64,000 nt of DNA from Candidatus Hydrothermarchaeota archaeon. GTDB lineage: Archaea > CAYFZR01. Under the pieces are notes generated by a model that had not been told where the DNA came from, ran no database searches, and saw nothing but the letters and a program-made list of their open reading frames with translations. Where the stretch lies: assembly GCA_046760505.1 (NCBI GenBank), contig JBHIEG010000008.1:12200-76199 (forward strand). Direction: 5' to 3'. Made by a program: the position numbers and the translations under genes. Below are positions 1-64,000 of this stretch, in pieces (the stretch's first letter is position 1; each line of letters opens with the position of its first letter).

Positions 1-2
1 CC

Positions 3-92
3 GCATTGTCGAATAAAGAAGCATTGAACGACCTTAAAGCCATTATCAAGAAGACAAAGGCAGATAAACTCATTGGATTCGGAGGTTATTAA
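3..92 (+). CDS. hdrC: 3' end of probable heterodisulfide reductase subunit C (partial, runs off window)
   Basis: Open frame ALSNKEALNDLKAIIKKTKADKLIGFGGY* ends immediately before hdrB; resembles HdrC C-termini and fits hdrCB gene order. Confidence 0.55.
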   Translation, partial: ALSNKEALNDLKAIIKKTKADKLIGFGGY

Positions 93-983
93 ATGACCTA
101 TGCACTCTTTTTAGGATGCATTGCGCCTTTAAGATATCCAGACATCGAAAAAGCAACTAGAATATCTCTAAAGAATTTGGGAATTGAAATCAAAGATATG
201 GAAGGCGCTACCTGCTGTCCGGCAGGAGCATCCTTTAACTGTATTGACGAGATTACATCCCTCGCTATATCGGCAAGAAATCTATCTATAGCAGAGGAAA
301 TGAAATGTGATGTAGTTACGATATGCAGCGGGTGCTTTTCTACTCTTAAAGAAGCAAACAAGAAACTTAGAGAGAATAATGAGAAAAGAAAATTGGTTAA
401 TGAGGTTCTTGGCGAAATTGGAAGAGCATACAAAGGCAAAACGGAAATAAAACATCTTGTAGAATTATTATATGATGATGTAGGCATCGAAAGGATTAGA
501 GATTCAATTAAAAGACCTTTAAACGGTATTAAAATTGCACCACACTACGGATGCCATATACTAAGACCCTCCATATTTCTGGATGTAGACAATCCTGAAA
601 AGCCCAGAAAGCTTGATGAATTAATCAATGCACTAGGTGCCAAAAGCTTATCATACCAACACAAATTGATGTGCTGCGGGGCAGGAGGAGGGCTCCGCGC
701 ATATGACCATAATTTTGCAACGAGAATAGTAACCAGAAAATTAAATGCCATCAAAGAAGCTGGAGCCCATGCTATCGTAGACGTTTGTCCTTTCTGCCAT
801 CTTCAATTTGATGTATCTCAAGCAGAACTCAATGAAAAGAAAGGATACGAGTTTAAAATCCCTGTCTTTCATTATACACAATTACTCGCATTAGCCCAAG
901 GAAATGATCCTAAAGAAATCATTAGCGTTTCAAAAATACCGAGAGAAAATATAATTAATAAAATTAAGGTAGAGGCGAAATGA
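93..983 (+). CDS. hdrB: CoB-CoM heterodisulfide reductase subunit B
   Basis: Two CCG-type domains (FLGC..TCCP..CSGC; HYGCH..CCGAGG..CPFCHLQFD); GGAGG RBS. Confidence 0.93.
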   Translation: MTYALFLGCIAPLRYPDIEKATRISLKNLGIEIKDMEGATCCPAGASFNCIDEITSLAISARNLSIAEEMKCDVVTICSGCFSTLKEANKKLRENNEKRKLVNEVLGEIGRAYKGKTEIKHLVELLYDDVGIERIRDSIKRPLNGIKIAPHYGCHILRPSIFLDVDNPEKPRKLDELINALGAKSLSYQHKLMCCGAGGGLRAYDHNFATRIVTRKLNAIKEAGAHAIVDVCPFCHLQFDVSQAELNEKKGYEFKIPVFHYTQLLALAQGNDPKEIISVSKIPRENIINKIKVEAK

Positions 984-984
984 A

Positions 985-1404
985 ATGGATGATTTCGAAC
1001 CAAATATAATAGGTTTTTTGTGCAGATGGTGTTCTTATGCAGGAGCAGACCTCGCGGGAATAGACAGAATGCACTATCCTCCGAATGTAAGAGTTATCAG
1101 AGTTATGTGTTCAGGAAGAATAGATCCATTATTCGTTTTAGAGGCATTTAGACAGGGTATAGACGGCGTGTTAATAATGGGATGTCATCCGGATGAATGT
1201 CATCATGTCTCTGGAAATCTCAAGGCACTCAAAAGAGTTACACTCCTAAAAAAATTGATGGAACAACTTGGATTAAATCCAAAAAGGCTGAGGCTTGACT
1301 GGATCTCTGCTTATGAAGGGGGTAAGTTTGCAAAGGTTTCAACTGAAATGGTTCAAGAGATAAAGAAAATAGGTCCAAATCCTTTAAAGGAGGATTTAAG
1401 ATGA
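985..1404 (+). CDS. mvhD: Methyl-viologen-reducing hydrogenase delta subunit
   Basis: FLCRWCSYAGADLAG, RVMCSGR, GCHPDECH motifs; all Cys, no in-frame TGA. Confidence 0.95.
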   Translation: MDDFEPNIIGFLCRWCSYAGADLAGIDRMHYPPNVRVIRVMCSGRIDPLFVLEAFRQGIDGVLIMGCHPDECHHVSGNLKALKRVTLLKKLMEQLGLNPKRLRLDWISAYEGGKFAKVSTEMVQEIKKIGPNPLKEDLR

Positions 1405-2387
1405 AAAATTCAGATAATAAACTCAAATTAGCAATAGGTCTTGGTGCTACCTGCTCTGGATGTGATATTGCACTCCTTGACATAAAGGAAAAAATCTTAG
1501 GCCTTCTCGAAATAGCCGACATAATTTTCTGGCCTACTGGAATGGATGGAAAACAAAGAGATCTCGAGAAAATGAGAGATGAGAGCATCGATATCGGAAT
1601 ATACCATGGTTCGGTAAGAAATTCTGAAAATGAGGAAATAGCCAAGTTAATCAGAGAAAAATCCAAAATTCTGATAGCTTTTGGATCATGTGCATGCTAC
1701 GGTGGAATTCCGGGTCTAGCTAATATATCAAACAAATCTGAAATATTTGAAATAGTTTACAAAAAAACAAAGTCTACTGTAAATCCTGAGTTTGTCACGC
1801 CTCAAAAAAACCTGAGTTTCAATGGAAGAATCCTTAGTTTGCCTGAGTTTTATGATACGGTAAGATCGCTTGATCAAACCGTCGAAGTTGATTACTATCT
1901 TCCTGGTTGTCCTCCTCCTGTTCAGTTAATAGAACTTGCTATTTCCGCTATAGCGAGCGGAGAATTACCTCCTAAAGGATCTGTAATAGCCTCAGATAAA
2001 TCCCTTTGTGAGGAATGTCCAAGGGAAATAGAAGACAAAAAAATCTCCTTTATACATAGAATTTATGAGATAGTTCCAGATCAAAAGAGATGTTTACTAG
2101 AACAGGGAATTATTTGCTTAGGTCCTGCCACAAGAGGAGGCTGCGAGGCAAAATGTATCAAGGTGAATATGCCTTGCGAGGGATGTCTGGGCCCTTTACC
2201 AAACTTAAAGGATCAAGGAAGCTCTATTTTGAGTGCAATAGCATCTATACTTGCCGTTGAAGATGAAAAACAGTTGGCTGAAGATGAGTTGAAAAAGTTA
2301 GTTGAAAAGATCTTTGATCCCCTGGGTACATTCTATAGATTTACGCTTCCTGTTGCCCCCATTAATAGAAGGGTTGAGGATGGTTGA
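1401..2387 (+). CDS. mvhG: F420-non-reducing [NiFe] hydrogenase small subunit
   Basis: CSGC, GSCACYGG, PGCPP, CEEC, CLLEQGIICLGPATRGGC..C..PCEGC. Confidence 0.92.
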   Translation: MKNSDNKLKLAIGLGATCSGCDIALLDIKEKILGLLEIADIIFWPTGMDGKQRDLEKMRDESIDIGIYHGSVRNSENEEIAKLIREKSKILIAFGSCACYGGIPGLANISNKSEIFEIVYKKTKSTVNPEFVTPQKNLSFNGRILSLPEFYDTVRSLDQTVEVDYYLPGCPPPVQLIELAISAIASGELPPKGSVIASDKSLCEECPREIEDKKISFIHRIYEIVPDQKRCLLEQGIICLGPATRGGCEAKCIKVNMPCEGCLGPLPNLKDQGSSILSAIASILAVEDEKQLAEDELKKLVEKIFDPLGTFYRFTLPVAPINRRVEDG

Positions 2388-3879
2388 AATGCCTAAGATA
2401 TTCGATGAGCCTGAGACAATTACTACAAGAAATATAACCATAAAGCCGATTACCCGCTTAGAAGGTCACGGAAAGATCGACATATTCCTAAACGATCAGG
2501 GAAACGTTAGGGACGCATACTTCCAAGTTGTTGAACTACGCGGTTTTGAAAGATTTTGCATAGGAAGACCTGTTGAAGAACTTCCCAGAATAACTCCAAG
2601 AATATGTGGTGTTTGTCCCGGTCCCCATCACATGGCTTCTACGAAAGCAACTGATGCTGTATTTGGAGCAGAAGTACCAGAGCCGGCAAAGAAGTTAAGG
2701 GAACTTTACTACATGGCTCATATTATTCACAGCCACATAGCGCATTTCTATGTACTTGCTGCTCCTGACTTCATACTGGGTCCTGCAGAAGATCCAAGCA
2801 AAAGAAATATTGTAGGAGTGATAGAAGCAGTAGGAAAAGATACCGTTAACGATGTTATTACGCATAGAGCATATGCACAAAAGATTCAAGAGATAATAGG
2901 TGGTAGAGCAACACATTCTGTTTGCGGCCTGCCAGGGGGAATGTCTAAGGCAATAAGTGAGGAGGAAAGAAAAGAAATCGAAACGATGGCAAGATCTTGC
3001 GTTAACTTCTCGAGAAGATCTATCCAGATTTTTGAAGATTTGGTTCTCGGTAATGATACCTATGTAGATATTATTAAGGGAGACATATACAAGAATCAAA
3101 CATATTACATGGGTCTTGTTGATGAAGAGAACAGGCTAAACCTGTATGATGGAAAGATAAGAGTTGTTGATCAGAAAGGAAATGAATTCACTAAATTTGA
3201 GGCAAAAGATTATTTGGAACATATCGCCGAGCATGTAGAGCCCTGGACCTATCTAAAGTTTCCATATCTAAAGGCTATCGGATGGAAAGGTCTAATCGAT
3301 GGTCAGGAGAGTGGAGTATATAGAGTAGGACCTCTTGCAAGACTTAATGTAGCAGATGAAATTCCAACACCGCTTGCTCAAGAGGAATACGAGAAAATGA
3401 TTGAGATTCTTGGAGGAAAACCTGTTCATGCGACTCTTGCATATCACTGGGCAAGATTGATTGAACTGTTGTATGCAAGTGAGCGGTTGCATGAACTCTC
3501 AGTGGATCCAGAAATAACGAGTAATGATATTAGGGGAAAATTAGGCGAACCGAGCGAAGGAGTAGGCGTAATCGAGGCACCAAGAGGGACACTTTTCCAT
3601 CACTATATCACAGATGAAAGTGGTATCGTAAAAGAAATAAATTTAATAGTTGCGACAGGAAATAATAACGCTGCGATATGCATTTCGGTTAAAAAAGCAG
3701 CAGAATCTCTTATAAGAGACTGGAAGGTTAGTAACGGACTTTTAAATATGATAGAAATGGCTTTTAGAGCCTACGATCCTTGTTTCGCCTGCGCAACTCA
3801 TGCATTAGGTCGCATACCTCTAGATGTTCGGATATATGATAACGAAAAGAGATTGTTCAAAAGACTTACCAACTTTTGA
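2380..3879 (+). CDS. mvhA: F420-non-reducing [NiFe] hydrogenase large subunit (group 3c-like)
   Basis: TRLEGHG, L1 RICGVC, EAPRGTLFHHY, L2 DPCFACATH plus C-terminal extension; ATG 2380 preferred over TTG 2302. Confidence 0.93.
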   Translation: MVEMPKIFDEPETITTRNITIKPITRLEGHGKIDIFLNDQGNVRDAYFQVVELRGFERFCIGRPVEELPRITPRICGVCPGPHHMASTKATDAVFGAEVPEPAKKLRELYYMAHIIHSHIAHFYVLAAPDFILGPAEDPSKRNIVGVIEAVGKDTVNDVITHRAYAQKIQEIIGGRATHSVCGLPGGMSKAISEEERKEIETMARSCVNFSRRSIQIFEDLVLGNDTYVDIIKGDIYKNQTYYMGLVDEENRLNLYDGKIRVVDQKGNEFTKFEAKDYLEHIAEHVEPWTYLKFPYLKAIGWKGLIDGQESGVYRVGPLARLNVADEIPTPLAQEEYEKMIEILGGKPVHATLAYHWARLIELLYASERLHELSVDPEITSNDIRGKLGEPSEGVGVIEAPRGTLFHHYITDESGIVKEINLIVATGNNNAAICISVKKAAESLIRDWKVSNGLLNMIEMAFRAYDPCFACATHALGRIPLDVRIYDNEKRLFKRLTNF

Positions 3880-4224
3880 TTATAACATGCTTTCTAGCTT
3901 TTCCTTGGCATCGTTCATCTCTAGACGTATCAAACCGATATTTACATCTCTGTCAGTGATTACCGCCAGTATGGCTTTTCCTACATCCAGCACGAGAATC
4001 TTACCGTTTTCGGCTTCTATCATTGCTTGAGTTAACTTACCTTGTCCGGTCCTTTCAGCGGACTTTTCCCCAGTACCAAAGATGGCTGCACTCATCGCTC
4101 CAATCATATCTCCATCCATCGATTTTGGGAGTGCATTAGCTATTAGTAAGCCATCCTTTCCAACGATGAGAGAGCCAACTATGCCGTCTACCTTGGTCAA
4201 ATCTGAGAGCACGACATCTATCAT
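3880..4224 (-). CDS. Roadblock/LC7 (MglB-like) domain protein
   Basis: DGIVGSLIVGKDGLLIA...AMSAAIFGTGE...IEAENGKILV...NIGLIRLEM is a typical Roadblock pattern. Confidence 0.9.
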   Translation of the reverse strand: MIDVVLSDLTKVDGIVGSLIVGKDGLLIANALPKSMDGDMIGAMSAAIFGTGEKSAERTGQGKLTQAMIEAENGKILVLDVGKAILAVITDRDVNIGLIRLEMNDAKEKLESML

Positions 4225-4228
4225 AACA

Positions 4229-4732
4229 TCACCTCATGGCTTCCTCCAGTATCTTATCGATGAACTGTTCATCTGGATCTTTTAGTCTATATTTTTTCAT
4301 AAGCGTCTTTCTATCAATTTCGAAGGCTCCAATCAACCTTTCAAAGAATTTTTTACATTCTGTTTTTAGGGAGCCGTTTCTCTGAATGAATGATAACGTT
4401 GTTTTGAAATTGGCTTCTTCAGGATCATATACTATAAATTCAAATTCTTCTTTTACATCTTCTACCAATTTTTCACCTGCAATATCTCCAACCAGTCCTC
4501 CGGCATCGGAATAAAATACTGATAGTGCTCTGCCTTCTTTGAATATTATCCAGACATCTCGATTGATACTTTTTTTAGGGAAAAATATCCGGAGATAACC
4601 ACTAAATTTATCTTTTCTCAGTTTCTTAAGTTTATTCACAAATTCGCAGGGATCGATAATTCTTTCTTCCTCTAATATATGGGATTTACTCATTACCCAT
4701 GATAAGTTTGAGAGATAGTCATTCTTCTTCAT
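4229..4732 (-). CDS. DUF2226-like protein
   Basis: FSGYLRI...WIIFKEG and C-terminal DRKTLMKKYRLKDPDEQFIDKIL signature resemble DUF2226. Confidence 0.7.
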   Translation of the reverse strand: MKKNDYLSNLSWVMSKSHILEEERIIDPCEFVNKLKKLRKDKFSGYLRIFFPKKSINRDVWIIFKEGRALSVFYSDAGGLVGDIAGEKLVEDVKEEFEFIVYDPEEANFKTTLSFIQRNGSLKTECKKFFERLIGAFEIDRKTLMKKYRLKDPDEQFIDKILEEAMR

Positions 4733-4977
4733 CTCATCCTCTCTATCATTTTAATTGCATTTGTATCCCAGTAATATACCTTTACCTCCACTGTTTCATT
4801 AAAGTCTATGGCTTCTGCGGGACATCTATCAATGCAATTCAAACAAATTATGCAGTCTTCCTTCCTCTTTATATCAGGAACATCATCCTCGTTTTTTTCA
4901 AACACTGTGGTTGGACAAATATCTACGCATATGTTGCATTTTTTACAAAGGTCTTTGTCTATGAAGATTTCAGGCAT
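4729..4977 (-). CDS. 2x[4Fe-4S] ferredoxin
   Basis: CKKCNICVDICP and CIICLNCIDRCP. Confidence 0.93.
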   Translation of the reverse strand: MPEIFIDKDLCKKCNICVDICPTTVFEKNEDDVPDIKRKEDCIICLNCIDRCPAEAIDFNETVEVKVYYWDTNAIKMIERMR

Positions 4978-6397
4978 TATTTACCTCCTTTGAATATCTT
5001 TTAATGTAATGCAAATTCCCCTCGTGGTCAAATATTTCGATTTCACTACAAAATCTGCCTATTCTATGTGTAGCACATGAGAGACAAGGATCATGGGCTC
5101 TGACTGCAATTTCTATTAGATTTAACTTATTTTCATCCACTTTGCCGTCGCTGATTGCTTTTCTAGAAGCGTCTAAAATTGCCTGATTAATCGCCTTGTT
5201 GTTAATCTGCGTAGCCACTATTATATTCGCCCCCTTTATCCTACCCTTTTCATCTATCTCATAATGATGTATTAAAGTACCTCTAGGTGCCTCAACATGA
5301 CCTATTCCCACATTTTTGTACTCTCCTATATCTGCCCTGTATTCTCCATTCAAATCCTCAGATGATAGTTCTAGAGCCTTTTCAGATGCATACAACAACT
5401 CTATGAGCCTAGCATAATGATAAAGTAGAGTTGCGTGAGCCGGTCTCCCATAAGTCTCTCTAAAAATCTCAAGTTCTTCCTGTGCTCTTGGAGTTTCCAT
5501 TTTTTCAGTAAGATTTATCCTAGCAAGTGTATTGACTCTAAAAGTGCCATTTTCATAGCCCGCTTTCTTATAGTAGGGGAACTTCATATACGTCCATTTT
5601 TCAGCCCTCTCTGCGATGAATTCAATATAATCTTGAGTCTTGAATTTCTCAATCAAATTGCCTTCAGGATCCATTATACAAAGGTCTCCTTCATAATAAT
5701 TCATGCAGCCATTTTTTAGGGTTCCAAGGAAGTATGTTTCAAAGACTGCTAAATTTTCAATTAATTCATTGTACTTCTCAAATATACCTTTTCCTAATTC
5801 TAAAGTGAATTCTGCTAGATCTAAGGATTCTTTTGCGAGTTCTCTAACCTTTAATAAGGTTTTTTCATCTGGTAAATTTGCAACTCCGCCAGGAACAGCT
5901 ACGATTGGATGTATTTGCTGACCGCCGAGTAATTTGTTAATTGTCTGACCATTACTCCTTAATTTAAGGGCTTTTTTTGCCAATTCAGGTTGTTTTTTCG
6001 CAATACCTAAAACATTTCTCTCCTCGCTTGGAGAATCCGGACCCATTATAAAATCAGGTCCAGCCAGAATGAAAAAAGAAAGTGCATGACTGTGAATCAT
6101 ATGACCAAGGTACATCAATTCTCTAATTTTTTTTGCTGTTTCAGGGATTTCAACATCAAATAAATCATCCACAGCTTTTGCGCTTGCTAGATGATGGGCT
6201 GAAGGACAAACACCACATATTCTTGGAGTTATTCTCGGCATTTCCTCAACACGATAACCTTCCAAAAATTTTTCAAACCCTCTAAGTTCCATGACTTGGA
6301 ATCTGGCATCGTTTACTTCCCCTTTATCATCTAAGAAGAGAGAAACTTTGGCATGGCCTTCAATTCTTGTTACAGGCTCAATAACAATTTTTTTCAT
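4970..6397 (-). CDS. Second group-3 [NiFe] hydrogenase large subunit (MvhA-like)
   Basis: TRIEGHA, RICGVC, EAPRGTLIHHY, DPCLSCATH plus C-terminal extension. Confidence 0.92.
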   Translation of the reverse strand: MKKIVIEPVTRIEGHAKVSLFLDDKGEVNDARFQVMELRGFEKFLEGYRVEEMPRITPRICGVCPSAHHLASAKAVDDLFDVEIPETAKKIRELMYLGHMIHSHALSFFILAGPDFIMGPDSPSEERNVLGIAKKQPELAKKALKLRSNGQTINKLLGGQQIHPIVAVPGGVANLPDEKTLLKVRELAKESLDLAEFTLELGKGIFEKYNELIENLAVFETYFLGTLKNGCMNYYEGDLCIMDPEGNLIEKFKTQDYIEFIAERAEKWTYMKFPYYKKAGYENGTFRVNTLARINLTEKMETPRAQEELEIFRETYGRPAHATLLYHYARLIELLYASEKALELSSEDLNGEYRADIGEYKNVGIGHVEAPRGTLIHHYEIDEKGRIKGANIIVATQINNKAINQAILDASRKAISDGKVDENKLNLIEIAVRAHDPCLSCATHRIGRFCSEIEIFDHEGNLHYIKRYSKEVNNA

Positions 6398-7308
6398 AAC
6401 TCCTTCACCATCATTATTCTTGGCTTGGCAAGCATTATTTTTGAAGCAGCTGTAAATGTGTAAGGCATCTTTGAAGCCTCTTTCATGTGGTTAATCACTT
6501 CTTCTAGTTCTATATTTGTTATGGCACTAACTAGTTCAGCTAGAGAATAACCAACATCCTTGAATGGATTTTTCAATATTTTCTCTGATGGTCCATTACA
6601 TCCATTGCAAGGGATACCGTTGCTCGGACATTTTGCATTGCATCCGCCCATTGTAACGGATCCCATGCAGATCAATCCATGGCTTATCAAGCATTTCTCA
6701 TCGGTTATTTTCCCCTCATAACTTCTTCTCAATCTATCTAACTCAACCCTTTCCATGATTCGATTACACTCAGAACAAACGGTTTTTCTTTTTTCTCCTT
6801 TTTTATTCTCTATTACATTAGATATTGCAGTTACTATGTTCTCAGGTGTGGGGGGGCAACCAACTATGTAGAAATCCACATCCACTACTTCATCTAACGT
6901 CTTAACACTTCTTGTTAGTTCTGGCAAACCTTCTTCTTCACTCGGACACACTCCAGTATATTCAGCAGTTACAACGTCCCTATAAACTTTCTTTTTCAAT
7001 TCATCAGGAGGATAAAGTCCTCCAAGCGAGAATAAACCTCCATGACAGGCACATGTACCAAATGCAATTAGTGTATCTGCCTTCTCTCTCATTATCTTGG
7101 CTTTTTCTTCGTTTTCTGAATTTCTTATGCACCCACTCACTATGGCAACGTCACACTTAGGAAGTTCTTTTATGTCCATAAGTACTGGAGAATAAACGAC
7201 TTCTACCTGTTCTAGGAGAGATAATAGATTTTCATCTAAGTCTAGGATTCCGATCTCGCATCCCCCGCAGATTGCTAACCATTCTGTTGCCAATGTCAAT
7301 TTTGACAT
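6394..7308 (-). CDS. Second [NiFe] hydrogenase small subunit (MvhG-like)
   Basis: WLAICGGCE, GTCACHGG, VGCPP, CSEC, CLISHGLICMG..GGC..C..PCNGC. Confidence 0.9.
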   Translation of the reverse strand: MSKLTLATEWLAICGGCEIGILDLDENLLSLLEQVEVVYSPVLMDIKELPKCDVAIVSGCIRNSENEEKAKIMREKADTLIAFGTCACHGGLFSLGGLYPPDELKKKVYRDVVTAEYTGVCPSEEEGLPELTRSVKTLDEVVDVDFYIVGCPPTPENIVTAISNVIENKKGEKRKTVCSECNRIMERVELDRLRRSYEGKITDEKCLISHGLICMGSVTMGGCNAKCPSNGIPCNGCNGPSEKILKNPFKDVGYSLAELVSAITNIELEEVINHMKEASKMPYTFTAASKIMLAKPRIMMVKEL

Positions 7309-7782
7309 TTAATCCTCCTCAAAGATCAATTTTTTTAGACAGGCGTTTATTCCCGCCTTCTCAATCTCTAAATCAACTCTTTTCCCTAGAACTACACCAA
7401 GTGCTCCAACAATGTACCCATGAGTCAAATAACAAAGTATCCCTTCTTGTTCAATTCCTTCTCTCATTAGAGTATTCCTGATGGGACAATGTCTGAATAC
7501 TAGCTCACAACACAATCTCCCATCTTCGTCGATAAACATATATTCATCTCTTTCACTTCTTTTAAAAAGTTCAATTTCCCATGCACCTTCAAATAGCCTG
7601 CTAATCTCATCAATTGCTTCATTCAGATCTTCTGTTCTTCTAGCCTTAGATGCAAGCTCAATTCCAAGGGATTTTCCCGAATTATAGCTCATTGACTTTG
7701 CCCCAAAGCCGAGAGTATCCTCCAATGACGTAGCAAAACTACCCAAAATCGTCATTAGGAAATGGGTATCTTTTTCTATCAT
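7309..7782 (-). CDS. V4R-like small-ligand/metal-binding domain protein
   Basis: YNSGKSLG helix, then FRHCP..LCYLTHGYIVGAL..AC pattern typical of V4R. Confidence 0.7.
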   Translation of the reverse strand: MIEKDTHFLMTILGSFATSLEDTLGFGAKSMSYNSGKSLGIELASKARRTEDLNEAIDEISRLFEGAWEIELFKRSERDEYMFIDEDGRLCCELVFRHCPIRNTLMREGIEQEGILCYLTHGYIVGALGVVLGKRVDLEIEKAGINACLKKLIFEED

Positions 7783-7824
7783 TTTGCTTTACCCCATTTT
7801 ATTTTACCCTTTTTATCCTGCTCT

Positions 7825-8268
7825 TTACTCTACTTTCTTCACACATTTTTCATTAGTCTCAACTATCTTCACATCTCTCTTTTCATTGGTAAGATGGCTC
7901 AATGTTCCCGCAATGATACCATTTACCAAAAAACAAGGTGCTCCTCCTTTTTCAACACCTCTTTCTTTAAGAGCATTACCAAGCGGGCAGGAATTAATTT
8001 TTAGAGTTATGCTTCCTTCATCTGACTCTATTTGATAGTCTTTTAACCCTATTATATCTAACAACTCTTTTATTTGTTCCAAAATATTTTCTTTAGTTAT
8101 CAGTCTTGAATATCTCTCCCCATATCTTTTACTTGATTGATAACAAATTCCCTTGCCACCAGCCCCTATAAGATCCTCTACCGTCTCATCCACTGCTGTT
8201 ATAAGTATTTTAAGTGCCTCATGCATTCTTGCATAATCATCCTCATCAGGAGTTACGTGGAGAATCAC
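7825..8268 (-). CDS. V4R-like domain protein, paralogue of the downstream gene
   Basis: INSCP..PCFLVNGIIAGTL..KC; start uncertain (GTG 8268 chosen, ORF open to 8367). Confidence 0.68.
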   Translation of the reverse strand: MILHVTPDEDDYARMHEALKILITAVDETVEDLIGAGGKGICYQSSKRYGERYSRLITKENILEQIKELLDIIGLKDYQIESDEGSITLKINSCPLGNALKERGVEKGGAPCFLVNGIIAGTLSHLTNEKRDVKIVETNEKCVKKVE

Positions 8269-8493
8269 CGTTATCCCTTTATAATTTAATATAATGAGTT
8301 TTATATACTTTATCTCAACGATTATGGTTAAAATCCTCAAAAATATAGCGCTTATTTTCAATATCAAGAAATAAAATTACAAAGTAGTAATTATTTCCAT
8401 TGAAGTATGTGAAATAACATTTAAGAATCAGTAAAAATAAAAACAAAAGATTCAAATTCCATAAAAGTATAGTAAGATGTGCTGGTGAAGGAA

Positions 8494-9201
8494 ATGAAGC
8501 AATCAAACTTAAATACCGCGGAAGAATGGACTGAGAAGGGATACTCCTTTGAAAAGGATGGCTTGTTTGAAAAAGCAGTTGAATGTTATGATAAAGCGTT
8601 AGAGATCGATTCCAATTATGCAAAGGCATGGAATAATAAGGGAACCTCTCTTTTTACATTGAGAAAGTTTGGAGAAGCAATAAGATGTCTTGACAAGGCC
8701 TTAGAAATAGATCCAGATTATGCTGAGGCATGGAATAATAAAGGGATATGTCTTTTTTCCCTAAGAATGTTCGATGAAGCACTTAAATGCTTTGATAAAG
8801 CGCTGGAAATCGATCCAGAATCGCCAAACGTTTGGTTAAATAAAGGCAATGTCCTGCAAAACATGGGTAAGTACGATCAAGCCATAACATCATACGATAT
8901 GGCTCTGAAATTAAATCCAAACTTGAAATGGGCATGGAGCAGTAAGGGATACACCCTCCATGGCATTGGTAATTTGAAGGAGGCAATAATCTGCTACGAA
9001 AAAGCCTTGGAGTTAGATCCCAAGCTTGCTGGAGTATGGAACAACAAGGGACTTGCTCTGAAGGATTTGGGCAGGTTGGAAGAGGCTTTAGAATGCTTCA
9101 ACAATGTTTTAGAGCTTGAACCCTCCCTCACTGTTGCCAAAGCTAATAGAGATATGGTATTAGACCTTATCAAGAAACGAGAAAAATACAGAGTTGATTA
9201 A
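8494..9201 (+). CDS. Tetratricopeptide repeat protein
   Basis: About six 34-aa repeats AWNNKG..L..L....EA..CFDKALE.DP; GGTGA RBS before ATG 8494. Confidence 0.93.
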   Translation: MKQSNLNTAEEWTEKGYSFEKDGLFEKAVECYDKALEIDSNYAKAWNNKGTSLFTLRKFGEAIRCLDKALEIDPDYAEAWNNKGICLFSLRMFDEALKCFDKALEIDPESPNVWLNKGNVLQNMGKYDQAITSYDMALKLNPNLKWAWSSKGYTLHGIGNLKEAIICYEKALELDPKLAGVWNNKGLALKDLGRLEEALECFNNVLELEPSLTVAKANRDMVLDLIKKREKYRVD

Positions 9202-9203
9202 TA

Positions 9204-10985
9204 CTAAGCCTCTTCTTTCCTAACTTCCTCTACTCTCTTCAACTGTGCCCTGTACATCTCAACTATTTCCTCTACGCTCGTTGCTTCATTTGGTCCTTTG
9301 TCTATTCTCCATCTACCGGTAAATCTTGGAAATCTAACTGCAATCCCCGAATCCTCCCTGATTCTTCCAAATGCACATGTGTGAACAGGACTTAGTGTAA
9401 GCTCATCTCCTATTATCTCCATTACCAAATTTGGCTCAAACCAAACATCCGCCTCGAGTTCACTCTCCACGCTTGGATGTTTCTCGTCGATTTTATACGG
9501 GAGAAGCATCTCTGGAATTTTTTCCAGATCATCATCGGTAAAGCCGCTGCCAACCTTACAAACAGTATAAAACTTTTGTTCTTCTCTATCAATGACGCCT
9601 GTTAATAATGCTCCATAAGTACCTGATCTTTTTCCTCTACCTACAAAAGCTCCAACAACAACGACATCTATGGGTTCGATCATCATGGATTGATAAGAAC
9701 GTTTTAGTTTGATCCAGAGCCATCCTCTTGCTCCGGCTTGGTAGACTCCGTCCAATGATTTCAGTATAAGTCCTTCACAGCCGGATGCAACTGCAAGTTC
9801 AAAGAAATTTTCAATTTCTTTGGGATCATCTGTAATTAAGGATTTTGCACATCTTATCCGTGTATTTTCTTTAACAATGCTTTTAAGTCTATTTCTTCTA
9901 TCCATGTAACTTTTTTGTGTCAGATCTTCTCCGTCTATGTAGAGTAGATCAAACAGATATAGGCTTATTGGAAATTTTTCCTTTGCCTCCTCAATTCCGT
10001 GTTTCCTTCTTCTGTGCATAAGCTGCTGGAAGGGCAGTAAATCTTCTGTATCAGGATCTACCGCAACACACTCCCCTTCTATAATTGCGTCTCTTGCCGT
10101 TATATTTTTTTTAATCAGTTCGCTCACGTCAGGGTATTGATTTGTGATATTCTCAAGTCTTCTTGAGAAAAGAGCAATATTGTCTTTATTTTTATGTATC
10201 TGGATCCTCTCCCCATCGTATTTCCATTCACAAGCAGCTTTTCCACCAAGTTTTTCAAGAACCTCTTCTGGCGTAACAAGTCTTTGAGCCATCATCATTC
10301 TTATCGGTCTTCCAACCTTTACATGGTAGTTTCTCATTCCCTCAAGACCTTCTCTTGCTAGGGTCTTGGCTACGTCACCAAGATCCGATGTCAAGTTGTA
10401 TGCCCTCTCAATGAGTTCTCTGTTCGCTTTATCATTGGTATACGCAATCGAAAGTGCATCTAGGATTGTCATATCTGCTATACCAAGTCTTAGTTTTCCT
10501 AGAACTGCTCTTATAATGTATTTTGCCTCTTTTGGCGTTGCATCCGCCAATAAACCGGATAAAAGCCTTATCTTTAAATCTACACTTCCTGGACCCGTCG
10601 ATCTCGCTATCTTATCAAATGTCTCATAAACTTCCTTTACCGTTAAAGGCTTTGCGAAAAGAGTAGACTGCTTTTTACTTTTTGCTAGATGTTCAGCCGT
10701 TAAACCCAGGTCTCCTCTTTTCTTGAGATCCTTCTCTATTTCCTTAGTGCTGACACCAAATGCACCCGATATGGCACGAATAGCAAGTTTCTCTGCGATG
10801 CCCATTTCTAAATCCACGAAATCTGGATAAAGCTTTCCCTGAGTGAGATATGCGACCTTGTCTACAATATCTTCATCGCACTTTTTGAATAAATCTACCA
10901 AGTAATCGGTCATTTCAAGTCTTTTCGTAGTTGACTCTATGTGCTCATATACAGCTACCAACTCTGAATATTTCAAATGGGACAC
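9204..10985 (-). CDS. lig: ATP-dependent DNA ligase
   Basis: KYDGER motif I, EGLILK, WIKLK, VRFPRF; full-length DBD-AdD-OB architecture. Confidence 0.97.
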   Translation of the reverse strand: MSHLKYSELVAVYEHIESTTKRLEMTDYLVDLFKKCDEDIVDKVAYLTQGKLYPDFVDLEMGIAEKLAIRAISGAFGVSTKEIEKDLKKRGDLGLTAEHLAKSKKQSTLFAKPLTVKEVYETFDKIARSTGPGSVDLKIRLLSGLLADATPKEAKYIIRAVLGKLRLGIADMTILDALSIAYTNDKANRELIERAYNLTSDLGDVAKTLAREGLEGMRNYHVKVGRPIRMMMAQRLVTPEEVLEKLGGKAACEWKYDGERIQIHKNKDNIALFSRRLENITNQYPDVSELIKKNITARDAIIEGECVAVDPDTEDLLPFQQLMHRRRKHGIEEAKEKFPISLYLFDLLYIDGEDLTQKSYMDRRNRLKSIVKENTRIRCAKSLITDDPKEIENFFELAVASGCEGLILKSLDGVYQAGARGWLWIKLKRSYQSMMIEPIDVVVVGAFVGRGKRSGTYGALLTGVIDREEQKFYTVCKVGSGFTDDDLEKIPEMLLPYKIDEKHPSVESELEADVWFEPNLVMEIIGDELTLSPVHTCAFGRIREDSGIAVRFPRFTGRWRIDKGPNEATSVEEIVEMYRAQLKRVEEVRKEEA

Positions 10986-11022
10986 CTAAGAAATATTTTT
11001 ATCAAATTAGGTAATACTCTTT

Positions 11023-12156
11023 TTGGTTGACATGGAATTAATAGAAGATCGTGTACTCCTGTTACTCTCGATTAAAGAAAAAGGCAAAAAAATTAGCATT
11101 GATCACATTGCTGAAAAAGTAATACGCGACGAAAAAAACTGCATAAATGAATCGCAAATAAAAGATGCAATAGATCGTCTTATCTCCAAAGGACTCATCA
11201 GCGAGAGTAACAAAAATTATTATGCAACAGAAAGAGGAATTCAAGAGATAAAAGAGAGAGTAAAATCGATTGGAAATAAACTCAATCTCTCCTATCGTAT
11301 GATTTTAACAGCAAAGGAATATTATCCCCAGATCGCTGATGCAATAATTCCTTTTTTAAAAGAAAGAGCAACAAGTGTTGTAAAGATTTTTAGCGATGAA
11401 AAAGATCCTGTTAATAAAATTAAGCCTTTATTTGTAAGATATGCAAAGTATAAGCCTAAACCAGTAAATATTCAAATAAATAATACCAAAGATTTAATTA
11501 AATACGTGGAAAGCCACGCGATAGACTTCATACCCTATATACATAGGATTAATACTAAAGATCCTGATTGGTTCGTCTTGGATTTAGATGCTGGTCCCTC
11601 CTTTGATAAACATGAAAGAGGCTTTTACTTAGTTAAATTGACCGCCAAAAAGTTAGTAGAGACTCTAGAAGAATATGAAATATCCTCTTGTATAAAGTTT
11701 AGTGGATCCAGAGGTATCCAAGTATGGTCGAGTCTGGAGAACAGTAAATTGCCCTCAGGAGATATATTCTCGCTTTATAGAAAATTTGCGCAACAAATTC
11801 AGACAAAATTGGAGGAAAAATTACAGGAGTTACCCTCAAAAACCCTTAAAGAGTTCTACGAAATTGTAAAGACAGGAAAACCTATAACCACCTCTACAGT
11901 CGCGAAAAAAGCCGAAAGATCTGATCAAATCTTAATCGACTGGAGCACGATGAAGCCATCCGGCGACGTAAGAGCCCCTTTTAGCCTGCACTATAAAACT
12001 ACCTTGGTTTCTTGCCCAATAGATCCAAAACGCCTGCTCCTGTTTGAATTATCAGAGGCAAGAACTGAAAATGTTGTGGATAATCTGGAGAGGTTAATCG
12101 ACATATTCAAACTGGAAAAATCTGATCCTTCTCAAATCATAAAAGAAGTATCATAA
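11023..12156 (+). CDS. Winged-helix fused LigD/Prim-Pol-type archaeo-eukaryotic primase-polymerase
   Basis: PDWFVLDLD (motif I), KFSGSRGIQVW (motif II), ILIDW, RAPFSLH, VSCPI; N-terminal ~85 aa HTH-like. Confidence 0.78.
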   Translation: MVDMELIEDRVLLLLSIKEKGKKISIDHIAEKVIRDEKNCINESQIKDAIDRLISKGLISESNKNYYATERGIQEIKERVKSIGNKLNLSYRMILTAKEYYPQIADAIIPFLKERATSVVKIFSDEKDPVNKIKPLFVRYAKYKPKPVNIQINNTKDLIKYVESHAIDFIPYIHRINTKDPDWFVLDLDAGPSFDKHERGFYLVKLTAKKLVETLEEYEISSCIKFSGSRGIQVWSSLENSKLPSGDIFSLYRKFAQQIQTKLEEKLQELPSKTLKEFYEIVKTGKPITTSTVAKKAERSDQILIDWSTMKPSGDVRAPFSLHYKTTLVSCPIDPKRLLLFELSEARTENVVDNLERLIDIFKLEKSDPSQIIKEVS

Positions 12157-12177
12157 AAGGTATGATCGGATGATAGA

Positions 12178-13836
12178 ATGAAAGACGTTTTTTTAATCGA
12201 AGTATCCTTTGAAGTGGCGAATATGGTCGGTGGAATTTACTCGGTTCTCGCCTCCAAGTCAATTAAAATGATGGAAAGATTTCCAAATTATTTGGCTATA
12301 GGTTTCTATGATCCATTTAAATCGCCTAATGATTTTATTTCTAAAAAGGCTGAGCCTGAGATAGAATACATTTTGGAAGATTTAAAAAAGGAAGGAATCG
12401 TACCATATTACGGTCTATGGAAGGGAGGAAATTGTTCACCCTGCATATTGCTCGAAACTAAGAGTTGTGTGAACAATGAAGATATAAAAAACGATATCAA
12501 AAGAAGAAATTGGGAACTCTTTGGAATAGATAGTTTAAACTCACCGTTTACATATGATGAACCAATAGTATGGTCCGAAGCGGCCGGGAAATTAATAGAA
12601 TTGCTTATAAAGACCGATTTTTACAAAGATAAAAAATCAGTCGTTATAGCTCACGAATGGCTATCATCAGGCGTAATATTTAGAAAAAAGGCAAAAAAAC
12701 TGGATTATAAAACCATATTCATGGCGCACCAGACCATGCATGGAAGAGAAGATAGCGCACTAGGAATGGAAGTTGCTTCTTTAATCGATGAGGAATTAAG
12801 AAACGGAAAGACTGTGTCTCCAAAAAGAGCCTACGAAATAAACATAGCTGCTAAACACCTTACTGAAAGGGCAGCATCGAGATACGCTGATCTCTTCGTT
12901 ACCGTATCCTATATAACTGCAAAAGAAGCAGAATACTATCTTGGAAAGGCTCCGGACATGGTTTTACCAAATGGTATTGATCTAAAAAGATTCGATAGAT
13001 TAGAAAAAAATCTGAACAAAAATAAAATTTTAAGATTCATAAATGCTTTCTTTTATCCCTACTATGATTTGGAGAATATCGATTTAATAGCGCTAACTTC
13101 TGGAAGGTATGAATTCGAGAATAAAGGATTCGACCTTTTTATATCCTCATTAGCTAAGTTAAATGAAGAATTAAAGACTATTGAGGAAGAAAAGATTGTA
13201 ATAGCATTCTTTTTGGTCCCTGCAGCAGTAAAAGGTTTGAATTCCGATGTTGCGAATATTATTGAAAAATATCCAAGCGAAAAACTTCGTGAAACGTACA
13301 AAGGAATGACTCCTAGGTTGAGTACTCATGATTATCTGCAAGAAAATGATCCAATCCTCAATCTTTGCTGGAAACTTGGATTGAGAAATGAAAAAACAGA
13401 TACGGTTAAAGTTATTGCAATTCCAGATTACATACGAAGAGACAATCCTCCAATACACCTCGATTACTTCGATTTTGTTAGCGCCTGCGATGTCGGGGTC
13501 TTCCCAAGTAAATATGAACCATTTGGTCTTACTCCCCTAGAAACCGCTGCATGTGGATGCATATCCATTACAACTGACCTAGCAGGCTTCGGTGTTGAAC
13601 TACTTTCAATGGAAAAAGGAAAAAGACACGACGGAATATACGTACTTCCAAGGAGAAATAAGAGTTTTGACGAAACTTCAAATATTCTGAAAAATTTTTT
13701 ATTCGAGCTGGCCACGATGCCAGAAAAAGATAAATCTGAATTAAAAAAGAAGTCACGTGAATTAGCAAGCATTTTCTCCTGGGACAGAGTCATTGAAAAC
13801 TACGTGAAGGCAGTTGAGAGAGTTCTTGAGGTTTGA
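12178..13836 (+). CDS. Glycogen synthase, GT3 (eukaryote-like) family
   Basis: FEVANMVGGIYSV, HEW, SGRYEFENKGFDLFI, GVFPSKYEPFGLTPLE. Confidence 0.85.
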   Translation: MKDVFLIEVSFEVANMVGGIYSVLASKSIKMMERFPNYLAIGFYDPFKSPNDFISKKAEPEIEYILEDLKKEGIVPYYGLWKGGNCSPCILLETKSCVNNEDIKNDIKRRNWELFGIDSLNSPFTYDEPIVWSEAAGKLIELLIKTDFYKDKKSVVIAHEWLSSGVIFRKKAKKLDYKTIFMAHQTMHGREDSALGMEVASLIDEELRNGKTVSPKRAYEINIAAKHLTERAASRYADLFVTVSYITAKEAEYYLGKAPDMVLPNGIDLKRFDRLEKNLNKNKILRFINAFFYPYYDLENIDLIALTSGRYEFENKGFDLFISSLAKLNEELKTIEEEKIVIAFFLVPAAVKGLNSDVANIIEKYPSEKLRETYKGMTPRLSTHDYLQENDPILNLCWKLGLRNEKTDTVKVIAIPDYIRRDNPPIHLDYFDFVSACDVGVFPSKYEPFGLTPLETAACGCISITTDLAGFGVELLSMEKGKRHDGIYVLPRRNKSFDETSNILKNFLFELATMPEKDKSELKKKSRELASIFSWDRVIENYVKAVERVLEV

Positions 13837-13869
13837 TTTATTAAGAATTAAAAATAAAGAGCATTAAAA

Positions 13870-14964
13870 TTACTTAAGCTGATTTAGTCTTTTAATTGCT
13901 TGGATGCTCTCTTTGTCTCCCAATTTACTTTGGACTACGGCTTCCTCTAAAATTTTAATAGCCTTATCATAATCTTCTCTATTAACAGGGAAAGGGACGC
14001 CATCTTTTCCTCCAAAGGCAAAGCAATACTTCACAGGATCCTTCCAGCTTGGTCTTTCACCGAATATTATCTCTGAAACCAGCGCCAAGCCTCTTATAGT
14101 GGTTGGTCCCACTCCCCTTATTGCGAGAAGATTTTCAAAATTTTCAGGTTGTAATTCATAAATTCTTTCTATCGCGCTCCAATTCATCCTTTCCGGTACC
14201 CTATAAATAGCATTGCTTGCTTCTGCGGTCTTAAAATTTAGAAGAGTTTTTTGGCCTTTTTTCAGAGATTCAAACAATTTTTTTGTGTAAATCGGCTTTT
14301 CTTTGGATATGTCTGTAATGGTAGATCTACAGCCTCTACTTTCCTTTGAAGTTAAGTCCAGAACTCTATCATGAAGAACATCACCAACTATGCCTTCGTG
14401 GGGTTCTTCCACAAAATCTCTGACTTTCTCTGAGATCCAGTGGTATCTCCTAGCCTTTTTCATTTTTACATTTAAACCTTGCTGTATAACCGCCCATTTT
14501 CCTTTTTCGTTAAGGAACATTGAGTGATGATATAGAGGGTACCCTGCTTGTATCGCGGTGTTGTCCACCTTTGCACACATTTTACTTGAATACTTTAGCA
14601 TTTGAAGTGTTTTTTCTCCCAAAGAAAATTCATCTGCTATTTTTTCCAATTCTAAAGGACTTTTCCTTGATTGTTTACCCTTTCCACCAACTCCCTGAAT
14701 TCCTAACTCTGTCTCGGTGAATACTGTTTTCAGTACTCCACAGAGTACGGTGGTTGTGCCTGAAGAATTCCAGTCAAATCCCAGAACATTAGATAGTGCC
14801 TGAAAGAAAAAAGGGTCTGCCAGCCTCAGTAAAATTTCATCTGTTCCATGCTCTTCCGCAATTACCGTCATGATTGATTTGCCTAGCTTAATCATTCTCT
14901 CTGTGAGCCAGTCGGGAGCCTTTCCTCCATGCAACTTGAGGTGGGCAATACCACTTCTTCTCAT
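13870..14964 (-). CDS. DUF763 family protein
   Basis: LHGGKAP.WL, GFDWNSSGTTT, AKVDNTAIQ, FAFGGKDGVPFPV. Confidence 0.9.
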   Translation of the reverse strand: MRRSGIAHLKLHGGKAPDWLTERMIKLGKSIMTVIAEEHGTDEILLRLADPFFFQALSNVLGFDWNSSGTTTVLCGVLKTVFTETELGIQGVGGKGKQSRKSPLELEKIADEFSLGEKTLQMLKYSSKMCAKVDNTAIQAGYPLYHHSMFLNEKGKWAVIQQGLNVKMKKARRYHWISEKVRDFVEEPHEGIVGDVLHDRVLDLTSKESRGCRSTITDISKEKPIYTKKLFESLKKGQKTLLNFKTAEASNAIYRVPERMNWSAIERIYELQPENFENLLAIRGVGPTTIRGLALVSEIIFGERPSWKDPVKYCFAFGGKDGVPFPVNREDYDKAIKILEEAVVQSKLGDKESIQAIKRLNQLK

Positions 14965-15014
14965 CTTATTCTAATTGTCTGTTTTTCTATTCGTATTGAT
15001 CCGGTGTACAAAGA

Positions 15015-15299
15015 CTAATCATGTTTCTTTACGTATGTAATGGCACAGCCAGTTTCATCTGCAACTTTTATGATTCTATTGAATGCCTCTTCTTTATCTT
15101 TTCTTGTCAGACCTATAAGGTTAAAACTCATGAGTGAAGTCATTTTTTCTTTTGACCCTCTTCTTAGAGCAGGAATTTCAATTATTATATTCGTTAGATC
15201 AGCGTTTACACCTTTTAAGGCCTCTATGATCTTAAACAATACCTCCCTCTCGATTATGTGCCCTGCCATGCCAACCTCATCAATCGCTCTCTCAACCAT
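15015..15299 (-). CDS. Hypothetical protein resembling the N-terminal domain of TIGR00300/LOR-SDH proteins
   Basis: GHII motif near N-terminus; GAGGTGA RBS before ATG 15299. Confidence 0.45.
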   Translation of the reverse strand: MVERAIDEVGMAGHIIEREVLFKIIEALKGVNADLTNIIIEIPALRRGSKEKMTSLMSFNLIGLTRKDKEEAFNRIIKVADETGCAITYVKKHD

Positions 15300-15401
15300 A
15301 TTTTCACCTCTACAAAATTGTTTTCTCTCATACTTAACACTTGCCTGCATAAAGTTAAAATAAATGTTTACTCATATTGTTTGTGAGCAGGTGAACCTCA
15401 A

Positions 15402-16670
15402 TTGTCTACTCTTATGTGGGCTGAACTGATTCTTCTTACCGTACTTGTCCTGTTATCAGGATTTTTTTCTGGTTCAGAAACCGCCTTAATCTCATTGAAT
15501 AAAATAAGGATTAAATATCTCGTTCAAAAAGGTGAAAAAAGAGCAAAAACTGTTGATGAATTACTTAAACAACCAAACAGGCTTCTTGCAACAATCCTAA
15601 TAGGAAATAATCTGGTAAACGTTGCTGCATCGGCTCTGGCAACCTCTCTAGCAATCCAGTACTTTGGAAACAAAGGCATTGGAATAGCAACCGGAGTTAT
15701 GACCTTGGTCTTGCTTATGTTTGGAGAAATCAGTCCGAAGGCTTTTGCTACCAAAAATGCTGAAAAAGTATCTTTTATCGTATCAAAACCTATTAAGACG
15801 CTTGAATATGTATTTTATCCAGTGATAGAGATTTTGACGAAATTTACCAATTTTATAGTAAGAATTCTTGGAGGAGAGGCAAAAGCATCTCCATTTATTA
15901 CAGAGGAAGAAATCAAAACAATGCTTTACGTGGGAGAAGAAGAGGGTGAAATCGAGCCAGAAGAAAGAGAGATGATCCATAAGATATTTGAATTCGGCGA
16001 AACTACCGTTAAAGAGGTTTTGGTACCGAGAATGGACATGGTCTGCATAGAGGCAAACCGATCTTTAGAAGAAGCCGTGGACAAAGCCTTGGAACATGGA
16101 TTTTCAAGGTTACCAGTATATGAAGGCACGGTGGATAACATAGTAGGAATCGTTCACATAAAAGACCTCTTCACGCATATAAGGGAAAAACGACAGGTAT
16201 CTCTAAAAGAGGTTATGAGACCAACCTACTATGTTCCTGAAACAAAAAAGGTCAGTGATCTCCTGAAAGATCTGCAAAGAAGCAGACAACATATGGCAAT
16301 ATGCACAGACGAGTACGGTGGCACGGTAGGGCTGGTCACCATTGAGGATCTCTTAGAGGAGATAGTTGGAGAGATTACGGACGAACATGATCCTAGGATG
16401 GAATTGATTAAGAAAGTAAATGAGAGAACCTACATTGTTAATGGAGCCGTGCCTATTGATGACTTGAACAAATACTTGGGATCAAATTTCCCTGAGGAGA
16501 ATTCTGAAACCATTGGAGGATTCGTATTCCACTGTCTCGGGAAATTACCTAAACCAGGGGATTCCATTGAGTACGATGGATACGAAATATCTGTTCAAAA
16601 AATAGAAAAAAGGAGAATCGTGCAGGTAAAAATTATCAAGCCTTTAACACCAAGCAACGAAGAAAATTAA
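15402..16670 (+). CDS. CNNM/CorB (HlyC/CorC) family Mg2+/Co2+ transporter (DUF21-CBS-CorC)
   Basis: [54 protein letters not shown]. Confidence 0.93.
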
Positions 16671-16735
16671 CCTTAGAATAAAATTCTTCGGCATTCTTTC
16701 ATTCAAAAGCCCAAATTTATCTGGAATAAATATAT

Positions 16736-17146
16736 ATGAACAAATGCCACAGTTTATGCATGTCAATATTCAAAAAGATGACCCGTATCCTGAAGAAGGA
16801 GATAAATTTTCTCTACGTCATTGACTCTCCTGCATGTGTAGAATATTTTAACGATGTATATGATATGTTGGAAAAAAACGATCGTCTTCATGTTCTCGCT
16901 TTGCACAATCCTAGAGATCTAGAGTCAAAAAGCCTTTTCGAAATGCTTAGATCGCTTTCCATTGATCTGCCTAAGGTTAAAAGCTTCAGGATCGTGGAGT
17001 GCAACATATCATTAGCAAGAGTTTATGCCAACGAAATCAAGAAACAATGTAAAAATGAAGATATCAACGTGATAATAATCCCGAAAAAGAGACCTCAAGT
17101 TTATGAAAGGGTCTCCTCCCTCAATATTCCAATCATTACGGTATGA
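16736..17146 (+). CDS. Hypothetical protein, possible divergent universal-stress-protein fold
   Basis: FLYVIDS, LHVLALH, INVIII, C-terminal IPIITV follow USP strand order; weak. Confidence 0.4.
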   Translation: MNKCHSLCMSIFKKMTRILKKEINFLYVIDSPACVEYFNDVYDMLEKNDRLHVLALHNPRDLESKSLFEMLRSLSIDLPKVKSFRIVECNISLARVYANEIKKQCKNEDINVIIIPKKRPQVYERVSSLNIPIITV

Positions 17147-17159
17147 TCTACTTAATGGT

Positions 17160-18437
17160 CTATGCCCTAAAGTACTCTTTCACTATTTTAATGGCACAGT
17201 ATTCTCCACACATTGTGCAAACATCTCGATCATATGGTTCTCTCTGGCTCCTATATTCCCTTGCTTTATAGGGATCTATGGCTACGCTGAACTGTCCTTC
17301 CCAATCCAAATCCATTCTTGCCTTTGCCATCCTTTGATCCAAGTCTCTACCGATCCCCTTTACAATATCTCCAGCGTGGGCCGCAATTTTAGCTGCTATA
17401 ACCCCTTCTTTAACATCTTGTTTGCTCGGAAGGCCTAAATGCTCTGAAGGAGTTACGTAACACAAGAAATCTGCTCCCGATGCCGCTGCAATCGCTCCAC
17501 CGATTGCGGAAGTTATATGATCATAACCAGGCGCTATGTCCGTCACGATAGGTCCAAGTACGTAGAATGGGGCGCCTCTACAGATTGATTTTTGAAGTTT
17601 TACGTGTCCTTCAATCTCATTTAAAGGCATGTGTCCGGGACCCTCTACAATTGTTTGAACACCATACTCCCTTGCTCTCTGGACGAGTTCTCCAAGTATT
17701 ATGAGTTCCTGTATCTGCGGTCTATCCGAAGAATCCGCCAAGCATCCGGGTCTTAAACCATCGCCTAGACTTAACGTTAGGTCGTACTCTTTGGAAATTT
17801 CAAGGAGATAATCATAATTTTTGTACAGGGGATTTTCCTCCTGATTGTGTATTATGTAGGCTGCGAGAAAACTTCCACCCCTGCTCACAATATTGGTTGT
17901 CCTCTTCTGTTTTATAAGTCTCTCCACGGTTTCTTTGGTAACACCGCAATGGACCGTTATGAAGTCTACTCCATCTTTAGCATGCTTCTCTATGGTAGAG
18001 AAGATTGTATCCTCGTCCATATGGATTATTGCTCCTTTTTTCTTTAAGGCGGTAATACCGGCCTGATATATCGGTACAGTTCCCAGAGGAACGTTTAGTC
18101 CAAGCATTTTCTTCCTTATTTTGTCAATGTCCCCTCCAGTGCTAAGATCCATGATTGTGTCAGAGCCATATTCTATTGCTATTCTTGCTTTTTCTATCTC
18201 TAAATCAATATCTTTAAAATCAGGAGAGGTTCCCAGGTTTGCGTTAATCTTAGTTCTTAATCCATGACCTATCCCTATACTCGGAATCTCTCTCGCCACA
18301 TTCTTTGGTATTACCACTTTTCCCTCGTGAACTAATTTAGCAAGTTTCTCAGGGTCTACGCCTTCCTTTTGAGCGACTTCAAAGACCTCCAGAGGTATTT
18401 CGTGTCCTGCTTCTTTCATAATAGTCAAAAATATCAC
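17160..18437 (-). CDS. thiC: Phosphomethylpyrimidine synthase
   Basis: TKINANLGTS, MDLSTGG, VSRGGS, LGDGLRPG, EGPGH, CTMCGEYC. Confidence 0.96.
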   Translation of the reverse strand: MIFLTIMKEAGHEIPLEVFEVAQKEGVDPEKLAKLVHEGKVVIPKNVAREIPSIGIGHGLRTKINANLGTSPDFKDIDLEIEKARIAIEYGSDTIMDLSTGGDIDKIRKKMLGLNVPLGTVPIYQAGITALKKKGAIIHMDEDTIFSTIEKHAKDGVDFITVHCGVTKETVERLIKQKRTTNIVSRGGSFLAAYIIHNQEENPLYKNYDYLLEISKEYDLTLSLGDGLRPGCLADSSDRPQIQELIILGELVQRAREYGVQTIVEGPGHMPLNEIEGHVKLQKSICRGAPFYVLGPIVTDIAPGYDHITSAIGGAIAAASGADFLCYVTPSEHLGLPSKQDVKEGVIAAKIAAHAGDIVKGIGRDLDQRMAKARMDLDWEGQFSVAIDPYKAREYRSQREPYDRDVCTMCGEYCAIKIVKEYFRA

Positions 18438-18439
18438 CT

Positions 18440-18934
18440 TTAAACCATTTTCTTTTGTAGGCTGTTAAGTCTCTCCTCGATTGTTTGCCAGTGCCTACCT
18501 TCCCAATAAACCTTTCCGCAGTTCTCGCATATCCAGAATTCATCGTACTTTCTGATAAGTTTAGTGGTAATTACTCCCTCTTTTACTAGCATCTTCAGTT
18601 CTTTTGGATCGGCACTCCTGATCTCAGAATTGCAGACGCTACATCTAACAATGTTTACCTCAAGGTCCAAGTTATATGTCCTGACAACTTCTTCGAGCTG
18701 ATCCATTACTTTGTCCGAATTTATCAGGAGGGCATCCACATTCTCTTTTCTGGCCTTTTCCACAAGGTCCTTGTCTCTGGAAAGTAATACCCTGCTCTCT
18801 TCCTTGGCAAGGATCACCATGAATTCGTCCTCTGCCTCCTGAAAGTCAAAGTCGTTTACGCTGAGCGTATCATGACCCAAAAGTCTCAGCCAACTAGTCA
18901 ATTTTCCTAGCATTCTGTCTACCAAGAATCTCAA
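18440..18934 (-). CDS. Mut7-C RNase domain protein (PIN-like plus Zn ribbon)
   Basis: [35 protein letters not shown]. Confidence 0.92.
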
Positions 18935-20036
18935 TAACTGGACTCTCCCAAAATTTGTTTGGATGTATCAGACCACATCTTATCATGTGATCTACCAAGA
19001 CACAAGCAAACATCGCTTCTCCAACCGGCACTATTCTAGGAGTTATGTTAGGATCATGTCTCCCTTCTACCTTTAATTTTGTGGGCTTCATACTTATAAG
19101 ATCCACGGTCTCTTGAATCTTTCCTATTGATGAGGTAGGTTTTACTGCAAATCTACATACTATAGGCATTCCGGTTGATATCCCTCCCAAGATGCCTCCG
19201 CAGTTATTTGATTTCATTTTTATCTTGCCTTCTTCAATTATAAAGGGATCGTTGAACTCTGATCCCAGCATTCTGCTTGCATCAAAACCTACTCCTATTT
19301 CAATACCTTTTACTGCGCCAATTGACATTATAGCCTTTGCTATATCTGCCTCCAGTTTATCGAAGACCGGTTCTCCCAAACCCGCTGGAACATTTAGAGC
19401 TATTAACTCAACAATTCCCCCTGAACTGTCTCCTTGTTCATGGATCTCCTTTATCTTTCTTATCATCAGTTTTGATACATAAGGATCTCCGCAGAAGATT
19501 TCGTCTTCTCGGGACTTTCTGATCTGCTCTATGGACAGTTTCCCGACTCTTATCCCTGCTGCTTCTACCACATGTCCTAAAATTTCTATTCCAACAATAT
19601 TGAGAATTTTTTTTGCAACTGCTCCGGCAGCAACTCTAGCAACTGTTTCCCTTCCGCTAGCCCTTCCACCCCCTCTGTAATCCAGATGCTCATATTTTAA
19701 CTTATAAGTAAGGTCAGCGTGACCAGGACGGGGTTTGTATTTAATGGGCTCATAGGGAGAGGAATCAACGTCTCTATTCCAGACCAACATTGATATTGGA
19801 GTGCCGATTGTTTTGCCTTCAAAAATTCCTGATAGGATCTCTATTTCATCTTTTTCCTCTCTTTTGGAGGTTATATCGTGCTTTCCAGGTCTCCTTCTAT
19901 CAAGTTCCTCCTGGATGTCTTTTGGTTTTATTGGAACTCCAGCAGGGACACCATCTAATACCACGCCAACAGCTTTGCCATGGGATTCTCCCCAGGTGGT
20001 AATCTTGAATATTTTTCCAAATGTATTTCCGCTCAT
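18894..20036 (-). CDS. aroC: Chorismate synthase
   Basis: [34 protein letters not shown]. Confidence 0.97.
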
Positions 20037-21313
20037 ATTATCTCGATTTCCATGCCTATATATCTCATAGATTCTACAAAACTTGGGAAAGACACATTAA
20101 TCGATTCCGCCGTGTCTATAACGGTATGACCTTCCGCAACCAAACCTGCTATTGCCAAAGCCATCACTACTCTATGGTCATTGTATCCGTGTAATTCTCT
20201 ACCCTTCAACCTCGAATTCCTTACTATAAGACCATCCGGTCTCTCCTTTATATTTGCACCCATTTTGGATAATTCATTGGCCATGGCACTTATTCTATCA
20301 CTCTCTTTGTATCTTACGTGTTCAGCATTGTATATGGTCGTGGCACCCTTGGCATGGGTCCCGAGTACTGCAAGCGTTGGAACCAAATCCGGTATATACT
20401 TTGCATCAACCGTTAACCCTTTTAAATCTTGCCCTCCGATGACCCGAAATCCAGTTTTAAAGGACTTTATACTAGCACCCATCTCTCTTAGAATTTCAAC
20501 AATTCTATAATCGCCCTGTACGGTGTTTTCAGATAGATTATCTATATAGACATCCGAGTCAATCATAGAGGATGCAGCGAATATATATGAAGAGGATGAA
20601 TAATCTCCCGGTATCCTGTATTTAACGGGTTTAATGGTTTGTTTCCTTATCTCAAACCTATTTTTTTTATATTCTATTTTCACACCCGCTTCTTTCAGTA
20701 TTTCTAAGGTAATCATGACATACGGTAGGGATTTCAATTCTGTAGTTAATTCAATTATGAGTCCATTTTCCAAGAGAGGTCCAAGGAGCAAGAGACCTGA
20801 TATGAACTGCGAGCTAATATCCCCTCGTATCCTAACATAATTATTCTCAATTTTTCCTCCCTCAATCTTAAGGGGAGCGCATCCATCTCCCTTGAGCGAA
20901 GTGGCCTTGACTCCCAATTGATTTAGTGCATCCAATAATGGTTGATTCGGTCTCCTTCTCACCGATTCATCCCCTGTTAATCTTGCCTTTGTGAGACTCG
21001 AGATAGCGGTTATTAATCTGAGAGTGGTACCCGAATTTGATACATCTATAATCTTAGCTGGCTCTATCAAGTTTCCTCCAGTGCCCTCTATCACATATGT
21101 ATCATTTTCTTCATGAATTTTAGCACCGAGCAATTTGCACGCGTTTATTGTTGCCTTCGTGTCCTCTGAAATGAGAGGAGATTTTATTACCGATGTTCCT
21201 TCTGCTAGTAAGCCAACTATGAACGCTCTGTGAGTGTAACTCTTCGATGGTGGCGCCTCAACTTTTCCGCTCAAGTATTCTGCTGGCCAGCACCTCAATC
21301 TCATTTTCATCAC
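20033..21313 (-). CDS. aroA: 3-phosphoshikimate 1-carboxyvinyltransferase
   Basis: [40 protein letters not shown]. Confidence 0.96.
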
Positions 21314-21349
21314 TTTTTTGCATTAAAGAATATATCTATACACTAGTGC

Positions 21350-21363
21350 ATAAAGTTTATATA
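21350..21363 (+). promoter_or_regulatory. Candidate BRE/TATA promoter for trpD-F-E
   Basis: ATAAAG-TTTATATA about 32 nt upstream of trpD ATG in the aroA/trpD divergent gap. Confidence 0.5.
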
Positions 21364-21395
21364 TTCCAGCATTATTATGTCCAAAGGGTGGTTGA

Positions 21396-22445
21396 ATGTT
21401 TGATTCATACTTAAATAAGGTTATTTCGATGGTAAATCTTACACGGCAAGAATCTTATGAAGCAATGAAACATATACTTGATGGCTACATAAGTGATGTA
21501 AGAATAGCATCTTTTTTGACTGCCCTCAATATGAAAGAAGAGAGTGTCGATGAAATAGTTGGATTTGCATCATGTATGAGAGATCACGCAATTAGAATTA
21601 ACCCTAAAGTCGATTTACTTGTAGATACGTGCGGTACGGGTGGAGATAGGGTTAAAACAATTAATGTAAGTACAGCAGCAGCTGTAATACTATCTTCTTG
21701 CGGCGTCTCGGTCGCGAAGCATGGAAATAGAGCGGTAACAAGTAAGGCAGGAAGTGCCGATGTCCTAGAGGCTCTAGGCTTAAATTTAAATCAAGATTAT
21801 GCTCAAATAGAGAAATCAATCGAAAAAATTGGAATAGGCTTTATGTTTGCTCCTCATTTTCATCCTTCAATGAAAAGGGTCGCAAGTATAAGAAAGGAAC
21901 TGAGAATAAAAACCGTTTTTAACATCCTGGGACCGCTCACAAATCCTGCGAATGCAAACATACAACTGCTAGGTGTTTATTCTGAAGATTTAGTCCATAA
22001 AATGGCCAACGTTCTTTCCTTTTTGGGATGTGAGAGGGGGCTGGTAGTTCATGGTACTTCCGGGCTAGATGAGATTTCCAATGTGGGAGAAACCGTTATC
22101 TGTGAAATAAACAACGGTAAACTCGATTCTTATAAGATTACGCCTGAGGAGTTTGGTATCAAAGAGGCAAGGTTATCCGATATAGTCGGTGGCAATTCTC
22201 TGGATAATGCAAAATTCATGGTCGATCTCCTCAGAGGATTGAAGAAGGATCCAAGAAAGGATATCATACTCATGAATGCTTCCGGAGCTTTATATGCGGC
22301 TAGAATTGCTAAGGATTTCAAAGAGGGGATTGAAATCGCGAACCAAGCGATTGAAGATGGCTCAGCATTAAAAAAATTAATGAAATTAATTGAGTTTTCC
22401 GGTGGAGATTTGAATAGATTAAAGATCTTTGGGGTGGATATTTGA
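21396..22445 (+). CDS. trpD: Anthranilate phosphoribosyltransferase
   Basis: DTCGTGGD, KHGNRAVTSKAGSAD, FNILGPLTNP, GLDEIS. Confidence 0.97.
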   Translation: MFDSYLNKVISMVNLTRQESYEAMKHILDGYISDVRIASFLTALNMKEESVDEIVGFASCMRDHAIRINPKVDLLVDTCGTGGDRVKTINVSTAAAVILSSCGVSVAKHGNRAVTSKAGSADVLEALGLNLNQDYAQIEKSIEKIGIGFMFAPHFHPSMKRVASIRKELRIKTVFNILGPLTNPANANIQLLGVYSEDLVHKMANVLSFLGCERGLVVHGTSGLDEISNVGETVICEINNGKLDSYKITPEEFGIKEARLSDIVGGNSLDNAKFMVDLLRGLKKDPRKDIILMNASGALYAARIAKDFKEGIEIANQAIEDGSALKKLMKLIEFSGGDLNRLKIFGVDI

Positions 22446-23089
22446 TAGTCAAGATATGCGGAATAACAAACGAAGAGGACGCTGTTTTAGCAGAAGAACT
22501 TGGAGGCGATATAATAGGATTCATAGCGCACGCAAAATCTAAGAGATTAATCGATATCGAAAAAATAGGCGAGATAACAGATGTTCTATCCTCAAAAACT
22601 GCTTTGGTCATGGAAAACCCGAATGAAGAAATTCTGGACAAAGCAGCTAACATAAACGCTGATTTTATTCAGTTACATGGCAATGAAAGCCCTGAATTAT
22701 GCCATAAGTTAAAAGAGATGGGATTTGAGACAATAAAAACCGTCCACGTTCCGGTCAAGGCAACCGATATTAACGGTATGTTGATATATTGTTCTCTGTA
22801 CGAATGTTCATTTTTACTGCTAGACACCAAAATTGGAAGAATTTCAGGCGGAACAGGAATTAGACACGACTGGAATCTAAGCAAAAAAATCATAGAAGAA
22901 GTCAAGAAGCCAGTTTTTCTCTCAGGAGGATTAAACCCTGAAAACGTAAAGAAAGCAATCCAAATAACAAAACCCTACGGAGTAGATGTTTCCAGTGGTG
23001 TCGAGTCTGAAATCGGAAGAAAAGACCCTAACCTGCTATATGAATTCATAAAAAACTCAAAGGAAGGTTTTTATGGAATTAAATCATAG
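22442..23089 (+). CDS. trpF: Phosphoribosylanthranilate isomerase
   Basis: VKICGIT, QLHGNE, GGTG, LSGGLNPENV, DVSSGVE. Confidence 0.96.
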   Translation: MIVKICGITNEEDAVLAEELGGDIIGFIAHAKSKRLIDIEKIGEITDVLSSKTALVMENPNEEILDKAANINADFIQLHGNESPELCHKLKEMGFETIKTVHVPVKATDINGMLIYCSLYECSFLLLDTKIGRISGGTGIRHDWNLSKKIIEEVKKPVFLSGGLNPENVKKAIQITKPYGVDVSSGVESEIGRKDPNLLYEFIKNSKEGFYGIKS

Positions 23090-24560
23090 ATCTTTAAGAT
23101 ACAGATCATATGACACAGAAATATCTCCAGTAGACATGTACTTTGCTCTTGATTCAAATAAAAAAACCAACTATTCCTATCTCCTAGAATCGGTTGAAGG
23201 AGAGGAAAGACTGGCAAGATTTTCATTTTTTGGAATCGATCCATCATTCTTTCTGCGAATAGAAGAAAATAAATTATATATAGAACTCTACGATGATGAA
23301 TACATAGATTTTCTGAACGAAGGGATGAAAAAAGTCTGTGATGATTATCAGCAGGAGGATAACAAATTTTTTGGAAAAATAAAGCAAGATTTCGATGTGC
23401 TTGATACCCTTAGATGTTTCAACCTACGTTTGAGTATAAAAAATCCATTTAATAGACAGTCTTTTTTGGGAGGATTGGTTGGATATGTTTCCTATGACAT
23501 AGTAAGAAGATGGGTTGAGTTTAGATCGAGAAAATCCCCACAGCCAGATGCGGAATTCCTTTTCATGGATAATTCGTTCGTCTTCGATCATTCGAAGAGA
23601 AAACTATACTTCTTTACCTTGAAAGATAATTTTTCCGAAGTTGAAAAAATTTTGAAAGAGGCAAAGCCACTGAATAAAATAAAAATTCCTGAAAGATATG
23701 AGAGCAAACCCTACAAAGAAAACATGTCAAAATCGGAGTTTATAGAAACAGTAGAACGTGCAAAGGAGTATATTTACTCGGGCGATATATTTCAGGTTGT
23801 TCTGGCGAGAAAAATATGGATGAAAACAAAAGCAGACCCTTTTTTGGTTTATAGAGTGCTTAGGGAAATAAATCCTTCGCCCTACATGTACTTCATGAAA
23901 CTAAACGATCTATCGATCATAGGATCGAGTCCTGAAACCTTGGTCACCATGTATCAGAATAGAATTACCACGAATCCGATTGCTGGGACAAGACCAAGAG
24001 GGAAAAATGAAGAAGAAGATAGAAAAAACCAAGAGGAAATGTTAAATGACCCTAAAGAACTGGCAGAGCATGTTATGCTCGTGGATTTAGGAAGAAACGA
24101 TATAGGAAAAGTTTCTAAGCCTGGAACAGTAAGATTAAAGGAATACATGAACGTCTCAAAGTACAGTCACGTTATGCACATCGTTTCTCTTGTTGAAGGA
24201 GAAATGAAGAATGATTCCGACATTTACCTTGGATTCAAGGCAGTTTTCCCAGCGGGCACCGTTTCTGGTGCTCCAAAAATCAGGGCGATGGAGATAATCG
24301 ACGAGTGTGAATATGAGAGAAGAGGGATATATGCCGGAGCATTGGGGTACTTCGCCTTCGATAACAGCGCTGATTTTGCCATAGTTATCAGAACAATAAC
24401 GATGGAAAAAAACGTTGCCAGTGTTTACGCTGGTGCAGGCATTGTAGCGGATTCTATTCCTGAGAACGAATGGTATGAAACTGAAAATAAGGCACTTGCT
24501 TTATTAAGATCTGTTGAAATAGCAGAGAGTTTAGAAAAAGAAAAATTAGTTGGACTTTAA
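23073..24560 (+). CDS. trpE: Anthranilate synthase component I
   Basis: [51 protein letters not shown]. Confidence 0.96.
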
Positions 24561-25676
24561 CTTTAGAATTTCGTAATTTCTTATCCCGGCGTCAGCGATT
24601 TTCTTTTCTAGCGGCAGTTTTTCATCATCCCTGTACAATCCGTAGTTCTTCAAAGAATGTCCAACATGAGGCGAGATGGCATAAATCAAATCCCTTATCC
24701 TATTCTTCTTATCAGACTCCAATTCAATTTCTATTCCGTTATCCAAATCCTGAATCAACAGTCTTACCAGATCATCATCTTCTTTTGGCTTTACGTCTTC
24801 CACGATTTCCAATTTCTCCAGTTTTCCCATCCATATGTAACTCAATTCTATGCTTACTTTCTCGAGATTATCTTGTGTATCTAGTTTTGCGTGGATTACT
24901 TGAGTCTCATTTGGATCAATTTTCTTGATTTCCCATTTCTGGTGATGAGTTTGAAAATCATTCATGGATGGAAGGTCTATTTTTATTTTTACATTTTCTG
25001 CATGGATTTTACCCATATTGGATATTCTTAACTCCAGTGATAAGAAAGATTTCTCGACATAGGGATATCTCTTGCAGGTGAGAACTAAATTTGGACGCCA
25101 TTTCTCAAGCATACTTATCTTACGTTGCCTTATCTCATGACAGAGGTCTCTTACCTTATCACTCCTTAACGCGACAAAGTAAAAGGCATAAGGTATCCAA
25201 TGATTTTTGATCGCGCAATCCAAAACGAGTTTTCTCTCTTGAGCCCAACCTTCAATAACTGATTCATAAGGTATTGAAATCAGGAGATCATCTGCCTTGA
25301 ATAATAAATGATCTTCTTCCAGTTGGAAATATCCTTTCTTCTTTCCTATCCCTGTTAACAGGTATGCCTGATTTTTGTTGGATTTACCATTAAAATTTCG
25401 AAGAAATTTACGCTTTGCCTCATAGATTACATCACCAACCAGATATGGATCCTCATCTAAGATTAAATAATTGTAAACGATTAACTGGTTGTCTCTAATT
25501 GCAGAGATAGCTATTTCATCATTATTACATCTCACAGAGAGAACTTTGTCATAGTTTATGTGATGGGATGTTAAATGTGAATCAAATAAAATACTATCTC
25601 TCATTAGTTCTAGAATGCCGTCTACATAGTTTAAACCTGAATTGAATCTTACATTATACTTCCCATAAGAAATCAT
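24546..25676 (-). CDS. Hypothetical multidomain protein (PH-like, CARDB/Ig-like, C-terminal ubiquitin-like beta-grasp)
   Basis: 376-aa ORF with AGGAG RBS; domain calls by visual pattern only. Confidence 0.6.
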   Translation of the reverse strand: MISYGKYNVRFNSGLNYVDGILELMRDSILFDSHLTSHHINYDKVLSVRCNNDEIAISAIRDNQLIVYNYLILDEDPYLVGDVIYEAKRKFLRNFNGKSNKNQAYLLTGIGKKKGYFQLEEDHLLFKADDLLISIPYESVIEGWAQERKLVLDCAIKNHWIPYAFYFVALRSDKVRDLCHEIRQRKISMLEKWRPNLVLTCKRYPYVEKSFLSLELRISNMGKIHAENVKIKIDLPSMNDFQTHHQKWEIKKIDPNETQVIHAKLDTQDNLEKVSIELSYIWMGKLEKLEIVEDVKPKEDDDLVRLLIQDLDNGIEIELESDKKNRIRDLIYAISPHVGHSLKNYGLYRDDEKLPLEKKIADAGIRNYEILKLKSN

Positions 25677-25921
25677 CGTTTTCTCCTACTTAAGAGTAGT
25701 AAATACAAATATAAAAGATTTTTTAAGACATATGTCAGACTACAATCGATATAAAGAAAAATAAGGAACTATTCCCGGGCAAATTTCAAAAAAATCGAAT
25801 TATTCTCATTTTCGACATCTCATACATTTTGCATCACTCTGCGTAAAGTATTTATAATTGTAAAATTCTCTTTGTGGAATTATAGGCATTAGTGACTAAA
25901 AATATACATCAAAGTGATAAC

Positions 25922-26488
25922 ATGCGCATACTGGTAATAGACAACAAGGACAGTTTTGTATATAACCTCGTAGATTACGTCTCTAGTCTAGGCACCCAAG
26001 TTAAGGTAATAGGTAACAAGTTCGACCTTAAGGTAATCGAAGAATTTCGCCCTGATGGAATAGTGATCTCTCCCGGACCAGGTACTCCAGAGGAAACTGG
26101 TAATGTCATTCCTGCTATTAAGAAATATCCCCACATACCTACGCTTGGCGTTTGCTTAGGCCATCAGGCGATAGCGTTAGCTTTTGGAGGGAAAGTAACT
26201 AGGGGAGAAAAACCTGTTCATGGAAAGGCTTCCTTAATCTACCATGATAGAAAAACGATATACAAGGGTCTCCCAAGTCCTTTTCTCGCGGGCAGATATC
26301 ATTCATTGGTTGCTAAAGAACCCATCCCGAAATGTTTGGAAATTTCCGCCTACACAGAAGATTCAGTTATAATGGGTCTAAGGCACAAGGAGTACCCAAT
26401 CGAAGGTGTCCAATTTCATCCTGAGAGCGTTCTTACTCCTCTAGGAAAAAAAATAATTCAAAACTTCTTGGATGCAGTTAAATGTTGA
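25922..26488 (+). CDS. trpG: Anthranilate synthase component II (glutamine amidotransferase)
   Basis: IDNKDSFVYNL, SPGPG, GVCLGHQ, RYHSL, QFHPES. Confidence 0.96.
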   Translation: MRILVIDNKDSFVYNLVDYVSSLGTQVKVIGNKFDLKVIEEFRPDGIVISPGPGTPEETGNVIPAIKKYPHIPTLGVCLGHQAIALAFGGKVTRGEKPVHGKASLIYHDRKTIYKGLPSPFLAGRYHSLVAKEPIPKCLEISAYTEDSVIMGLRHKEYPIEGVQFHPESVLTPLGKKIIQNFLDAVKC

Positions 26489-27204
26489 TGGAAATAATTA
26501 AGAAAAATTACGAAAGGGAAATAATTGAAAGGGAAATACCCGATAGACCGATGAGAAGTCTTAGAAAATCTATAAAAAAAACCAAACCAGTTAAGAAACC
26601 AATTATAGCTGAAATCAAGCCGAAAGGGCCCGACGAAAAAAAATCCAGAAAAATAGATGTGGAAAAAACCGCTAAAATGTTTGAGAAATATGCGGCAGGT
26701 ATATCTGTACTTACAGAGCCTTTCTTTTTCGATGGAAATATATTTTATTTAAAAGTGGTACATGACACGGTGAGGCTACCTGTGTTAAGGAAAGATTTCA
26801 TACTTCGTAAAGACCAAATAAGGGAATCAGCATCCCTCTATGCTGATGCCGTTTTATTAATCACCTCCTGCTTAAAAGAAGAATTGGGTAAAATGCTTGA
26901 TGAATGCGATAAATATGGGCTAGAGGCTTTGGTAGAAGTAAAAAATGAAGAAGAAATAGAATTAGCATTGAATTTTGGCTCTAAGATTATCGGAATCAAC
27001 AACCGTGATTTAAACACGCTGGAAATAGATAAAACAAAAACAATTAGGCTGGCAGGTTTGATTCCAAATAATATTACAAAAATAGGGATGAGCGGATATT
27101 CCAATAAAAAAGAAGTCAATGAAGCCTTAAAACACGTTGATGCCCTGCTAATCGGAAAGAGCATAATGGATAATCCCGATAAATTAAGGGAATTAGTAAG
27201 CTAA
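26482..27204 (+). CDS. trpC: Indole-3-glycerol phosphate synthase
   Basis: IIAEIK, ISVLTE, LRKDFI, LVEV, GINNRDL. Confidence 0.92.
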   Translation: MLMEIIKKNYEREIIEREIPDRPMRSLRKSIKKTKPVKKPIIAEIKPKGPDEKKSRKIDVEKTAKMFEKYAAGISVLTEPFFFDGNIFYLKVVHDTVRLPVLRKDFILRKDQIRESASLYADAVLLITSCLKEELGKMLDECDKYGLEALVEVKNEEEIELALNFGSKIIGINNRDLNTLEIDKTKTIRLAGLIPNNITKIGMSGYSNKKEVNEALKHVDALLIGKSIMDNPDKLRELVS

Positions 27205-27235
27205 AGGGAGCTGGTAAGTTAAGGGAGTTGATCCA

Positions 27236-28423
27236 ATGATATTACCTAACGAAAAAGGAAAATATGGCGAGTTCGGGGGGAGATTTGTCCCAGAGATTCT
27301 TATGCCAGCACTTGAAGAACTCGAGGATGCTTTTAAAAAGTGTATGAATGATGAGGAGTTTTTGAGAAAATTAGAATACTATAACAGAGAATTTGGCGGA
27401 AGACCCACACCACTGTACTTCGCTGAGAATTTAACAAGAGAGGCAGGGGGAGCAAAGATATACTTGAAGAGAGAAGATCTGGTTCACGGGGGAGCCCATA
27501 AATTAAACAATACTCTGGGCCAGGCTTTACTTGCAAAATACATGGGCAAATCCAGGATAATCGCTGAGACAGGGGCCGGACAACATGGTATTGCAACCGC
27601 AATGGCATCTACCGCGTTAGGAATAAAATCTGAAATTTATATGGGCGAAGAGGACATGGAAAGGCAGAAACTTAACGTATTCAGAATGCAACTGATAGGG
27701 GCCAAGGTTCATGCTGTTAAAAGCGGGTCAAAAACCTTGAAAGATGCTATAAACGAGGCGATAAGGGATTGGGTAACCAACGTTGAGACTACCTACTATA
27801 TGATTGGCTCCGTGGTCGGTCCTCATCCTTATCCGATGATAGTAAGAGAATTTCAAAGAGCCATCGGAAGGGAAACCAAGGAACAAATTCTGAAAAAAGA
27901 AGGGAGAATGCCGGATGTGATAGTCGCCTGTGTTGGAGGAGGAAGCAATGCAATGGGAATTTTTTACGATTTCACCGAGGAAAACACCAGATTGATCGGT
28001 GTGGAAGCAGGTGGTCTGGGAATAAAAACAGGGAAACATTCCGCCAGCCTGTGCGCTGGAGAATACGGTGAACTTCACGGAGCCCTAACCTATATCCTTC
28101 AGGATGAATACGGGCAGATCCAGATCTCCCACAGCATATCCGCAGGCCTAGACTATCCAGGCGTGGGTCCGGAGCTTTCATATTTGAAGGATATTAAGCG
28201 GGTAGAGACAGTAAATGTACTGGACAACGAAGCACTGAAGGGTTTTCAGCTTTTGTGTAAGACTGAGGGAATATTACCCGCATTAGAACCTGCTCATGCC
28301 ATATACTATGCGTTTAATCTTGCCAAAAATATGGATGAAGACGAAATAATCGTTGTTAACTTATCAGGAAGGGGAGACAAAGATGTGGACACAGTAGCCC
28401 ATGCCTTGGGGGTCTCACTATGA
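27236..28423 (+). CDS. trpB: Tryptophan synthase beta chain (TrpB1)
   Basis: [46 protein letters not shown]. Confidence 0.98.
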
Positions 28424-29220
28424 AGGTCTTTGAGGAACTGAAAGAAAGACATGAGGGCGGACTAATAGGCTTCATCACCCTCGGAGACCCGCATCCATCC
28501 ATGACTCTAGATATAGTTAATTCTTTGAATGTAGATCTGATTGAACTGGGAATCCCATTTTCTGATCCAATTGCAGATGGTCCAACCATACAGAAGTCCT
28601 CGCAACGAGCACTAAATGCTTATATGAATCCTGATATGGCTTTTGAGATTGCTGAGGAAATAGAATTGACAAAAGTATTTCTGACGTACTACAACATAAT
28701 TTTAAGGCGTGGAATAGAGAAATTTTTCTCTGATTGCGCAAGAGTCAATGTTGATGGAGTTATAATCCCCAACCTACCCATAGAGGAATCTTACGATGTT
28801 CTCAAATATTCAAAAGAATACGATGTAGACCTGATATACTTGGTGGCGCCAACGACAACAAAAGAACGCTTAAAAAAGATCTTAAAGGAGGCAAGAGGGT
28901 TCTTATACCTAGTATCGAGATTTGGCGTGACAGGAGAAAGAGAGGAACTTTCCGATATAACAAGAAATCTCATACATCGGATAAGTGATTCTACTAGGGA
29001 GAATATTCCCCTAGCGGTCGGATTTGGAATATCTAAGCCTCAACACGTTTATGAAGTTATCAAAAGCGGAGCCGATGCCGCCATAGTGGGAAGCGCATTC
29101 GTTAGCGTAATAGAGAGGAATCTGAATGACAAGGAAAATATGCTTGAAGAACTTTCGAACTTGTCAAAATCTTTAAAAGAGGCTGCCGTAAAAGGATACA
29201 GGGATAGAAATAAAAAGTAA
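28420..29220 (+). CDS. trpA: Tryptophan synthase alpha chain
   Basis: [31 protein letters not shown]. Confidence 0.97.
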
Positions 29221-29233
29221 TGCTGAAAAAAGA

Positions 29234-29833
29234 CTAGCATTTTTCTCCTATTTTTCTTCCGTATTCGATTCCTGCTTTGACTGTTTTGAACAATTTTTCC
29301 CCAAAATCTCCGTAGCTTTCCAATAGAACCTTACTGATTGTTTCTTCATTGATAGATGGGAGAGAAAGAGAAACAGCCATGCCGAACAAGAACATGTTTC
29401 GAACCTTCGGTATATCCTCAATGTCTTTCATTGCCTCGTTTGTATCCACAAGAACAAGTCTAATCTTTTTTTTCTTGGCCTCATCTTTCACATCATTGAG
29501 CCAGTACTTCGATATTGGCGATGATGTATCTATAATTGCACAGCCACCCTCCGTCATCTCCTGAATGGAGTAGGCAGGTCTCCCGACGGGATCAATCATT
29601 ATCAGGGTTTCTGCACCCTCGGTTCTTTCAGTTGTGGCAATGGAAAACTTTTCCTCTCCAGTACCAAGAAACGGGGGAATCAACAATTTTCTCCCTACGG
29701 CTCCACCAGATTGAGGTTGAATTCTTCCAACAAGTTCATATCCTTCTTCTGCCATGACTTTAGCCATTATTTGAGTTATGTGAGTAAAACCACTTCCTTT
29801 GCTTCCAATTACAACTATATCTTTCCTTGACAT
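29234..29833 (-). CDS. 2-oxoacid:acceptor oxidoreductase gamma-type (IorB/PorG-like) subunit, divergent
   Basis: DIVVIGSKGSG, QSGGAV, NMFLFG, A..G at C-terminus; operon context. Confidence 0.65.
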   Translation of the reverse strand: MSRKDIVVIGSKGSGFTHITQIMAKVMAEEGYELVGRIQPQSGGAVGRKLLIPPFLGTGEEKFSIATTERTEGAETLIMIDPVGRPAYSIQEMTEGGCAIIDTSSPISKYWLNDVKDEAKKKKIRLVLVDTNEAMKDIEDIPKVRNMFLFGMAVSLSLPSINEETISKVLLESYGDFGEKLFKTVKAGIEYGRKIGEKC

Positions 29834-29837
29834 ACCA

Positions 29838-30977
29838 TCACTTCCTCAGCACCGTTGGTAAAGCAGTCTCCACAATTTCAGGCAGTGTGATAACATCCAT
29901 TTCAACTTGAGCCTCTTTCACTCCATCTCTTAGATTCTTTTTGCAGAGTGGACAGGTGGTAACTATTGTAGTGGCATCAGTCTTCTTTGCCTGCATCACC
30001 CTAAGCCATGCAAGCCCCTTCATAGCCTCTCTCCGATGCAGTCTTAGAGATCCACCACAGCACCTTGTAAACCTCCCTTTTCTCAGCATTTCTTTCAGTC
30101 TCAATTTAGGTATTTTCCTAAGTACTTTCCTTGGTTCTTCAATTACCTTTAAAGGTCCGGTGACCAAGTGGCAGGAGTCATGATAAGTTACAAGCCTATC
30201 CACGGGATTCTTAAACTCGAATACATTTTCCTCTAGGGCTCTAGCCATGATCTCAGAGTAGTGGAAGACCTCATAACTGGCGTCTCCTACTATGTACCCG
30301 TAGTCATGATCGAGGACCAAGTAACAGGTGGGACATAGAGTAACCACGAAATCAGGCTCATACTTCTCAAGATTTTCCACATTCTTTTTTGCCATTTCAT
30401 CCACATCATTGTCGTGCACCCCGGCTCTTATCAAGATGGAGGTGCAACATGCTTCATCTTTAAATGCTTCCACATCCAAACCTATCATTTTCATTGTCTT
30501 GAGAGCAGCGATAGAAGAGTCAATGTCTTCGTAACTCATTACACAACCAGTAAATAGTAATCCCTTTCCGAAAAGATCTTTGCATGCAGAAGTAGATTCC
30601 AAGTCTACTTTTACCTTTTTTACCCAGTCCAGTCTCTTCTCCCTGTCGAAACCATATTTCTTCGGGTACGGATTTCCTCTTTCCATGAGATCATTCTTTA
30701 TTTCCAGGAGTCTTGGAATCGGTTTGTAAGTTCTTACGTCTTCAATCAGAGGAAATCCCGCGATTGCATAGGGGCATGAAACTTCACACGAATTGCAGTT
30801 CATGCAGTAGGTTATCACTTCGTTCGCCTTCTCGTATTCGCCTATTCGCATATAGGTGTGCATGAGTCTCTTTGGTATGTCCACTGGACAGCGAACCTGG
30901 CACATGGTGCATCCCACGCACTTTTTATGATATTCCATGATCTGCTCTGGAGTAAGGATTCTGCCTATGATGCTCAT
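29838..30977 (-). CDS. Fe-S oxidoreductase with 2x[4Fe-4S] and two CCG domains (HdrD/GlpC-like)
   Basis: CVGCTMC..RCP, CMNCNSC..SCP; TGC..CCT..CPTC; HDSCH..CCGG..CPLC. Confidence 0.88.
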   Translation of the reverse strand: MSIIGRILTPEQIMEYHKKCVGCTMCQVRCPVDIPKRLMHTYMRIGEYEKANEVITYCMNCNSCEVSCPYAIAGFPLIEDVRTYKPIPRLLEIKNDLMERGNPYPKKYGFDREKRLDWVKKVKVDLESTSACKDLFGKGLLFTGCVMSYEDIDSSIAALKTMKMIGLDVEAFKDEACCTSILIRAGVHDNDVDEMAKKNVENLEKYEPDFVVTLCPTCYLVLDHDYGYIVGDASYEVFHYSEIMARALEENVFEFKNPVDRLVTYHDSCHLVTGPLKVIEEPRKVLRKIPKLRLKEMLRKGRFTRCCGGSLRLHRREAMKGLAWLRVMQAKKTDATTIVTTCPLCKKNLRDGVKEAQVEMDVITLPEIVETALPTVLRK

Positions 30978-31999
30978 ATCACATCCACCTCTAGGAGTTT
31001 GGCGTTAATCTCTTGGAGCGCTCTTTTGGCGCTTCCAACCAGGGGCACATCAGCCATCTCTATGCTTGCTGCCAATGGATCCAAGTTGATAGATATCAGG
31101 CACTCTGTCTCAAATTTAACCGCAAAAAGGTCCCAAGACATTCCAACCATAAAGGTCACCTCTGCCTCTACAAAAACCCCTGAACTCAGCCCGGTAGATA
31201 TAAAACCCTCTGTTTCTGGAAATTCTGATGCATGTCTAGTGCAGTAAAGACCCACTTCCTTGTTATATTTCTCTTTTAGTATCCTCGCCAGTTCTCTTAC
31301 CTCTGTAACTGATTCTTCTCCTAGAACGGATGGCCACCCCGGTAACCCTCTGCGCGCTCTTTCAGCGCCCACTACTCCTTTACCGATGATTATCGCGACG
31401 CTATCAGCCATCTTTAAGTATTCTACCGCCTCTTCGATCCTAGAGGGATCCACATCTCCGGGAACAAAAGGTCGATCCCCTATAACGTTCAAATCTAGAC
31501 TAGTTGCTCCCTGCATTGCTAGGTCTTCTGTTATGATTACCGCTACCAGCCTATGTTTGATGATGGTATCCTCAAACGCCTTTTTGATACTGCCAGATAA
31601 TTCAGCAATGCTTCTTGGAACATAAGTGATAACTCCAGATTCCTTTAACACAGTTGGCAGAGAAGCGGTGCACACATAAGATCCTCTCCCGTCTATATCA
31701 AGTCCAACGATAATCACCCCGGGAGTGCCTACCTCTTCTGTTATCAACTGATAAGCCACGTTAACCCCTTTGTCCTTGATAACAGCACAGCCTTTTTTCC
31801 CACACTGACCTGCTCCAATAATTATGCCAACCGCGTCCGCTTCATTAGAAACAAACAGAACAGGAACGTCAGGTCCTAAGGCTCCATCCATTATCGCATT
31901 TTGAGCGGAATTTAATGGATATCCAGGTAGAAGCGTTACCACATCAGGCTTTATCTCCTTTAAGGTATCCACAATTATGTCGTTTCCAACTTTAAACAT
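30974..31999 (-). CDS. ThDP enzyme subunit: IorA-like PYR domain fused to an acetolactate-synthase-type middle (DHS-like) domain
   Basis: PGYP, SNE..A..IGA, KDKGVNVA; then IEEAVEYLKMA..IIIGKG..ISINLDP..ADVPLVGSAK. Confidence 0.68.
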   Translation of the reverse strand: MFKVGNDIIVDTLKEIKPDVVTLLPGYPLNSAQNAIMDGALGPDVPVLFVSNEADAVGIIIGAGQCGKKGCAVIKDKGVNVAYQLITEEVGTPGVIIVGLDIDGRGSYVCTASLPTVLKESGVITYVPRSIAELSGSIKKAFEDTIIKHRLVAVIITEDLAMQGATSLDLNVIGDRPFVPGDVDPSRIEEAVEYLKMADSVAIIIGKGVVGAERARRGLPGWPSVLGEESVTEVRELARILKEKYNKEVGLYCTRHASEFPETEGFISTGLSSGVFVEAEVTFMVGMSWDLFAVKFETECLISINLDPLAASIEMADVPLVGSAKRALQEINAKLLEVDVI

Positions 32000-32011
32000 A
32001 ACATTCCTCCA

Positions 32012-32539
32012 TTATAGCGAAAGACAATTTGCAATGATTAATTTCGTTCCCGGGATCTCTTTTGCATCTTTACATGCTTTTTCTAGTTCTTTATGGTCAT
32101 ATACTGCCCTACAGTAAGGTAAATTTAGTGCTTTTCCCAATGCTTCGTAGTTTATTCCTAAAGATGTTGGAGTTATCCGTTGTCCTCCAGTCATGCTCCA
32201 AGAAGAATCGTTTAATACAATTACGGTTAATCTTTTGACTTTATCCGGATTCATGGCAGCGGTGATCAAAGAATTGAAGTGTAATCCAAAGCCACCATCG
32301 CCAACTATACAAAATATTTCCCCTTTAAAATTGTCATTAACTAAACTGTGACCCATTGCCACAGAAAGAGAGCCGCCAAGAGCTCCAGAACCACCGATGT
32401 ATTGTCTTTTGGGTATCCCACACATCAAAGATGCTATTGTATTGTCGCCAAGATCTACACAAACCCCGTCTTCATGATCCATCGCCTCAACCAATCCGAC
32501 GAGGATATCGGGCATTTTTTGAAGTTTCTTTGCTTGCAT
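32012..32539 (-). CDS. Stand-alone ThDP pyrophosphate-binding (PP) subunit
   Basis: GDGGF...VLND..SMTGGQ ThDP motif. Confidence 0.82.
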   Translation of the reverse strand: MQAKKLQKMPDILVGLVEAMDHEDGVCVDLGDNTIASLMCGIPKRQYIGGSGALGGSLSVAMGHSLVNDNFKGEIFCIVGDGGFGLHFNSLITAAMNPDKVKRLTVIVLNDSSWSMTGGQRITPTSLGINYEALGKALNLPYCRAVYDHKELEKACKDAKEIPGTKLIIANCLSL

Positions 32540-32633
32540 ACATTCCCCCCCTTTGAAGAATGTAACTAAGACTTGGTGATGAAATAAAAAGATTTTCCAA
32601 AAGCCTTATATTCCCATACACCAATCTCGACTC

Positions 32634-32972
32634 ATGGAATGGATCCCGAAGTGGCTGGCAGATGTTTACCTAAAGTTATTCTCAGTATTCGGAACCGAAG
32701 AGTTCTCTACTCAGCTTGCAAAACATCTATTCGAAGATGATCAGGTATTTTTAAAGGCTCTTTCCGAACTGAAAATGAAGGGGTGGATAACACGGGTGAA
32801 AAAAGGGAGATACAAACTGATTGATTTAAAAGAGCTGGTATTTCAAATAACTCCAGAATTATCCATCGAAAACGTGGAAGAAAAGGTCAGAGAACGAAAG
32901 AAAATATCCAATGAATATATGATAAATCTATCATTTGAGATTCACGGGCTAGGGGGCTTGCCATGTACGTAG
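32634..32972 (+). CDS. Winged-helix protein, AbiEi-like antitoxin/regulator
   Basis: LSELKMKGWITRVKKGRY wing motif; coupled to NTase. Confidence 0.6.
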   Translation: MEWIPKWLADVYLKLFSVFGTEEFSTQLAKHLFEDDQVFLKALSELKMKGWITRVKKGRYKLIDLKELVFQITPELSIENVEEKVRERKKISNEYMINLSFEIHGLGGLPCT

Positions 32973-33457
32973 AAAAAATTTTATCGATTCTAAAATTATT
33001 CAGAGAAAAGAACATAGACTATGCCCTAGTTGGAGGATTATCCGGCATAATTCACGGAAGCCCCTACACCACTCCAGAGATTGAATTCGTGATATCAACG
33101 GATCCTAGGAAAATAGAAAAGTATCTTGAAAGACTCGGCTGGAAAAAGGAAAATGATTACTATATTCATAAAACCCTGAAAATACCTCTAAAATTGTACA
33201 CAGACTATAGAGGATTTAATTTAAACAAAAACGTGAAAATAGTCAAGGCTAAGCTAAGGAATAACGAAATAAAGGTTAACTCCCCGGAAGATTATGTGAT
33301 AACTACCGCAAAAGGTGGCTCTCTTGAAGAACTTCATAGAGGTATAGCAGTTCTTATTGCAAACAAAAAATCATTGGACAGAGATTACCTGATCAGAAGA
33401 GCAGGTGAAGAAGGAGTTAAGGAAAGAATCTTGTTCATTTTGAATAAAATTTTGTAG
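32963..33457 (+). CDS. Pol-beta superfamily nucleotidyltransferase-like protein (DUF6036/AbiEii-like)
   Basis: YALVGG..HG.PYTT.EIE, SPEDYVITT, LDRDYL. Confidence 0.62.
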   Translation: MYVEKILSILKLFREKNIDYALVGGLSGIIHGSPYTTPEIEFVISTDPRKIEKYLERLGWKKENDYYIHKTLKIPLKLYTDYRGFNLNKNVKIVKAKLRNNEIKVNSPEDYVITTAKGGSLEELHRGIAVLIANKKSLDRDYLIRRAGEEGVKERILFILNKIL

Positions 33458-33504
33458 GATTGATTACACTTATTTGCTTCCAGTAAATTTTGTTCTTAAC
33501 TTAA

Positions 33505-34800
33505 TTAACTTGTAACAAGAACCTTTTGAATTCGTACGTAGGGTCCTCCCTCAGAAACCATAAAACCCTTCTCAATACTAGGTCTAAACCTGCATGTATC
33601 GCCAATTGCATCTATTTTTTGAATTTCGCTAACATTTAACTGAATTCTCAAATGCTTTAAAGGAACTCTCTCTTCTCTATCAATTAAATATGCGATCTCT
33701 GGAGTGATCTCAATTCTTCCATCCGTTGTGTCGCTCATGGCTCTAACGATGCCTTCTACATAAAATTTGGATTTTGTTTCTTCGAATATCTCCTCTTCTC
33801 TCCAATCTGAAGGATTTACATAGACATTGCTTATCATTGGTCTCGGCATGCGAACAATGCCATGAGCGTTTCCTGCCTCATCAGAGGTTTTGGCGGTAAG
33901 CCTCGTATGTAATAGGTCAACCTCTCCTTCCTTAATCAGTACCTTTTTCTTTCCTCTGACTCCTTCATCGTCCCATTTAAAGGACCCATATTCGTTTTTT
34001 AAGGTGGGATCATCGATTATTTCCAATTCTTCATTTTCGAAACCAAAAAAAGATCTTCTGTAGACGTCAGCCTCTAAAAAATGGGATATTTCATGAGCCA
34101 AAGCACCTGTCACTTCGCTATCTAGAATAACATCAAATTTACCACTTACCGGCATGATTTTTGCCTTCAACGAAAAATTTATTCTTTCTATCAATTTTTC
34201 TATGATATCTTCCCATTTTCTATCTTTTACTACCTCAAAACCGCCTATTCCTCCTATTATCTTGGTTGAGTAACCCTGTTTACTCCCATTTTTTAAAATG
34301 TAAATGATAAAATCGGTTGAAGGGGTCTTTTCTCTCACATTCGTGCCCTCTGAGGTGATAAGATGAGAATCTATGCATCTGTGAGAAAGAATTAACTCAG
34401 TGCGAAAATCGCCTGAGAGTTTGTCTCTTATATTACCCTCAATTCCTCTCAGAAAATCGATGGATTCCTCTACGTTAAACTTGATTTTCTGTGGATGTGT
34501 GTAACTTCCCTCCTCAGGCTGTACGGGAATTAATTCCGTAACTTTTTTAATTTCGTTTGCCTGCTTTAATGCAATCCTAGAAACCTTCTTTATGTTCTCT
34601 ACATCGAGTTTGTCTGTACTGGCGATGCTATAGCCATTTTTTAAGGCTCTCAACACTGCTTTCTCAAAATATGATTCGTTGAAATCAAATGATTCGTTTC
34701 TAAGTGATACTTCGACTTCTCTTTGTTTCAAAATTCTGATATCCGCATACTTTGCCTGGGACATGTCCTCTAATACGCCTAATATATCTCTCTCTTCCAT
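33505..34800 (-). CDS. TldD/PmbA family metalloprotease (TldD-like)
   Basis: YADIR, HEISHFLEAD, IIDDPT..GSFKWDDEGV, GNA..PRP.ISN, GGPY. Confidence 0.85.
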   Translation of the reverse strand: MEERDILGVLEDMSQAKYADIRILKQREVEVSLRNESFDFNESYFEKAVLRALKNGYSIASTDKLDVENIKKVSRIALKQANEIKKVTELIPVQPEEGSYTHPQKIKFNVEESIDFLRGIEGNIRDKLSGDFRTELILSHRCIDSHLITSEGTNVREKTPSTDFIIYILKNGSKQGYSTKIIGGIGGFEVVKDRKWEDIIEKLIERINFSLKAKIMPVSGKFDVILDSEVTGALAHEISHFLEADVYRRSFFGFENEELEIIDDPTLKNEYGSFKWDDEGVRGKKKVLIKEGEVDLLHTRLTAKTSDEAGNAHGIVRMPRPMISNVYVNPSDWREEEIFEETKSKFYVEGIVRAMSDTTDGRIEITPEIAYLIDREERVPLKHLRIQLNVSEIQKIDAIGDTCRFRPSIEKGFMVSEGGPYVRIQKVLVTS

Positions 34801-34889
34801 ATTCCAATTTATTATAAGCAAAGAATAAATATTTGCTCAGACGAAAGTTACTAACAATTCAGAAATAAGGATAGAAAGGAGAGATTGGG

Positions 34890-35450
34890 ATGAAACCCTT
34901 TTCAATAAAAATGAATTTAGAAAATGGAAATTTAGAAGAATACAGAAAAAAAATCGTTAGAAGATTAAGCGACATGAAAGGGTTTTACATTGATCAAGAG
35001 AAGGAAAAAAGAGAACTTTCAAAAGATCCTGTAATATACGAAGTTTACGAAGTTTCAACTCCTAGCGAGGCGGGTCAGCTTTCTTATGGGGTTACAATAC
35101 TCTATCCTGGTAAAATAGGAGAGGAGTACTATATGACCAAGGGACACTTTCACGAGAAGGAAAGCACAGGTGAAATTTACATAGGTATTTCAGGAAGCGG
35201 AATTTTGTTGATGGAAACAAAAGATGGAGATCATCACTTCATTGAAATGAGGAGAGGAACAATAGCCTATGTTCCTCCTAACTGGGCACACAGGTCAATA
35301 AACACAGGGAAGGAGATGCTCACTTTTCTAGCCATCTATCCTTCAGATGCTGGTCACGATTACGGTACCATCGAAAAAAAAGGATTTAGGAAGGTAGTTA
35401 TTGAGGTAGACGGAAAAGCAAAGATAATGGACAACCCAAGATACCAGTGA
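34890..35450 (+). CDS. pgiA: Cupin-type glucose-6-phosphate isomerase
   Basis: PGKIGEEYYMTKGHFH, EIY, YVPPNWAHRSINTG, AGHDY. Confidence 0.93.
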   Translation: MKPFSIKMNLENGNLEEYRKKIVRRLSDMKGFYIDQEKEKRELSKDPVIYEVYEVSTPSEAGQLSYGVTILYPGKIGEEYYMTKGHFHEKESTGEIYIGISGSGILLMETKDGDHHFIEMRRGTIAYVPPNWAHRSINTGKEMLTFLAIYPSDAGHDYGTIEKKGFRKVVIEVDGKAKIMDNPRYQ

Positions 35451-35461
35451 GTTTATATACA

Positions 35462-35812
35462 CTAGCATGTGAGATGAAGAGCGGCAACTACTTTCTTTGA
35501 TTTTGAAAGATCGTTGAAAATTTTGCATGCCTTTTCGGTTCTTTCTTTAATTAGTTCAATCCCCTTATTTTTTAAGTAATCCTCGACTTCCGGCAAAACT
35601 TTCATTACTCCAGAATGTCCGGTACCAACTATCAAAACATCTGGCTTTTCGCTTAAAGCCTCTTCTAAATCTTCTATTGATAATTGGTGACCAGATTTTC
35701 TCCACCAATTATCCAGAATTCTGTCTCCGAGAATGATTACATCTCTAGTATAACTTCTTCCTTTAATTATAATTTTACCAAATTCGTATGAATCGATCAT
35801 TTTTTCTAACAT
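35462..35812 (-). CDS. Mth938-like (DUF498) protein
   Basis: IDSYEFG.I.I.G..Y..DVII, VGTG..G, AALHLTC. Confidence 0.92.
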   Translation of the reverse strand: MLEKMIDSYEFGKIIIKGRSYTRDVIILGDRILDNWWRKSGHQLSIEDLEEALSEKPDVLIVGTGHSGVMKVLPEVEDYLKNKGIELIKERTEKACKIFNDLSKSKKVVAALHLTC

Positions 35813-35818
35813 AGGGAT

Positions 35819-36205
35819 TTATCCGGCTCGATAGTGTTCTATTCTCTCTCTCACCTGAACAATTAACTCCCTTCCAAAACCGCGATCCTCAATTCCTATT
35901 ACTCGACCGTTTCCCATGATCTCTAATTGCACCCTGCCCACAATTGTTTCGCACTCTTCATATATGTCGTACTGAATGATTCTCTGCACGCTCAATTGTT
36001 TGGATCTAACCCTTGCGATATATCCCTCGTCACCTCTCTTGAGATCTTCCTTAGATTTGGCTGTTATGAACAGGAGGTCTCCTACATTTATATCCATCAA
36101 AGCGTTTAGATTATGAATACTCTTTATTTCCAGCGTTCTGATTCTATCGTGCAACAGGTCTCGAAGAACTTTTGGAGAAATAGAGGTCAAAGCATAAATT
36201 TTCAT
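35819..36205 (-). CDS. DUF473 family protein
   Basis: ALT.IS..VL.DL...IRTLEIKS.HN archaeal conserved pattern. Confidence 0.8.
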   Translation of the reverse strand: MKIYALTSISPKVLRDLLHDRIRTLEIKSIHNLNALMDINVGDLLFITAKSKEDLKRGDEGYIARVRSKQLSVQRIIQYDIYEECETIVGRVQLEIMGNGRVIGIEDRGFGRELIVQVRERIEHYRAG

Positions 36206-36214
36206 AGGATCACC

Positions 36215-36934
36215 TCACAAATACATCACTGACGGTGGTCTCTCCCTTTCCTCAGCTGTTTTCATTTGCTGACTTAGATTGTGCATGTATTCTTCGAATT
36301 TCTCGGCTTCTTCAAGAAGGGGTTCCGTTCTTATTTCTAAACCAAGTAGTCTGTTCAAAGCTTTTACCATTTCTGCTGCTGATCTCGGATCAGGTGCTAC
36401 ACCTTCCGTCTCAGACAATATGCACACAGAAAAGAGATTTTTGTTATAGCAATCCAATAATATTTGTCCCGAAATTCCCGTTATGCCCCCTCGTTCCATT
36501 AAGGGTATATTTGTTTTTTTAAGTATTTCTAAACTGTCTGAAGTTCCTGCAACACCAAATACATTTCTTTCTTCTTTTCTACCGGCAGCTATTCCGGCCA
36601 GAGTTACAACCAGTTTTGGATTGTACTGAGAAATCCAATCGACTATTGAACTTGATGTATCAAATACTGCTTGGGGAGGTATAAATATGTCAGAATACAG
36701 TATAAAAAGATCCTCGGAGGCGTAAATGCGAACCGGAGGTCTAACGATACCTTTCTCCAGAACAGCAATCGGAGCAAAGTGTGGGGATTTTACATACGCC
36801 ACATATTCCATATTTAGTTCATTTATTATGTGATATGCTGCAATACTCCCTACCAAGCCTACTCCTGGGAAACCCTCTACTACGGTTGGTTCTTTGACGT
36901 AGAACTCGGCTACCTCCACTACCTTGGTTTCCAT
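36215..36934 (-). CDS. Proteasome assembly chaperone (PAC2 family)
   Basis: EGFPGVGLVGSIA, PPVRIY, PDPRSAA, LLEEAE. Confidence 0.92.
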   Translation of the reverse strand: METKVVEVAEFYVKEPTVVEGFPGVGLVGSIAAYHIINELNMEYVAYVKSPHFAPIAVLEKGIVRPPVRIYASEDLFILYSDIFIPPQAVFDTSSSIVDWISQYNPKLVVTLAGIAAGRKEERNVFGVAGTSDSLEILKKTNIPLMERGGITGISGQILLDCYNKNLFSVCILSETEGVAPDPRSAAEMVKALNRLLGLEIRTEPLLEEAEKFEEYMHNLSQQMKTAEERERPPSVMYL

Positions 36935-36980
36935 GGTAACACCTCGTTTAGATTTTATTAAAAAATAAAATGTATGTGAT

Positions 36981-37364
36981 TTATAAAGATCTCGATCTCC
37001 TAAATTTTTTCAGGTAAAAATAGGATCCCTTGTAATTTATTAATTCTCCTTGACAGTATTCTCCAGAGATCGGTCTTATAAGCATATCTGCACGTACTTT
37101 TTTCGCAACATTCTCGATGTATGGTACTAACTCCATTGGCGGTCTTATCGAATAAATTAATTCTGAACCTTCGTATATACTCAAATCTGGCTCAATTATG
37201 TTGTCTATTATAACATCAAAATCTTCACTCACCGCATTGATATCCGTGGCAACTACCCTTAAACCCCGCTCCCTTAAAGATCTGGCTATTTTTGTATAGT
37301 TTCCCAGTCCTACCTCAACTACCTTGGTATAATTTTCGGAAATATAATCTATGATTCCTTTCAT
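36981..37364 (-). CDS. UPF0146 family protein
   Basis: VVEVGLG, ATDI, LIYSIRPP.EL. Confidence 0.88.
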   Translation of the reverse strand: MKGIIDYISENYTKVVEVGLGNYTKIARSLRERGLRVVATDINAVSEDFDVIIDNIIEPDLSIYEGSELIYSIRPPMELVPYIENVAKKVRADMLIRPISGEYCQGELINYKGSYFYLKKFRRSRSL

Positions 37365-37372
37365 ATTGAGAT

Positions 37373-39796
37373 TTACCTTTTTTCTTCTGTAAATCTCCAG
37401 AAGAATACTTCGTCCATAAAGTGCTTACCTATTTTCGGTCTCTGTGTTATTCCACCTGTTAAGGCTTCCATCTGAATTTTCTTCTCAATCATTGATACCA
37501 TCTTTCTGGCAGAAATAACCGAGTCCGGATTGACGGAAATTGATGTGGCGCCCATTCTTATCAAGAATTCGAGATAATCAGGGTATACACTTGGTGCCTG
37601 TCCGCAAATAGACGTTGTCACACCGTATTTCTTGCAGACCGTTATTGTATAAGCCAGAGCCCTCAGAACGGATAGATCTCTTTCATCGTATATTTCCTGA
37701 ACTGCCTCATCGTTTCTATCAACACCGAGGATTAACATGGTTAGATCATTCGTACCGAAACTGATTCCATCCACACCCGCCTTGCAGAACTCCTCTATTA
37801 AGAATACACTGCTTGGCACCTCAACCATGATCCAGAGCTGGAAATCTGGATCTACCCTGTTATCAAGCCCTTCTTCCCTCATTATTTCAACTACTTTGTT
37901 GAATACATCGACCTTTCTTACGAAAGGAAGCATAACCCATACGTTTGTTAATCCAAACTCTTCCCTTACCTTTCTGATCGCCCTGAGTTCCAGTCTGAAT
38001 ATATCATGTTCCTTCAGATATCTGTGCTGACCTCTATAACCTATCATCGGATTGGGTCCTACGTGTCCAGCCTCGAGTTCGTATTTCTCTCCTCCAGGCA
38101 TCTCCAAGAACTCGTCGGGCTTAAAATCCAAGAACCTGTAAACAACGGGCTTTGGATAGAAGGCCTCCGCTACCTGTCTTATGCCTTCAGCAAACCTTTC
38201 TATCATGACGCTTTCTCCGCCCTCTTCGATCAGGAGTCTCGGATGTTTGCCAATGCTAAGCATCAAGTGTTCCGCTCTGAGCAGACCGACGCCATCAGGC
38301 TCCGAGTCTCTTGCCACCTTTTCAGCGATTTCAGGGATTGAGAGATTTACATAAACCTTCGTAGCAGTTGTAGGCTGTACAAGTCCTACCGGTATAGCCT
38401 TAGCCACCGCTTCCTCCTCAATCAGTTCCTCAATGCGACCTCTGTATACTACACCCGTAGTTCCATCTACCGTTACCTCTCCAACTCCATCTAAAACTTC
38501 TGTTCCATTTCCTGTACCCACTATGCATGGTATACCCAACTCCCTGCTTACTATAGCCGCGTGACATGTTTTTCCTCCAGAATTCGTAACAATGGCCGCA
38601 GATTTTTTCATAGCAGGTACCCAATCAGGCGTGGTCATTTCTGTAACTATTACATCTCCTTCTTTTACTTGTCCAATATCCTTCACATCCAATATTACCT
38701 TTACAGGACCTGAACCTATTCCAGGGCTTACTCCTAGCCCTTTTAATAAAATTTCTCTCTCACCAGAAACAGGTTCCACTTTCTCTACCTCTTTTTCCTC
38801 CTTAACTTCAACCTTTGAATATATGGTCTCCGGTCTTGACTGTAAGATATATATGTTGTTGTTTTGATCTATAGCCCACTCTATGTCCTGGGGCACGCCG
38901 TAGTGATCTTCTATCTGTTTTCCATATTTTGCTATGGTTATCACTTCTTCATCTGTTAATGAAGGTTTCTCCTGTTTATCGTCCTCTACAGGGATGTGTT
39001 TCGTCTCTCCCGTAGCAGGATCCATCTGGAATTGAGTAGTCTTTTTTGCTATATCCTTTTTAAGTATTTTTAGTGTATTTTTATCCACCAAAAATTCATC
39101 AGGAGTGATTTTACCGCTTACTATTGCCTCCCCTAAACCCCAACCTGAATTTATGAGAATTTTATCTCTCTCACCAGTAGTCGGTTCTAGGGTAAACATT
39201 ACCCCTGCGCTCCTAGAGTTTACCATTTGCTGAACCGCCACGCTTATCAAGACGTCCTCATGTCTGAAGCCTTTTTCAACCCTGTACATAGTTGCCCTGG
39301 GTGTGAACAATGACCCCCAGCACTTTTGCACCTTCTCTAAAAGATCCTCCCCTGTTACATTCAGATAGGTATCCTGCTGACCAGCAAAACTTGCCCCAGG
39401 TAAATCCTCTGCTGTGGCGCTGGATCTTACCGCAACAAGCAAGTTTTTATCCTTGGTCTTTTTTCTTAATTCCTCATAGGCTTTTACTATAGCCTCTTTT
39501 ATTTCATCTGGCATTGGTGTAGTTTCAATAATCTCTCTAGCCTTTCCAGCGGCCTTGTTCAGTTCATCTAGGTCCGTTATGTCGGCTTCCTCAATGGTTC
39601 GATAAATTTCCTCGCCGATTCCTGTCTTCTTTATAAAGTATTCAAAGGCTTTTGCGGTTACAGCAAAGCCAGGAGGCACAGGAACCTTTATTTTTGCGGA
39701 TAGTTCTCCCAAGTTGGCACACTTGCCACCAACTAAAGGTATATCCTCTTTGGTCAGGTCTTCAAGCCATTTTATAAAATCCTTTTTTTGGGTAAT
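37373..39796 (-). CDS. ppsA: Phosphoenolpyruvate synthase
   Basis: VGGKCANLGEL, AVRSSATAEDLP.ASFAGQQ, GGKTCHAAIVSRE phospho-His, SFGTNDL; conserved N-terminus extends upstream of TTG 39712 to ATT 39796. Confidence 0.95.
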   Translation of the reverse strand: MTQKKDFIKWLEDLTKEDIPLVGGKCANLGELSAKIKVPVPPGFAVTAKAFEYFIKKTGIGEEIYRTIEEADITDLDELNKAAGKAREIIETTPMPDEIKEAIVKAYEELRKKTKDKNLLVAVRSSATAEDLPGASFAGQQDTYLNVTGEDLLEKVQKCWGSLFTPRATMYRVEKGFRHEDVLISVAVQQMVNSRSAGVMFTLEPTTGERDKILINSGWGLGEAIVSGKITPDEFLVDKNTLKILKKDIAKKTTQFQMDPATGETKHIPVEDDKQEKPSLTDEEVITIAKYGKQIEDHYGVPQDIEWAIDQNNNIYILQSRPETIYSKVEVKEEKEVEKVEPVSGEREILLKGLGVSPGIGSGPVKVILDVKDIGQVKEGDVIVTEMTTPDWVPAMKKSAAIVTNSGGKTCHAAIVSRELGIPCIVGTGNGTEVLDGVGEVTVDGTTGVVYRGRIEELIEEEAVAKAIPVGLVQPTTATKVYVNLSIPEIAEKVARDSEPDGVGLLRAEHLMLSIGKHPRLLIEEGGESVMIERFAEGIRQVAEAFYPKPVVYRFLDFKPDEFLEMPGGEKYELEAGHVGPNPMIGYRGQHRYLKEHDIFRLELRAIRKVREEFGLTNVWVMLPFVRKVDVFNKVVEIMREEGLDNRVDPDFQLWIMVEVPSSVFLIEEFCKAGVDGISFGTNDLTMLILGVDRNDEAVQEIYDERDLSVLRALAYTITVCKKYGVTTSICGQAPSVYPDYLEFLIRMGATSISVNPDSVISARKMVSMIEKKIQMEALTGGITQRPKIGKHFMDEVFFWRFTEEKR

Positions 39797-39944
39797 CTGT
39801 ATCCCCCTCCTCTTGTAAGGTTAACTGCTGAGATTAAGAAATGTGTTGAAATATATAAATCTATTTACTTTTATTTACTGTACAACATTATACACTGAGA
39901 TCAATTTCGCTGGTTATTTATACTCCTTCCCTAGAGGATTTAGC

Positions 39945-40670
39945 ATGGAAGAAAAGAGGATGCCGATATGGGAACACTTGGAGGAACTGAGGAGAAGGAT
40001 CTTAATATCTGCCGGAGCCGTACTGTTATTTGCAATAATAACATTTCCTCTCACAGATGATCTTTTAGAACAATTAAAGAATGCTTTCCTCTCCAACAAT
40101 CCTGCGTTTCCAGGGGGCATAGACCTCGTTGTACTCGCCCCGATGGAGGCGATATTCGTGAGATTCAAGATGGCTGTAGTTTTGGGTCTCGCTCTAGCCC
40201 TGCCTGTTATCATGTACGAGGGTTTTAAGTTTATCGCGCCAGGACTCTATCCAAAGGAGAAAAGGTTCATATTGAGTATATCTCTGTTTTGGCTTTTCTT
40301 GAGTTTATTCGGTCTAGCATTTGCAATTTTTCTCGTAATTCCATTGACCTTTAAATTTATTTTAAGGTTTGCGCTTCCTTTTGCGACGCCCGAACTAAGG
40401 CTTGAATACTTCGTGACCTTCATACTATACACTGCGCTGGGTTGCATAGCGATAGCCCAGTTACCTCTCGTTATGGGTGCTATATCATACTTAGGATTCG
40501 TGACACCTCAGCAACTTAAATCCTACAGGAGGTACGCGATAGTAATACTCGCAATAATAACCGCAATAGTGACCCCGGATCCAACCGGGATTACCATGAT
40601 CTTTGAACTTATCCCCCTTTTATTTTTGTATGAAGTTGGCATACAGGTAGCCAAAATTGCCAGGAGGTGA
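39945..40670 (+). CDS. tatC: Twin-arginine translocase subunit TatC
   Basis: HLEELRRR, FIAPGLYPKE, RRYAIV, TPDP, LYEVGI. Confidence 0.94.
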   Translation: MEEKRMPIWEHLEELRRRILISAGAVLLFAIITFPLTDDLLEQLKNAFLSNNPAFPGGIDLVVLAPMEAIFVRFKMAVVLGLALALPVIMYEGFKFIAPGLYPKEKRFILSISLFWLFLSLFGLAFAIFLVIPLTFKFILRFALPFATPELRLEYFVTFILYTALGCIAIAQLPLVMGAISYLGFVTPQQLKSYRRYAIVILAIITAIVTPDPTGITMIFELIPLLFLYEVGIQVAKIARR

Positions 40671-40674
40671 TTCA

Positions 40675-41202
40675 TTGGACGTTATTGAGGCAATTAAAGA
40701 GAGAAGAAGCGTGAGAGAATTTACCGATGATGATGTGAGCGATGAAATCGTTAGAGAAATACTTGATTGTGCAAGATGGGCTCCATCTGGGATAAACAAT
40801 CAGGCTTGGAGATTTATCGTTATAAAGAATAATGAAACAAAAGAAAAACTCTCAAAACTCACCCACTATGGGCGTATTATTAGAGAGTCAAAAGTCTGTA
40901 TAGCTGTTTTCCTAGATCTCAATGTTATGTATGACAGGACAAAGGATGTTCAATCAATCGGCGCCTGTATCCAAAATATGTTATTGGCGGTACATGCACT
41001 CGGTTTGGGAGCGGTATGGCTTGGAGAAATATTAAAGAACAAAGAAAAGGTTAGGGAGATTCTGGAAGCCCCAGAATTTTATGAACTCATGGCAGTGGTT
41101 GCATTGGGCTATCCGAAACCTAAAAAAAGGACTTCGAGTAGAAAGGATCTAAGTGAAATTACTTACTCAGAAACCTATGGAAACAAATTTGAGGTAGGTT
41201 AA
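40675..41202 (+). CDS. Nitroreductase family protein
   Basis: RRSVREF, APSGINNQAWRF, QNMLLA.HALGLG; GGAGGTGA RBS before TTG 40675. Confidence 0.93.
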   Translation: MDVIEAIKERRSVREFTDDDVSDEIVREILDCARWAPSGINNQAWRFIVIKNNETKEKLSKLTHYGRIIRESKVCIAVFLDLNVMYDRTKDVQSIGACIQNMLLAVHALGLGAVWLGEILKNKEKVREILEAPEFYELMAVVALGYPKPKKRTSSRKDLSEITYSETYGNKFEVG

Positions 41203-41204
41203 CC

Positions 41205-42347
41205 TTGAGGGAAGAGGGGAAATCCAAAGCAGAGATATTTAAAGAGTTGGAAAAATACAGGGACCTAGATTACAGATATGAAAATGGAAGAATACTGAGT
41301 TCCATGTGTACAATTCCTCACGAAATTGCGAAAGAAGTCTTCATGAATTTTTTTGAAACAAATCTTGGAGATCCTGGTCTCTTTTCAGGAACGAATTATA
41401 TAGAAAAAGAAGTAATATCAGCATTGGGCTCCTTACTTGGAAAAAACAAGGCATGCGGATACCTGGTCTCAGGGGGCACCGAAGCAAACATGATGGCGAT
41501 GAGGGTAGCAAGGAATCTGAAGGGAATTGAGAGGCCGGAGGTAATTATACCTGAAAGCGCCCATTTCTCATTCGACAAGGCAGGAGACGTATTAGGAATT
41601 AATATGCGTAAAGTTCCTCTAGATGGTAATTTTAGGGCAGATTTGGAAGCAGTAGAGAATTCTATAGGGAAGAACACCATAGCCATAGTCGGAGTGGCAG
41701 GTACAACTGAATTTGGAGTTATCGATCCGGTGGAAGAACTTGCAAAGTTATCCCTAGATTACGATTTGTTTTTACACATAGATGCCGCATTTGGAGGTTT
41801 CGTAATACCTTTCCTTAAAGAGATGGGATATAATCTTCCGGATTTTGATTTTTCAATAAATGGAGTCGATTCTATTACAATAGATCCTCACAAAATGGGT
41901 TTGGCTCCCATCCCAAGTGGAGGAATACTTTTTAGTGACCCTAAGGTACTAAAATATCTTGAAGTAGAAACCCCCTACTTAACTGAGCCCAAGCAATTTA
42001 CAATGGTTGGAACACGTCCCGGAGCATCTGCGGCCGCGACATGGGCTGTCTTGAATTTACTCGGTAGGAAAGGGTACAGGGAAATAGTAAAAAACTGCAT
42101 GGAACTCACATATTACCTAGCGGATGGTATAAAAAAGCTCGGACTTAAATTACCTGTTGAGCCCACTCTAAACGTGCTCGCATTTCATGTTGAGGATCTC
42201 GATGGTGTGATTAAAAGATTAAAAAAGGAGGGATGGATCGTATCTAGAACCAGGAAACCACCCTGTATAAGAATTGTCATAATGCCCCACGTAAAAAAAG
42301 AACATATAGACGATTTTTTGGAGACATTAGAAAAAATTCTGGGATAA
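41205..42347 (+). CDS. mfnA: Tyrosine/aspartate decarboxylase
   Basis: [38 protein letters not shown]. Confidence 0.92.
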
Positions 42348-42349
42348 TT

Positions 42350-42907
42350 ATGCTGGAAAAATTAAAGGAGAGTTTGAAAAACATACCCGTGATAAAAAAA
42401 GGTGAATATGAATATTTCGTCCATCCGATAACAGATGGCATACCCCTAGTGGAGCCCGAGGTGCTTAGAGAGGCTTCAACATACATAATAAATACGGTTG
42501 ACCTGAACGTGGATAAAATACTCACAATAGAAGCCATGGGTATACATCTGGCTACAACCCTATCTCTCATGACAGATCTGCCATTGGTGATAGTTAGAAA
42601 AAGGAAATATGGTCTCGCAGGAGAAGTGGCTGTTCATCAAGTGACTGGATACAGTAAGGGAGAACTGTACATAAATGGTGTAATGGAAGGAGATCGTATT
42701 TTGATTGTTGATGATGTAATAAGCACGGGTGGCACATTAACCTCAGTTATATCCGCATTAAAACAAATAGGAGCGATTATCACGGACGTTATAACCGTAT
42801 TCGAGAGAGGAGAAGGAGTAAGAGAAGTGAAAAAATCTACAGGAATAGATGTCAAGACATTAATCAGAATTGATGTGAAGGACGGTAAAGTTACACTTAT
42901 TGAGTAG
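42350..42907 (+). CDS. hpt: Archaeal hypoxanthine/guanine phosphoribosyltransferase
   Basis: [34 protein letters not shown]. Confidence 0.88.
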
Positions 42908-42926
42908 TCAACTGTTTAGGGAAAAA

Positions 42927-43676
42927 ATGAAAATAACCATACTTGGTAGTGGATCTACACATGGAACGCCAAAAATAAACTGTCAGTGCAAAAATTGTAT
43001 TAGTGGTTTAAAACGCCTTAGATCCGGATTCATTGTTGAAACAGGGGATAAAAATATTCTTGTAGATCCAAATCCTGATATCCGGTTCCAGTTACTTGAG
43101 TACCCAAAAATGCCAGATGCGATAATCGCTACCCATATGCACTTTGATCATATTGGCGGTCTTGGAGATATTATCGGTGAAAAAATACCTCTTTATGCCA
43201 CCAAGGATGTTTTGGATTATTTGCTAGGATATTTTGGATACATGATAGAGGAGAACAGAATCGATCCAAATCCCATCAAGATCTTTCAGAAATTCAACAT
43301 AGGGGATGTAGAGGTAAAACTCTTTCCTGTGATCCATACATCAAGCCCTCTAACGTCAGTGGGCATAAAAATTTATGATGGTTCTGAGTTTGTGTATTCA
43401 GGGGACACAGGTTATAAGTTGGACGAAGAATCACTGTACACCATGAAAAAGGCTGATTTACTTCTCATAGAGGCAACATTTTATAAAGAACATTTTCCAA
43501 CAATCCATCTCCGTTTAGAAGATACCATAAGGCTTACTAAAGAATTAGATCCTGAAAAAGCAATATTTACACATATTAGCCACAAAAATCTCTCCCAATA
43601 TGATTTAGAGAAATATGTCGGACTCATATTCGACAATGTTTTGATTGCCAGAGACTTTATGCAAGTGGAGGTATAA
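42927..43676 (+). CDS. Metallo-beta-lactamase fold hydrolase (PhnP-like)
   Basis: LGSG...G.P...CQCKNC, THMHFDHIGG, YSGDT, THISH. Confidence 0.88.
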   Translation: MKITILGSGSTHGTPKINCQCKNCISGLKRLRSGFIVETGDKNILVDPNPDIRFQLLEYPKMPDAIIATHMHFDHIGGLGDIIGEKIPLYATKDVLDYLLGYFGYMIEENRIDPNPIKIFQKFNIGDVEVKLFPVIHTSSPLTSVGIKIYDGSEFVYSGDTGYKLDEESLYTMKKADLLLIEATFYKEHFPTIHLRLEDTIRLTKELDPEKAIFTHISHKNLSQYDLEKYVGLIFDNVLIARDFMQVEV

Positions 43677-43678
43677 CC

Positions 43679-44671
43679 ATGATATCTGATCAAGACATCA
43701 AAAACATCTGCGAACTCGTTAAGAACTACAGATCGATTTTCCTACAGCTTCCGGAAGGTTTAAAGAGGAAAGGTCCGGAAATAGCTAAAAAATTGAATGA
43801 TCTGGGGAAAGATGTTATAATCTCTGGAGATTCATGCTACGGTGCATGCGATCTGAGAATCAACGATGCAAAAATCTCAGGTGTAGATGCCATATTGCAC
43901 ATAGGTCATGTAAACATGGGACTGGATTGTGAGGTGCCCGTAATCTTCTACGAATTGGATTTAAAGTTAGATACTAGAATCGCTGAATTAATTGAGAAAA
44001 AAATGAATAAGCTTGACAAAAAGAGAGTTGCGCTCATATCAAATGTTCAGCACGTTAAATCCCTTCCTCTTATTAAGAAAAAATTGGAGGATAGAGGTAT
44101 TTCTGTTTATATACCAAGCGCGAGAGGACACGAAAAAATAGTATACGATGGTCAGGTTCTCGGCTGTTATTACAGGCATGTCGAGAAAATTTTGGATAGA
44201 ATAGATTGCATATTCTACGTTGGCACAGGAAACTTCCATCCGCTTGGAGTTTCTCTCTCAACTGATAAACCTGTATACTCAATCGACCCCTATACATCAA
44301 AGATTACATCTATGGATGAGTTAAAAGAAAAAATTCTGAGAAAAAGATGGGGCAGAATCGTAAGTGCGATGGATGCAAACTCATTCGGTATTATAGTGAG
44401 CAGCAAACCCGGACAATTCCGGCTTGAATACGCTAAACATATATGTGAAAGGTTGAAAAAGAAAGGAAAGGACGCATACATCATACTTATGGATGATATC
44501 AACAACTCGAAACTAATTTTCAACTTAGATGCTTACGTGGTAGTCGCCTGTCCCAGAATCGTGATAGACGATGCCGAGACATTTAAGTATCCTGTATTAA
44601 GTCCAACAGAGCTTGAAATTTCATTAAATAACGAAAAATGGAACGAATATCGTTTTAATCATCACGAATGA
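43679..44671 (+). CDS. dph2: Diphthamide biosynthesis protein Dph2
   Basis: LQLPEGLK, CYGACD, GQVLGC, G.FHP, K.GQ, ACPRI. Confidence 0.94.
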   Translation: MISDQDIKNICELVKNYRSIFLQLPEGLKRKGPEIAKKLNDLGKDVIISGDSCYGACDLRINDAKISGVDAILHIGHVNMGLDCEVPVIFYELDLKLDTRIAELIEKKMNKLDKKRVALISNVQHVKSLPLIKKKLEDRGISVYIPSARGHEKIVYDGQVLGCYYRHVEKILDRIDCIFYVGTGNFHPLGVSLSTDKPVYSIDPYTSKITSMDELKEKILRKRWGRIVSAMDANSFGIIVSSKPGQFRLEYAKHICERLKKKGKDAYIILMDDINNSKLIFNLDAYVVVACPRIVIDDAETFKYPVLSPTELEISLNNEKWNEYRFNHHE

Positions 44672-44713
44672 TTAATTTAAAAATCGAAAAACAAAAAATT
44701 CCGGGAAGATTGC

Positions 44714-46339
44714 ATGAAGCCGATGGGATACTCAGGAAAAATTGCAAGGATAGATTTGACGAGAGAAAATGTAAAGGTCCAAGAAATAGATAGTGAAACC
44801 GCCTACAACTTTATTGGAGGAAACGGCTTTGCTGTCAAGATCCTTTATGAAGAATTAATACCAAATACAGATCCTCTTTCTCCTGAGAATTTGATTTCAA
44901 TTTTTACTGGACCTGTGAATGGAACAAGGGTGCCGATGGCAAGCAAGTATTGCCTGGCATCAAAGTCCCCTTTAACAAGCACATTCTTCGACTCATACTC
45001 CGGAGGAGACTTCGGTCCTGAATTAAAGAGAGCAGGCTATGATGGAATCTTAATAAAGGGCAGGGCAAAGGAGCCAAAAATAATTGTAATAGAAGATGAG
45101 AGCATAGAAATACTTTCAACAGACTACTGGGGTCTCGACACCTATGAAACTCAGGATTCTATTAAGAAAGATTTTGGAGATTTCAAAAGTATCTGCATCG
45201 GTATAGCGGGAGAAAACCTTGTAAAGTATGCTAATGTGGTATCAAAGAACAGATTTTTTGGAAGAGGGGGTTTGGGCTCGGTTTTTGGTTCAAAAAACCT
45301 CAAAGCAATTCTTGCAAGGGGAGACAGAGAGATTTATGTAGCCGATTACGAAGAAATATCCAGTATCAATGAAGAGTTCAAAGAAAAAATCTCGGAATTA
45401 GAAGGATTGAAAAAGTACGGAACCCCAATGCTCGTAGAGTATCTCAATGAGAGGAACTTACTTCCCACCAATAATTGGAAGAATTTCAAACTGAAAGACT
45501 TTGAAGAAATTTCTGGGGATGAATTCAAGAATTTAAAAATAAAAACTAGATCCTGCCCCATGTGTCCTATAGCCTGTGGTAAAACCGTAAAAATTGATGA
45601 AATAATTTGTGATGGTCCAGAATATGAAACAATTTATGCATTTGGATCTTTATTGAACAATCTATCCAAAAAATCGATATTAAGCGCGAATCATCTGTGC
45701 AACAGATATGGAATTGACACCATATCCTGTGGTGTTACCATAGCATGTTACTATGAATTCGCTGGAAAAGAGGAGCCTATTGAGGATCTAATTGAGAAAA
45801 TTGCCTTCAGAAATGAAATAGGTGATATTCTAGCAGAAGGTTCAAAGATTTTTTCGGAAAAGAAAGACTGCAGAGAATATGCAATGCAAGTTGGGGGTCT
45901 AGAGTTGCCGGGGCACTCTCCAACGCTTTTAAGCATAGCACTGGGATACCTTACATCGGTTAGAGGATCGAGTCACCACGATTTTAGACCCACGGTAGAA
46001 TATGTGGGCTTGCTAAAAGATCTTTCTCCTGAGGAAATCGTGTTCGCAGTAAAAAGATCTCAGTATGCGGGAGCCATTAGAGATTCAATGGTTATATGTT
46101 CATTCGCGGAAAGAGCATACGGACACTTTGTAGGAGACATCCATGCTCGCATACTGAACGCGGTAACAGGATTCTCATACAAAGCAATTGATTTGGAAAG
46201 AATCGGCAAGAAAATATACAATCTTGAAATATCTTTTAACAGAAGAGAAAAATTGGAAGAAAAAAGCATTCCTGAAAGAATAAACGTTGATCGAGAAATT
46301 TTAAATGCGATGATAAGATACTACTACTCCAAGGACTAA
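44714..46339 (+). CDS. Aldehyde:ferredoxin oxidoreductase family tungstoenzyme
   Basis: KSPLT, GRGGLG.VFGSKNLKA, CPMCPIAC, GPEYET, GIDTIS, RG..H, ICSF. Confidence 0.9.
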   Translation: MKPMGYSGKIARIDLTRENVKVQEIDSETAYNFIGGNGFAVKILYEELIPNTDPLSPENLISIFTGPVNGTRVPMASKYCLASKSPLTSTFFDSYSGGDFGPELKRAGYDGILIKGRAKEPKIIVIEDESIEILSTDYWGLDTYETQDSIKKDFGDFKSICIGIAGENLVKYANVVSKNRFFGRGGLGSVFGSKNLKAILARGDREIYVADYEEISSINEEFKEKISELEGLKKYGTPMLVEYLNERNLLPTNNWKNFKLKDFEEISGDEFKNLKIKTRSCPMCPIACGKTVKIDEIICDGPEYETIYAFGSLLNNLSKKSILSANHLCNRYGIDTISCGVTIACYYEFAGKEEPIEDLIEKIAFRNEIGDILAEGSKIFSEKKDCREYAMQVGGLELPGHSPTLLSIALGYLTSVRGSSHHDFRPTVEYVGLLKDLSPEEIVFAVKRSQYAGAIRDSMVICSFAERAYGHFVGDIHARILNAVTGFSYKAIDLERIGKKIYNLEISFNRREKLEEKSIPERINVDREILNAMIRYYYSKD

Positions 46340-46341
46340 CC

Positions 46342-47376
46342 ATGTCTATCCTTCACGTTGGAATTTTTGGTAGCTATAATCACGGGAAAACAACCATAGC
46401 AAAAAAACTATCCCAAAGGGAAGGCACAGCAACAGATATAGCATTTTATAGTTTCAGGATGGGAGAAAGAACTGTTGAACTGGTAGACGTCCCTGGAGAT
46501 CCCGAAAAGATCCAGCCTGCTCTCCAGGTTGCAAGCATAATAGATGCTGGAATTCTTGTGATATCAGCGGTAGATGGTTTAACCGCAATGACTGGAGAAC
46601 ACATACTGATATTGGATTCTCTGAACATAGATCTTGGCGTCATAGCGCTGACGAAAGTAGACCTCTGTGACTCTTCCACGCTCAAAAAATTAGAAAGGGG
46701 AATCGAAGATATGGTCAGGGGAACTTCACTAGAAAGATTTCCCATGATAGAAACATCCACAGTAATAAACACGGGATTTGAGGAGATAAAAAACGAGTTA
46801 CTGAAAATTGAGACGCCTGAAAGAAAAGATGGGCCTTTTAAAATGCCTGTTGACCATGCTTTTGAAGTAAAAGCAAATACAGTCGCTACTGGAACAATAA
46901 AAAGGGGAAAAGTAGGTGTACACAAGACTGTTCAGGCTCTACCGCTGGAAAAAGAGATTTTTATAAGATCAATTCAATCTTACGGAGTTGAATTAAACGA
47001 GGCAAAGGCCGGTGACAGGGTTGGAATAGGTTTTAAAGAAATAAATCCCTGGGAGATTCCCAGAGGAACAGTTTTATGCGAGCCGGAATCTTTGAGCGTC
47101 TCCAAAGAAATAAAATGCAATTTGAGGGTCTTTGACTTCTATAAAGGGAGTGTAGAAAATGGTCAGAGACTCCATCTTTCCATAGGACTTCAATTTATCC
47201 CGGTCATCGTAAAATTGAAGGAAGAAATCAAGCCGGGTAAAGAAGCTGAGATTGAACTGCAAGCAGAAAAACCCGTTGTAACCGAGATAGGTGAGCCATT
47301 ATTCCTAACCAGACCTGAACTCCCATTCGGTCAGCTAAGAATTTGTGGCTATGGAAAAGTTATAGATCTAGGTTGA
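46342..47376 (+). CDS. SelB-like/EF-Tu-like translation GTPase (short, three domains)
   Basis: GSYNHGKTT, DVPG, TGEH, TKVD, PVDHAFEVK, IRSIQ, GDRVG, LRICGYG. Confidence 0.82.
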   Translation: MSILHVGIFGSYNHGKTTIAKKLSQREGTATDIAFYSFRMGERTVELVDVPGDPEKIQPALQVASIIDAGILVISAVDGLTAMTGEHILILDSLNIDLGVIALTKVDLCDSSTLKKLERGIEDMVRGTSLERFPMIETSTVINTGFEEIKNELLKIETPERKDGPFKMPVDHAFEVKANTVATGTIKRGKVGVHKTVQALPLEKEIFIRSIQSYGVELNEAKAGDRVGIGFKEINPWEIPRGTVLCEPESLSVSKEIKCNLRVFDFYKGSVENGQRLHLSIGLQFIPVIVKLKEEIKPGKEAEIELQAEKPVVTEIGEPLFLTRPELPFGQLRICGYGKVIDLG

Positions 47377-47979
47377 TTTTCTTAAATTCATTAGATTTAC
47401 CTTTCTCCAAATGAAAATCAGTAATAGGGCAAACAACGCCCCGAATACAAACCATATAAATATGTTAGGTTCTATATGCCTCACTATCATGGCTTTTTCC
47501 TCCATCACTGGCGCTTTTGCTGCTCTCTCTGCTTCAATTGCGAACTGTGGCTCTATTCCATATGTAAAGCGATAATAGAGTTTCTGAAATATGTAACCAA
47601 CGAAAGATGCACTCAGTAAAAAGTAAATTGCAAATAAAGCTTGTTTCAAAAAAATTCTCGTTTTTTCTTCTCCTACGGGAGTAATAATGATGAATTTATT
47701 TGTAGGTTCATATATCTTTATTTCCCTGCCCTTCTTGCTGTATTTTATATCCTTAACCTTTATTAAACCGCTTTCCAAAAGCCTCTCTATGTTGTAGTGC
47801 AAGGTGGGCAATCCGATTTCAAGTTTCTCAGAGATCTCTGTCAGGGATAGAGGCTCCTTGCACAATAGTTCCAAGATCTTTCTTGATGTAACATTTGCAA
47901 GGGTTTGAGAGATCTTCTTTGCATTGTCATCCGTCATCGGCAGTATTACAAGTCTCTCTTCGGGTTTCTCCTCATACAT
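47368..47979 (-). CDS. Membrane-anchored ArsR-type HTH regulator
   Basis: SRKILELL..LSLTEISEKL....LHYNIERL..SGLI..YSKKGRE; two hydrophobic segments. Confidence 0.85.
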   Translation of the reverse strand: MYEEKPEERLVILPMTDDNAKKISQTLANVTSRKILELLCKEPLSLTEISEKLEIGLPTLHYNIERLLESGLIKVKDIKYSKKGREIKIYEPTNKFIIITPVGEEKTRIFLKQALFAIYFLLSASFVGYIFQKLYYRFTYGIEPQFAIEAERAAKAPVMEEKAMIVRHIEPNIFIWFVFGALFALLLIFIWRKVNLMNLRKST

Positions 47980-48029
47980 AAAAATCTAACTTAAAATGTC
48001 CTTCAAGAGATTATAAGATTTGCCATTGC

Positions 48030-48045
48030 TTCAATCCATTTTGAA
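48030..48045. promoter_or_regulatory. Candidate operator palindrome TTCAA-N6-TTGAA
   Basis: Lies in the divergent gap between the ArsR gene and UPF0182. Confidence 0.3.
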
Positions 48046-48118
48046 CATATAACCCAGGTATTAAAGATTACGATATCAAACAAATAATTCATATACAAGT
48101 CGAGAGATTTATTATGAG

Positions 48119-50773
48119 ATGAAAGCATTCAACATCTTCAAACATTTAACAATTATCTCACCACTATTAGGTGTAATATTCATAATTTCTTTCATCAAGA
48201 TATATCCCGAATGGCTCTGGTTTTCTTCGGTAAACTATTCTTCTGTTTACTGGACAATCCTTTCGACGAAGTTAGCCATTGCGATTATCGTTGCCACATT
48301 TTTCTTTACTTTCATCTCGATAAACTTTTATCTTATGGATAGGGCGATGAAAAAATACGAAATCCCCGAAATAACTGACAAAAAAAGTAGCAAAATGATT
48401 TACGCCGGAATAGGTGTTTTTAGCCTGATCGTAGGAATCATTGCCTCATCCGCTTGGAAAACTGCTCTTCTCTATTTTAATCAGGTTCCGTTCGGAGTCA
48501 GTGACCCTCTTTTTAACCGGGATATCGGCTTCTACATTTTTTCCCTCCCTTTCTACTGGTTTGCTTGGAATCTCCTCTTTTACAGCGCTGTATGCTCTCT
48601 TGCAATTGTTTTTCTGGTTCCCTTTTACAATCAGAGGATTCCTTTTGAATATCTGCCCGAACAAACCCCCGAGTTAATGGTTAATCACTACATCTTGGGG
48701 GGTCTCGTCTTTTTATTGCTGGCACTCAGATTCTACCTAAACCGTTATGAAATCCTTTATTCTACAAGCGGAGTTGTTTTTGGTGCTGGTTACACGGATG
48801 TACATATAAAACTCCCGGTTCTAACTCTGCTCACAGTTACGTGTATATTCGGAGCAATCTGTATATTTTTGGGCTCCAGATTCAGGAGAAAAACTCTTCC
48901 ACTAATTGGAGTGTTGCCACTCCTCATTATTTTTATTCTCGGTCTCTTAATACTCCCCGGAGTCGTGCAAAAATTTAAGGTAGAGCCCAATGAACTTGCA
49001 TTGGAATCTCCCTACATCGAAAACAACATAAAGTACACAAATCTTGCTTACGGCCTTGATAAGGTTAGAGAAAAACCTTTTCCGGCGACAGCAAATCTAA
49101 CCTTAGAAGATATCGAGAAAAACAAGGGTACGATAGAAAACATAAGGCTCTGGGATCATAGACCTCTAAAGGCAACTTATGGCCAGATACAGGAAATAAG
49201 GCTCTACTACGAATTTCATGATATTGACATAGACAGATACGAAATAGACGGAAATTACAGGCAGGTTGTTCTCTCTGCAAGGGAACTCCTACCAGAGAAA
49301 TTAGATCCAAGAGCAAGAACATGGGTAAATCAGCACTCTGTTTTCACTCACGGCTACGGAGTCGTTATGAGTCCTATAAATATAGCAACCGAGGAAGGGT
49401 TACCTGAGTTAATAATAAGAGATATTCCACCGGTCTCAAGAACAGATGACGTAAAACTCAAAAGACCTGAGATATACTACGGTGAAAGAACCGACGATTA
49501 TGTAATTGTCAGAGGAAATATCAAGGAGTTCGACTACCCCAAGGGAGAAGAAAACGTATACACTACTTATGGAGGAAAAGGCGGAGTAAAATTTGGCTCT
49601 TTCTTTAAAAAACTAGCCATGACTCTCAGATTCGGTGATTTTGAACTCTTCATAAGTGAATACATCACCCCAGAAAGCAGAATCATGTTCTACAGAAACA
49701 TCAGGGAGAGAACATCCGAGATAGCTCCGTATCTAATGTATGATCGCGACCCCTACGTTGTAATTTCGGAGGGAAAAATCTACTGGATCATAGACGCCTA
49801 TACGGTAACAGATAGATATCCATATTCAGAGCTTAATGGAAGAATAAACTACATAAGAAACTCAGTAAAGGCCGTAATTGATGCATACAATGGTAACGTA
49901 ACATTCTACATCGTAGACACAAATGATCCCATAATAAAAACCTACTCTAGAATGTTCCCAGATACATTCAAATCCTTCGATGAAATGCCTGATGAGATTA
50001 AAAAACATATCAGGTATCCAGAAGACCTTTTCTCAATTCAAGTGGAGATGTACGGCTCATATCACATGAAAGATCCTCAGGTTTTTTACAACAAAGAAGA
50101 CATGTGGATCATACCCAAGGAAGTATACGAAGAGAAAGCGCAAACAATGACTCCATACTACATAATCATGAAACTGCCTGAGGAAAAGAGAGAAGAGTTT
50201 TTGCTCATGATACCCTACACTCCTCTCAAGAAGGACAACATGATTGCATGGATAGGAGCCAGATGCGATCCACCTAAATACGGTGAACTGGTTTTATTCA
50301 GGTTTCCAAAGGGAGAATTGATATACGGTCCATTTCAAATTGAGGCTAGAATTGATCAAGATCCTGAGATTTCCAAGCAGATATCCCTGTGGAGTCAGAG
50401 AGGTTCTAGGGTGATAAGGGGCAATTTACTTGCTATACCCATAGAAAAATCCATCATTTATGTGGAGCCCCTGTACATAAGATCCGAAAAAGGAGAACTT
50501 CCAGAGCTTAAAAGAGTAATTCTTTCTTTCGCCATGAAGGTTGTTATGGAAGAAAACTTAGCAGAAGCCTTGAACAAGATGTTTGGAAAAAGAGTAGCCA
50601 CGAAGGAAATATCTGAAGCCTTTACAATAAAAGAAATGGTTGCAAAAGCTCTTTACCACTTTAATAAGGCTGAAGAGTACTTGAAAAAAGGCAACTGGAC
50701 GGGCTACGGAGAAGAACTCGGAAAAACCAAGGAGATGCTCGCAACCTTAAACGCAACACTAGGCAAATCTTAA
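48119..50773 (+). CDS. UPF0182 family membrane protein
   Basis: WLWF, DPLF..DIGFY.F.LP, GAGYTD, NIRLWD, THGYG, NYIRNSVK, VIRGNLL. Confidence 0.94.
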   Translation: MKAFNIFKHLTIISPLLGVIFIISFIKIYPEWLWFSSVNYSSVYWTILSTKLAIAIIVATFFFTFISINFYLMDRAMKKYEIPEITDKKSSKMIYAGIGVFSLIVGIIASSAWKTALLYFNQVPFGVSDPLFNRDIGFYIFSLPFYWFAWNLLFYSAVCSLAIVFLVPFYNQRIPFEYLPEQTPELMVNHYILGGLVFLLLALRFYLNRYEILYSTSGVVFGAGYTDVHIKLPVLTLLTVTCIFGAICIFLGSRFRRKTLPLIGVLPLLIIFILGLLILPGVVQKFKVEPNELALESPYIENNIKYTNLAYGLDKVREKPFPATANLTLEDIEKNKGTIENIRLWDHRPLKATYGQIQEIRLYYEFHDIDIDRYEIDGNYRQVVLSARELLPEKLDPRARTWVNQHSVFTHGYGVVMSPINIATEEGLPELIIRDIPPVSRTDDVKLKRPEIYYGERTDDYVIVRGNIKEFDYPKGEENVYTTYGGKGGVKFGSFFKKLAMTLRFGDFELFISEYITPESRIMFYRNIRERTSEIAPYLMYDRDPYVVISEGKIYWIIDAYTVTDRYPYSELNGRINYIRNSVKAVIDAYNGNVTFYIVDTNDPIIKTYSRMFPDTFKSFDEMPDEIKKHIRYPEDLFSIQVEMYGSYHMKDPQVFYNKEDMWIIPKEVYEEKAQTMTPYYIIMKLPEEKREEFLLMIPYTPLKKDNMIAWIGARCDPPKYGELVLFRFPKGELIYGPFQIEARIDQDPEISKQISLWSQRGSRVIRGNLLAIPIEKSIIYVEPLYIRSEKGELPELKRVILSFAMKVVMEENLAEALNKMFGKRVATKEISEAFTIKEMVAKALYHFNKAEEYLKKGNWTGYGEELGKTKEMLATLNATLGKS

Positions 50774-50882
50774 GTATTGCAAATATAATTGTAATATACA
50801 TTTGGAAGATTATAAGTATGGCTTCCTGCCTATAGTCGTAGAGCGAGCAATATATTATCACAATAGTTTTTGGGGTGGAGAG

Positions 50883-51584
50883 ATGGTCAAGATCCAGTGG
50901 TTGGGACATGCGGGTTTTAGGATATCGAACAAAACCACGATCATCATAGATCCTTTCCTAACCGGCAATCCCAAAGCAAGAGTGAGTTTAGAAGAAATAG
51001 ACAGGGCAGACATCGTATGTGTTACACATGGACACGGAGATCATTTAGGTGATTCAATAGAAATTGCAAAAAGGCACAACTCCACGCTCGTTGGCATCTA
51101 TGAGGTAGCGGTTTTTGCAAACAAGAAGGGGATAGAGAAGGTAGAACCCATGAATATCGGGGGAACCATACGTATCGATGACATAGAAATAACCATGACG
51201 GAGGCTAAACATTCCTCTGATATAGTTGACGCAAATCTTCCGGGAGGACATTCATGCGGTTTTGTAATCACTATTGATGATTTAAGAATCTATCATGCCG
51301 GTGATACATCCCTCTTCTCTGACATGCAGCTGATTGGTGAGGTATACAAACCTGATGTAGCCCTGCTACCTATAGGAGACAGATTCACGATGGGACCGAG
51401 GGAAGCGGCAATGGCCTCGGAACTGATAAGACCGAAGGTTGTAATACCAATGCACTACAATACCTTTCCGCTGATAACACAAGATCCAGAACATTTCTCT
51501 CGCTGTGTAAAATCTTTGGTACCCGAAGTAGAGGTGGTACTACTCGCACCAGGAGAAACTTATTCCGTAAAGAAGAAAGATTAG
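50883..51584 (+). CDS. UPF0173 metal-dependent hydrolase (MBL fold)
   Basis: WLGHAGF, IDPFLTGNP, THGHGDH, YHAGDT, PMHYNTF. Confidence 0.92.
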   Translation: MVKIQWLGHAGFRISNKTTIIIDPFLTGNPKARVSLEEIDRADIVCVTHGHGDHLGDSIEIAKRHNSTLVGIYEVAVFANKKGIEKVEPMNIGGTIRIDDIEITMTEAKHSSDIVDANLPGGHSCGFVITIDDLRIYHAGDTSLFSDMQLIGEVYKPDVALLPIGDRFTMGPREAAMASELIRPKVVIPMHYNTFPLITQDPEHFSRCVKSLVPEVEVVLLAPGETYSVKKKD

Positions 51585-51656
51585 TTTCCCTACTGATCTC
51601 TAGTTACCTATAGTTATTGCCCCGTCCTTTTATCGAAATTTCGGCATATGTTACAA

Positions 51657-52319
51657 TTAGATTATTTTTTCCAGAAGTATTTTTGGATTCTCAACTACCA
51701 CTTCATAGGCTTCCTTCTCACCCAATCCGCTTCCCATAGCTACATTCATCGCGATATCGTGATCTATTAGATCCTCCGGAGAATGAGCATCGGTGTTCAC
51801 CAAGAGTTTGGCTCCTAAATCACTTGCTAACTTTGCAATATGGCCATTCGTGATCGAATGTCCTCTCCTAGAAGTTAATTCTATGAATACACCATTATCT
51901 TTTGCCATTTCCATTTCTTCATACGTAAGTAAACCCGGGTGTGCAAGTATATCGATATCAGATCTCAAAGCCATTTTATTGGTGTTTTTTTCTACAGGCT
52001 CGACGATTGTTTCTCCATGAACTATTATCAGCTTGGCACCAAGTTTTCTCGCTTTCTTCACGAGCTTTGGAATGGTTTCAGGAGGTACGTGGGTTATCTC
52101 TACGCCAGGAATTACCTCAATCTCAACGAATTGAGAAAGCCTTTGCGTGCCTTTTAAAGTTTTCTCAATCACGTACTCCATATTTGAAAAATCAACGTGA
52201 TCTGTAATTGCTATTGCCCAGTGACCTAGCATGAATGCTCTTCTCGAAAGTTCGCTTGGTAATAGCTCTCCATCGCTCAGTATCGAGTGCGTGTGCAGAT
52301 CTGCCCTATTCTTTTTCAT
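51657..52319 (-). CDS. PHP domain protein (histidinol-phosphatase-like)
   Basis: DLHTHS..SDG, ITDH, VHGET.VEP, LAHPG, NTDAH. Confidence 0.9.
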   Translation of the reverse strand: MKKNRADLHTHSILSDGELLPSELSRRAFMLGHWAIAITDHVDFSNMEYVIEKTLKGTQRLSQFVEIEVIPGVEITHVPPETIPKLVKKARKLGAKLIIVHGETIVEPVEKNTNKMALRSDIDILAHPGLLTYEEMEMAKDNGVFIELTSRRGHSITNGHIAKLASDLGAKLLVNTDAHSPEDLIDHDIAMNVAMGSGLGEKEAYEVVVENPKILLEKII

Positions 52320-52331
52320 TTACTATCTCCT

Positions 52332-52586
52332 TTAAATTACGTGAAAGAAACTGAGTACTAGTAGTACTCCAACTCCGACCAAGCCGAATATAGCGGTGAC
52401 TACCAGAGTCCAGAGCTTGATTGGTATATGAAAGCCGATGAGATTGAGTAGAAACAGTGCAAGCAGGCCTACCACCGTATTCACAACAACTGTTTTAATC
52501 ATGCTCAAAACTTCAATGAGTGCCTTTATTGCTAAGAAAGCCAATAATATGAGAACGACACCTACAACTAATGTTAGACCTTCCAT
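52332..52586 (-). CDS. BofA-like small membrane protein
   Basis: N.VVGL..LFLLN..G.HIPI......AIFG..GV pattern. Confidence 0.78.
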   Translation of the reverse strand: MEGLTLVVGVVLILLAFLAIKALIEVLSMIKTVVVNTVVGLLALFLLNLIGFHIPIKLWTLVVTAIFGLVGVGVLLVLSFFHVI

Positions 52587-52641
52587 GAGAACTTAATGGC
52601 ATAGAAACGTTTATCAAATTTACGATATCTTGGTTAAAACA

Positions 52642-52932
52642 ATGAATAAGATGATAGTTTGGCCTGTTTACTTGGACTATAATAAAACGAGGAAAGAAGG
52701 CAGACGTATACCCAAAAATATTGCGGTTCCTGATCCTAAAGTATCAGAAATTAAAGAAGCATGCATCAAACTGGGATTGGATCCTATTGTAGAGGAGGAT
52801 AAAAGATATCCAAGGTCTTGGTGGGAGAAAAGCGGAAGGGTAATGGTTAACAGGAATGCAACCAAGACCCAGACGCTTAAAGAAATTGCCAGAAAAATTC
52901 TGGAACAGAGAAAGAGAGACTACGATTTATGA
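52642..52932 (+). CDS. srp19: Signal recognition particle 19 kDa protein
   Basis: VWPVYLD..KTRKEGRRIP, YPRSWW..SGRV. Confidence 0.95.
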   Translation: MNKMIVWPVYLDYNKTRKEGRRIPKNIAVPDPKVSEIKEACIKLGLDPIVEEDKRYPRSWWEKSGRVMVNRNATKTQTLKEIARKILEQRKRDYDL

Positions 52933-53780
52933 GGATCTATCTCAAATATTATCCTTCCATCCTTAAATATCCTTATCAATCCGCTGCTCTTTGATACCAC
53001 GATTGCTATCGCATCTGTAAGTTTTGTAATCGAAGCTGCTGCAGTATGTCTTGCTCCCAGTCCTTTTGGGATTTCAAGATCCTCCTTGGATATCTCAAGA
53101 AGCCTGTGAGCAGCAAGTACTTCTCCCTTCCCTGAGATTACGAAGGCTCCATCGAGACGAGAGTACTCTTTAAGCATCTCCTTCATCTGTTTGTCATAGA
53201 TTGTAAGCGGATGACGTTCAAATGGATTGTAGGAGAGTTGAGTTGATCTTTTTAACACATCCTCCGCATCTCCAAGGACAAATAGTGCTCCAACTCTCTG
53301 TCCATCTCTTCCCTCTCTGCCCAATTCTATGGCGGTCTCAAGTATGGCATCGAAGACTGCATGGTCTATTCCCTTCATGTTTGTTAATAATCTGTAAAAT
53401 TCGGTCATATCGCTGCTTCTTATTTTTCTTACCTGAATGGTATCCATATCATCCGATTCGTTATAAACTAGTACTACCGTGTCACCCTCATTGAGATATC
53501 CAAAAGAATTGGCCATGGCCAGTACCTTTTCTATCCTTGCAAAAGAATCCATCTTGACGAATGATAATTTAATGGCTTTGTAACCTTTTTCACCCGCATG
53601 TTTAAACAAATTTTCCTTTGAAGTTGCTATGATTATCCTATTCTTGTATATCTCGTCGATTAGGTTTAAAATTCTTTCATTATCAACGAATGCTAACACT
53701 GCGTCTGCATTCAAAACTTCGGCCATGTCCAAAGCAGATCTAAGCATTACTTCGGTAAGATCATCCATAGAAATCTCCAT
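52920..53780 (-). CDS. dacZ: Diadenylate cyclase, DacZ-type
   Basis: ELGREGR...[25 protein letters not shown]; N-terminal regulatory domain. Confidence 0.85.
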
Positions 53781-53829
53781 ATATTCTTTTGTTTGAAGAA
53801 GTATTTATTTTATATGTCAGACTAACCCT

Positions 53830-54417
53830 CTAGGAAACGTGGTAGGCACAAACATAATCTTGGAGCGCGGCCTCTATTTTTTTGGGGTCAAGTCCCAGTG
53901 ACTCAATATTCTTACTTGCGAGATGAACATCACCCGTGATACCAAATCTGCATGCTAACTGTTTAATTTCAAGTGATTTGGTTCCGATTTTGGTTTTCTT
54001 TGCAAGAGCATCTCTCCAGCTTTGATGGTAGATACAGAAAGGAGAGGCAGAAAAACCCCCGCTGTCGTTGTGGTATTTCGTGACCTTTTTGATAATATCC
54101 AAGAAAGGTTCAAATTCCTTATGCGAGTTAGAGCCGTTTTCTTCAAATGGACATTTTCTTAAATAAAAGATATTATTTTCAACAACCGGTGCCCCCTCGT
54201 ATTTGCAGAAATTTGTCTTCCCTTTTAAGGTTTCTGATTGAAATTCTCTTATGTTCTCAAAGCGCTCCTCTTCTAGCTTCTCCACCACTTCATTTCCTAA
54301 AGATATAAGCCAGCCTGCTGTAAAAGGAACACCATAGATTTTTACCTGCTTTTTCATGGCAGATAAGAACAAAAGGTTCTTCAGTTTCATTACCTTCCCA
54401 TAAAGAAGAGATGACAT
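53830..54417 (-). CDS. Hypothetical Cys/His-rich protein
   Basis: 195-aa ORF with KCPF, FCIYHQ, LACR, VCAY. Confidence 0.55.
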   Translation of the reverse strand: MSSLLYGKVMKLKNLLFLSAMKKQVKIYGVPFTAGWLISLGNEVVEKLEEERFENIREFQSETLKGKTNFCKYEGAPVVENNIFYLRKCPFEENGSNSHKEFEPFLDIIKKVTKYHNDSGGFSASPFCIYHQSWRDALAKKTKIGTKSLEIKQLACRFGITGDVHLASKNIESLGLDPKKIEAALQDYVCAYHVS

Positions 54418-54456
54418 TTACCATATATACTTTGTTGAAGTATTACTGGTGATCTC

Positions 54457-55593
54457 ATGCTGGATATAGATGAAGAAAAAACGATCGATTACATGAAAAA
54501 ACTGATTGAAATTCCAACCGAAAATCCTCCAGGTGAAAATTACAGGGAGATAATTCAGGAAATTCAAAGTTTTCTTGAGCCCTACGAAATAAAAAGTGAG
54601 ATAGTCGAGGTAAATAGGAAGCAAAATTTAATCGCCAAAATCGAAGGAATTAAGGAAAAGCCAACCTTACTGCTTAATGGACACGTTGATGTTGTTCCTC
54701 CCGGAAATGGATGGGAAACAGATCCTTTCCAAGCAGTTATAAAAAATAAACGCGTGTATGGAAGAGGCTCTTCAGATATGAAAGGAGGCCTGGCAGCTAT
54801 GATATCTGCTATGGAAAGCATAGCAGATTCTGATATTGAAATAAAAGGAAATCTCATATTTATAGCAAGTGTAGACGAAGAAATAGGAGGCATGGATGGT
54901 TTAGGATATCTCATGAAAAGAAATATGGTTAACGCGGATTTATGCCTGGTTGGAGAGCCCACCAAACTCGATATCGTAACCGCTGAGAAAGGTGTTCTCT
55001 GGATCAGAATAGGAGTTAAAGGAAAATCGGCTCATGCATCCCTTCCTGAGAAGGGAATAAACGCTATTGAAAGGGCATCTTCTATAATTAAAGCGTTAAG
55101 CGAAATTGAATATAAAAAGAGCCATCCTTTACTCGGAAAACCAACCATAAATGTCGGAAAGATAAGAGGCGGAACAAAGGTAAATGTAGTGCCGGATTAC
55201 TGTGAAATAGAAATCGACAGAAGAATCATCCCGGGAGAGGATATAGAAGAGGTAAAAAAAGAAATAATAGAAAATCTGAAAGGTGAAGAATGTTCCATCG
55301 AATACTTCTTACATGCAAAGCCATTTGAAATCGAAAAAGATTCTGAGCCTGTTTTGAGACTTAAAAAAATTATAAAAGACATAACAAATAAAGAGCCAAG
55401 AATCAAGGGAATTTTTGGCTTTACAGATGCTAGGTTTGCCTATGAAAAAGGAATAACTCCCATAGTATTTGGACCGGGAAGCGCCAATCAGGCGCATACA
55501 GCAAATGAATACGTGGAAATCGAACAGGTCATAAATGCTGCCAAGATCTATGCTTTATTCGCGACTGATTTTTTGAACAAATCAAGGGACTAA
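54457..55593 (+). CDS. M20 family metallopeptidase (ArgE/DapE-like)
   Basis: NGHVDVVP, GRGSSDMKGG, DEE, GEPT, AHTANE. Confidence 0.93.
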   Translation: MLDIDEEKTIDYMKKLIEIPTENPPGENYREIIQEIQSFLEPYEIKSEIVEVNRKQNLIAKIEGIKEKPTLLLNGHVDVVPPGNGWETDPFQAVIKNKRVYGRGSSDMKGGLAAMISAMESIADSDIEIKGNLIFIASVDEEIGGMDGLGYLMKRNMVNADLCLVGEPTKLDIVTAEKGVLWIRIGVKGKSAHASLPEKGINAIERASSIIKALSEIEYKKSHPLLGKPTINVGKIRGGTKVNVVPDYCEIEIDRRIIPGEDIEEVKKEIIENLKGEECSIEYFLHAKPFEIEKDSEPVLRLKKIIKDITNKEPRIKGIFGFTDARFAYEKGITPIVFGPGSANQAHTANEYVEIEQVINAAKIYALFATDFLNKSRD

Positions 55594-55986
55594 GGCAAAA
55601 TCATGAACCTCGAAGCGAGAATCAAAACCAAAAACAACTTTTAAACCAAGTCTTTCCATGATGGCAAAACTTATCGAATCCGTTAAATCAACGTCAATAT
55701 CCTTGTATTTGTTATAATATTCTAGGCCTTTTTCCCAGTCGCTTTTTGTTTCTATCTCAATTCTTATTATTTTACTACTCAAAATGTTTTTTAGTTCTTC
55801 TATTCCCTTTTTCTTTCCTATGCGCTGCGTAACACCGTCTATATACTCGATGAGAACAGGTTTACCTACCACGTATCTTATTCCTTCATTTACCGAATCG
55901 ATGAAGTACGTCTTTGCAGTTTCGTGCATTCGATCATTTTTATCGCTAAGGGCTATTAAAGCTCCTGTATCTATGTAATATATCAT
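55582..55986 (-). CDS. vapC: VapC PIN-domain toxin
   Basis: YIDTGALIAL, E, LTDSISFAIM, FGFD; ATGA overlap with upstream antitoxin. Confidence 0.9.
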   Translation of the reverse strand: MIYYIDTGALIALSDKNDRMHETAKTYFIDSVNEGIRYVVGKPVLIEYIDGVTQRIGKKKGIEELKNILSSKIIRIEIETKSDWEKGLEYYNKYKDIDVDLTDSISFAIMERLGLKVVFGFDSRFEVHDFALVP

Positions 55987-56210
55987 CTGGGAGTTCTCCA
56001 ATCTTCTCTCCTACTCCAGTCTCCTTCTTTTGTTTTAAAACTTCCTATTATATTGAATACAGGATCTTTTTCCACGGATTCTTCGTGCATTTTCATGAAT
56101 ATCTCGATTGCTTCCCTTACTCCCTGTTTTATGGTTTTTCCTTCTTTTTTGAGCATGTGTTTGAACCTGGTGTAATCTTTTTCACTTATTTCAGTCTGAA
56201 TATGTTTCAT
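55983..56210 (-). CDS. vapB: RHH-type VapB antitoxin
   Basis: KHIQTEI..., TIKQGVREAI; coupled to vapC. Confidence 0.8.
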   Translation of the reverse strand: MKHIQTEISEKDYTRFKHMLKKEGKTIKQGVREAIEIFMKMHEESVEKDPVFNIIGSFKTKEGDWSRREDWRTPR

Positions 56211-56407
56211 TTCATTCCTCCAAAAGATGCATTTAATTTTTACATGTAGCTAAGATGTATATATTTGTTTGCCTGAAATTCAATTAAGCGATGAACACCA
56301 TGAAAGCATCTTTTTCTCCTACTTGCCAACCATTTTTTGGAACAAAGGATATGCTTTTATACGTTAAACACAGTCTCATTGTAGACAGGTAAAAGGAGTG
56401 ACAAAAT

Positions 56408-56593
56408 TTGGATATAGAAGTCGTGACAAGAAATAGAAAAACGCTCTACAGGGTCAATAAATTCTACTTCAAAGATGACTTCCTTGTTCTAAATTTAAAT
56501 GTATTAAATTCTGACGGGAAAGTAGTAAAAAGACCCGGAATAGATTTCATGATTCCCAAAGAGTTAGTGATCGCCATGCAGAACAAACTATAG
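56408..56593 (+). CDS. Small hypothetical beta-rich protein
   Basis: 61-aa ORF with AGGAGTGA RBS. Confidence 0.5.
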   Translation: MDIEVVTRNRKTLYRVNKFYFKDDFLVLNLNVLNSDGKVVKRPGIDFMIPKELVIAMQNKL

Positions 56594-56597
56594 ATGC

Positions 56598-56638
56598 TAG
56601 TTCTTGTTGAGATGAATGCAGAACTCTCAAGACTGTGG
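56598..56638 (+). repeat. 41-bp direct repeat, copy 1 (relic of a YgiT-type zinc-finger gene)
   Basis: tagttcttgttgagatgaatgcagaactctcaagactgtgg; 40/41 identical to 57640-57680. Confidence 0.9.
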
Positions 56639-56739
56639 TGAGAGAGTCCTTTATGGAGGAAAAAACCATTCTACTTTCCTTCATCTTAATATCAAAAGGT
56701 ATTTGTATTAAAATGATGTCAATTTAATACGTGAGGGAA

Positions 56740-57036
56740 ATGGGTGTCACAATAACCACAAGAGTATCTGATGAGATTGCTGAAGAAATAAAAAAAATAT
56801 CCGAGATTGAGAAATTGGACAAATCGGCAGTTATAAGGAGACTTTTGGTGGACGCGATCAAAGAATGGAAAATAGAGCATGCCTTAAATCAATATAAAGA
56901 GGCTAAAATAACCATATGGAAGGCTGCAAGGATCGCTGGTCTATCTCTGAGAGAAATGTTAGACATAGCCGCTAGAAAAGAAATTCCTTTTCAGTATAAG
57001 CTAGAGGATCTCAGAGAGGATTTTGAGGCCATTTAA
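56740..57036 (+). CDS. UPF0175 family antitoxin
   Basis: DKSAVIRRLL..., ITIWKAARIAGLSLREM. Confidence 0.88.
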   Translation: MGVTITTRVSDEIAEEIKKISEIEKLDKSAVIRRLLVDAIKEWKIEHALNQYKEAKITIWKAARIAGLSLREMLDIAARKEIPFQYKLEDLREDFEAI

Positions 57037-57539
57037 TGATCGTCTCTAATTCCACACCCTTGATATATCTGGCTAAAATAGGGAAACTGAACTTGTTGAA
57101 GGAGTTTTTTGAAATAATCCTGATTCCTGAAGAAGTTAAAACTGAGGTTGTAGATAAGGGAAAAAAGCTTGGCTCTCCAGACGCTTTTTTATTGGAGAAA
57201 TGTATGGAAGAGGGCTGGATAAAAGTTGAGAGAGTCGAGAACCCAAAAGATCTGGAAGAATTTGGAATAGACAAGGGCGAGGCAGAGGCAATCTCTCTAG
57301 CCCTTGAAAGAAATCTGGATATCCTAGCTGATCAAACCCACGCTAGACTTGCTGCTAAGGTTTTGGGTTTAATGCCAAGGGGAACGATTTATGTTCTTTT
57401 GAGAGCGCTAAAAGAAGGCATACTCGATTACGATGAATATCTCAAATGCTTGCGAGATTTGGTAATGTCTAACTTCAGGATGTCTGATGAGGTTTATTTA
57501 GAGGCTGTTAGAATCGGGAAGGAGATAATGAAGAAATAA
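57036..57539 (+). CDS. DUF3368 family PIN-domain toxin
   Basis: VSNSTPLIYL, IPEEV..E, DKGEAEAI.LA, GT..VL. Confidence 0.9.
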   Translation: MIVSNSTPLIYLAKIGKLNLLKEFFEIILIPEEVKTEVVDKGKKLGSPDAFLLEKCMEEGWIKVERVENPKDLEEFGIDKGEAEAISLALERNLDILADQTHARLAAKVLGLMPRGTIYVLLRALKEGILDYDEYLKCLRDLVMSNFRMSDEVYLEAVRIGKEIMKK

Positions 57540-57611
57540 ATTCTTCAATCGAAACTTTGTTTCAAATTTGATGAGAAGAGTTACATTAACATTTCTTCAA
57601 TCCTATCCACA

Positions 57612-57801
57612 AAAGAGGAAATCAAAATCAACAGCGATATAGTTCTCGTTGAGATGAATGCAGAACTCTCAAGACTGTGGAGAGAGATTCTTCGAAGAAG
57701 GTACCATTGATAATTTCAAAGATTTAAAAAAACTAAAGGAAAAAGGAATAAAAGAATTTTGTAAGGAAGTAGGTAAGGTATATGTTCACCTCTCTCTTTA
57801 G
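57612..57801 (+). pseudogene. YgiT-type zinc-finger (MqsA-like antitoxin) pseudogene
   Basis: KEEIKINSDIVLVEMNAEL, frameshift at 57669, then QDCGERFFEEGTID...KEVGKVY*; N-terminal CxxC missing. Confidence 0.65.
57640..57680 (+). repeat. 41-bp direct repeat, copy 2
   Basis: tagttctcgttgagatgaatgcagaactctcaagactgtgg. Confidence 0.9.
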
Positions 57802-57846
57802 GATAGTAGGCTCTTCAATCTAAGATCATGGTTCTCCAGAGCACTA

Positions 57847-58542
57847 TTAGATCTTGGACAGGATTTCCGAGTACTTTATACCTGCCTTTGATTGTATCAG
57901 CCAAGTCATCCAGCAGAGTTCAATGGCTCTATAACCTGTTTTTTCAGCGATCTCATGCACGGTTTTTATAAATGCAAGGTCATTCTGAATGGGCATCTGC
58001 GTATTGGATTCTTTCAGAATTCTCTCTATAACTCTCTTTACTATCTTGTCAGGCATAACCGTATCCACGCCGCCCATCATTCTTAGATACTGAAATGTAT
58101 TTATGCCGACGCCTTTTATTCTTCCAATCAAATCTTCCTTCCAGTTTTCTAATTCCGCGTTATTTGCCCACTCAATTAATGCATGAGCATCTGTTTCCAG
58201 ATTCTTTTCCCTCTTAAGACTTATCAAGCGAGATGCAATTGATTTAGCAGCTTCCCAGGATCTTCTATTCTTCCATACTTTCATGAGATCATCAGTATTC
58301 GCAGACGCAAGATCCTCCAGGCTTTTTATTTTACCGGTTTTTAAGAATACTTTATCAAACTCATTGACCTTGGGAACTACCGTCTTGAAATAGTTTAACC
58401 CTATAGAAGTGAAAGCAGCGTCAACAATCATTAAAATAACATTTCCGTTCCATCTCTCTGTCTTTAAGCACCGATCACAGTAATTCTTAACTTCAGGAAC
58501 TCTATTCATGTAACGATCAACCACTCTTTTTAGATCGTTCAT
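57847..58542 (-). CDS. Helix-hairpin-helix protein, HhH-GPD glycosylase-like
   Basis: IKGVGINTFQYLRM..G.DTVMPD..VKR HhH plus Asp pattern. Confidence 0.62.
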   Translation of the reverse strand: MNDLKRVVDRYMNRVPEVKNYCDRCLKTERWNGNVILMIVDAAFTSIGLNYFKTVVPKVNEFDKVFLKTGKIKSLEDLASANTDDLMKVWKNRRSWEAAKSIASRLISLKREKNLETDAHALIEWANNAELENWKEDLIGRIKGVGINTFQYLRMMGGVDTVMPDKIVKRVIERILKESNTQMPIQNDLAFIKTVHEIAEKTGYRAIELCWMTWLIQSKAGIKYSEILSKI

Positions 58543-58670
58543 GTTATCTTCCTTATTTTGCTTTTATCTTTTGATTTATGAAAAGATTTCAATATATCAT
58601 CATAACAAATAATCATCGGTCAGTAAGTCCTCCCGAAAGGATGATGCTCCATAAATGGGATGGTAGTAGA

Positions 58671-59149
58671 ATGAAAAATAGAAAGAGACCAATTAAAGAA
58701 AAGATCAGCAACGTGTACAAACGCGCAAAGACTGCTATATCTAAACTATTCATAGAAATGGCAGAATGTTTTACCATAGAAGAGGATTTCATTTATTTTA
58801 CTTCCAAGGGACTTAAAGTTGTCCATAGAATAGCTGCCAACGAGGGAATCAGATATGAACCGGATATTGACTATATTTGCTATGAAATTAAAAAGAAAAA
58901 ATACGAAACTTTAGAAGACAAAGCAGGTTTCTTACTCTATCAGATAGCAGGTAGGAGACATCCATTTGTTAATGGTAACAAAAGGCTGCCCTTTTGTCGA
59001 TGCTCGTGTTTTTAGCTTTAAATGGAGCTGACACCAATGTTTTTAGCTTTTATTCGGATGAGAAAGTAAAAAATTTTGTTTTGGATGTAGCAAAGGGGGA
59101 AATTGGTGAGAAAGAAATTAAGGAATTTATAAAAGAAAATTTTTTATAG
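58671..59149 (+). pseudogene. doc: Fic/Doc toxin, frameshifted
   Basis: HPFVNGNKR then a 1-nt deletion at ~58986; shifted frame continues ALLSMLVFLALNG...VLDVAKGEI..EIKEFI* to 59149. Confidence 0.8.
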
Positions 59150-59184
59150 TTTTGCTAGAAACAATATCATAGGCGGAAGGAAAA

Positions 59185-59292
59185 ATGATAAAAAAAGAAA
59201 GGAAAGTGAAGAACGATAAGGATTTTGAAAAACTAGTTAGAGAGATAAAAGAGAGGAACGAATGGATTTTCAAAGAATTAGAAAAATATTAA
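59185..59292 (+). CDS. 35-aa putative Doc antitoxin peptide
   Basis: [35 protein letters not shown]; GGAAGG upstream; directly follows doc. Confidence 0.5.
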   Translation: MIKKERKVKNDKDFEKLVREIKERNEWIFKELEKY

Positions 59293-59383
59293 TTTGCACT
59301 AATTTTATTCGGTTTTTGCTCTTCTTTTCGATCATATTTTATCGGGAATACTTACGGGAGAGGAAAAGTAAAAGAAGATTTAA

Positions 59384-59767
59384 CTAAAAAGCCAATAGTA
59401 TCACTGCCCTTTTGTTAAACGAAACGTTTTGACTGGTAAAAAATTCATCAAAATCATTCTCAGATGAGGCAGGTACCATTATAACGCCACTACCAAGTTT
59501 TTTTCCGCCTTTTCGATCTATTAGACCCTTGTAGTCGTATTCCTTCCCTCCCTTTTTGAATTTAATGCCATAGAGTTTACGATTAAACTGCATCTTCTCT
59601 TTCTTTTGAAGATTTGTTAGGTCAAATGAGTACAGCAACATGGGGGAGAATCCAGAACTTGCTGCTGGTAAAATAGGCTCGTTGTCTGGCCTTTTATAGA
59701 GAATAAGACCATCACTAAAGACATTTTCAATTAGATCAGGACTTATTTCCTCAAATCTCAACGCCAA
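59384..59767 (-). pseudogene. C-terminal fragment of an archaeal MNT (nucleotidyltransferase)-fusion-type protein
   Basis: DGLILY, YSFDL..L..KEK..FNRKLYG..YKGL...GGKKLGSG..MVP; no RBS, upstream frame has stops. Confidence 0.5.
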
Positions 59768-59845
59768 CTTTCCTCATTTCCTCTAAAACTTCTTCCATCA
59801 AGATCTTGCAGCCAATAAGTCATCTTTTTCGCTCATGAGACAACC

Positions 59846-59963
59846 TTCTAATACAATATTAGAGAGGGCTATGATACATATAGTTTTCTAACATTATATT
59901 AGAATTCTAATACTGTTTTAGAAATATGGCTGATGAATATTCTTTTCTAACATTATTTTAGAA
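59846..59963. repeat. Tandem 59-bp duplication carrying four TTCTAA-N7-TTAGA(A/G) palindromic boxes
   Basis: Boxes at 59846, 59886, 59905 and 59945; units 59846-59904 and 59905-59963 are 44/59 identical. Confidence 0.85.
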
Positions 59964-60128
59964 AAAGTCATTGAAAAAGTTTTAGAAGATCCAAAAAAAG
60001 GGAAGCCTTTAAGTTATCGTTTCAAGGGTTATTGGAGTATTAGGATTGGAAAATATAGGATAATATATGAAATATCTGGGAATAAGGTTATTTTCACCTT
60101 TAAGCACAGAAAAAGAGTATACAAGTGA
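59952..60128 (+). pseudogene. relE: 5'-truncated RelE/ParE toxin
   Basis: LEKVIEKVLEDPKKGKPLSYRFKGYWSIRIGKYRIIYEI...HRKRVYK*; in-frame TGA at 59934 and no start codon. Confidence 0.8.
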
Positions 60129-60146
60129 AAGCGTTAATTTATCTGG

Positions 60147-61757
60147 TCAAAAACCCATCTGTCCAAGCAAGAATCTCTTATATCTAATATCTAGCAAGGT
60201 ATCATCCGATAGTTCTATTATTCCACGGATGCCGAACTGTTTTTTATCTGCTATGCTCGCCCTCCAGATTTTTTTCACAGTTCCTGCCTTTAACCTTAAG
60301 GAAAAGGCATTACTTATATCAATATCTGCGGGTATTTTGATTCCTATTCTAGAAGAGAGAGGCTCGTTCCAAACAATTGCCATTTTAAACGCTCCCATGT
60401 CTAAAATCTTAGAAACTTCCATTTCTTGTAAGAATACATCGTTAACCTCACTTACCGGCGTGGGAACCTTGCAAAGGATTTTTTCGTCTATTTTGTCAAA
60501 AGTACGATCTCTAATATCTCCCAAAATCTCTTGGATTTCGTGTAAAGTATGTTCTGGAATTTCTTTTTTGATGACTTTATAGCGATTCAGCAGTTTTCTA
60601 GCCAGTTTTTCTTTACTTTCGTCTCCACATACTTTGAATATCGTTTCATGTATCGCGAGAGATAATTCTTGGTTTCCAAGGAACCAGAAATCATCAGCCC
60701 ATCTGTCTAATTCTTCAATTTCCTCTTTTTTTATTCCTTCAATGGGCTCGTTAAGTATTATACCTGAAATGAGGGCTCCAACTCTAAGAAATGGAGAGGG
60801 TGTCCTTATATATTTAAAAAGTTGAATCGCATTCTCGTACTTTCCAATTATTAAATTTAAGAAACCTTTCAGGAGATTTAGGTTATCAAAAAATTCTCTA
60901 TCTCCGCCTTTAATGGCTACTAGGTTATGGCATGCCTCAAGATTCGTTAATGCTCCCAAGATATCGCCCTTTTCCATATGATTTTTGAGATTGGAAAGTC
61001 GATAGTCTATTAGATATGTAATTGCGTAGTTGGTGACACGCTCTTCCTTAAAATCATGTATTTGCTCTAAGATTTCTTCGCATTTCGCCTCCAGTCTAAG
61101 AGGATCTTCTTTACATTTTTCAGCCGTGTTAATGCTCTCAATAATAGATTCTGGAATCTCTACTCTCTCAATCGTGGTAGAAGCCTTCATTTCATCTATG
61201 GCAGATAAAGCTCCATCTATTATCTGATTAACGATATAGTCGATTTCCCTTCCACGTCTTATTCTGTAGTTAACAAAATATTGATTGACCTCTTTTATGG
61301 CATTCTTGAACTCTATATCGTCTATTTCTCCGTATAAAAATACAAGAAATGTAGTAGGCTCTATGTGCTCTATATAATCAGCTAAATTTTCAATCATGTT
61401 TTTAATGCCTTCATCGTTTGTAACAATCCCTACGCTTCCCTTTTCTTTATGTAACTCTATTGCAAGAGATATTACCTCCGGATCGACAACGCTCTCTGGT
61501 TTGATCAAACGATTTCTTACTGCCTTTTCTCGAACTTCTTTGTATAAACTTGAGTTCCTATCAACTTTTTTAACTTGGTACTTCAGTTTAATCAGTTTTT
61601 CAATTCTATGGAGTTCTTCAAGAACTCCTTTTGTAACATAGCATTCTATTTCTCTTGATCTAACAATCTCAGGTATTTTTGGTATGTATTTAGATTGATT
61701 GACATTATCTAGAGCTATGAAGAAATTTGAATCGAAGATTAAATTCTTGGGAATCAT
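60147..61757 (-). CDS. PIN-domain nuclease with helical-repeat middle region and beta-rich C-terminal domain
   Basis: IFDSNFF, VLEEL, VDPEVI.LA, VTNDEG acidic tetrad in first ~130 aa; ATGA overlap with ATPase gene. Confidence 0.75.
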   Translation of the reverse strand: MIPKNLIFDSNFFIALDNVNQSKYIPKIPEIVRSREIECYVTKGVLEELHRIEKLIKLKYQVKKVDRNSSLYKEVREKAVRNRLIKPESVVDPEVISLAIELHKEKGSVGIVTNDEGIKNMIENLADYIEHIEPTTFLVFLYGEIDDIEFKNAIKEVNQYFVNYRIRRGREIDYIVNQIIDGALSAIDEMKASTTIERVEIPESIIESINTAEKCKEDPLRLEAKCEEILEQIHDFKEERVTNYAITYLIDYRLSNLKNHMEKGDILGALTNLEACHNLVAIKGGDREFFDNLNLLKGFLNLIIGKYENAIQLFKYIRTPSPFLRVGALISGIILNEPIEGIKKEEIEELDRWADDFWFLGNQELSLAIHETIFKVCGDESKEKLARKLLNRYKVIKKEIPEHTLHEIQEILGDIRDRTFDKIDEKILCKVPTPVSEVNDVFLQEMEVSKILDMGAFKMAIVWNEPLSSRIGIKIPADIDISNAFSLRLKAGTVKKIWRASIADKKQFGIRGIIELSDDTLLDIRYKRFLLGQMGF

Positions 61758-63601
61758 TTTTCTATTGTAGAATAGTCATTTTTCTTTATATTGTAAACTA
61801 GATCCCAATTCTCATCTTTTCCAAGTAACTCATTGTTTGTTGTTACGATGACCTGCTTTATATCAAGTTTCTGAATTAAACGCATCATTAACTCAGCATC
61901 TTTGGAATCTAAATGCTCTACAGGCTCGTCTATAACAAAGAAGTTCGGATTCCCAACTGCTTTGGCGAGAGCTACTCTAGTAGCCATAAACGATATAATC
62001 TTTTCACTTCCAGATAGCTGTCTAACGTGAAATTTTTCTGCTCCATGAATGAATTCAGGATCTAAACCATCATACTCTATGCTCCACGTTCCCTCCATGA
62101 AATTTGACCAGACCTCTTCGGCTTCCTTGCTCATTTTCTCAAAAATATCCTTTCTTAGCTCTTGAACGGTTTCTTTGCAAGCTTCAACGAATTTTTCGCA
62201 TATAAAGCCCAGATATTTTACCTTTTTAAGGTCCTCTTCCAATTCTGATATATCAAGCCACTCAATACCTAGCTGCGTTTCTAATTTTATTTTTTCTCTT
62301 AATTTTACATTGTATTCAGAATCTAGATCACTTATTTTATCTTCTATTTCTTTCAGGTTTAAAGTAACATCGACATCGATTTTCTCAATTTCCTTTTTAT
62401 TTTCATCGATTTCTCTATTAATTTGATTTAAAGATTCTTTTATAGAGCCCAGTGCTCTTAGATCGTCCTCTAATTTCTTTATTCGTCTGTTTGTTTCTAT
62501 AAGAAGGTTTTCTTTTTCTTCTAACTTTGTTTTAGCCTCAAATCTTTCATTCTCCAGTTCAAGTATCCTTTCTTCTTTCTTATTTATGACGGTTTTAACC
62601 AGATCTGGAGTTAAGACCTGCTCGCACGTTGGACAGTGTCTTAACCCGGTTTTATCAACTTCTCTAATTCTTTCCAGCTCTTCTTCTTCTTTTTCGATTG
62701 TTCCTTGGATCTTCCCGATCTCTGCGGTGATTTCTTTTATTTCTTCTTCCAATCTATTTTTTTCAGATGTTTTTTCTTTTAATTCAGAATCTATAATAGC
62801 CTCGGGATCATCTCCGTATTCTTTTCGATAAGAGGCAAGTTTTGAGGCTACTTCACCCCTTCTCTCTTCTAAATCTTCCTTTTTAATTTTTAGATTTTCA
62901 AGAGTTCTTAATTTATTTCTGATCTCTTCTAGTTCTTCTTTTTCTTCTTCTATATCTTTTAACCTTGATTCCAGTTCTTTTATTTTATTTTCAGCCTCTT
63001 CCTCGTCGAACTCCGGTCTTATCTTTTCTTTTTCTATCTTTTTTGCCAGCTCTTTCCTTTGAGTATCGTACTGCTTGGAAAGTTTTTTCAGATCTCTGCT
63101 TATCTCATCCACTCGCTGGGCTTTAACGAGTTTATCTATCTCCGCTAGAGCCTGAGACTTCTTCTTGCTCGTTAAATACTCGTAAACATCTCCCTCCTTC
63201 ATGAATATGGCTCTCATGAAGTAGTCTTCATTGAATCCAAGTATATCCATTATTTTCGAGTCTACTTCTTTTTTTACAGAAGTTATTTCTTTATTATTTT
63301 GATATAGATGTGCGTCTTCCTTAGTTCTCTTATTAGAGGCTATCTTTCTTCTGACAAGATATTCGTTATCATCTTTATCCAGAAATATGATCTCTATATC
63401 TGCCTCTCTTTCTCCCTCTCTCACGTAATCTTTTGGATCCAAACCATCTAGCGTAGAGCCGGTTAGACCATAGAAAAGGGCGTGAAGGATGGAGGATTTG
63501 CCTGAGTGCCCCGGTCCAAAGATAAGATTTTTTCCCTCGATAAATTCTATGGATTCATCGGAGAAGCTCCTGAAGTTCTTCAGAGAAATGGATTTTATCA
63601 T
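61754..63601 (-). CDS. Rad50/SbcC-like SMC ATPase with zinc hook
   Basis: LKNFRSF, Walker A GPGHSGKSS, coiled coil with central CPTC, signature LSGSE, Walker B/D-loop VIDEPVEHLD. Confidence 0.9.
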   Translation of the reverse strand: MIKSISLKNFRSFSDESIEFIEGKNLIFGPGHSGKSSILHALFYGLTGSTLDGLDPKDYVREGEREADIEIIFLDKDDNEYLVRRKIASNKRTKEDAHLYQNNKEITSVKKEVDSKIMDILGFNEDYFMRAIFMKEGDVYEYLTSKKKSQALAEIDKLVKAQRVDEISRDLKKLSKQYDTQRKELAKKIEKEKIRPEFDEEEAENKIKELESRLKDIEEEKEELEEIRNKLRTLENLKIKKEDLEERRGEVASKLASYRKEYGDDPEAIIDSELKEKTSEKNRLEEEIKEITAEIGKIQGTIEKEEEELERIREVDKTGLRHCPTCEQVLTPDLVKTVINKKEERILELENERFEAKTKLEEKENLLIETNRRIKKLEDDLRALGSIKESLNQINREIDENKKEIEKIDVDVTLNLKEIEDKISDLDSEYNVKLREKIKLETQLGIEWLDISELEEDLKKVKYLGFICEKFVEACKETVQELRKDIFEKMSKEAEEVWSNFMEGTWSIEYDGLDPEFIHGAEKFHVRQLSGSEKIISFMATRVALAKAVGNPNFFVIDEPVEHLDSKDAELMMRLIQKLDIKQVIVTTNNELLGKDENWDLVYNIKKNDYSTIEK

Positions 63602-63828
63602 TTTTCGACCTCGAACTCCTTCATAAACTCATCCGAAGGATCTAACGCTTCATCCTCGAACAGTTTCCTGAAAAGACCGATCAGTTTGTTGAAATCCTCA
63701 TCGCCTGGTCTATCAGTGCCCTCATATTTCCTGGGAATCTTTTCTTCATAGAGGAGTCTTCTTAAGATATTTTGAAAGGTCCTGTCCACCGAGACCATGA
63801 GACCACTCATTAAATAGGTTCGATACAT
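63598..63828 (-). CDS. Small acidic helical protein, first gene of the ATPase-PIN operon
   Basis: TGA overlaps the ATPase ATG (ATGA); start may be 63828, 63810 or 63798. Confidence 0.65.
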   Translation of the reverse strand: MYRTYLMSGLMVSVDRTFQNILRRLLYEEKIPRKYEGTDRPGDEDFNKLIGLFRKLFEDEALDPSDEFMKEFEVEK

Positions 63829-63845
63829 TTAATCCGAGTTTAAAC

Positions 63846-63860
63846 TTATTAAAGGTTTCT
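63846..63860 (-). promoter_or_regulatory. Candidate BRE/TATA for the small protein-ATPase-PIN operon
   Basis: Minus strand reads AGAAACC-TTTAATAA just upstream of the small ORF. Confidence 0.45.
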
Positions 63861-63901
63861 TACAAATAAAAGTTAAATAATTGGAGAGCTAAGAATTATT
63901 T

Positions 63902-64000
63902 TCAACTTCGAGTCAAGGCTTTGAAATCACGATCAGTTATCTTACGAGTCGCTTGGACAAACCATGCCCAGCCTTTGTTGAGATCTTTTCCGTGAAATGC
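63902..64000 (-). CDS. 3' end of a probable EVE/PUA-like domain protein (partial)
   Basis: AFHGKDLNKGWAWFVQATRKITDRDFKALTRS*; W..Q..R.I...DF resembles EVE C-termini. Confidence 0.45.
   Translation of the reverse strand, partial: AFHGKDLNKGWAWFVQATRKITDRDFKALTRS

What the first reader, a model, noticed from the sequence alone, without database searches (positions are those of the whole stretch)
3880..8268. Candidate H2/redox-sensing system: V4R-V4R-[NiFe] hydrogenase-ferredoxin-DUF2226-Roadblock operon
Seen: seven co-oriented genes, mostly overlapping or abutting, with an intact group-3 hydrogenase pair but no MvhD, Hdr, FrhB or diaphorase output subunit. Established: V4R is a sensory ligand/metal-binding domain, Roadblock/MglB proteins act as GAPs or adaptors for small GTPases, and characterised sensory [NiFe] hydrogenases are bacterial group 2b/2c enzymes linked to kinases or chemotaxis proteins. 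Inference: an Mvh-derived hydrogenase repurposed as an archaeal sensor that signals through ferredoxin/V4R to a Roadblock-GTPase module. I know of no description of such a system.
Basis: partly seen in the sequence, partly recalled or inferred. Interest (0 to 1): 0.82.

Follow-up and report, generated by a model that had tools for sequence, protein, structure and literature searches.

The report
Hydrogenase cassette with V4R and Roadblock partners
A seven-gene cassette encodes an intact Mvh-type nickel-iron hydrogenase that carries a small ferredoxin, two V4R sensor-fold proteins and a PATAN-like/Roadblock pair instead of its usual Hdr partners, and the same core recurs in many methanogens and sulfate-reducer relatives, which suggests an undescribed hydrogen-responsive regulatory or ferredoxin-linked enzyme.

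Summary
The seven co-oriented, overlapping or abutting genes at 3880-8268 (minus strand) are real. The hydrogenase is intact and of Mvh/group-3c type. The V4R calls fail Pfam's cut-off, but the V4R fold is confirmed for V4R2.

The linkage is not unique. In 70 of 70 testable public loci a V4R2-like gene is followed by small and large subunits. Of 58 loci with room on both sides, 58 hold the ferredoxin, 47 a Roadblock-domain gene, and none holds mvhD or hdr. In bacteria the Roadblock is fused to PATAN, sometimes also to a receiver domain. One database protein fuses the ferredoxin to V4R. The whole 4.6-kb cassette is a clean indel between two congeneric species.

No GTPase lies in the cassette; the genome's small GTPases sit beside other Roadblock copies. 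The large subunit keeps its C-terminal processing tail, unlike known sensor hydrogenases.

Best reading (0.4): an H2/redox-responsive regulatory hydrogenase. Close rival (0.3): a ferredoxin-linked metabolic enzyme controlled by these proteins. I found no description in print; the Methanoculleus counterpart is simply called Mvh.

The parts
7825..8268 (-). V4R1, the first V4R-fold protein (147 aa from GTG 8268). It is a paralogue of V4R2.
   Evidence: ORF. It is 27% identical to V4R2. Pfam V4R scores only E 0.012, 16.2 bits, below the cut-off. It matches the V4R2-family profile A1 at E 4.2e-30.
7309..7782 (-). V4R2, a V4R-fold protein (157 aa) that abuts the small-subunit gene. It sits where mvhD sits in canonical operons.
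   Evidence: No Pfam hit. The AF2 model has pLDDT 96.1. Foldseek's best matches are the MopR/PoxR/DmpR sensor domains (E 7e-6, TMq 0.64), Bet3 and MJ1460. C99 and C117 are invariant and C148 nearly so. Only 61 relatives were found at E<=1e-3 among 1.84 billion representatives.
6394..7308 (-). [NiFe]-hydrogenase small subunit (304 aa), MvhG/VhuG type.
   Evidence: Oxidored_q6. VhuG scores 232.5 bits. It is 37% identical to the neighbouring MvhG. Twelve Cys are invariant across 27 V4R-linked homologues, enough for three [4Fe-4S] clusters.
4970..6397 (-). [NiFe]-hydrogenase large subunit (475 aa), MvhA/VhuA type. It has a 31-residue tail after the processing His444.
   Evidence: NiFeSe_Hases. VhuA scores 428.7 bits. 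The best PDB matches are MvhA chains: 9sw2_F at 432 bits and 5odc_F at 431 bits. It is 44% identical to the neighbouring MvhA. C61, C64, C438, C441 and H444 are invariant in 24 homologues.
4729..4977 (-). Ferredoxin (82 aa) with two [4Fe-4S] motifs.
   Evidence: Fer4 families. Two CxxCxxCxxxCP motifs are read from the translation. A homologue is present in 58 of 58 related loci with room on both sides. It occurs naturally fused to a V4R2-like domain in P0132.
4229..4732 (-). DUF2226-like protein (167 aa), probably PATAN-like.
   Evidence: Pfam DUF2226 at 25.8 bits, but only over the C-terminal part. The Atlas model aligns with DUF2226 clusters (TM 0.57-0.64) and with PatA_N/DUF4388 clusters (TM 0.54-0.57). 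hhalign against bacterial DUF4388 gives E 6.8e-4 but only 27% probability. No close relative was found by the word-index search.
3880..4224 (-). Roadblock/LC7/MglB-family protein (114 aa). Its stop codon abuts the stop codon of mvhA.
   Evidence: Robl_LC7 at E 4.5e-18. Among the genome's Roadblock paralogues found by BLASTP, this one is the best hit of the bacterial REC-PATAN-Roadblock protein and of the f57 long Roadblock protein.
8269..8450 (-). Upstream non-coding stretch of the cassette. It holds an A/T-rich TATA-like element (gtatataaaa, about 8299-8308), 30-40 nt before the GTG.
   Evidence: Read directly. The stretch belongs to the indel that is absent from the sister species. That it is a promoter is inferred, not shown. 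Some runs differ by one base or a 1-nt deletion at 8296.
93..3879 (+). Convergent neighbour hdrB-mvhD-mvhG-mvhA, the end of a canonical hdrACB-mvhDGA operon. It is context, and a possible alternative partner set.
   Evidence: Pfam CCG, FlpD, Oxidored_q6 and NiFeSe_Hases. hdrA and hdrC lie on the contig upstream of the window. The operon is conserved at 82-91% identity in the sister species (L147).

Best explanation
**What is shown.** The cassette (window about 3883-8450) is one accessory unit. It encodes a complete, catalytically competent cytosolic [NiFe]-hydrogenase of the Mvh/group-3c type. Its usual partner genes, mvhD leading to hdrABC, are replaced by a small 2x[4Fe-4S] ferredoxin and V4R-fold proteins. 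A PATAN-like (DUF2226) protein and a Roadblock protein follow. The core V4R-small-large plus ferredoxin is conserved in Methanomicrobiales, Desulfobulbales and scattered other archaea and bacteria. It usually comes with Roadblock-domain genes, and in bacteria these are fused to PATAN and sometimes to a receiver domain.

**What is inferred.** H2 oxidation at the Ni-Fe site sets the redox state of the ferredoxin. The ferredoxin is physically coupled to V4R, and in one database protein the two are fused. V4R is a ligand-sensing fold with a three-Cys metal site. Its state is read by the PATAN-like/Roadblock pair, proteins that elsewhere act as switches or adaptors for small NTPases and response regulators. 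On this reading the unit is an H2/redox-responsive regulatory hydrogenase, not a feeder of heterodisulfide reductase. The downstream target is unknown; it could be one of the genome's small GTPases, a ParA/MinD ATPase, or another protein.
For: **Operon and enzyme.**
- Gene spacing is tight.
- The active site and cluster ligands are intact.

**Conserved linkage in public genomes.**
- The genome-contig scan found 233 relatives of V4R2 and kept the best 80.
- Seventy of those 80 loci have at least 2.6 kb downstream of the V4R2-like gene, and 70 of 70 carry small and large subunits.
- Of 58 loci with room on both sides, 58 have the ferredoxin, 47 a Roadblock-domain ORF, 0 mvhD and 0 hdr.

**Conserved linkage in an independent sample of 401 archaeal genomes.**
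- Profile hits at E<1e-36 lie at 13 places.
- Ten of them lie beside the subunits: the two in the window itself and eight in other genomes.
- The other three are two paralogues in DUF2226-Roadblock-V4R loci and G104, where no subunits were seen.
- A weaker hit in G219 and a second, weaker tandem hit in G381 are linked as well.

**Contrast with ordinary Mvh-like loci.** Of 30 Mvh-like loci without V4R, 21 have mvhD within 5 kb, 4 have hdr genes only, and 0 have V4R or Roadblock.

**Signalling-type partners.**
- Pfam finds DUF4388(PATAN)-Roadblock immediately upstream in L026.
- Pfam finds REC-DUF4388-Roadblock divergent in L023.
- DUF4388 is the PATAN domain, and MglA/MglB genes are often beside PATAN genes (passages of 10.1101/2021.06.11.447907).
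- The window's DUF2226-like model aligns with PatA_N models.

**Coupling of ferredoxin and V4R.** P0132 is a natural ferredoxin-V4R fusion.

**V4R as a sensing fold.**
- The fold matches phenol-sensor domains.
- A V4R protein, CorR, is reported as the CO-sensing half of CorQR beside a CODH-hydrogenase cluster (passages of PMC6557876).

**Non-redundancy with ordinary Mvh.** G000, G034, G106, the two f57 genomes whose second locus I fetched (G376, G095) and Desulfopila also carry a canonical Mvh locus (mvhD-mvhG-mvhA; in G106 hdrA-mvhG-mvhA-hdrCB, where no separate mvhD ORF was seen).

**Accessory behaviour.** The cassette is a clean indel between two congeneric species: about 57 nt lie between mvhA and the TPR gene in G001.
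Against: - There is no GTPase, kinase or DNA-binding output in the cassette.
- The genome's small GTPases lie beside other Roadblock copies.
- The large subunit keeps a C-terminal tail, and relatives encode their own HycI protease in 38 of 58 loci. By recall, the characterised sensor HoxC lacks such a tail.
- Eleven of 58 loci show no Roadblock-domain ORF within the searched span, most of them Desulfobulbales of the V-S-L-F-V-P type.
- In Methanoculleus palmolei this is the only MvhA-like enzyme while mvhD lies elsewhere. The literature treats the Methanoculleus enzyme as Mvh (PMC2686161 and PMC5684752 passages). A plain metabolic role there is therefore plausible.
- The tree does not separate the window's large subunit from ordinary MvhA.
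- Its nearest sequence relative is a Hydrothermarchaeales enzyme at 52-53% identity, which has no V4R neighbour.
- No expression data exist.
- The direction of information flow is not shown.
Confidence: 0.4

Rival explanations
1. Metabolic ferredoxin-linked hydrogenase. The core enzyme exchanges electrons between H2 and the small ferredoxin, which would act as a mini version of the MvhB position. V4R, the PATAN-like protein and Roadblock are regulatory or scaffolding subunits that control the enzyme's activity, assembly state or location in response to a ligand. Information flows towards the enzyme, not from it.
For: - All catalytic and cluster ligands are conserved.
- The large subunit has a C-terminal processing tail.
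- A dedicated HycI is present in 38 of 58 related loci.
- The ferredoxin is invariably present, in 58 of 58 loci.
- The bacterial gene order V-S-L-F parallels D-G-A-B of canonical operons (the mvhB position is recalled).
- V4R domains bind small molecules (passages of PMC10933270).
Against: - Three kinds of signalling-type proteins in one enzyme operon are unusual.
- Receiver-domain fusions in bacteria point to signal transduction.
- The cassette is dispensable between congeneric species.
- H2-to-ferredoxin reduction without coupling is unfavourable at low H2. This is established thermodynamics, recalled.
Confidence: 0.3
2. Ordinary second Mvh isoenzyme. The small and large subunits dock on the MvhD/HdrABC set encoded next door, or elsewhere as in Methanoculleus, and the flanking small genes are unrelated neighbours.
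For: - hdrACB-mvhDGA abuts the cassette.
- The best matches of both subunits are MvhA/VhuA and VhuG.
- The tree places the large subunit within the group-3c radiation.
- In M. palmolei it is the only MvhA-like gene, with mvhD elsewhere.
- Papers call the Methanoculleus genes Mvh.
Against: - The V4R-S-L adjacency holds in 70 of 70 testable loci, and the ferredoxin is present in 58 of 58. mvhD or hdr is present in 0 of 58, against mvhD in 21 of 30 canonical loci. The neighbours are therefore not incidental.
- Most carriers already have a canonical Mvh.
- The large subunit is only 44% identical, and the small subunit 37%, to the neighbouring copies.
Confidence: 0.12
3. H2-dependent reductase of a small molecule. 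Electrons pass from the hydrogenase through the ferredoxin to V4R, which acts as the substrate-binding or catalytic terminal subunit.
For: - The V4R superfamily includes members held to be enzymatic. ATC hydrolase is a relative that shares the three Cys (passages of PMC5847659). [quoted passage not shown]
- Six of 31 family members match Pfam ATC_hydrolase weakly, with a best E of 8.2e-6.
- A ferredoxin-V4R fusion exists.
- Two V4R copies per cluster occur in G000, G381 and the Desulfobulbales.
Against: - No redox cofactor site is known in V4R. By the cited papers the three Cys bind structural Zn in PoxR and in Thor-TRAPPC3.
- No candidate substrate exists.
- This reading leaves Roadblock and the PATAN-like protein unexplained.
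Confidence: 0.1
4. Maturation or assembly helpers. V4R, Roadblock and the DUF2226-like protein, together with MinD/ParA and HycI in other genomes, help to build or place this particular hydrogenase and are not part of the working enzyme.
For: - HycI and a MinD/ParA ATPase flank many clusters, in 38 and 34 of 58 loci.
- Roadblock proteins regulate NTPases (established knowledge, recalled).
- A preprint reports ParA genes beside hypA and suggests that ParA replaces HypB there.
Against: - The HycI-MinD pair also follows canonical Mvh in L148, L149 and L151, so it is not specific to this type.
- G000's cassette has neither HycI nor MinD.
- V4R is translationally coupled to the small subunit and occurs fused to the ferredoxin, which suggests a stoichiometric partner.
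Confidence: 0.08

Closest known systems
MvhAGD-HdrABC, the F420-non-reducing hydrogenase / heterodisulfide reductase complex (group 3c; PDB 5odc)
   Same: - The large and small subunits match best by sequence: 5odc_F at 431 bits, VhuA and VhuG.
- The Ni-Fe ligands are the same, and there are twelve cluster Cys.
- Both are cytosolic and have a processing tail.
   Different: - No mvhD or hdr gene lies in the unit, in 0 of 58 related loci.
- A V4R gene sits where mvhD sits, and a small ferredoxin replaces the polyferredoxin position.
- Roadblock and PATAN-like genes are attached.
- The unit coexists with a true Mvh in most carriers.
Regulatory (H2-sensing) [NiFe]-hydrogenases HoxBC/HupUV with the HoxJ-HoxA kinase relay (group 2b). 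The features are recalled, not tested here.
   Same: A hydrogenase dimer is encoded with signal-transduction proteins. Receiver-domain proteins lie beside the bacterial versions. It is plausible that the enzyme reports H2 rather than feeding metabolism.
   Different: - It belongs to a different hydrogenase group; the best matches are group 3c.
- The large subunit keeps its C-terminal tail, and relatives have HycI.
- There is no histidine kinase in the unit.
- The partners are V4R, ferredoxin, PATAN-like and Roadblock proteins.
CorQR of Thermococcus onnurineus: a V4R protein (CorR) with a LysR-type partner, reported as a CO-responsive regulator beside a CODH-hydrogenase cluster. Known to me only through passages of PMC6557876.
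   Same: A stand-alone archaeal V4R protein is encoded beside a hydrogenase gene cluster and is proposed to sense a gas or redox signal.
   Different: CorR works with a DNA-binding partner and beside a membrane-bound group-4 enzyme. Here V4R is coupled to a soluble Mvh-type enzyme and a ferredoxin, and there is no DNA-binding protein.
MglA-MglB polarity switch and PATAN-domain response regulators (PatA type)
   Same: A Roadblock/MglB-family protein is present. A PATAN-like protein is adjacent, and in bacterial relatives it is fused to the Roadblock domain. PATAN genes are often beside mglA/mglB.
   Different: No MglA-type GTPase lies in the cassette. The partner set is a redox enzyme. The NCBIfam MglB equivalog scores only 18.7 bits against a cut-off of 200.
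V4R sensor domains of PoxR, MopR and DmpR, and TRAPP Bet3 / Thor-TRAPPC3
   Same: The fold is the same (Foldseek E 7e-6, TMq 0.64). The conserved three-Cys site matches the one described for the V4R superfamily.
   Different: It is a stand-alone 150-aa protein with no AAA+ or DNA-binding output. It scores below Pfam's V4R cut-off. It belongs to a small family: 61 representatives in 1.84 billion.

Membership tests
Group 3c (Mvh/Vhu-type) [NiFe]-hydrogenase | Large subunit with the two CxxC Ni-Fe ligand motifs and best similarity to MvhA/VhuA | tested here: met
   C61, C64, C438 and C441 are invariant. The best PDB matches are MvhA at 431-432 bits, against 341 bits for NAD-reducing and 153 bits for group-3b-type chains. 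VhuA is the best NCBIfam model but falls below its equivalog cut-off, 428.7 against 800 bits.
Group 3c (Mvh/Vhu-type) [NiFe]-hydrogenase | Small subunit with three iron-sulfur clusters of MvhG/VhuG type | tested here: met
   VhuG scores 232.5 bits. Twelve Cys are invariant in 27 sequences. Cluster types are inferred from sequence only.
Group 3c (Mvh/Vhu-type) [NiFe]-hydrogenase | MvhD subunit and linkage to heterodisulfide reductase | tested here: not met
   By gene context only. There is no mvhD or hdr in the cassette, and none in 58 related loci, against mvhD in 21 of 30 canonical loci. A full hdrACB-mvhDGA lies next door, so physical coupling remains untested.
Sensory [NiFe]-hydrogenase (group 2b, HoxBC/HupUV) | Sequence membership of group 2b | tested here: not met
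   All best matches are group-3 enzymes. No HydDB run was possible.
Sensory [NiFe]-hydrogenase (group 2b, HoxBC/HupUV) | Large subunit without a C-terminal processing extension (a recalled feature) | tested here: not met
   Thirty-one residues follow His444. HycI is in the genome and beside 38 of 58 related clusters.
Sensory [NiFe]-hydrogenase (group 2b, HoxBC/HupUV) | Encoded with a cognate signal-transduction partner | tested here: inconclusive
   No kinase is present. PATAN-Roadblock and REC-PATAN-Roadblock genes lie beside bacterial relatives. Roadblock and a DUF2226-like protein are in the window. No interaction has been shown.
V4R domain (Pfam PF02830) | Score over Pfam's gathering threshold | tested here: not met
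   V4R1 scores 16.2 bits against 31, and V4R2 has no hit. Two of 31 family members match at E<=0.01.
V4R domain (Pfam PF02830) | V4R/Bet3 fold with the conserved three-Cys site | tested here: met
   The AF2 model has pLDDT 96.1. Foldseek matches MopR, PoxR, DmpR, Bet3 and MJ1460. C99, C117 and C148 are conserved. The three-Cys signature is described in PMC5847659 passages. Metal binding is not tested.
Roadblock/LC7/MglB | Roadblock domain over the Pfam threshold | tested here: met
   65.2 bits against 23.
Roadblock/LC7/MglB | Cognate small GTPase (MglA-like) encoded beside it | tested here: not met
   There are no Ras or Arf family matches on contig C8. The matches are at C44, C6, C10 and C5, and those at C44 and C6 lie beside other Roadblock genes.
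DUF2226 / PATAN (DUF4388, PatA_N) | Match to the family models | tested here: inconclusive
   DUF2226 scores 25.8 bits, over its cut-off of 22, but only over profile positions 131-176. No DUF4388 hit appears even at E 10. hhalign against bacterial DUF4388 gives 27% probability and E 6.8e-4. Atlas structural alignment to PatA_N clusters gives TM 0.54-0.57.

The most novel reading that the evidence does not exclude
This would be a third, independent invention of hydrogenase-based H2 sensing. An Mvh-derived [NiFe] enzyme charges a ferredoxin-V4R head, and the head's state is relayed by PATAN/Roadblock switch proteins to NTPases or response regulators. In some bacteria a receiver domain is fused to the relay. 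The module is shared by methanogens (Methanomicrobiales), Desulfobulbales and deep-branching vent archaea, and it moves as a cassette. It would link H2 availability to cell behaviour through Roadblock and V4R/Bet3 folds, the same folds that eukaryotes use in Ragulator and TRAPP.
Probability: 0.3. Interest if true: 0.9.

Novelty: new variant of a known kind. Interest (0 to 1): 0.72.

Why it matters
**A hidden second architecture in group 3c.** Mvh-type hydrogenases are treated as one functional class, H2 feeding Hdr-based bifurcation. This work shows a second, widely conserved architecture inside that class, in which MvhD/Hdr is replaced by V4R, a ferredoxin and Roadblock/PATAN proteins.

**Consequences for methanogen models.** The 'Mvh' of cultured Methanoculleus appears to be of this type. 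In M. palmolei the only MvhA-like gene is the V4R-linked one. This bears on the long-standing question of how Methanomicrobiales supply electrons to Hdr. If the enzyme is not an Hdr partner, current metabolic models of these biogas methanogens need revision.

**Consequences for signalling.** If the enzyme is a sensor, it would be the first H2-sensing system proposed for archaea. It would also give a concrete biochemical role to prokaryotic V4R, Roadblock and PATAN proteins, whose functions are mostly unknown.

**Testability.** Cultured carriers such as Methanoculleus, Methanofollis and Desulfopila aestuarii make the question directly testable.

Tried and rejected
**Complex prediction.** I sent large subunit + small subunit + V4R2, each as my own alignment (A4, A3, A1). 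The result was no verdict, score 0.00 in two runs, and the controls were not run. This is evidence neither for nor against binding.

**Expression.** No RNA holder is listed. The four holders are DNA runs of one hydrothermal-vent study. Co-transcription could not be tested.

**Promoter and terminator scan.** It uses a bacterial sigma-70 consensus and gave 21 sites against 17.5 expected. It is not informative for an archaeon.

**Word-index homology searches.** V4R2 gave 2 hits and the DUF2226-like protein gave only itself. I therefore used the exhaustive search, paralogues and profiles.

**PATAN assignment of DUF2226.**
- hhalign support is weak: 27%, 3% and 15% probability.
- Pfam at E 10 shows DUF4388 only for the G034 protein, at E 0.073.
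- An Atlas feature search of the N-terminal 115 residues of the Methanoculleus 223-aa Roadblock protein scored at most 0.84, which is a lead only. The label 'DUF2226-like-Roadblock fusion' for Methanomicrobiales is therefore unconfirmed.

**MinD/ParA as the Roadblock's NTPase partner.** I rejected this as a specific link. The HycI-MinD pair also follows canonical Mvh in L148, L149 and L151. G000's closest MinD, at 51-56% identity, lies on another contig.

**A separate clade of V4R-linked enzymes.** The quick tree needs 3 changes of the label and has an unresolved backbone. The AU test does not reject one clade, p 0.50. Neither result proves a clade. Rows were thinned at 80% identity from 114 to 56. 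One weak 23% hit (L156_599) was dropped, and 21 database proteins without context were added.

**Literature.** Ten searches found no paper that links V4R, Roadblock or PATAN with a [NiFe]-hydrogenase. 'DUF2226' occurs in 0 papers. Gene-neighbourhood tables in supplements could hold this linkage without my seeing it. Candidates are those of the Asgard and TCS surveys, of the ParA preprint, and of hydrogenase surveys that I did not open.

Full report
**The observation**

The window is G000:C8:12200-76199 of a 2.17-Mb archaeal MAG. Public runs that hold the stretch are labelled hydrothermal vent metagenome. Seven ORFs lie on the minus strand between 3880 and 8268:

| Gene | Coordinates |
|---|---|
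| V4R1 | 7825-8268 (GTG start) |
| V4R2 | 7309-7782 |
| Small subunit | 6394-7308 |
| Large subunit | 4970-6397 |
| Ferredoxin | 4729-4977 |
| DUF2226-like | 4229-4732 |
| Roadblock | 3880-4224 |

- The junctions are 42 nt, 0 nt, -4, -8, -4 and +4 nt.
- An A/T-rich TATA-like word lies 30-40 nt before the GTG. That it is a promoter is my inference.
- Pfam and NCBIfam confirm Roadblock, the two-cluster ferredoxin, the large and small subunits, and, over its C-terminal part only, DUF2226.
- Pfam does not confirm V4R: V4R1 scores 16.2 bits against a cut-off of 31, and V4R2 has no hit.
- An AF2 model of V4R2 built on a 31-row alignment has pLDDT 96.1. Its best PDB matches are the V4R sensor domains of MopR, PoxR and DmpR (E 7e-6, TMq 0.64), followed by Bet3/TPC6, Thor-TRAPPC3 and MJ1460.
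- V4R1 is a 27% paralogue of V4R2 and matches the family profile at E 4.2e-30.

The qualification is that 'V4R' is a fold-level call for V4R2 and a profile-level call for V4R1.

- The plus strand up to 3879 holds hdrB, mvhD, mvhG and mvhA.
- hdrA and hdrC lie just before the window, and hypF, a HycI-type protease, hypD, hypE and hypA lie further upstream.
- The stop codons of mvhA (3879) and Roadblock (3880) abut. The cassette therefore sits in a hydrogenase island, tail to tail with a canonical Hdr-Mvh operon.
- The genome has only these two [NiFe] large subunits. They are 44% identical, and the small subunits are 37% identical.
- Contigs of four runs of one study bridge 2589-6233 (2589-6199 in X4, 2589-5700 in X2), so the junction is real. 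Two of those runs may be the source of the assembly.

**The enzyme**

- The large subunit has RICGVCP (C61, C64) and DPCLSCATH (C438, C441, H444), followed by a 31-residue tail. All five residues are invariant in 24 homologues.
- The small subunit has twelve invariant Cys in 27 homologues.
- The best PDB matches are MvhA chains at 431-432 bits, then a bifurcating-type NiFe enzyme (418 bits) and the NAD-reducing type (341 bits).
- By sequence it is an intact group-3c-type enzyme. HydDB could not be run.

**Is the linkage conserved?**

An exhaustive HMMER search with V4R2 found only 61 representatives at E<=1e-3 among 1.84 billion. With a 12-row alignment, the scan of 185,579 species' genomes found 233 relatives and returned the best 80. 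These come from:
- Methanomicrobiales: Methanoculleus, Methanofollis, Methanolinea and Methanogenium, including isolates;
- Desulfobulbales: Desulfopila, Desulfocapsaceae and others;
- one Geothermobacter and one Polyangia MAG.

I compared all ORFs of these loci with my query proteins by BLASTP.

| Set of loci | Feature | Count |
|---|---|---|
| 70 with at least 2.6 kb downstream | small and large subunits | 70 |
| 58 with room on both sides | ferredoxin | 58 |
| | Roadblock-domain ORF | 47 |
| | HycI | 38 |
| | MinD/ParA | 34 |
| | second V4R | 18 |
| | mvhD | 0 |
| | hdr | 0 |

The commonest gene orders are:
- Methanomicrobiales: HycI-MinD-Fd-V4R-S-L-Roadblock-(longer Roadblock protein);
- Desulfobulbales: V4R-S-L-Fd-V4R-HycI, with a divergent REC-PATAN-Roadblock gene seen in seven loci (and an unfused PATAN-Roadblock gene in a Geothermobacter MAG).

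A second, independent sample was 401 archaeal genomes, taken without regard to this feature.
- The family profile hit 13 places at E<1e-36.
- Ten lie beside the subunits: the two in the window itself, plus G095, G376, G318, G338, G117, G138, G106 and G034 with one each.
- G381 carries two tandem V4R genes beside its subunits, one at 3.2e-38 and a weaker one at 2.9e-10. A weaker hit in G219 is linked too.
- The exceptions are a paralogue in G000:C5, its orthologue in G001, and G104, where no subunits were seen.

By contrast, I fetched 30 Mvh-like loci without V4R.

| Feature within 5 kb | Loci (of 30) |
|---|---|
| mvhD | 21 |
| hdr genes only | 4 |
| neither | 5 |
| V4R or Roadblock | 0 |

V4R adjacency and MvhD adjacency are therefore mutually exclusive in what I examined.

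**The accessory proteins**

- Pfam shows that the Roadblock-domain genes beside the bacterial clusters are fusions. L026 has DUF4388-Roadblock (253 aa) immediately upstream, and L023 has Response_reg-DUF4388-Roadblock (410 aa) divergent.
- DUF4388 is the PATAN domain, and mglA/mglB homologues are often encoded beside PATAN genes (passages of 10.1101/2021.06.11.447907).
- The window has a separate DUF2226-like gene followed by Roadblock. The Atlas model of the DUF2226-like protein aligns with DUF2226 clusters (TM 0.57-0.64) and with PatA_N clusters (TM 0.54-0.57).
- hhalign aligns the shared N-terminal motif, but with only 27% probability. I read DUF2226 as PATAN-like, unconfirmed.
- G034, a distant archaeon, has V4R-S-Fd-L, then five ORFs, then MinD, Roadblock and DUF2226 on one strand.
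- G000 and its sister species also carry a DUF2226-Roadblock-V4Rx2 triad without a hydrogenase. The three protein kinds therefore travel together on their own.
- One database protein, P0132 (231 aa), is a natural fusion of the two-cluster ferredoxin with a V4R2-like domain. This argues that ferredoxin and V4R work as one unit.
- The three conserved Cys (C99, C117, C148) match the three-Cys signature that Galperin et al. describe for V4R, MetOD1 and ATC hydrolase (passages of PMC5847659). They also match the Zn site described for PoxR and Thor-TRAPPC3 (passages of PMC10933270). Metal content is untested.

**GTPase partner**

- The genome has five Roadblock genes and eight DUF2226-like matches.
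- Ras/Arf-type matches lie at C44 (two), C6, C10 and weakly at C5. Those at C44 and C6 lie beside other Roadblock genes.
- MinD/ParA is frequent beside related clusters. However, the HycI-MinD pair also follows canonical Mvh in three of the 30 control loci, so I do not count it as the partner.

**Phylogeny**

I built a quick ML tree of 76 large subunits: 33 V4R-linked, 15 MvhD/Hdr-linked, 7 without context genes and 21 database proteins without context, with an Frh-like outgroup.
- The tree places all of them in one radiation with a poorly supported backbone.
- The V4R label needs three changes.
- The Methanomicrobiales clade (17 rows) and the Desulfobulbales-type clade (11 rows) are each well supported.
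- The window's protein sits in a polytomy.
- Its nearest relatives by identity (52-54%) include a Hydrothermarchaeales enzyme whose locus has no V4R.
- An AU test does not reject a single clade of all 33 V4R-linked rows (p 0.50).

The enzyme therefore nests within group 3c. Whether the V4R-linked forms are one subgroup is open.

**Cassette behaviour**

- The only congeneric genome, G001, has hdrACB-mvhDGA at 82-91% identity.
- In G001 mvhA is followed after about 57 nt by the TPR gene. In the window the TPR gene lies beyond the cassette.
- The whole 4.6-kb unit, with its upstream region, is thus a clean indel. G001 has only one MvhA-like match.
- The seven genes are gained or lost together, and they are not essential to the genus.

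**What it most likely does**

Shown:
- There is a distinct, conserved architecture of an intact Mvh-type hydrogenase.
- Its partners are V4R and a ferredoxin, plus Roadblock/PATAN-type genes.
- It is without MvhD/Hdr in the unit.
- It coexists with a true Mvh in most carriers I checked.

Inferred:
- The ferredoxin takes electrons from the small subunit.
- V4R is coupled to the ferredoxin.
- The PATAN-like/Roadblock pair links this to a switch.

I favour an H2/redox-responsive regulatory complex (0.4). The reasons are the repeated presence of three signalling-type protein kinds, the receiver fusions, the non-redundancy with Mvh and the accessory behaviour. A further reason is the precedent of CorR, a V4R protein reported as a CO sensor beside a hydrogenase cluster (passages of PMC6557876; the original paper was not seen).

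The close rival (0.3) is a ferredoxin-linked metabolic enzyme that these proteins regulate or place. The processing tail, the dedicated HycI in relatives and the full catalytic conservation fit that reading better. Ordinary Mvh use of the neighbouring MvhD/Hdr (0.12), a V4R-terminal reductase (0.1) and maturation helpers (0.08) remain possible.

**Comparison with print**

- Anderson et al. [quoted passage not shown]
- A biogas-isolate paper lists MvhADG for Methanoculleus, including strain L21-II-0, whose locus is my L092 (passages).
- Kaster et al. 2011 note that many Methanomicrobiales lack MvhAG (passages).
- In M. palmolei the V4R-linked enzyme is the only MvhA-like one, and mvhD lies 425 kb away.
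- I did not check that Memar_1007-1008 is this locus.
- None of ten full-text searches found the V4R/Roadblock/PATAN linkage described. Supplements were closed.

**Verdict**

I rate this a new variant of a known kind, with a real chance (about 0.3) of being a new type of H2 sensor. It is directly testable in cultured Methanoculleus and Desulfopila.

Noticed in passing
window 93-3879 (+) and G000:C8:4137-12291 (L004): A hydrogenase island lies beside the cassette. It holds hypF, a HycI-type protease, hypD, hypE and hypA, followed by a complete hdrA-hdrC-hdrB-mvhD-mvhG-mvhA operon. The mvhA stop codon abuts the cassette.
   Followed up: yes
G000:C5 (L016 15225-17034, minus strand) and G001:C50 (L015 15384-17213): A DUF2226 (170 aa)-Roadblock (123 aa)-double V4R (323 aa, Pfam V4R 4.1e-18) triad occurs without any hydrogenase. 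It is conserved in both species of the genus. A further single V4R gene and a 266-aa DUF2226 gene lie about 5 kb away.
   Followed up: partly
G000:C44:4196-7666 and G000:C6:65955-66717: Small Ras/Arf-like GTPase genes lie directly beside other Roadblock paralogues. These are the genome's candidate MglA/MglB-type pairs. Two of the GTPase matches lie in long ORFs of 381 and 409 aa.
   Followed up: no
L014 7809-8981 (G034:C18) and L124 8122-9339 (G381:C10): The V4R-linked large subunits of these two archaea have an in-frame TGA near the C-terminal motif. They may be selenocysteine ([NiFeSe]) versions. The small subunit of L124 also shows one in-frame stop, printed as X.
   Followed up: no
P0132 (231 aa, metagenome protein): This is a natural fusion of a 2x[4Fe-4S] ferredoxin (residues 8-63) with a V4R2-like domain (residues 82-231).
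   Followed up: partly
L148, L149, L151 (canonical Mvh loci of other archaea): A HycI protease gene and a MinD/ParA-type ATPase gene follow mvhA. The same pair precedes many V4R-linked clusters. This may be a general maturation pair of group-3c enzymes.
   Followed up: no
window 9204-12156: An ATP-dependent DNA ligase (593 aa) lies divergent from a LigD-type primase-polymerase protein with a winged-helix N-terminus (377 aa). This looks like an end-joining-type pair in an archaeon.
   Followed up: no
L090 10475-12836 (Methanogenium cariaci JCM 10550): The small and large subunit genes of the V4R-linked cluster appear in several pieces in this draft assembly. The cause is either frameshifts or sequencing errors.
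   Followed up: no
window 8296: In the cassette's upstream region one run shows G>A in a short contig, and another shows a 1-nt deletion. This is strain variation in the putative promoter stretch.
   Followed up: no
L023 3309-6625 (Desulfopila sp. MAG): A dCache histidine kinase and a sigma-54-dependent response regulator lie about 2-6 kb upstream of the REC-PATAN-Roadblock gene and the V4R-hydrogenase cluster. Whether they belong to the system was not examined in other loci.
   Followed up: no

Follow-up and report, generated by a model that had tools for sequence, protein, structure and literature searches.

Lamassu, ABC-3C and DdmABC are three-component systems with a short coiled-coil, zinc-hook ATPase of the Rad50/SbcC type and with the gene for a small protein directly before that of the ATPase, features shared by the archaeal locus described here. 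According to the extracts of PMC12663957 on which we draw, Lamassu evolved from SbcCD, the gene for LmuC immediately precedes that for LmuB, LmuC sequences vary too much for tests by sequence, and LmuA joins N-terminal enzymatic effector domains to non-catalytic C-terminal domains, which consist of helices plus a beta-sheet in 'long' Lamassu. PIN is not among the effector domains named for Lamassu in the extracts of PMC12663957 and PMC10586767. RloC is a Rad50-like zinc-hook ATPase governing an RNase, and the relevant part of PMC3710099 describes the ATPase as silencing the nuclease until DNA damage is sensed. The ASRPs (ClsN, Sph1/2), archaeal members of the SMC superfamily, are short (about 600 aa), have a zinc hook and are described without a PIN or other nuclease partner in the part of PMC9389158 used here.

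In the window (the whole stretch of 64,000 nucleotides that was analysed, from a Candidatus Hydrothermarchaeota archaeon; GCA_046760505.1, JBHIEG010000008.1:12200-76199), a Lamassu/RloC-like module of three genes had been predicted behind its own TATA box. The features of this triad are as follows.

63828..63598, minus strand: small protein gene (ORF as called, 76 aa)
63601..61754, minus strand: Rad50-like ATPase gene (ORF, 615 aa)
61757..60147, minus strand: PIN protein gene (ORF, 536 aa)
63853..63846, minus strand: candidate archaeal TATA box, TTTAATAA, read directly from the sequence

Both gene junctions read ...AAAATGA..., each with a 4-nt stop/start overlap, which confirms from the sequence the two predicted ATGA overlaps joining the three genes. 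The TTTAATAA box lies 25 nt ahead of the first ATG of the small gene and is a plausible archaeal TATA box; the surrounding region is AT-rich, and the box accordingly has candidate status only. A scan of the region with a sigma-70 model, not an archaeal promoter model, returned 12 sites versus 12.5 expected. Mre11, NurA and HerA were all absent from the window genes downstream of the triad, which bears out the predicted lack of such neighbours on that side; on the other side, contig C8 stops 172 nt before the small gene, which puts the upstream neighbour out of view.

The ATPase matches the Pfam families AAA_15, AAA_23 and SMC_N. Its predicted shortness and CPTC hook were both seen, in the ORF length of 615 aa and in C323-P-T-C326, and its best-defined motifs map as follows.

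63491..63517, minus strand: Walker A, GPGHSGKSS, residues 29-37 (G34, K35 and S37 invariant in the 17-sequence alignment A4)
62624..62635, minus strand: zinc hook, CPTC, residues 323-326 (C323 and P324 invariant in A4)

CPxC was found in 16 of the 17 triad ATPases. With Walker A, the signature motif and the hook all retained, the protein is expected to remain able to form dimers and to bind both ATP and DNA. The Q-loop position holds Glu instead of Gln in 17/17 triad ATPases and the H-loop His is present in 0/17, whereas both Gln and His are kept in the genome's two Rad50s. These changes suggest a switch and not a repair motor: with Glu in the Q-loop and no H-loop His, the ATPase is probably a weak hydrolyser of ATP, and so would act as a conformational switch. 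Both are the triad family's own traits when set against Lamassu. In a search of solved structures with the family profile, the best relatives were archaeal Rad50 proteins (3qku, 1.4e-52; 3aux, 2.9e-51), SbcC was weaker (4e-16 versus 1.4e-52), and LmuB and DdmC chains were absent from the best 60 of 153 matches. The top NCBIfam matches were also Rad50 models, NF041034 giving 115 bits where the equivalog cut-off is 1000 and NF003034 giving 108.6 bits against a cut-off of 700, with the best-scoring stretch of both confined to the N-terminal head (residues 2-148).

The triad ATPase is not the only Rad50 of its genome. A separate canonical Mre11-Rad50 pair, as the original prediction anticipated, was found on contig C31, and a second, Mre11-like/Rad50-like pair on contig C1. 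In an unrelated small archaeal genome, mre11 and rad50 are separated by an NYN (PIN-like) gene, with herA in the same cluster, indicating that PIN-like nucleases can sit in genuine repair clusters.

For the PIN protein, structural modeling delimited three regions, in agreement with the predicted PIN domain, helical/TPR-like middle and beta-rich C-terminus.

61308..61757, minus strand: PIN nuclease domain, about residues 1-150 (model pLDDT 85; VIA matches to PIN proteins)
60513..61250, minus strand: helical TPR-like region, about residues 170-415 (all-helical by DSSP of the model)
60168..60485, minus strand: C-terminal OB fold, about residues 425-530 (domain folded alone, pLDDT 89)

VIA assigned the first region to the PIN fold, with Z scores of 11.3 to 1y82 (rmsd 3.7, 133 residues aligned), 11.0 to VapC15 and 10.8 to HARP; Pfam PIN_5 was sub-threshold (22.2 bits versus a cut-off of 27), and no PADLOC family matched the protein at E<=1. 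The predicted acidic tetrad is intact, as D9, E47, D92 and D115 are conserved: among 29 PIN-family sequences D92, D115 and G117 are invariant, D9 is nearly so, and E47 is conserved save in one clade. The middle region matches TPR proteins at Z of about 10, in the range common for helical repeats. That the beta-rich C-terminus takes an OB fold in the domain model is a detail beyond the earlier prediction. The top rows of its structure search were mostly OB folds (HIN, RPA, telomere-end binders and tRNA-synthetase anticodon domains), with a best Z of 7.2 (rmsd 3.0, 80 residues aligned) and the best matches spanning Z 7.2 to 5.0, and Foldseek paired it with HIN domains at probability 0.95-1.00 and E no better than 0.04. 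Because this Z range is moderate, nucleic-acid binding by the OB domain is put forward here as an inference from the model.

The small protein had 0 matches in Pfam, PADLOC and NCBIfam. An ORF of 65-89 aa nevertheless lies directly ahead of the ATPase gene in 15 of the 16 triad loci from Asgard genomes, and the encoded proteins are colinear (alignment A5, 15 sequences), with an N-terminal hydrophobic helix, a basic linker and a second helix of the form ..EE[LIV]xx[IL]xxhh[KR]K.., so that a two-helix adaptor is predicted. TATA-box spacing and the alignment of the 15 proteins suggest that the true start in the window is probably M7 (63810) or M11 (63798), later than the called ATG.

Conservation of the triad was examined by searching 400 Asgard genomes with the ATPase profile (E<=1e-40), which gave 24 loci in 23 genomes. 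A PIN-family protein directly follows the ATPase in 16 of the 24, and the order small ORF-ATPase-PIN was found in 16 of the 400 genomes (the small ORF itself being seen in 15 of these 16). Metagenome contigs added two ATPase-PIN pairs and one small-ORF-ATPase pair. The module is thus conserved, and since the window proteins share only 30% (ATPase) and 23% (PIN protein) identity with those of locus L007, the gene linkage has outlived heavy divergence. In a same-genus species with a 100% complete genome, there was no ATPase match at E<=1e-20, none by profile at 1e-40, and no PIN-protein match at E<=0.01. The module is therefore accessory and patchily distributed; relatives were absent from the viral contigs searched. 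Of the eight Asgard ATPase loci lacking the long PIN protein, seven carry the derived ATPase motifs, the exception being L044. Four of the eight were widened, and all four showed a second architecture in which a protein of about 270 aa and one of about 250 aa precede the ATPase. The former is a PIN domain related to the PIN family (hhalign probability 93.8%, E 1.7e-7), indicating that this architecture couples the same two families, as a short PIN and the ATPase. In the PIN-family tree, triad-linked proteins stand on long branches and eleven solo genes form one clade; 10 of these 11 lie in a conserved housekeeping neighbourhood of HMG-CoA reductase, IF-2B-like and dCTP deaminase genes (annotated in L012).

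Downstream of the triad, the window contains the following genes.

55582-56001: VapC-type PIN, with a 75-aa partner upstream
56731-57036: UPF0175 gene, adjoining the next
57036-57539: DUF3368/PDC-S70 PIN-like gene (PADLOC 1e-28)
58578-59149: split Fic/DOC gene

The predicted TA/defence island is therefore real as a TA island, in which no multi-gene defence system was recognised. At other loci, type II methyltransferases flank L056 and L057, the latter with an AriA/NsnB-like ATPase in addition, and a PDC-S02 Mrr-type nuclease (L058), a DrmD-like SNF2 helicase (L061) and TnpB (L064) were observed. Recognisable defence genes occur near only about a third of the loci, a raw count without a background rate, and the defence role is accordingly a putative one. 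At 7 of 17 small-ATPase-PIN loci examined, the neighbours were solely metabolic or unannotated (L007, L062, L063, L065-L068). A UvrD-plus-PD-(D/E)XK helicase-nuclease is encoded directly upstream in four loci of one clade (L058, L059, L060 and L038). Among 67 neighbours scanned (>=90 aa) in the Asgard triad loci, and downstream in the window, there was no metallophosphatase (Mre11).

As a whole, we regard it as the likeliest reading, at about even odds, that the triad is a sensor-effector immune module of the Lamassu/RloC kind that arose from archaeal Rad50. The original prediction of such a module stands in so far as the unit is conserved, accessory and claimed specifically by no catalogued system; it is qualified by an ATPase closest to archaeal Rad50, with no solved LmuB among the best 60 of 153 matches. 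In favor of an immune role we counted the linkage, the derived ATPase, the accessory status, the TA, PDC-S70 and restriction-type neighbours, the long branches of the triad-linked PIN proteins, and the Lamassu and RloC precedents. Against it we counted the RPA-like OB fold and the UvrD-plus-PD-(D/E)XK neighbour, both of which fit DNA repair, together with the NYN gene of the unrelated archaeal repair cluster, the loci with metabolic or unannotated neighbours, the archaeal-Rad50 affinity, the solo clade in housekeeping synteny and the absence of viral-contig relatives. Like RloC, the triad couples a zinc-hook Rad50-like ATPase to a nuclease of a typically RNA-cleaving family; unlike the bacterial RloC, a single polypeptide with a HEPN anticodon nuclease, it has a separate PIN protein and a third, small subunit, and Pfam and PADLOC found no HEPN domain in its proteins. 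PARIS (AriA/AriB), Gabija (GajA), OLD and Septu (PtuA) are likewise built from a nuclease effector and a sensor ATPase of the ABC type, and the triad ATPase has weak N-terminal PADLOC matches to AriA, GajA and PtuA, mainly in the P-loop region, but no zinc hook is present in the ATPases of these systems, whose nucleases belong to the Toprim or HNH type instead of PIN.

In the mechanism that we propose, the three proteins would form a physical complex. The small two-helix protein, translated just before the ATPase, may serve as an adaptor that tethers the PIN protein, a part comparable to that played in Lamassu by LmuC, or by the tail with which Mre11 binds Rad50. In the PIN protein, a PIN nuclease domain that looks active would be combined with a scaffold of helical repeats and with an OB domain that binds nucleic acid. 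Binding of the ATPase to foreign or aberrant DNA, such as ends or replication intermediates, might release or assemble the PIN-OB protein, which would then cleave single strands, of RNA or of DNA, and so stop the infected cell or the invader, much as Lamassu and RloC do in bacteria. A DNA substrate would fit the OB domain and, in the one clade, the UvrD/PD-(D/E)XK neighbour as well as RNA does.

An accessory DNA-end-processing or repair complex, in which the PIN-OB protein replaces Mre11 beside a mini-Rad50, the small protein acts as the Rad50-binding tail of Mre11, and ssDNA, flaps or hairpins are trimmed at breaks or stalled forks, appears to us unlikely, though it is the main rival. The triad resembles archaeal Mre11-Rad50 (with HerA-NurA) in its head sequence, which is closest to that of archaeal Rad50 in both the structure search (3qku, 3aux) and NCBIfam, in its zinc hook, and in having a nuclease gene as partner. 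The likeness of the OB domain to RPA, telomere-end and HIN nucleic-acid binders, the upstream helicase-nuclease of the four loci, the mre11-NYN-rad50-herA cluster of the unrelated archaeon and the housekeeping synteny of the solo clade also speak for repair. However, the ATPase has 615 aa where the Rad50 of the same genome has 1087, falls below the equivalog cut-off and has no adjacent metallophosphatase among the neighbours scanned, and its altered Q-loop and missing H-loop His in 17/17 members would be unexpected in a repair ATPase that works processively. The triad is moreover far from universal (found in 16 of the 400 Asgard genomes and missing in the same-genus species), the genome already has its canonical Mre11-Rad50 and a second such pair, sequence divergence is very fast, and several loci neighbour TA and restriction-modification genes.

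It is improbable, in our estimate, that the triad is a divergent member of catalogued Lamassu (LmuA/LmuB/LmuC, ABC-3C, DdmABC) with a PIN effector not yet listed. The PADLOC LmuB model PDLC03859 matched the ATPase end to end (positions 5-593 of 611; 5.7e-32, 109.7 bits) and its relatives in L007, P0068 and P0069 at 120-127 bits, and the novelty test proposed earlier, absence of a PADLOC match, formally fails on this result. The match is nonetheless unspecific: the model gives similar scores to the Rad50s of the same genome (85 bits for that on C31, beside Mre11, and 113 bits for that on C1), leaving LmuB and Rad50 unseparated. The PIN and small proteins matched no PADLOC model at E<=1, LmuA and LmuC included, and no catalogued system claims the module specifically. 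Beyond the three components and the small gene ahead of the ATPase, the two share an effector layout of N-terminal enzymatic and non-catalytic C-terminal domains, an accessory, patchy distribution and an apparent derivation from a DNA-repair ATPase (Lamassu as described in the extracts of PMC12663957). They differ in that the triad ATPase is nearest archaeal Rad50, not SbcC or LmuB (best 60 of 153 structure matches), that the gene order is small-ATPase-effector (C-B-A) instead of A-C-B, and that the effector is PIN plus helical repeat plus OB, PIN being absent from the effectors named in the extracts of PMC12663957 and PMC10586767. Still more doubtful is a role in chromosome organisation like that of ASRPs (ClsN/Sph), or as a TA-like addiction module with the ATPase or small protein restraining a PIN toxin: the ATPase is, like ASRPs, a short archaeal zinc-hook SMC-superfamily protein (PMC9389158, in part), it matches ASRP model NF045487 end to end (positions 5-590 of 593) and the window copy has TA pairs as neighbours, two with PIN-type toxins, but its 82.8-85.5 bits are far under the cut-off of 300 and no better than the cross-matches of two other proteins of the genome, SMC at 71.6 bits and the Rad50-like protein at 66.3 bits, the ASRPs described have no nuclease partner, and antitoxins are not typically hook ATPases of 615 aa.

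The triad is probably an undescribed immune or DNA-end-processing machine. Building on the immune sensor-effector reading, we tentatively suggest, as a scenario that is possible and somewhat less than evenly supported, that a eukaryote-related archaeal lineage converted its own Rad50 into an immune sensor independently of bacteria, paralleling the path from SbcCD to Lamassu, with a PIN/helical-repeat/OB nuclease and with a tiny adaptor replacing the Rad50-binding tail of Mre11; that the module spread sideways to archaea like the present one; and that the Heimdall/Hod-type solo nuclease was domesticated and vertically inherited for a cellular function. The solo PIN clade would be a conflict-type gene turned core gene, or the reverse. 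If the triad is an immune module, it would be a native archaeal (mainly Asgard) entry among catalogued defence systems, nearly all of which are so far bacterial. Immunity would then have drawn on Rad50-type repair ATPases on more than one occasion, and PIN plus OB, under the control of a zinc-hook ATPase in trans, would represent a new effector design. If it is a repair complex, it would give Rad50 a partner nuclease unrelated to Mre11. On either reading, the family-wide loss of the H-loop His offers a natural test case for Rad50-like switches.

In the window, ORF calling placed the three genes of the triad, all on the minus strand, at the positions originally predicted, and an ATGA overlap was found at both junctions:

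63828..63598, minus strand, small protein gene (76-aa ORF)
63601..61754, minus strand, Rad50-like zinc-hook ATPase gene (615-aa ORF)
61757..60147, minus strand, PIN protein gene (536-aa ORF)

A TTTAATAA box, which is a candidate promoter, is located 25 nt 5′ of the first ATG of the small gene. The spacing between this box and the ATG, together with the alignment of the small proteins, suggests that the real translation start is a later Met. The window corresponds to G000:C8:12200-76199, and the upstream view of the operon is 172 nt, as contig C8 stops where the window stops.

Housekeeping genes occupy the window from ~42.9 to 55.6 kb (diphthamide synthase, aldehyde:ferredoxin oxidoreductase, SelB-like GTPase, UPF0182, DAC-domain cyclase and M20 peptidase), and a small TA-rich stretch extends from 55.6 to 59.8 kb. 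The latter contained the TA genes that the original prediction had placed beside the triad. Genes of note in the two parts were:

52920-53780, minus strand, DAC-domain protein of the housekeeping part, with a DacZ_P sensor domain; predicted c-di-AMP cyclase
within the TA-rich stretch, VapC-type PIN gene with a small gene upstream
56731-57539, plus strand, UPF0175 gene and 167-aa DUF3368 PIN-like gene, with a 1-nt overlap
58578-59149, plus strand, Fic/DOC-family gene, split into 145-aa and 51-aa ORFs that overlap in different frames

The 167-aa DUF3368 PIN-like gene matched the PADLOC candidate PDC-S70 at 1e-28; PDC-S70 is described as predominantly archaeal in the available text of a preprint. 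The split Fic/DOC ORFs suggest that a toxin gene has been frameshifted or that the assembly is wrong at this point. The GC content was 0.34–0.36 across the last 8 kb of the window, compared with 0.37–0.44 over most of it. Sequencing runs containing the stretch comprised four DNA runs from one study, labelled hydrothermal vent metagenome, and no RNA run was among those listed.

The ATPase contains AAA_15, AAA_23 and SMC_N domains (Pfam) and a Walker A motif; its signature motif reads LSGSEK, its Walker B motif IDEP and the hook at its centre CPTC. The system had been proposed as new, and in a formal sense a catalogued system was matched, since the PADLOC LmuB model PDLC03859 spanned the ATPase end to end (5.7e-32, 110 bits). 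This match is generic, however, because in a control with the same model the canonical Rad50 of the same genome scored 85 bits and the Rad50-like protein of contig C1 scored 113 bits. The NCBIfam ASRP model also spanned the protein end to end, but the score of 85 bits lies below the cut-off of 300 and was no better than the cross-matches that SMC and the Rad50-like protein from this genome obtained. When a family profile of 17 ATPase sequences was run against all solved chains, archaeal Rad50 ranked first (1.4e-52 and 2.9e-51), followed by eukaryotic RAD50 (2.9e-38) and Thermotoga Rad50 (1.2e-37); SbcC was matched at 4e-16, and the best 60 of the 153 matches included no LmuB or DdmC chain. The ESM Atlas lists archaeal clusters of ~630 aa, unnamed and assigned to Thermoplasmatota and Methanobacteriota, at 0.94–0.95; these are a lead only.

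Had the triad ATPase been the only Rad50 of the genome, this would have counted against the original prediction, but it is not: contigs C31 and C1 carry pairs of Mre11 or Mre11-like and Rad50 or Rad50-like proteins. On C31, the gene for a 397-aa Mre11 overlaps that for a Rad50 of 1087 aa, whose hook is CPVC, and contig C22 carries SMC. Further Rad50-type loci, in this genome (G000) and in another archaeon (G429), were as follows:

G000:C1:51549-58358 (L002, L004, L025), Mre11-like metallophosphatase overlapping a 744-aa Rad50-like protein, hook CPLC
G000:C82:937-3361 (L026), short zinc-hook ATPase of at least 599 aa, CPVC, cut off where its 3.4-kb contig ends
G429:C8:75444-80402 (L093), in a 0.6-Mb archaeal genome, mre11, NYN gene (Pfam 8e-40), 670-aa canonical rad50 and convergent herA

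The Mre11-like ORF of C1 was called at 513 aa, with an N-terminal extension that is probably spurious, and a neighbouring convergent gene encodes a 1017-aa helicase in which AAA_11, AAA_12 and, weakly, Dna2 were matched; the C1 genes may constitute a second set for end processing or defence in this genome. The C82 hook ATPase, which belongs to a different family from the triad ATPase, adjoins a gene for a HepT-like HEPN toxin (Pfam 9e-30). In L093, a PIN-like (NYN) nuclease was observed at the position of the mre11-rad50-herA cluster usually occupied by NurA.

For comparison of the catalytic site, the triad ATPases were aligned with both Rad50 proteins of the genome. The Q-loop Gln position was Glu in all 17 triad ATPases and the H-loop His was found in 0 of 17; Walker B was DE in 11, DD in 5 and DN in 1, and the CPxC hook was present in 16. 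Given the importance of the H-loop His to hydrolysis by ABC ATPases, these sequences suggest that the triad ATPase would bind ATP and engage its heads with slow turnover, thereby behaving as a switch.

In Pfam, the PIN protein gave a sub-threshold match to PIN_5 (22 bits, cut-off 27). Modelling from an alignment of 20 sequences (pLDDT 85) gave a PIN fold at the N-terminus, which VIA matched to 1y82 (Z 11.3), VapC15 (11.0), the protein-only RNase P HARP (10.8) and Nob1 in pre-40S (10.6). The model also displayed the helical, TPR-like middle and the beta-rich C-terminus that had been read from the sequence. When folded alone (pLDDT 89), the C-terminus matched mostly OB-fold domains (HIN, RPA, telomere-end binders and tRNA-synthetase anticodon domains), with a moderate best Z of 7.2; Foldseek gave this domain probabilities of up to 1.00, with E 0.04 at best, and gave the whole protein no match at E≤0.001. 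The PIN acidic tetrad had been described as intact, and D9, D92 and D115 were indeed (near-)invariant among 29 PIN-family members, whereas E47 was retained in all but one clade. Searches of Pfam, PADLOC and NCBIfam with the small protein gave no match. Aligned with one another, the small proteins are colinear and share the pattern helix, basic linker, helix.

The PIN protein family is rare: an exhaustive search of 1.84 billion representatives gave 64 matches at E≤0.001, and a word-index search only 2 relatives. It was found at 14 loci of the genome collection, 12 of which came from Asgard-named MAGs, while L008 and L014 were labelled only archaeon. Scanning of 400 Asgard-phylum genomes with the ATPase profile (E≤1e-40) detected 24 loci, which were spread over 23 genomes. 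A PIN-family protein directly followed the ATPase in 16 of these loci, and an ORF of 65–89 aa directly preceded the ATPase in 15 of the 16, the start of the sixteenth being ambiguous. The triad is thus conserved, as its proposal as a system implied, and the linkage and co-conservation of its three genes are solid. Two metagenome contigs carried the ATPase-PIN pair and one the small-ATPase pair. Between the window and L007, an Asgard triad, identity was only 30% for the ATPase and only 23% for the PIN protein.

The E≤1e-40 threshold is not specific to the family. A sample of 39 further archaeal genomes from across the domain, none of which had the triad, gave one match, a Rad50 of canonical type that retains Gln and His and lies in an mre11, NYN, rad50, herA cluster. 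For this reason an E-value is not diagnostic by itself, and triads were counted by the adjacent PIN gene. The phylum of the window's genome comprises only two species in the collection; the same-genus species (100% complete) gave no ATPase or PIN-protein match, and in a comparison of synteny the flanking M20 peptidase of the window had only 38% identity there. No relatives were found on viral contigs, where the PIN profile had no match and the ATPase profile had one, confined to the Walker-A region.

Eight Asgard ATPase loci lacked the long PIN protein. All four that were widened showed a second architecture, consisting of a ~270-aa protein, a ~250-aa protein and the ATPase:

L070-L073, e.g. 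L071:7433-10992, second architecture, in Asgard genomes

The triad PIN family has a relative in the ~270-aa protein, a PIN domain (hhalign 93.8%, E 1.7e-7), and the derived ATPase motifs were found in seven of the eight loci, L044 not being alignable over the C-terminal head. Because a PIN domain is coupled here to the derived ATPase, the PIN-ATPase partnership occurs in two gene orders. Correspondence of the small protein to the C-terminus of the ~250-aa protein was not supported, the alignment being colinear and not significant (hhalign probability 7%, E 0.005). L069 contains an 838-aa relative, a 58-aa ORF and an AAA protein.

In 13 of the 14 loci of the genome collection, a ~600-aa PIN-family gene occurred without the ATPase, and 12 of these solo loci had one neighbourhood in common:

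L009-L020, e.g. L012:7977-9770, solo PIN, helical-repeat and OB homologue, conserved in Heimdall/Hod-type MAGs
L012 neighbourhood, NUDIX, HMG-CoA reductase, IF-2B-like protein, metallo-beta-lactamase, dCTP deaminase and subtilase

The solo gene lies between the HMG-CoA reductase and IF-2B-like genes without a partner ATPase (in L011 as two ORFs), and the L012 genome had no ATPase-family match at E≤1e-10. In a quick, unrooted maximum-likelihood tree of 28 full or near-full PIN-family sequences, from which L038, L060, L011 and L018 were left out as partial or split, 11 solos formed one clade (SH-aLRT 100%) with short branches, and the 17 triad-linked sequences were deeply divergent. A single change between the triad and solo states suffices on this tree, and either direction fits.

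The neighbours of the 16 Asgard triads were mixed:

L056 and L057, type II methyltransferases
L057, AriA/NsnB-like ATPase
L058, PDC-S02 Mrr-type nuclease
L061, DrmD-like SNF2 helicase with DUF2779 and a PD-(D/E)XK protein
L064, TnpB
L055, VapC
L007, L062, L063 and L065-L068, metabolic or unannotated genes only
L058:3224-5920, L059:11184-13916, L060:2037-4739 and L038:2681-3604 (partial), UvrD-PD-(D/E)XK gene

The last of these genes, found in one Asgard clade, encodes a protein of ~900 aa in which a UvrD helicase is joined to a Cas4-like PD-(D/E)XK nuclease; the gene lies directly upstream of the triad in these four loci and not in L061, and its product may be a fourth component in that clade. 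This neighbour also speaks for the main rival reading, namely that the triad is an accessory DNA-end-processing complex, as do the Rad50 affinity of the ATPase, the RPA-like OB fold of the PIN protein, the NYN gene inside a genuine mre11-rad50 cluster and the housekeeping setting of the solo clade; we nevertheless consider this reading rather unlikely. The reading that we favour, at about an even chance, is that the triad functions as a Lamassu/RloC-like sensor-effector immune module, because it is accessory, patchy, fast-evolving and situated amid TA or restriction-modification genes in several genomes, because its ATPase site is degenerate, and because a DNA-sensing scaffold is paired with a stand-alone nuclease from a toxin-typical family.

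No description of the cassette was found in the literature covered, including the available text of PMC12663957, PMC10586767, PMC3710099, PMC9389158, PMC13700489 and 10.1101/2025.04.20.649705. The supplementary genome list of PMC12663957, as available, holds at least one Asgard genome, and 'PIN' appears among the listed entries only inside species names; because a single Asgard genome is among these entries, that survey could hardly have seen the triad family. The PIN effector may be new, a claim on which the effector list of Krishnan et al. 2020, which defines ABC-3C, may bear.

According to the available text of PMC12663957, LmuC is encoded just before LmuB, and LmuA carries its effector domain N-terminally, the C-terminal domains of 'long' LmuA consisting of helices and beta-sheet. 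Likewise, the small gene of the triad precedes the ATPase gene, and the enzyme domain of the PIN protein is N-terminal, with helices and beta structure C-terminally. The same text derives Lamassu from SbcCD, the Rad50-binding tail of the nuclease having been split off. Membership of the triad in Lamassu was unsupported by our tests. By analogy, the triad may therefore work like Lamassu while probably descending separately from archaeal Rad50.
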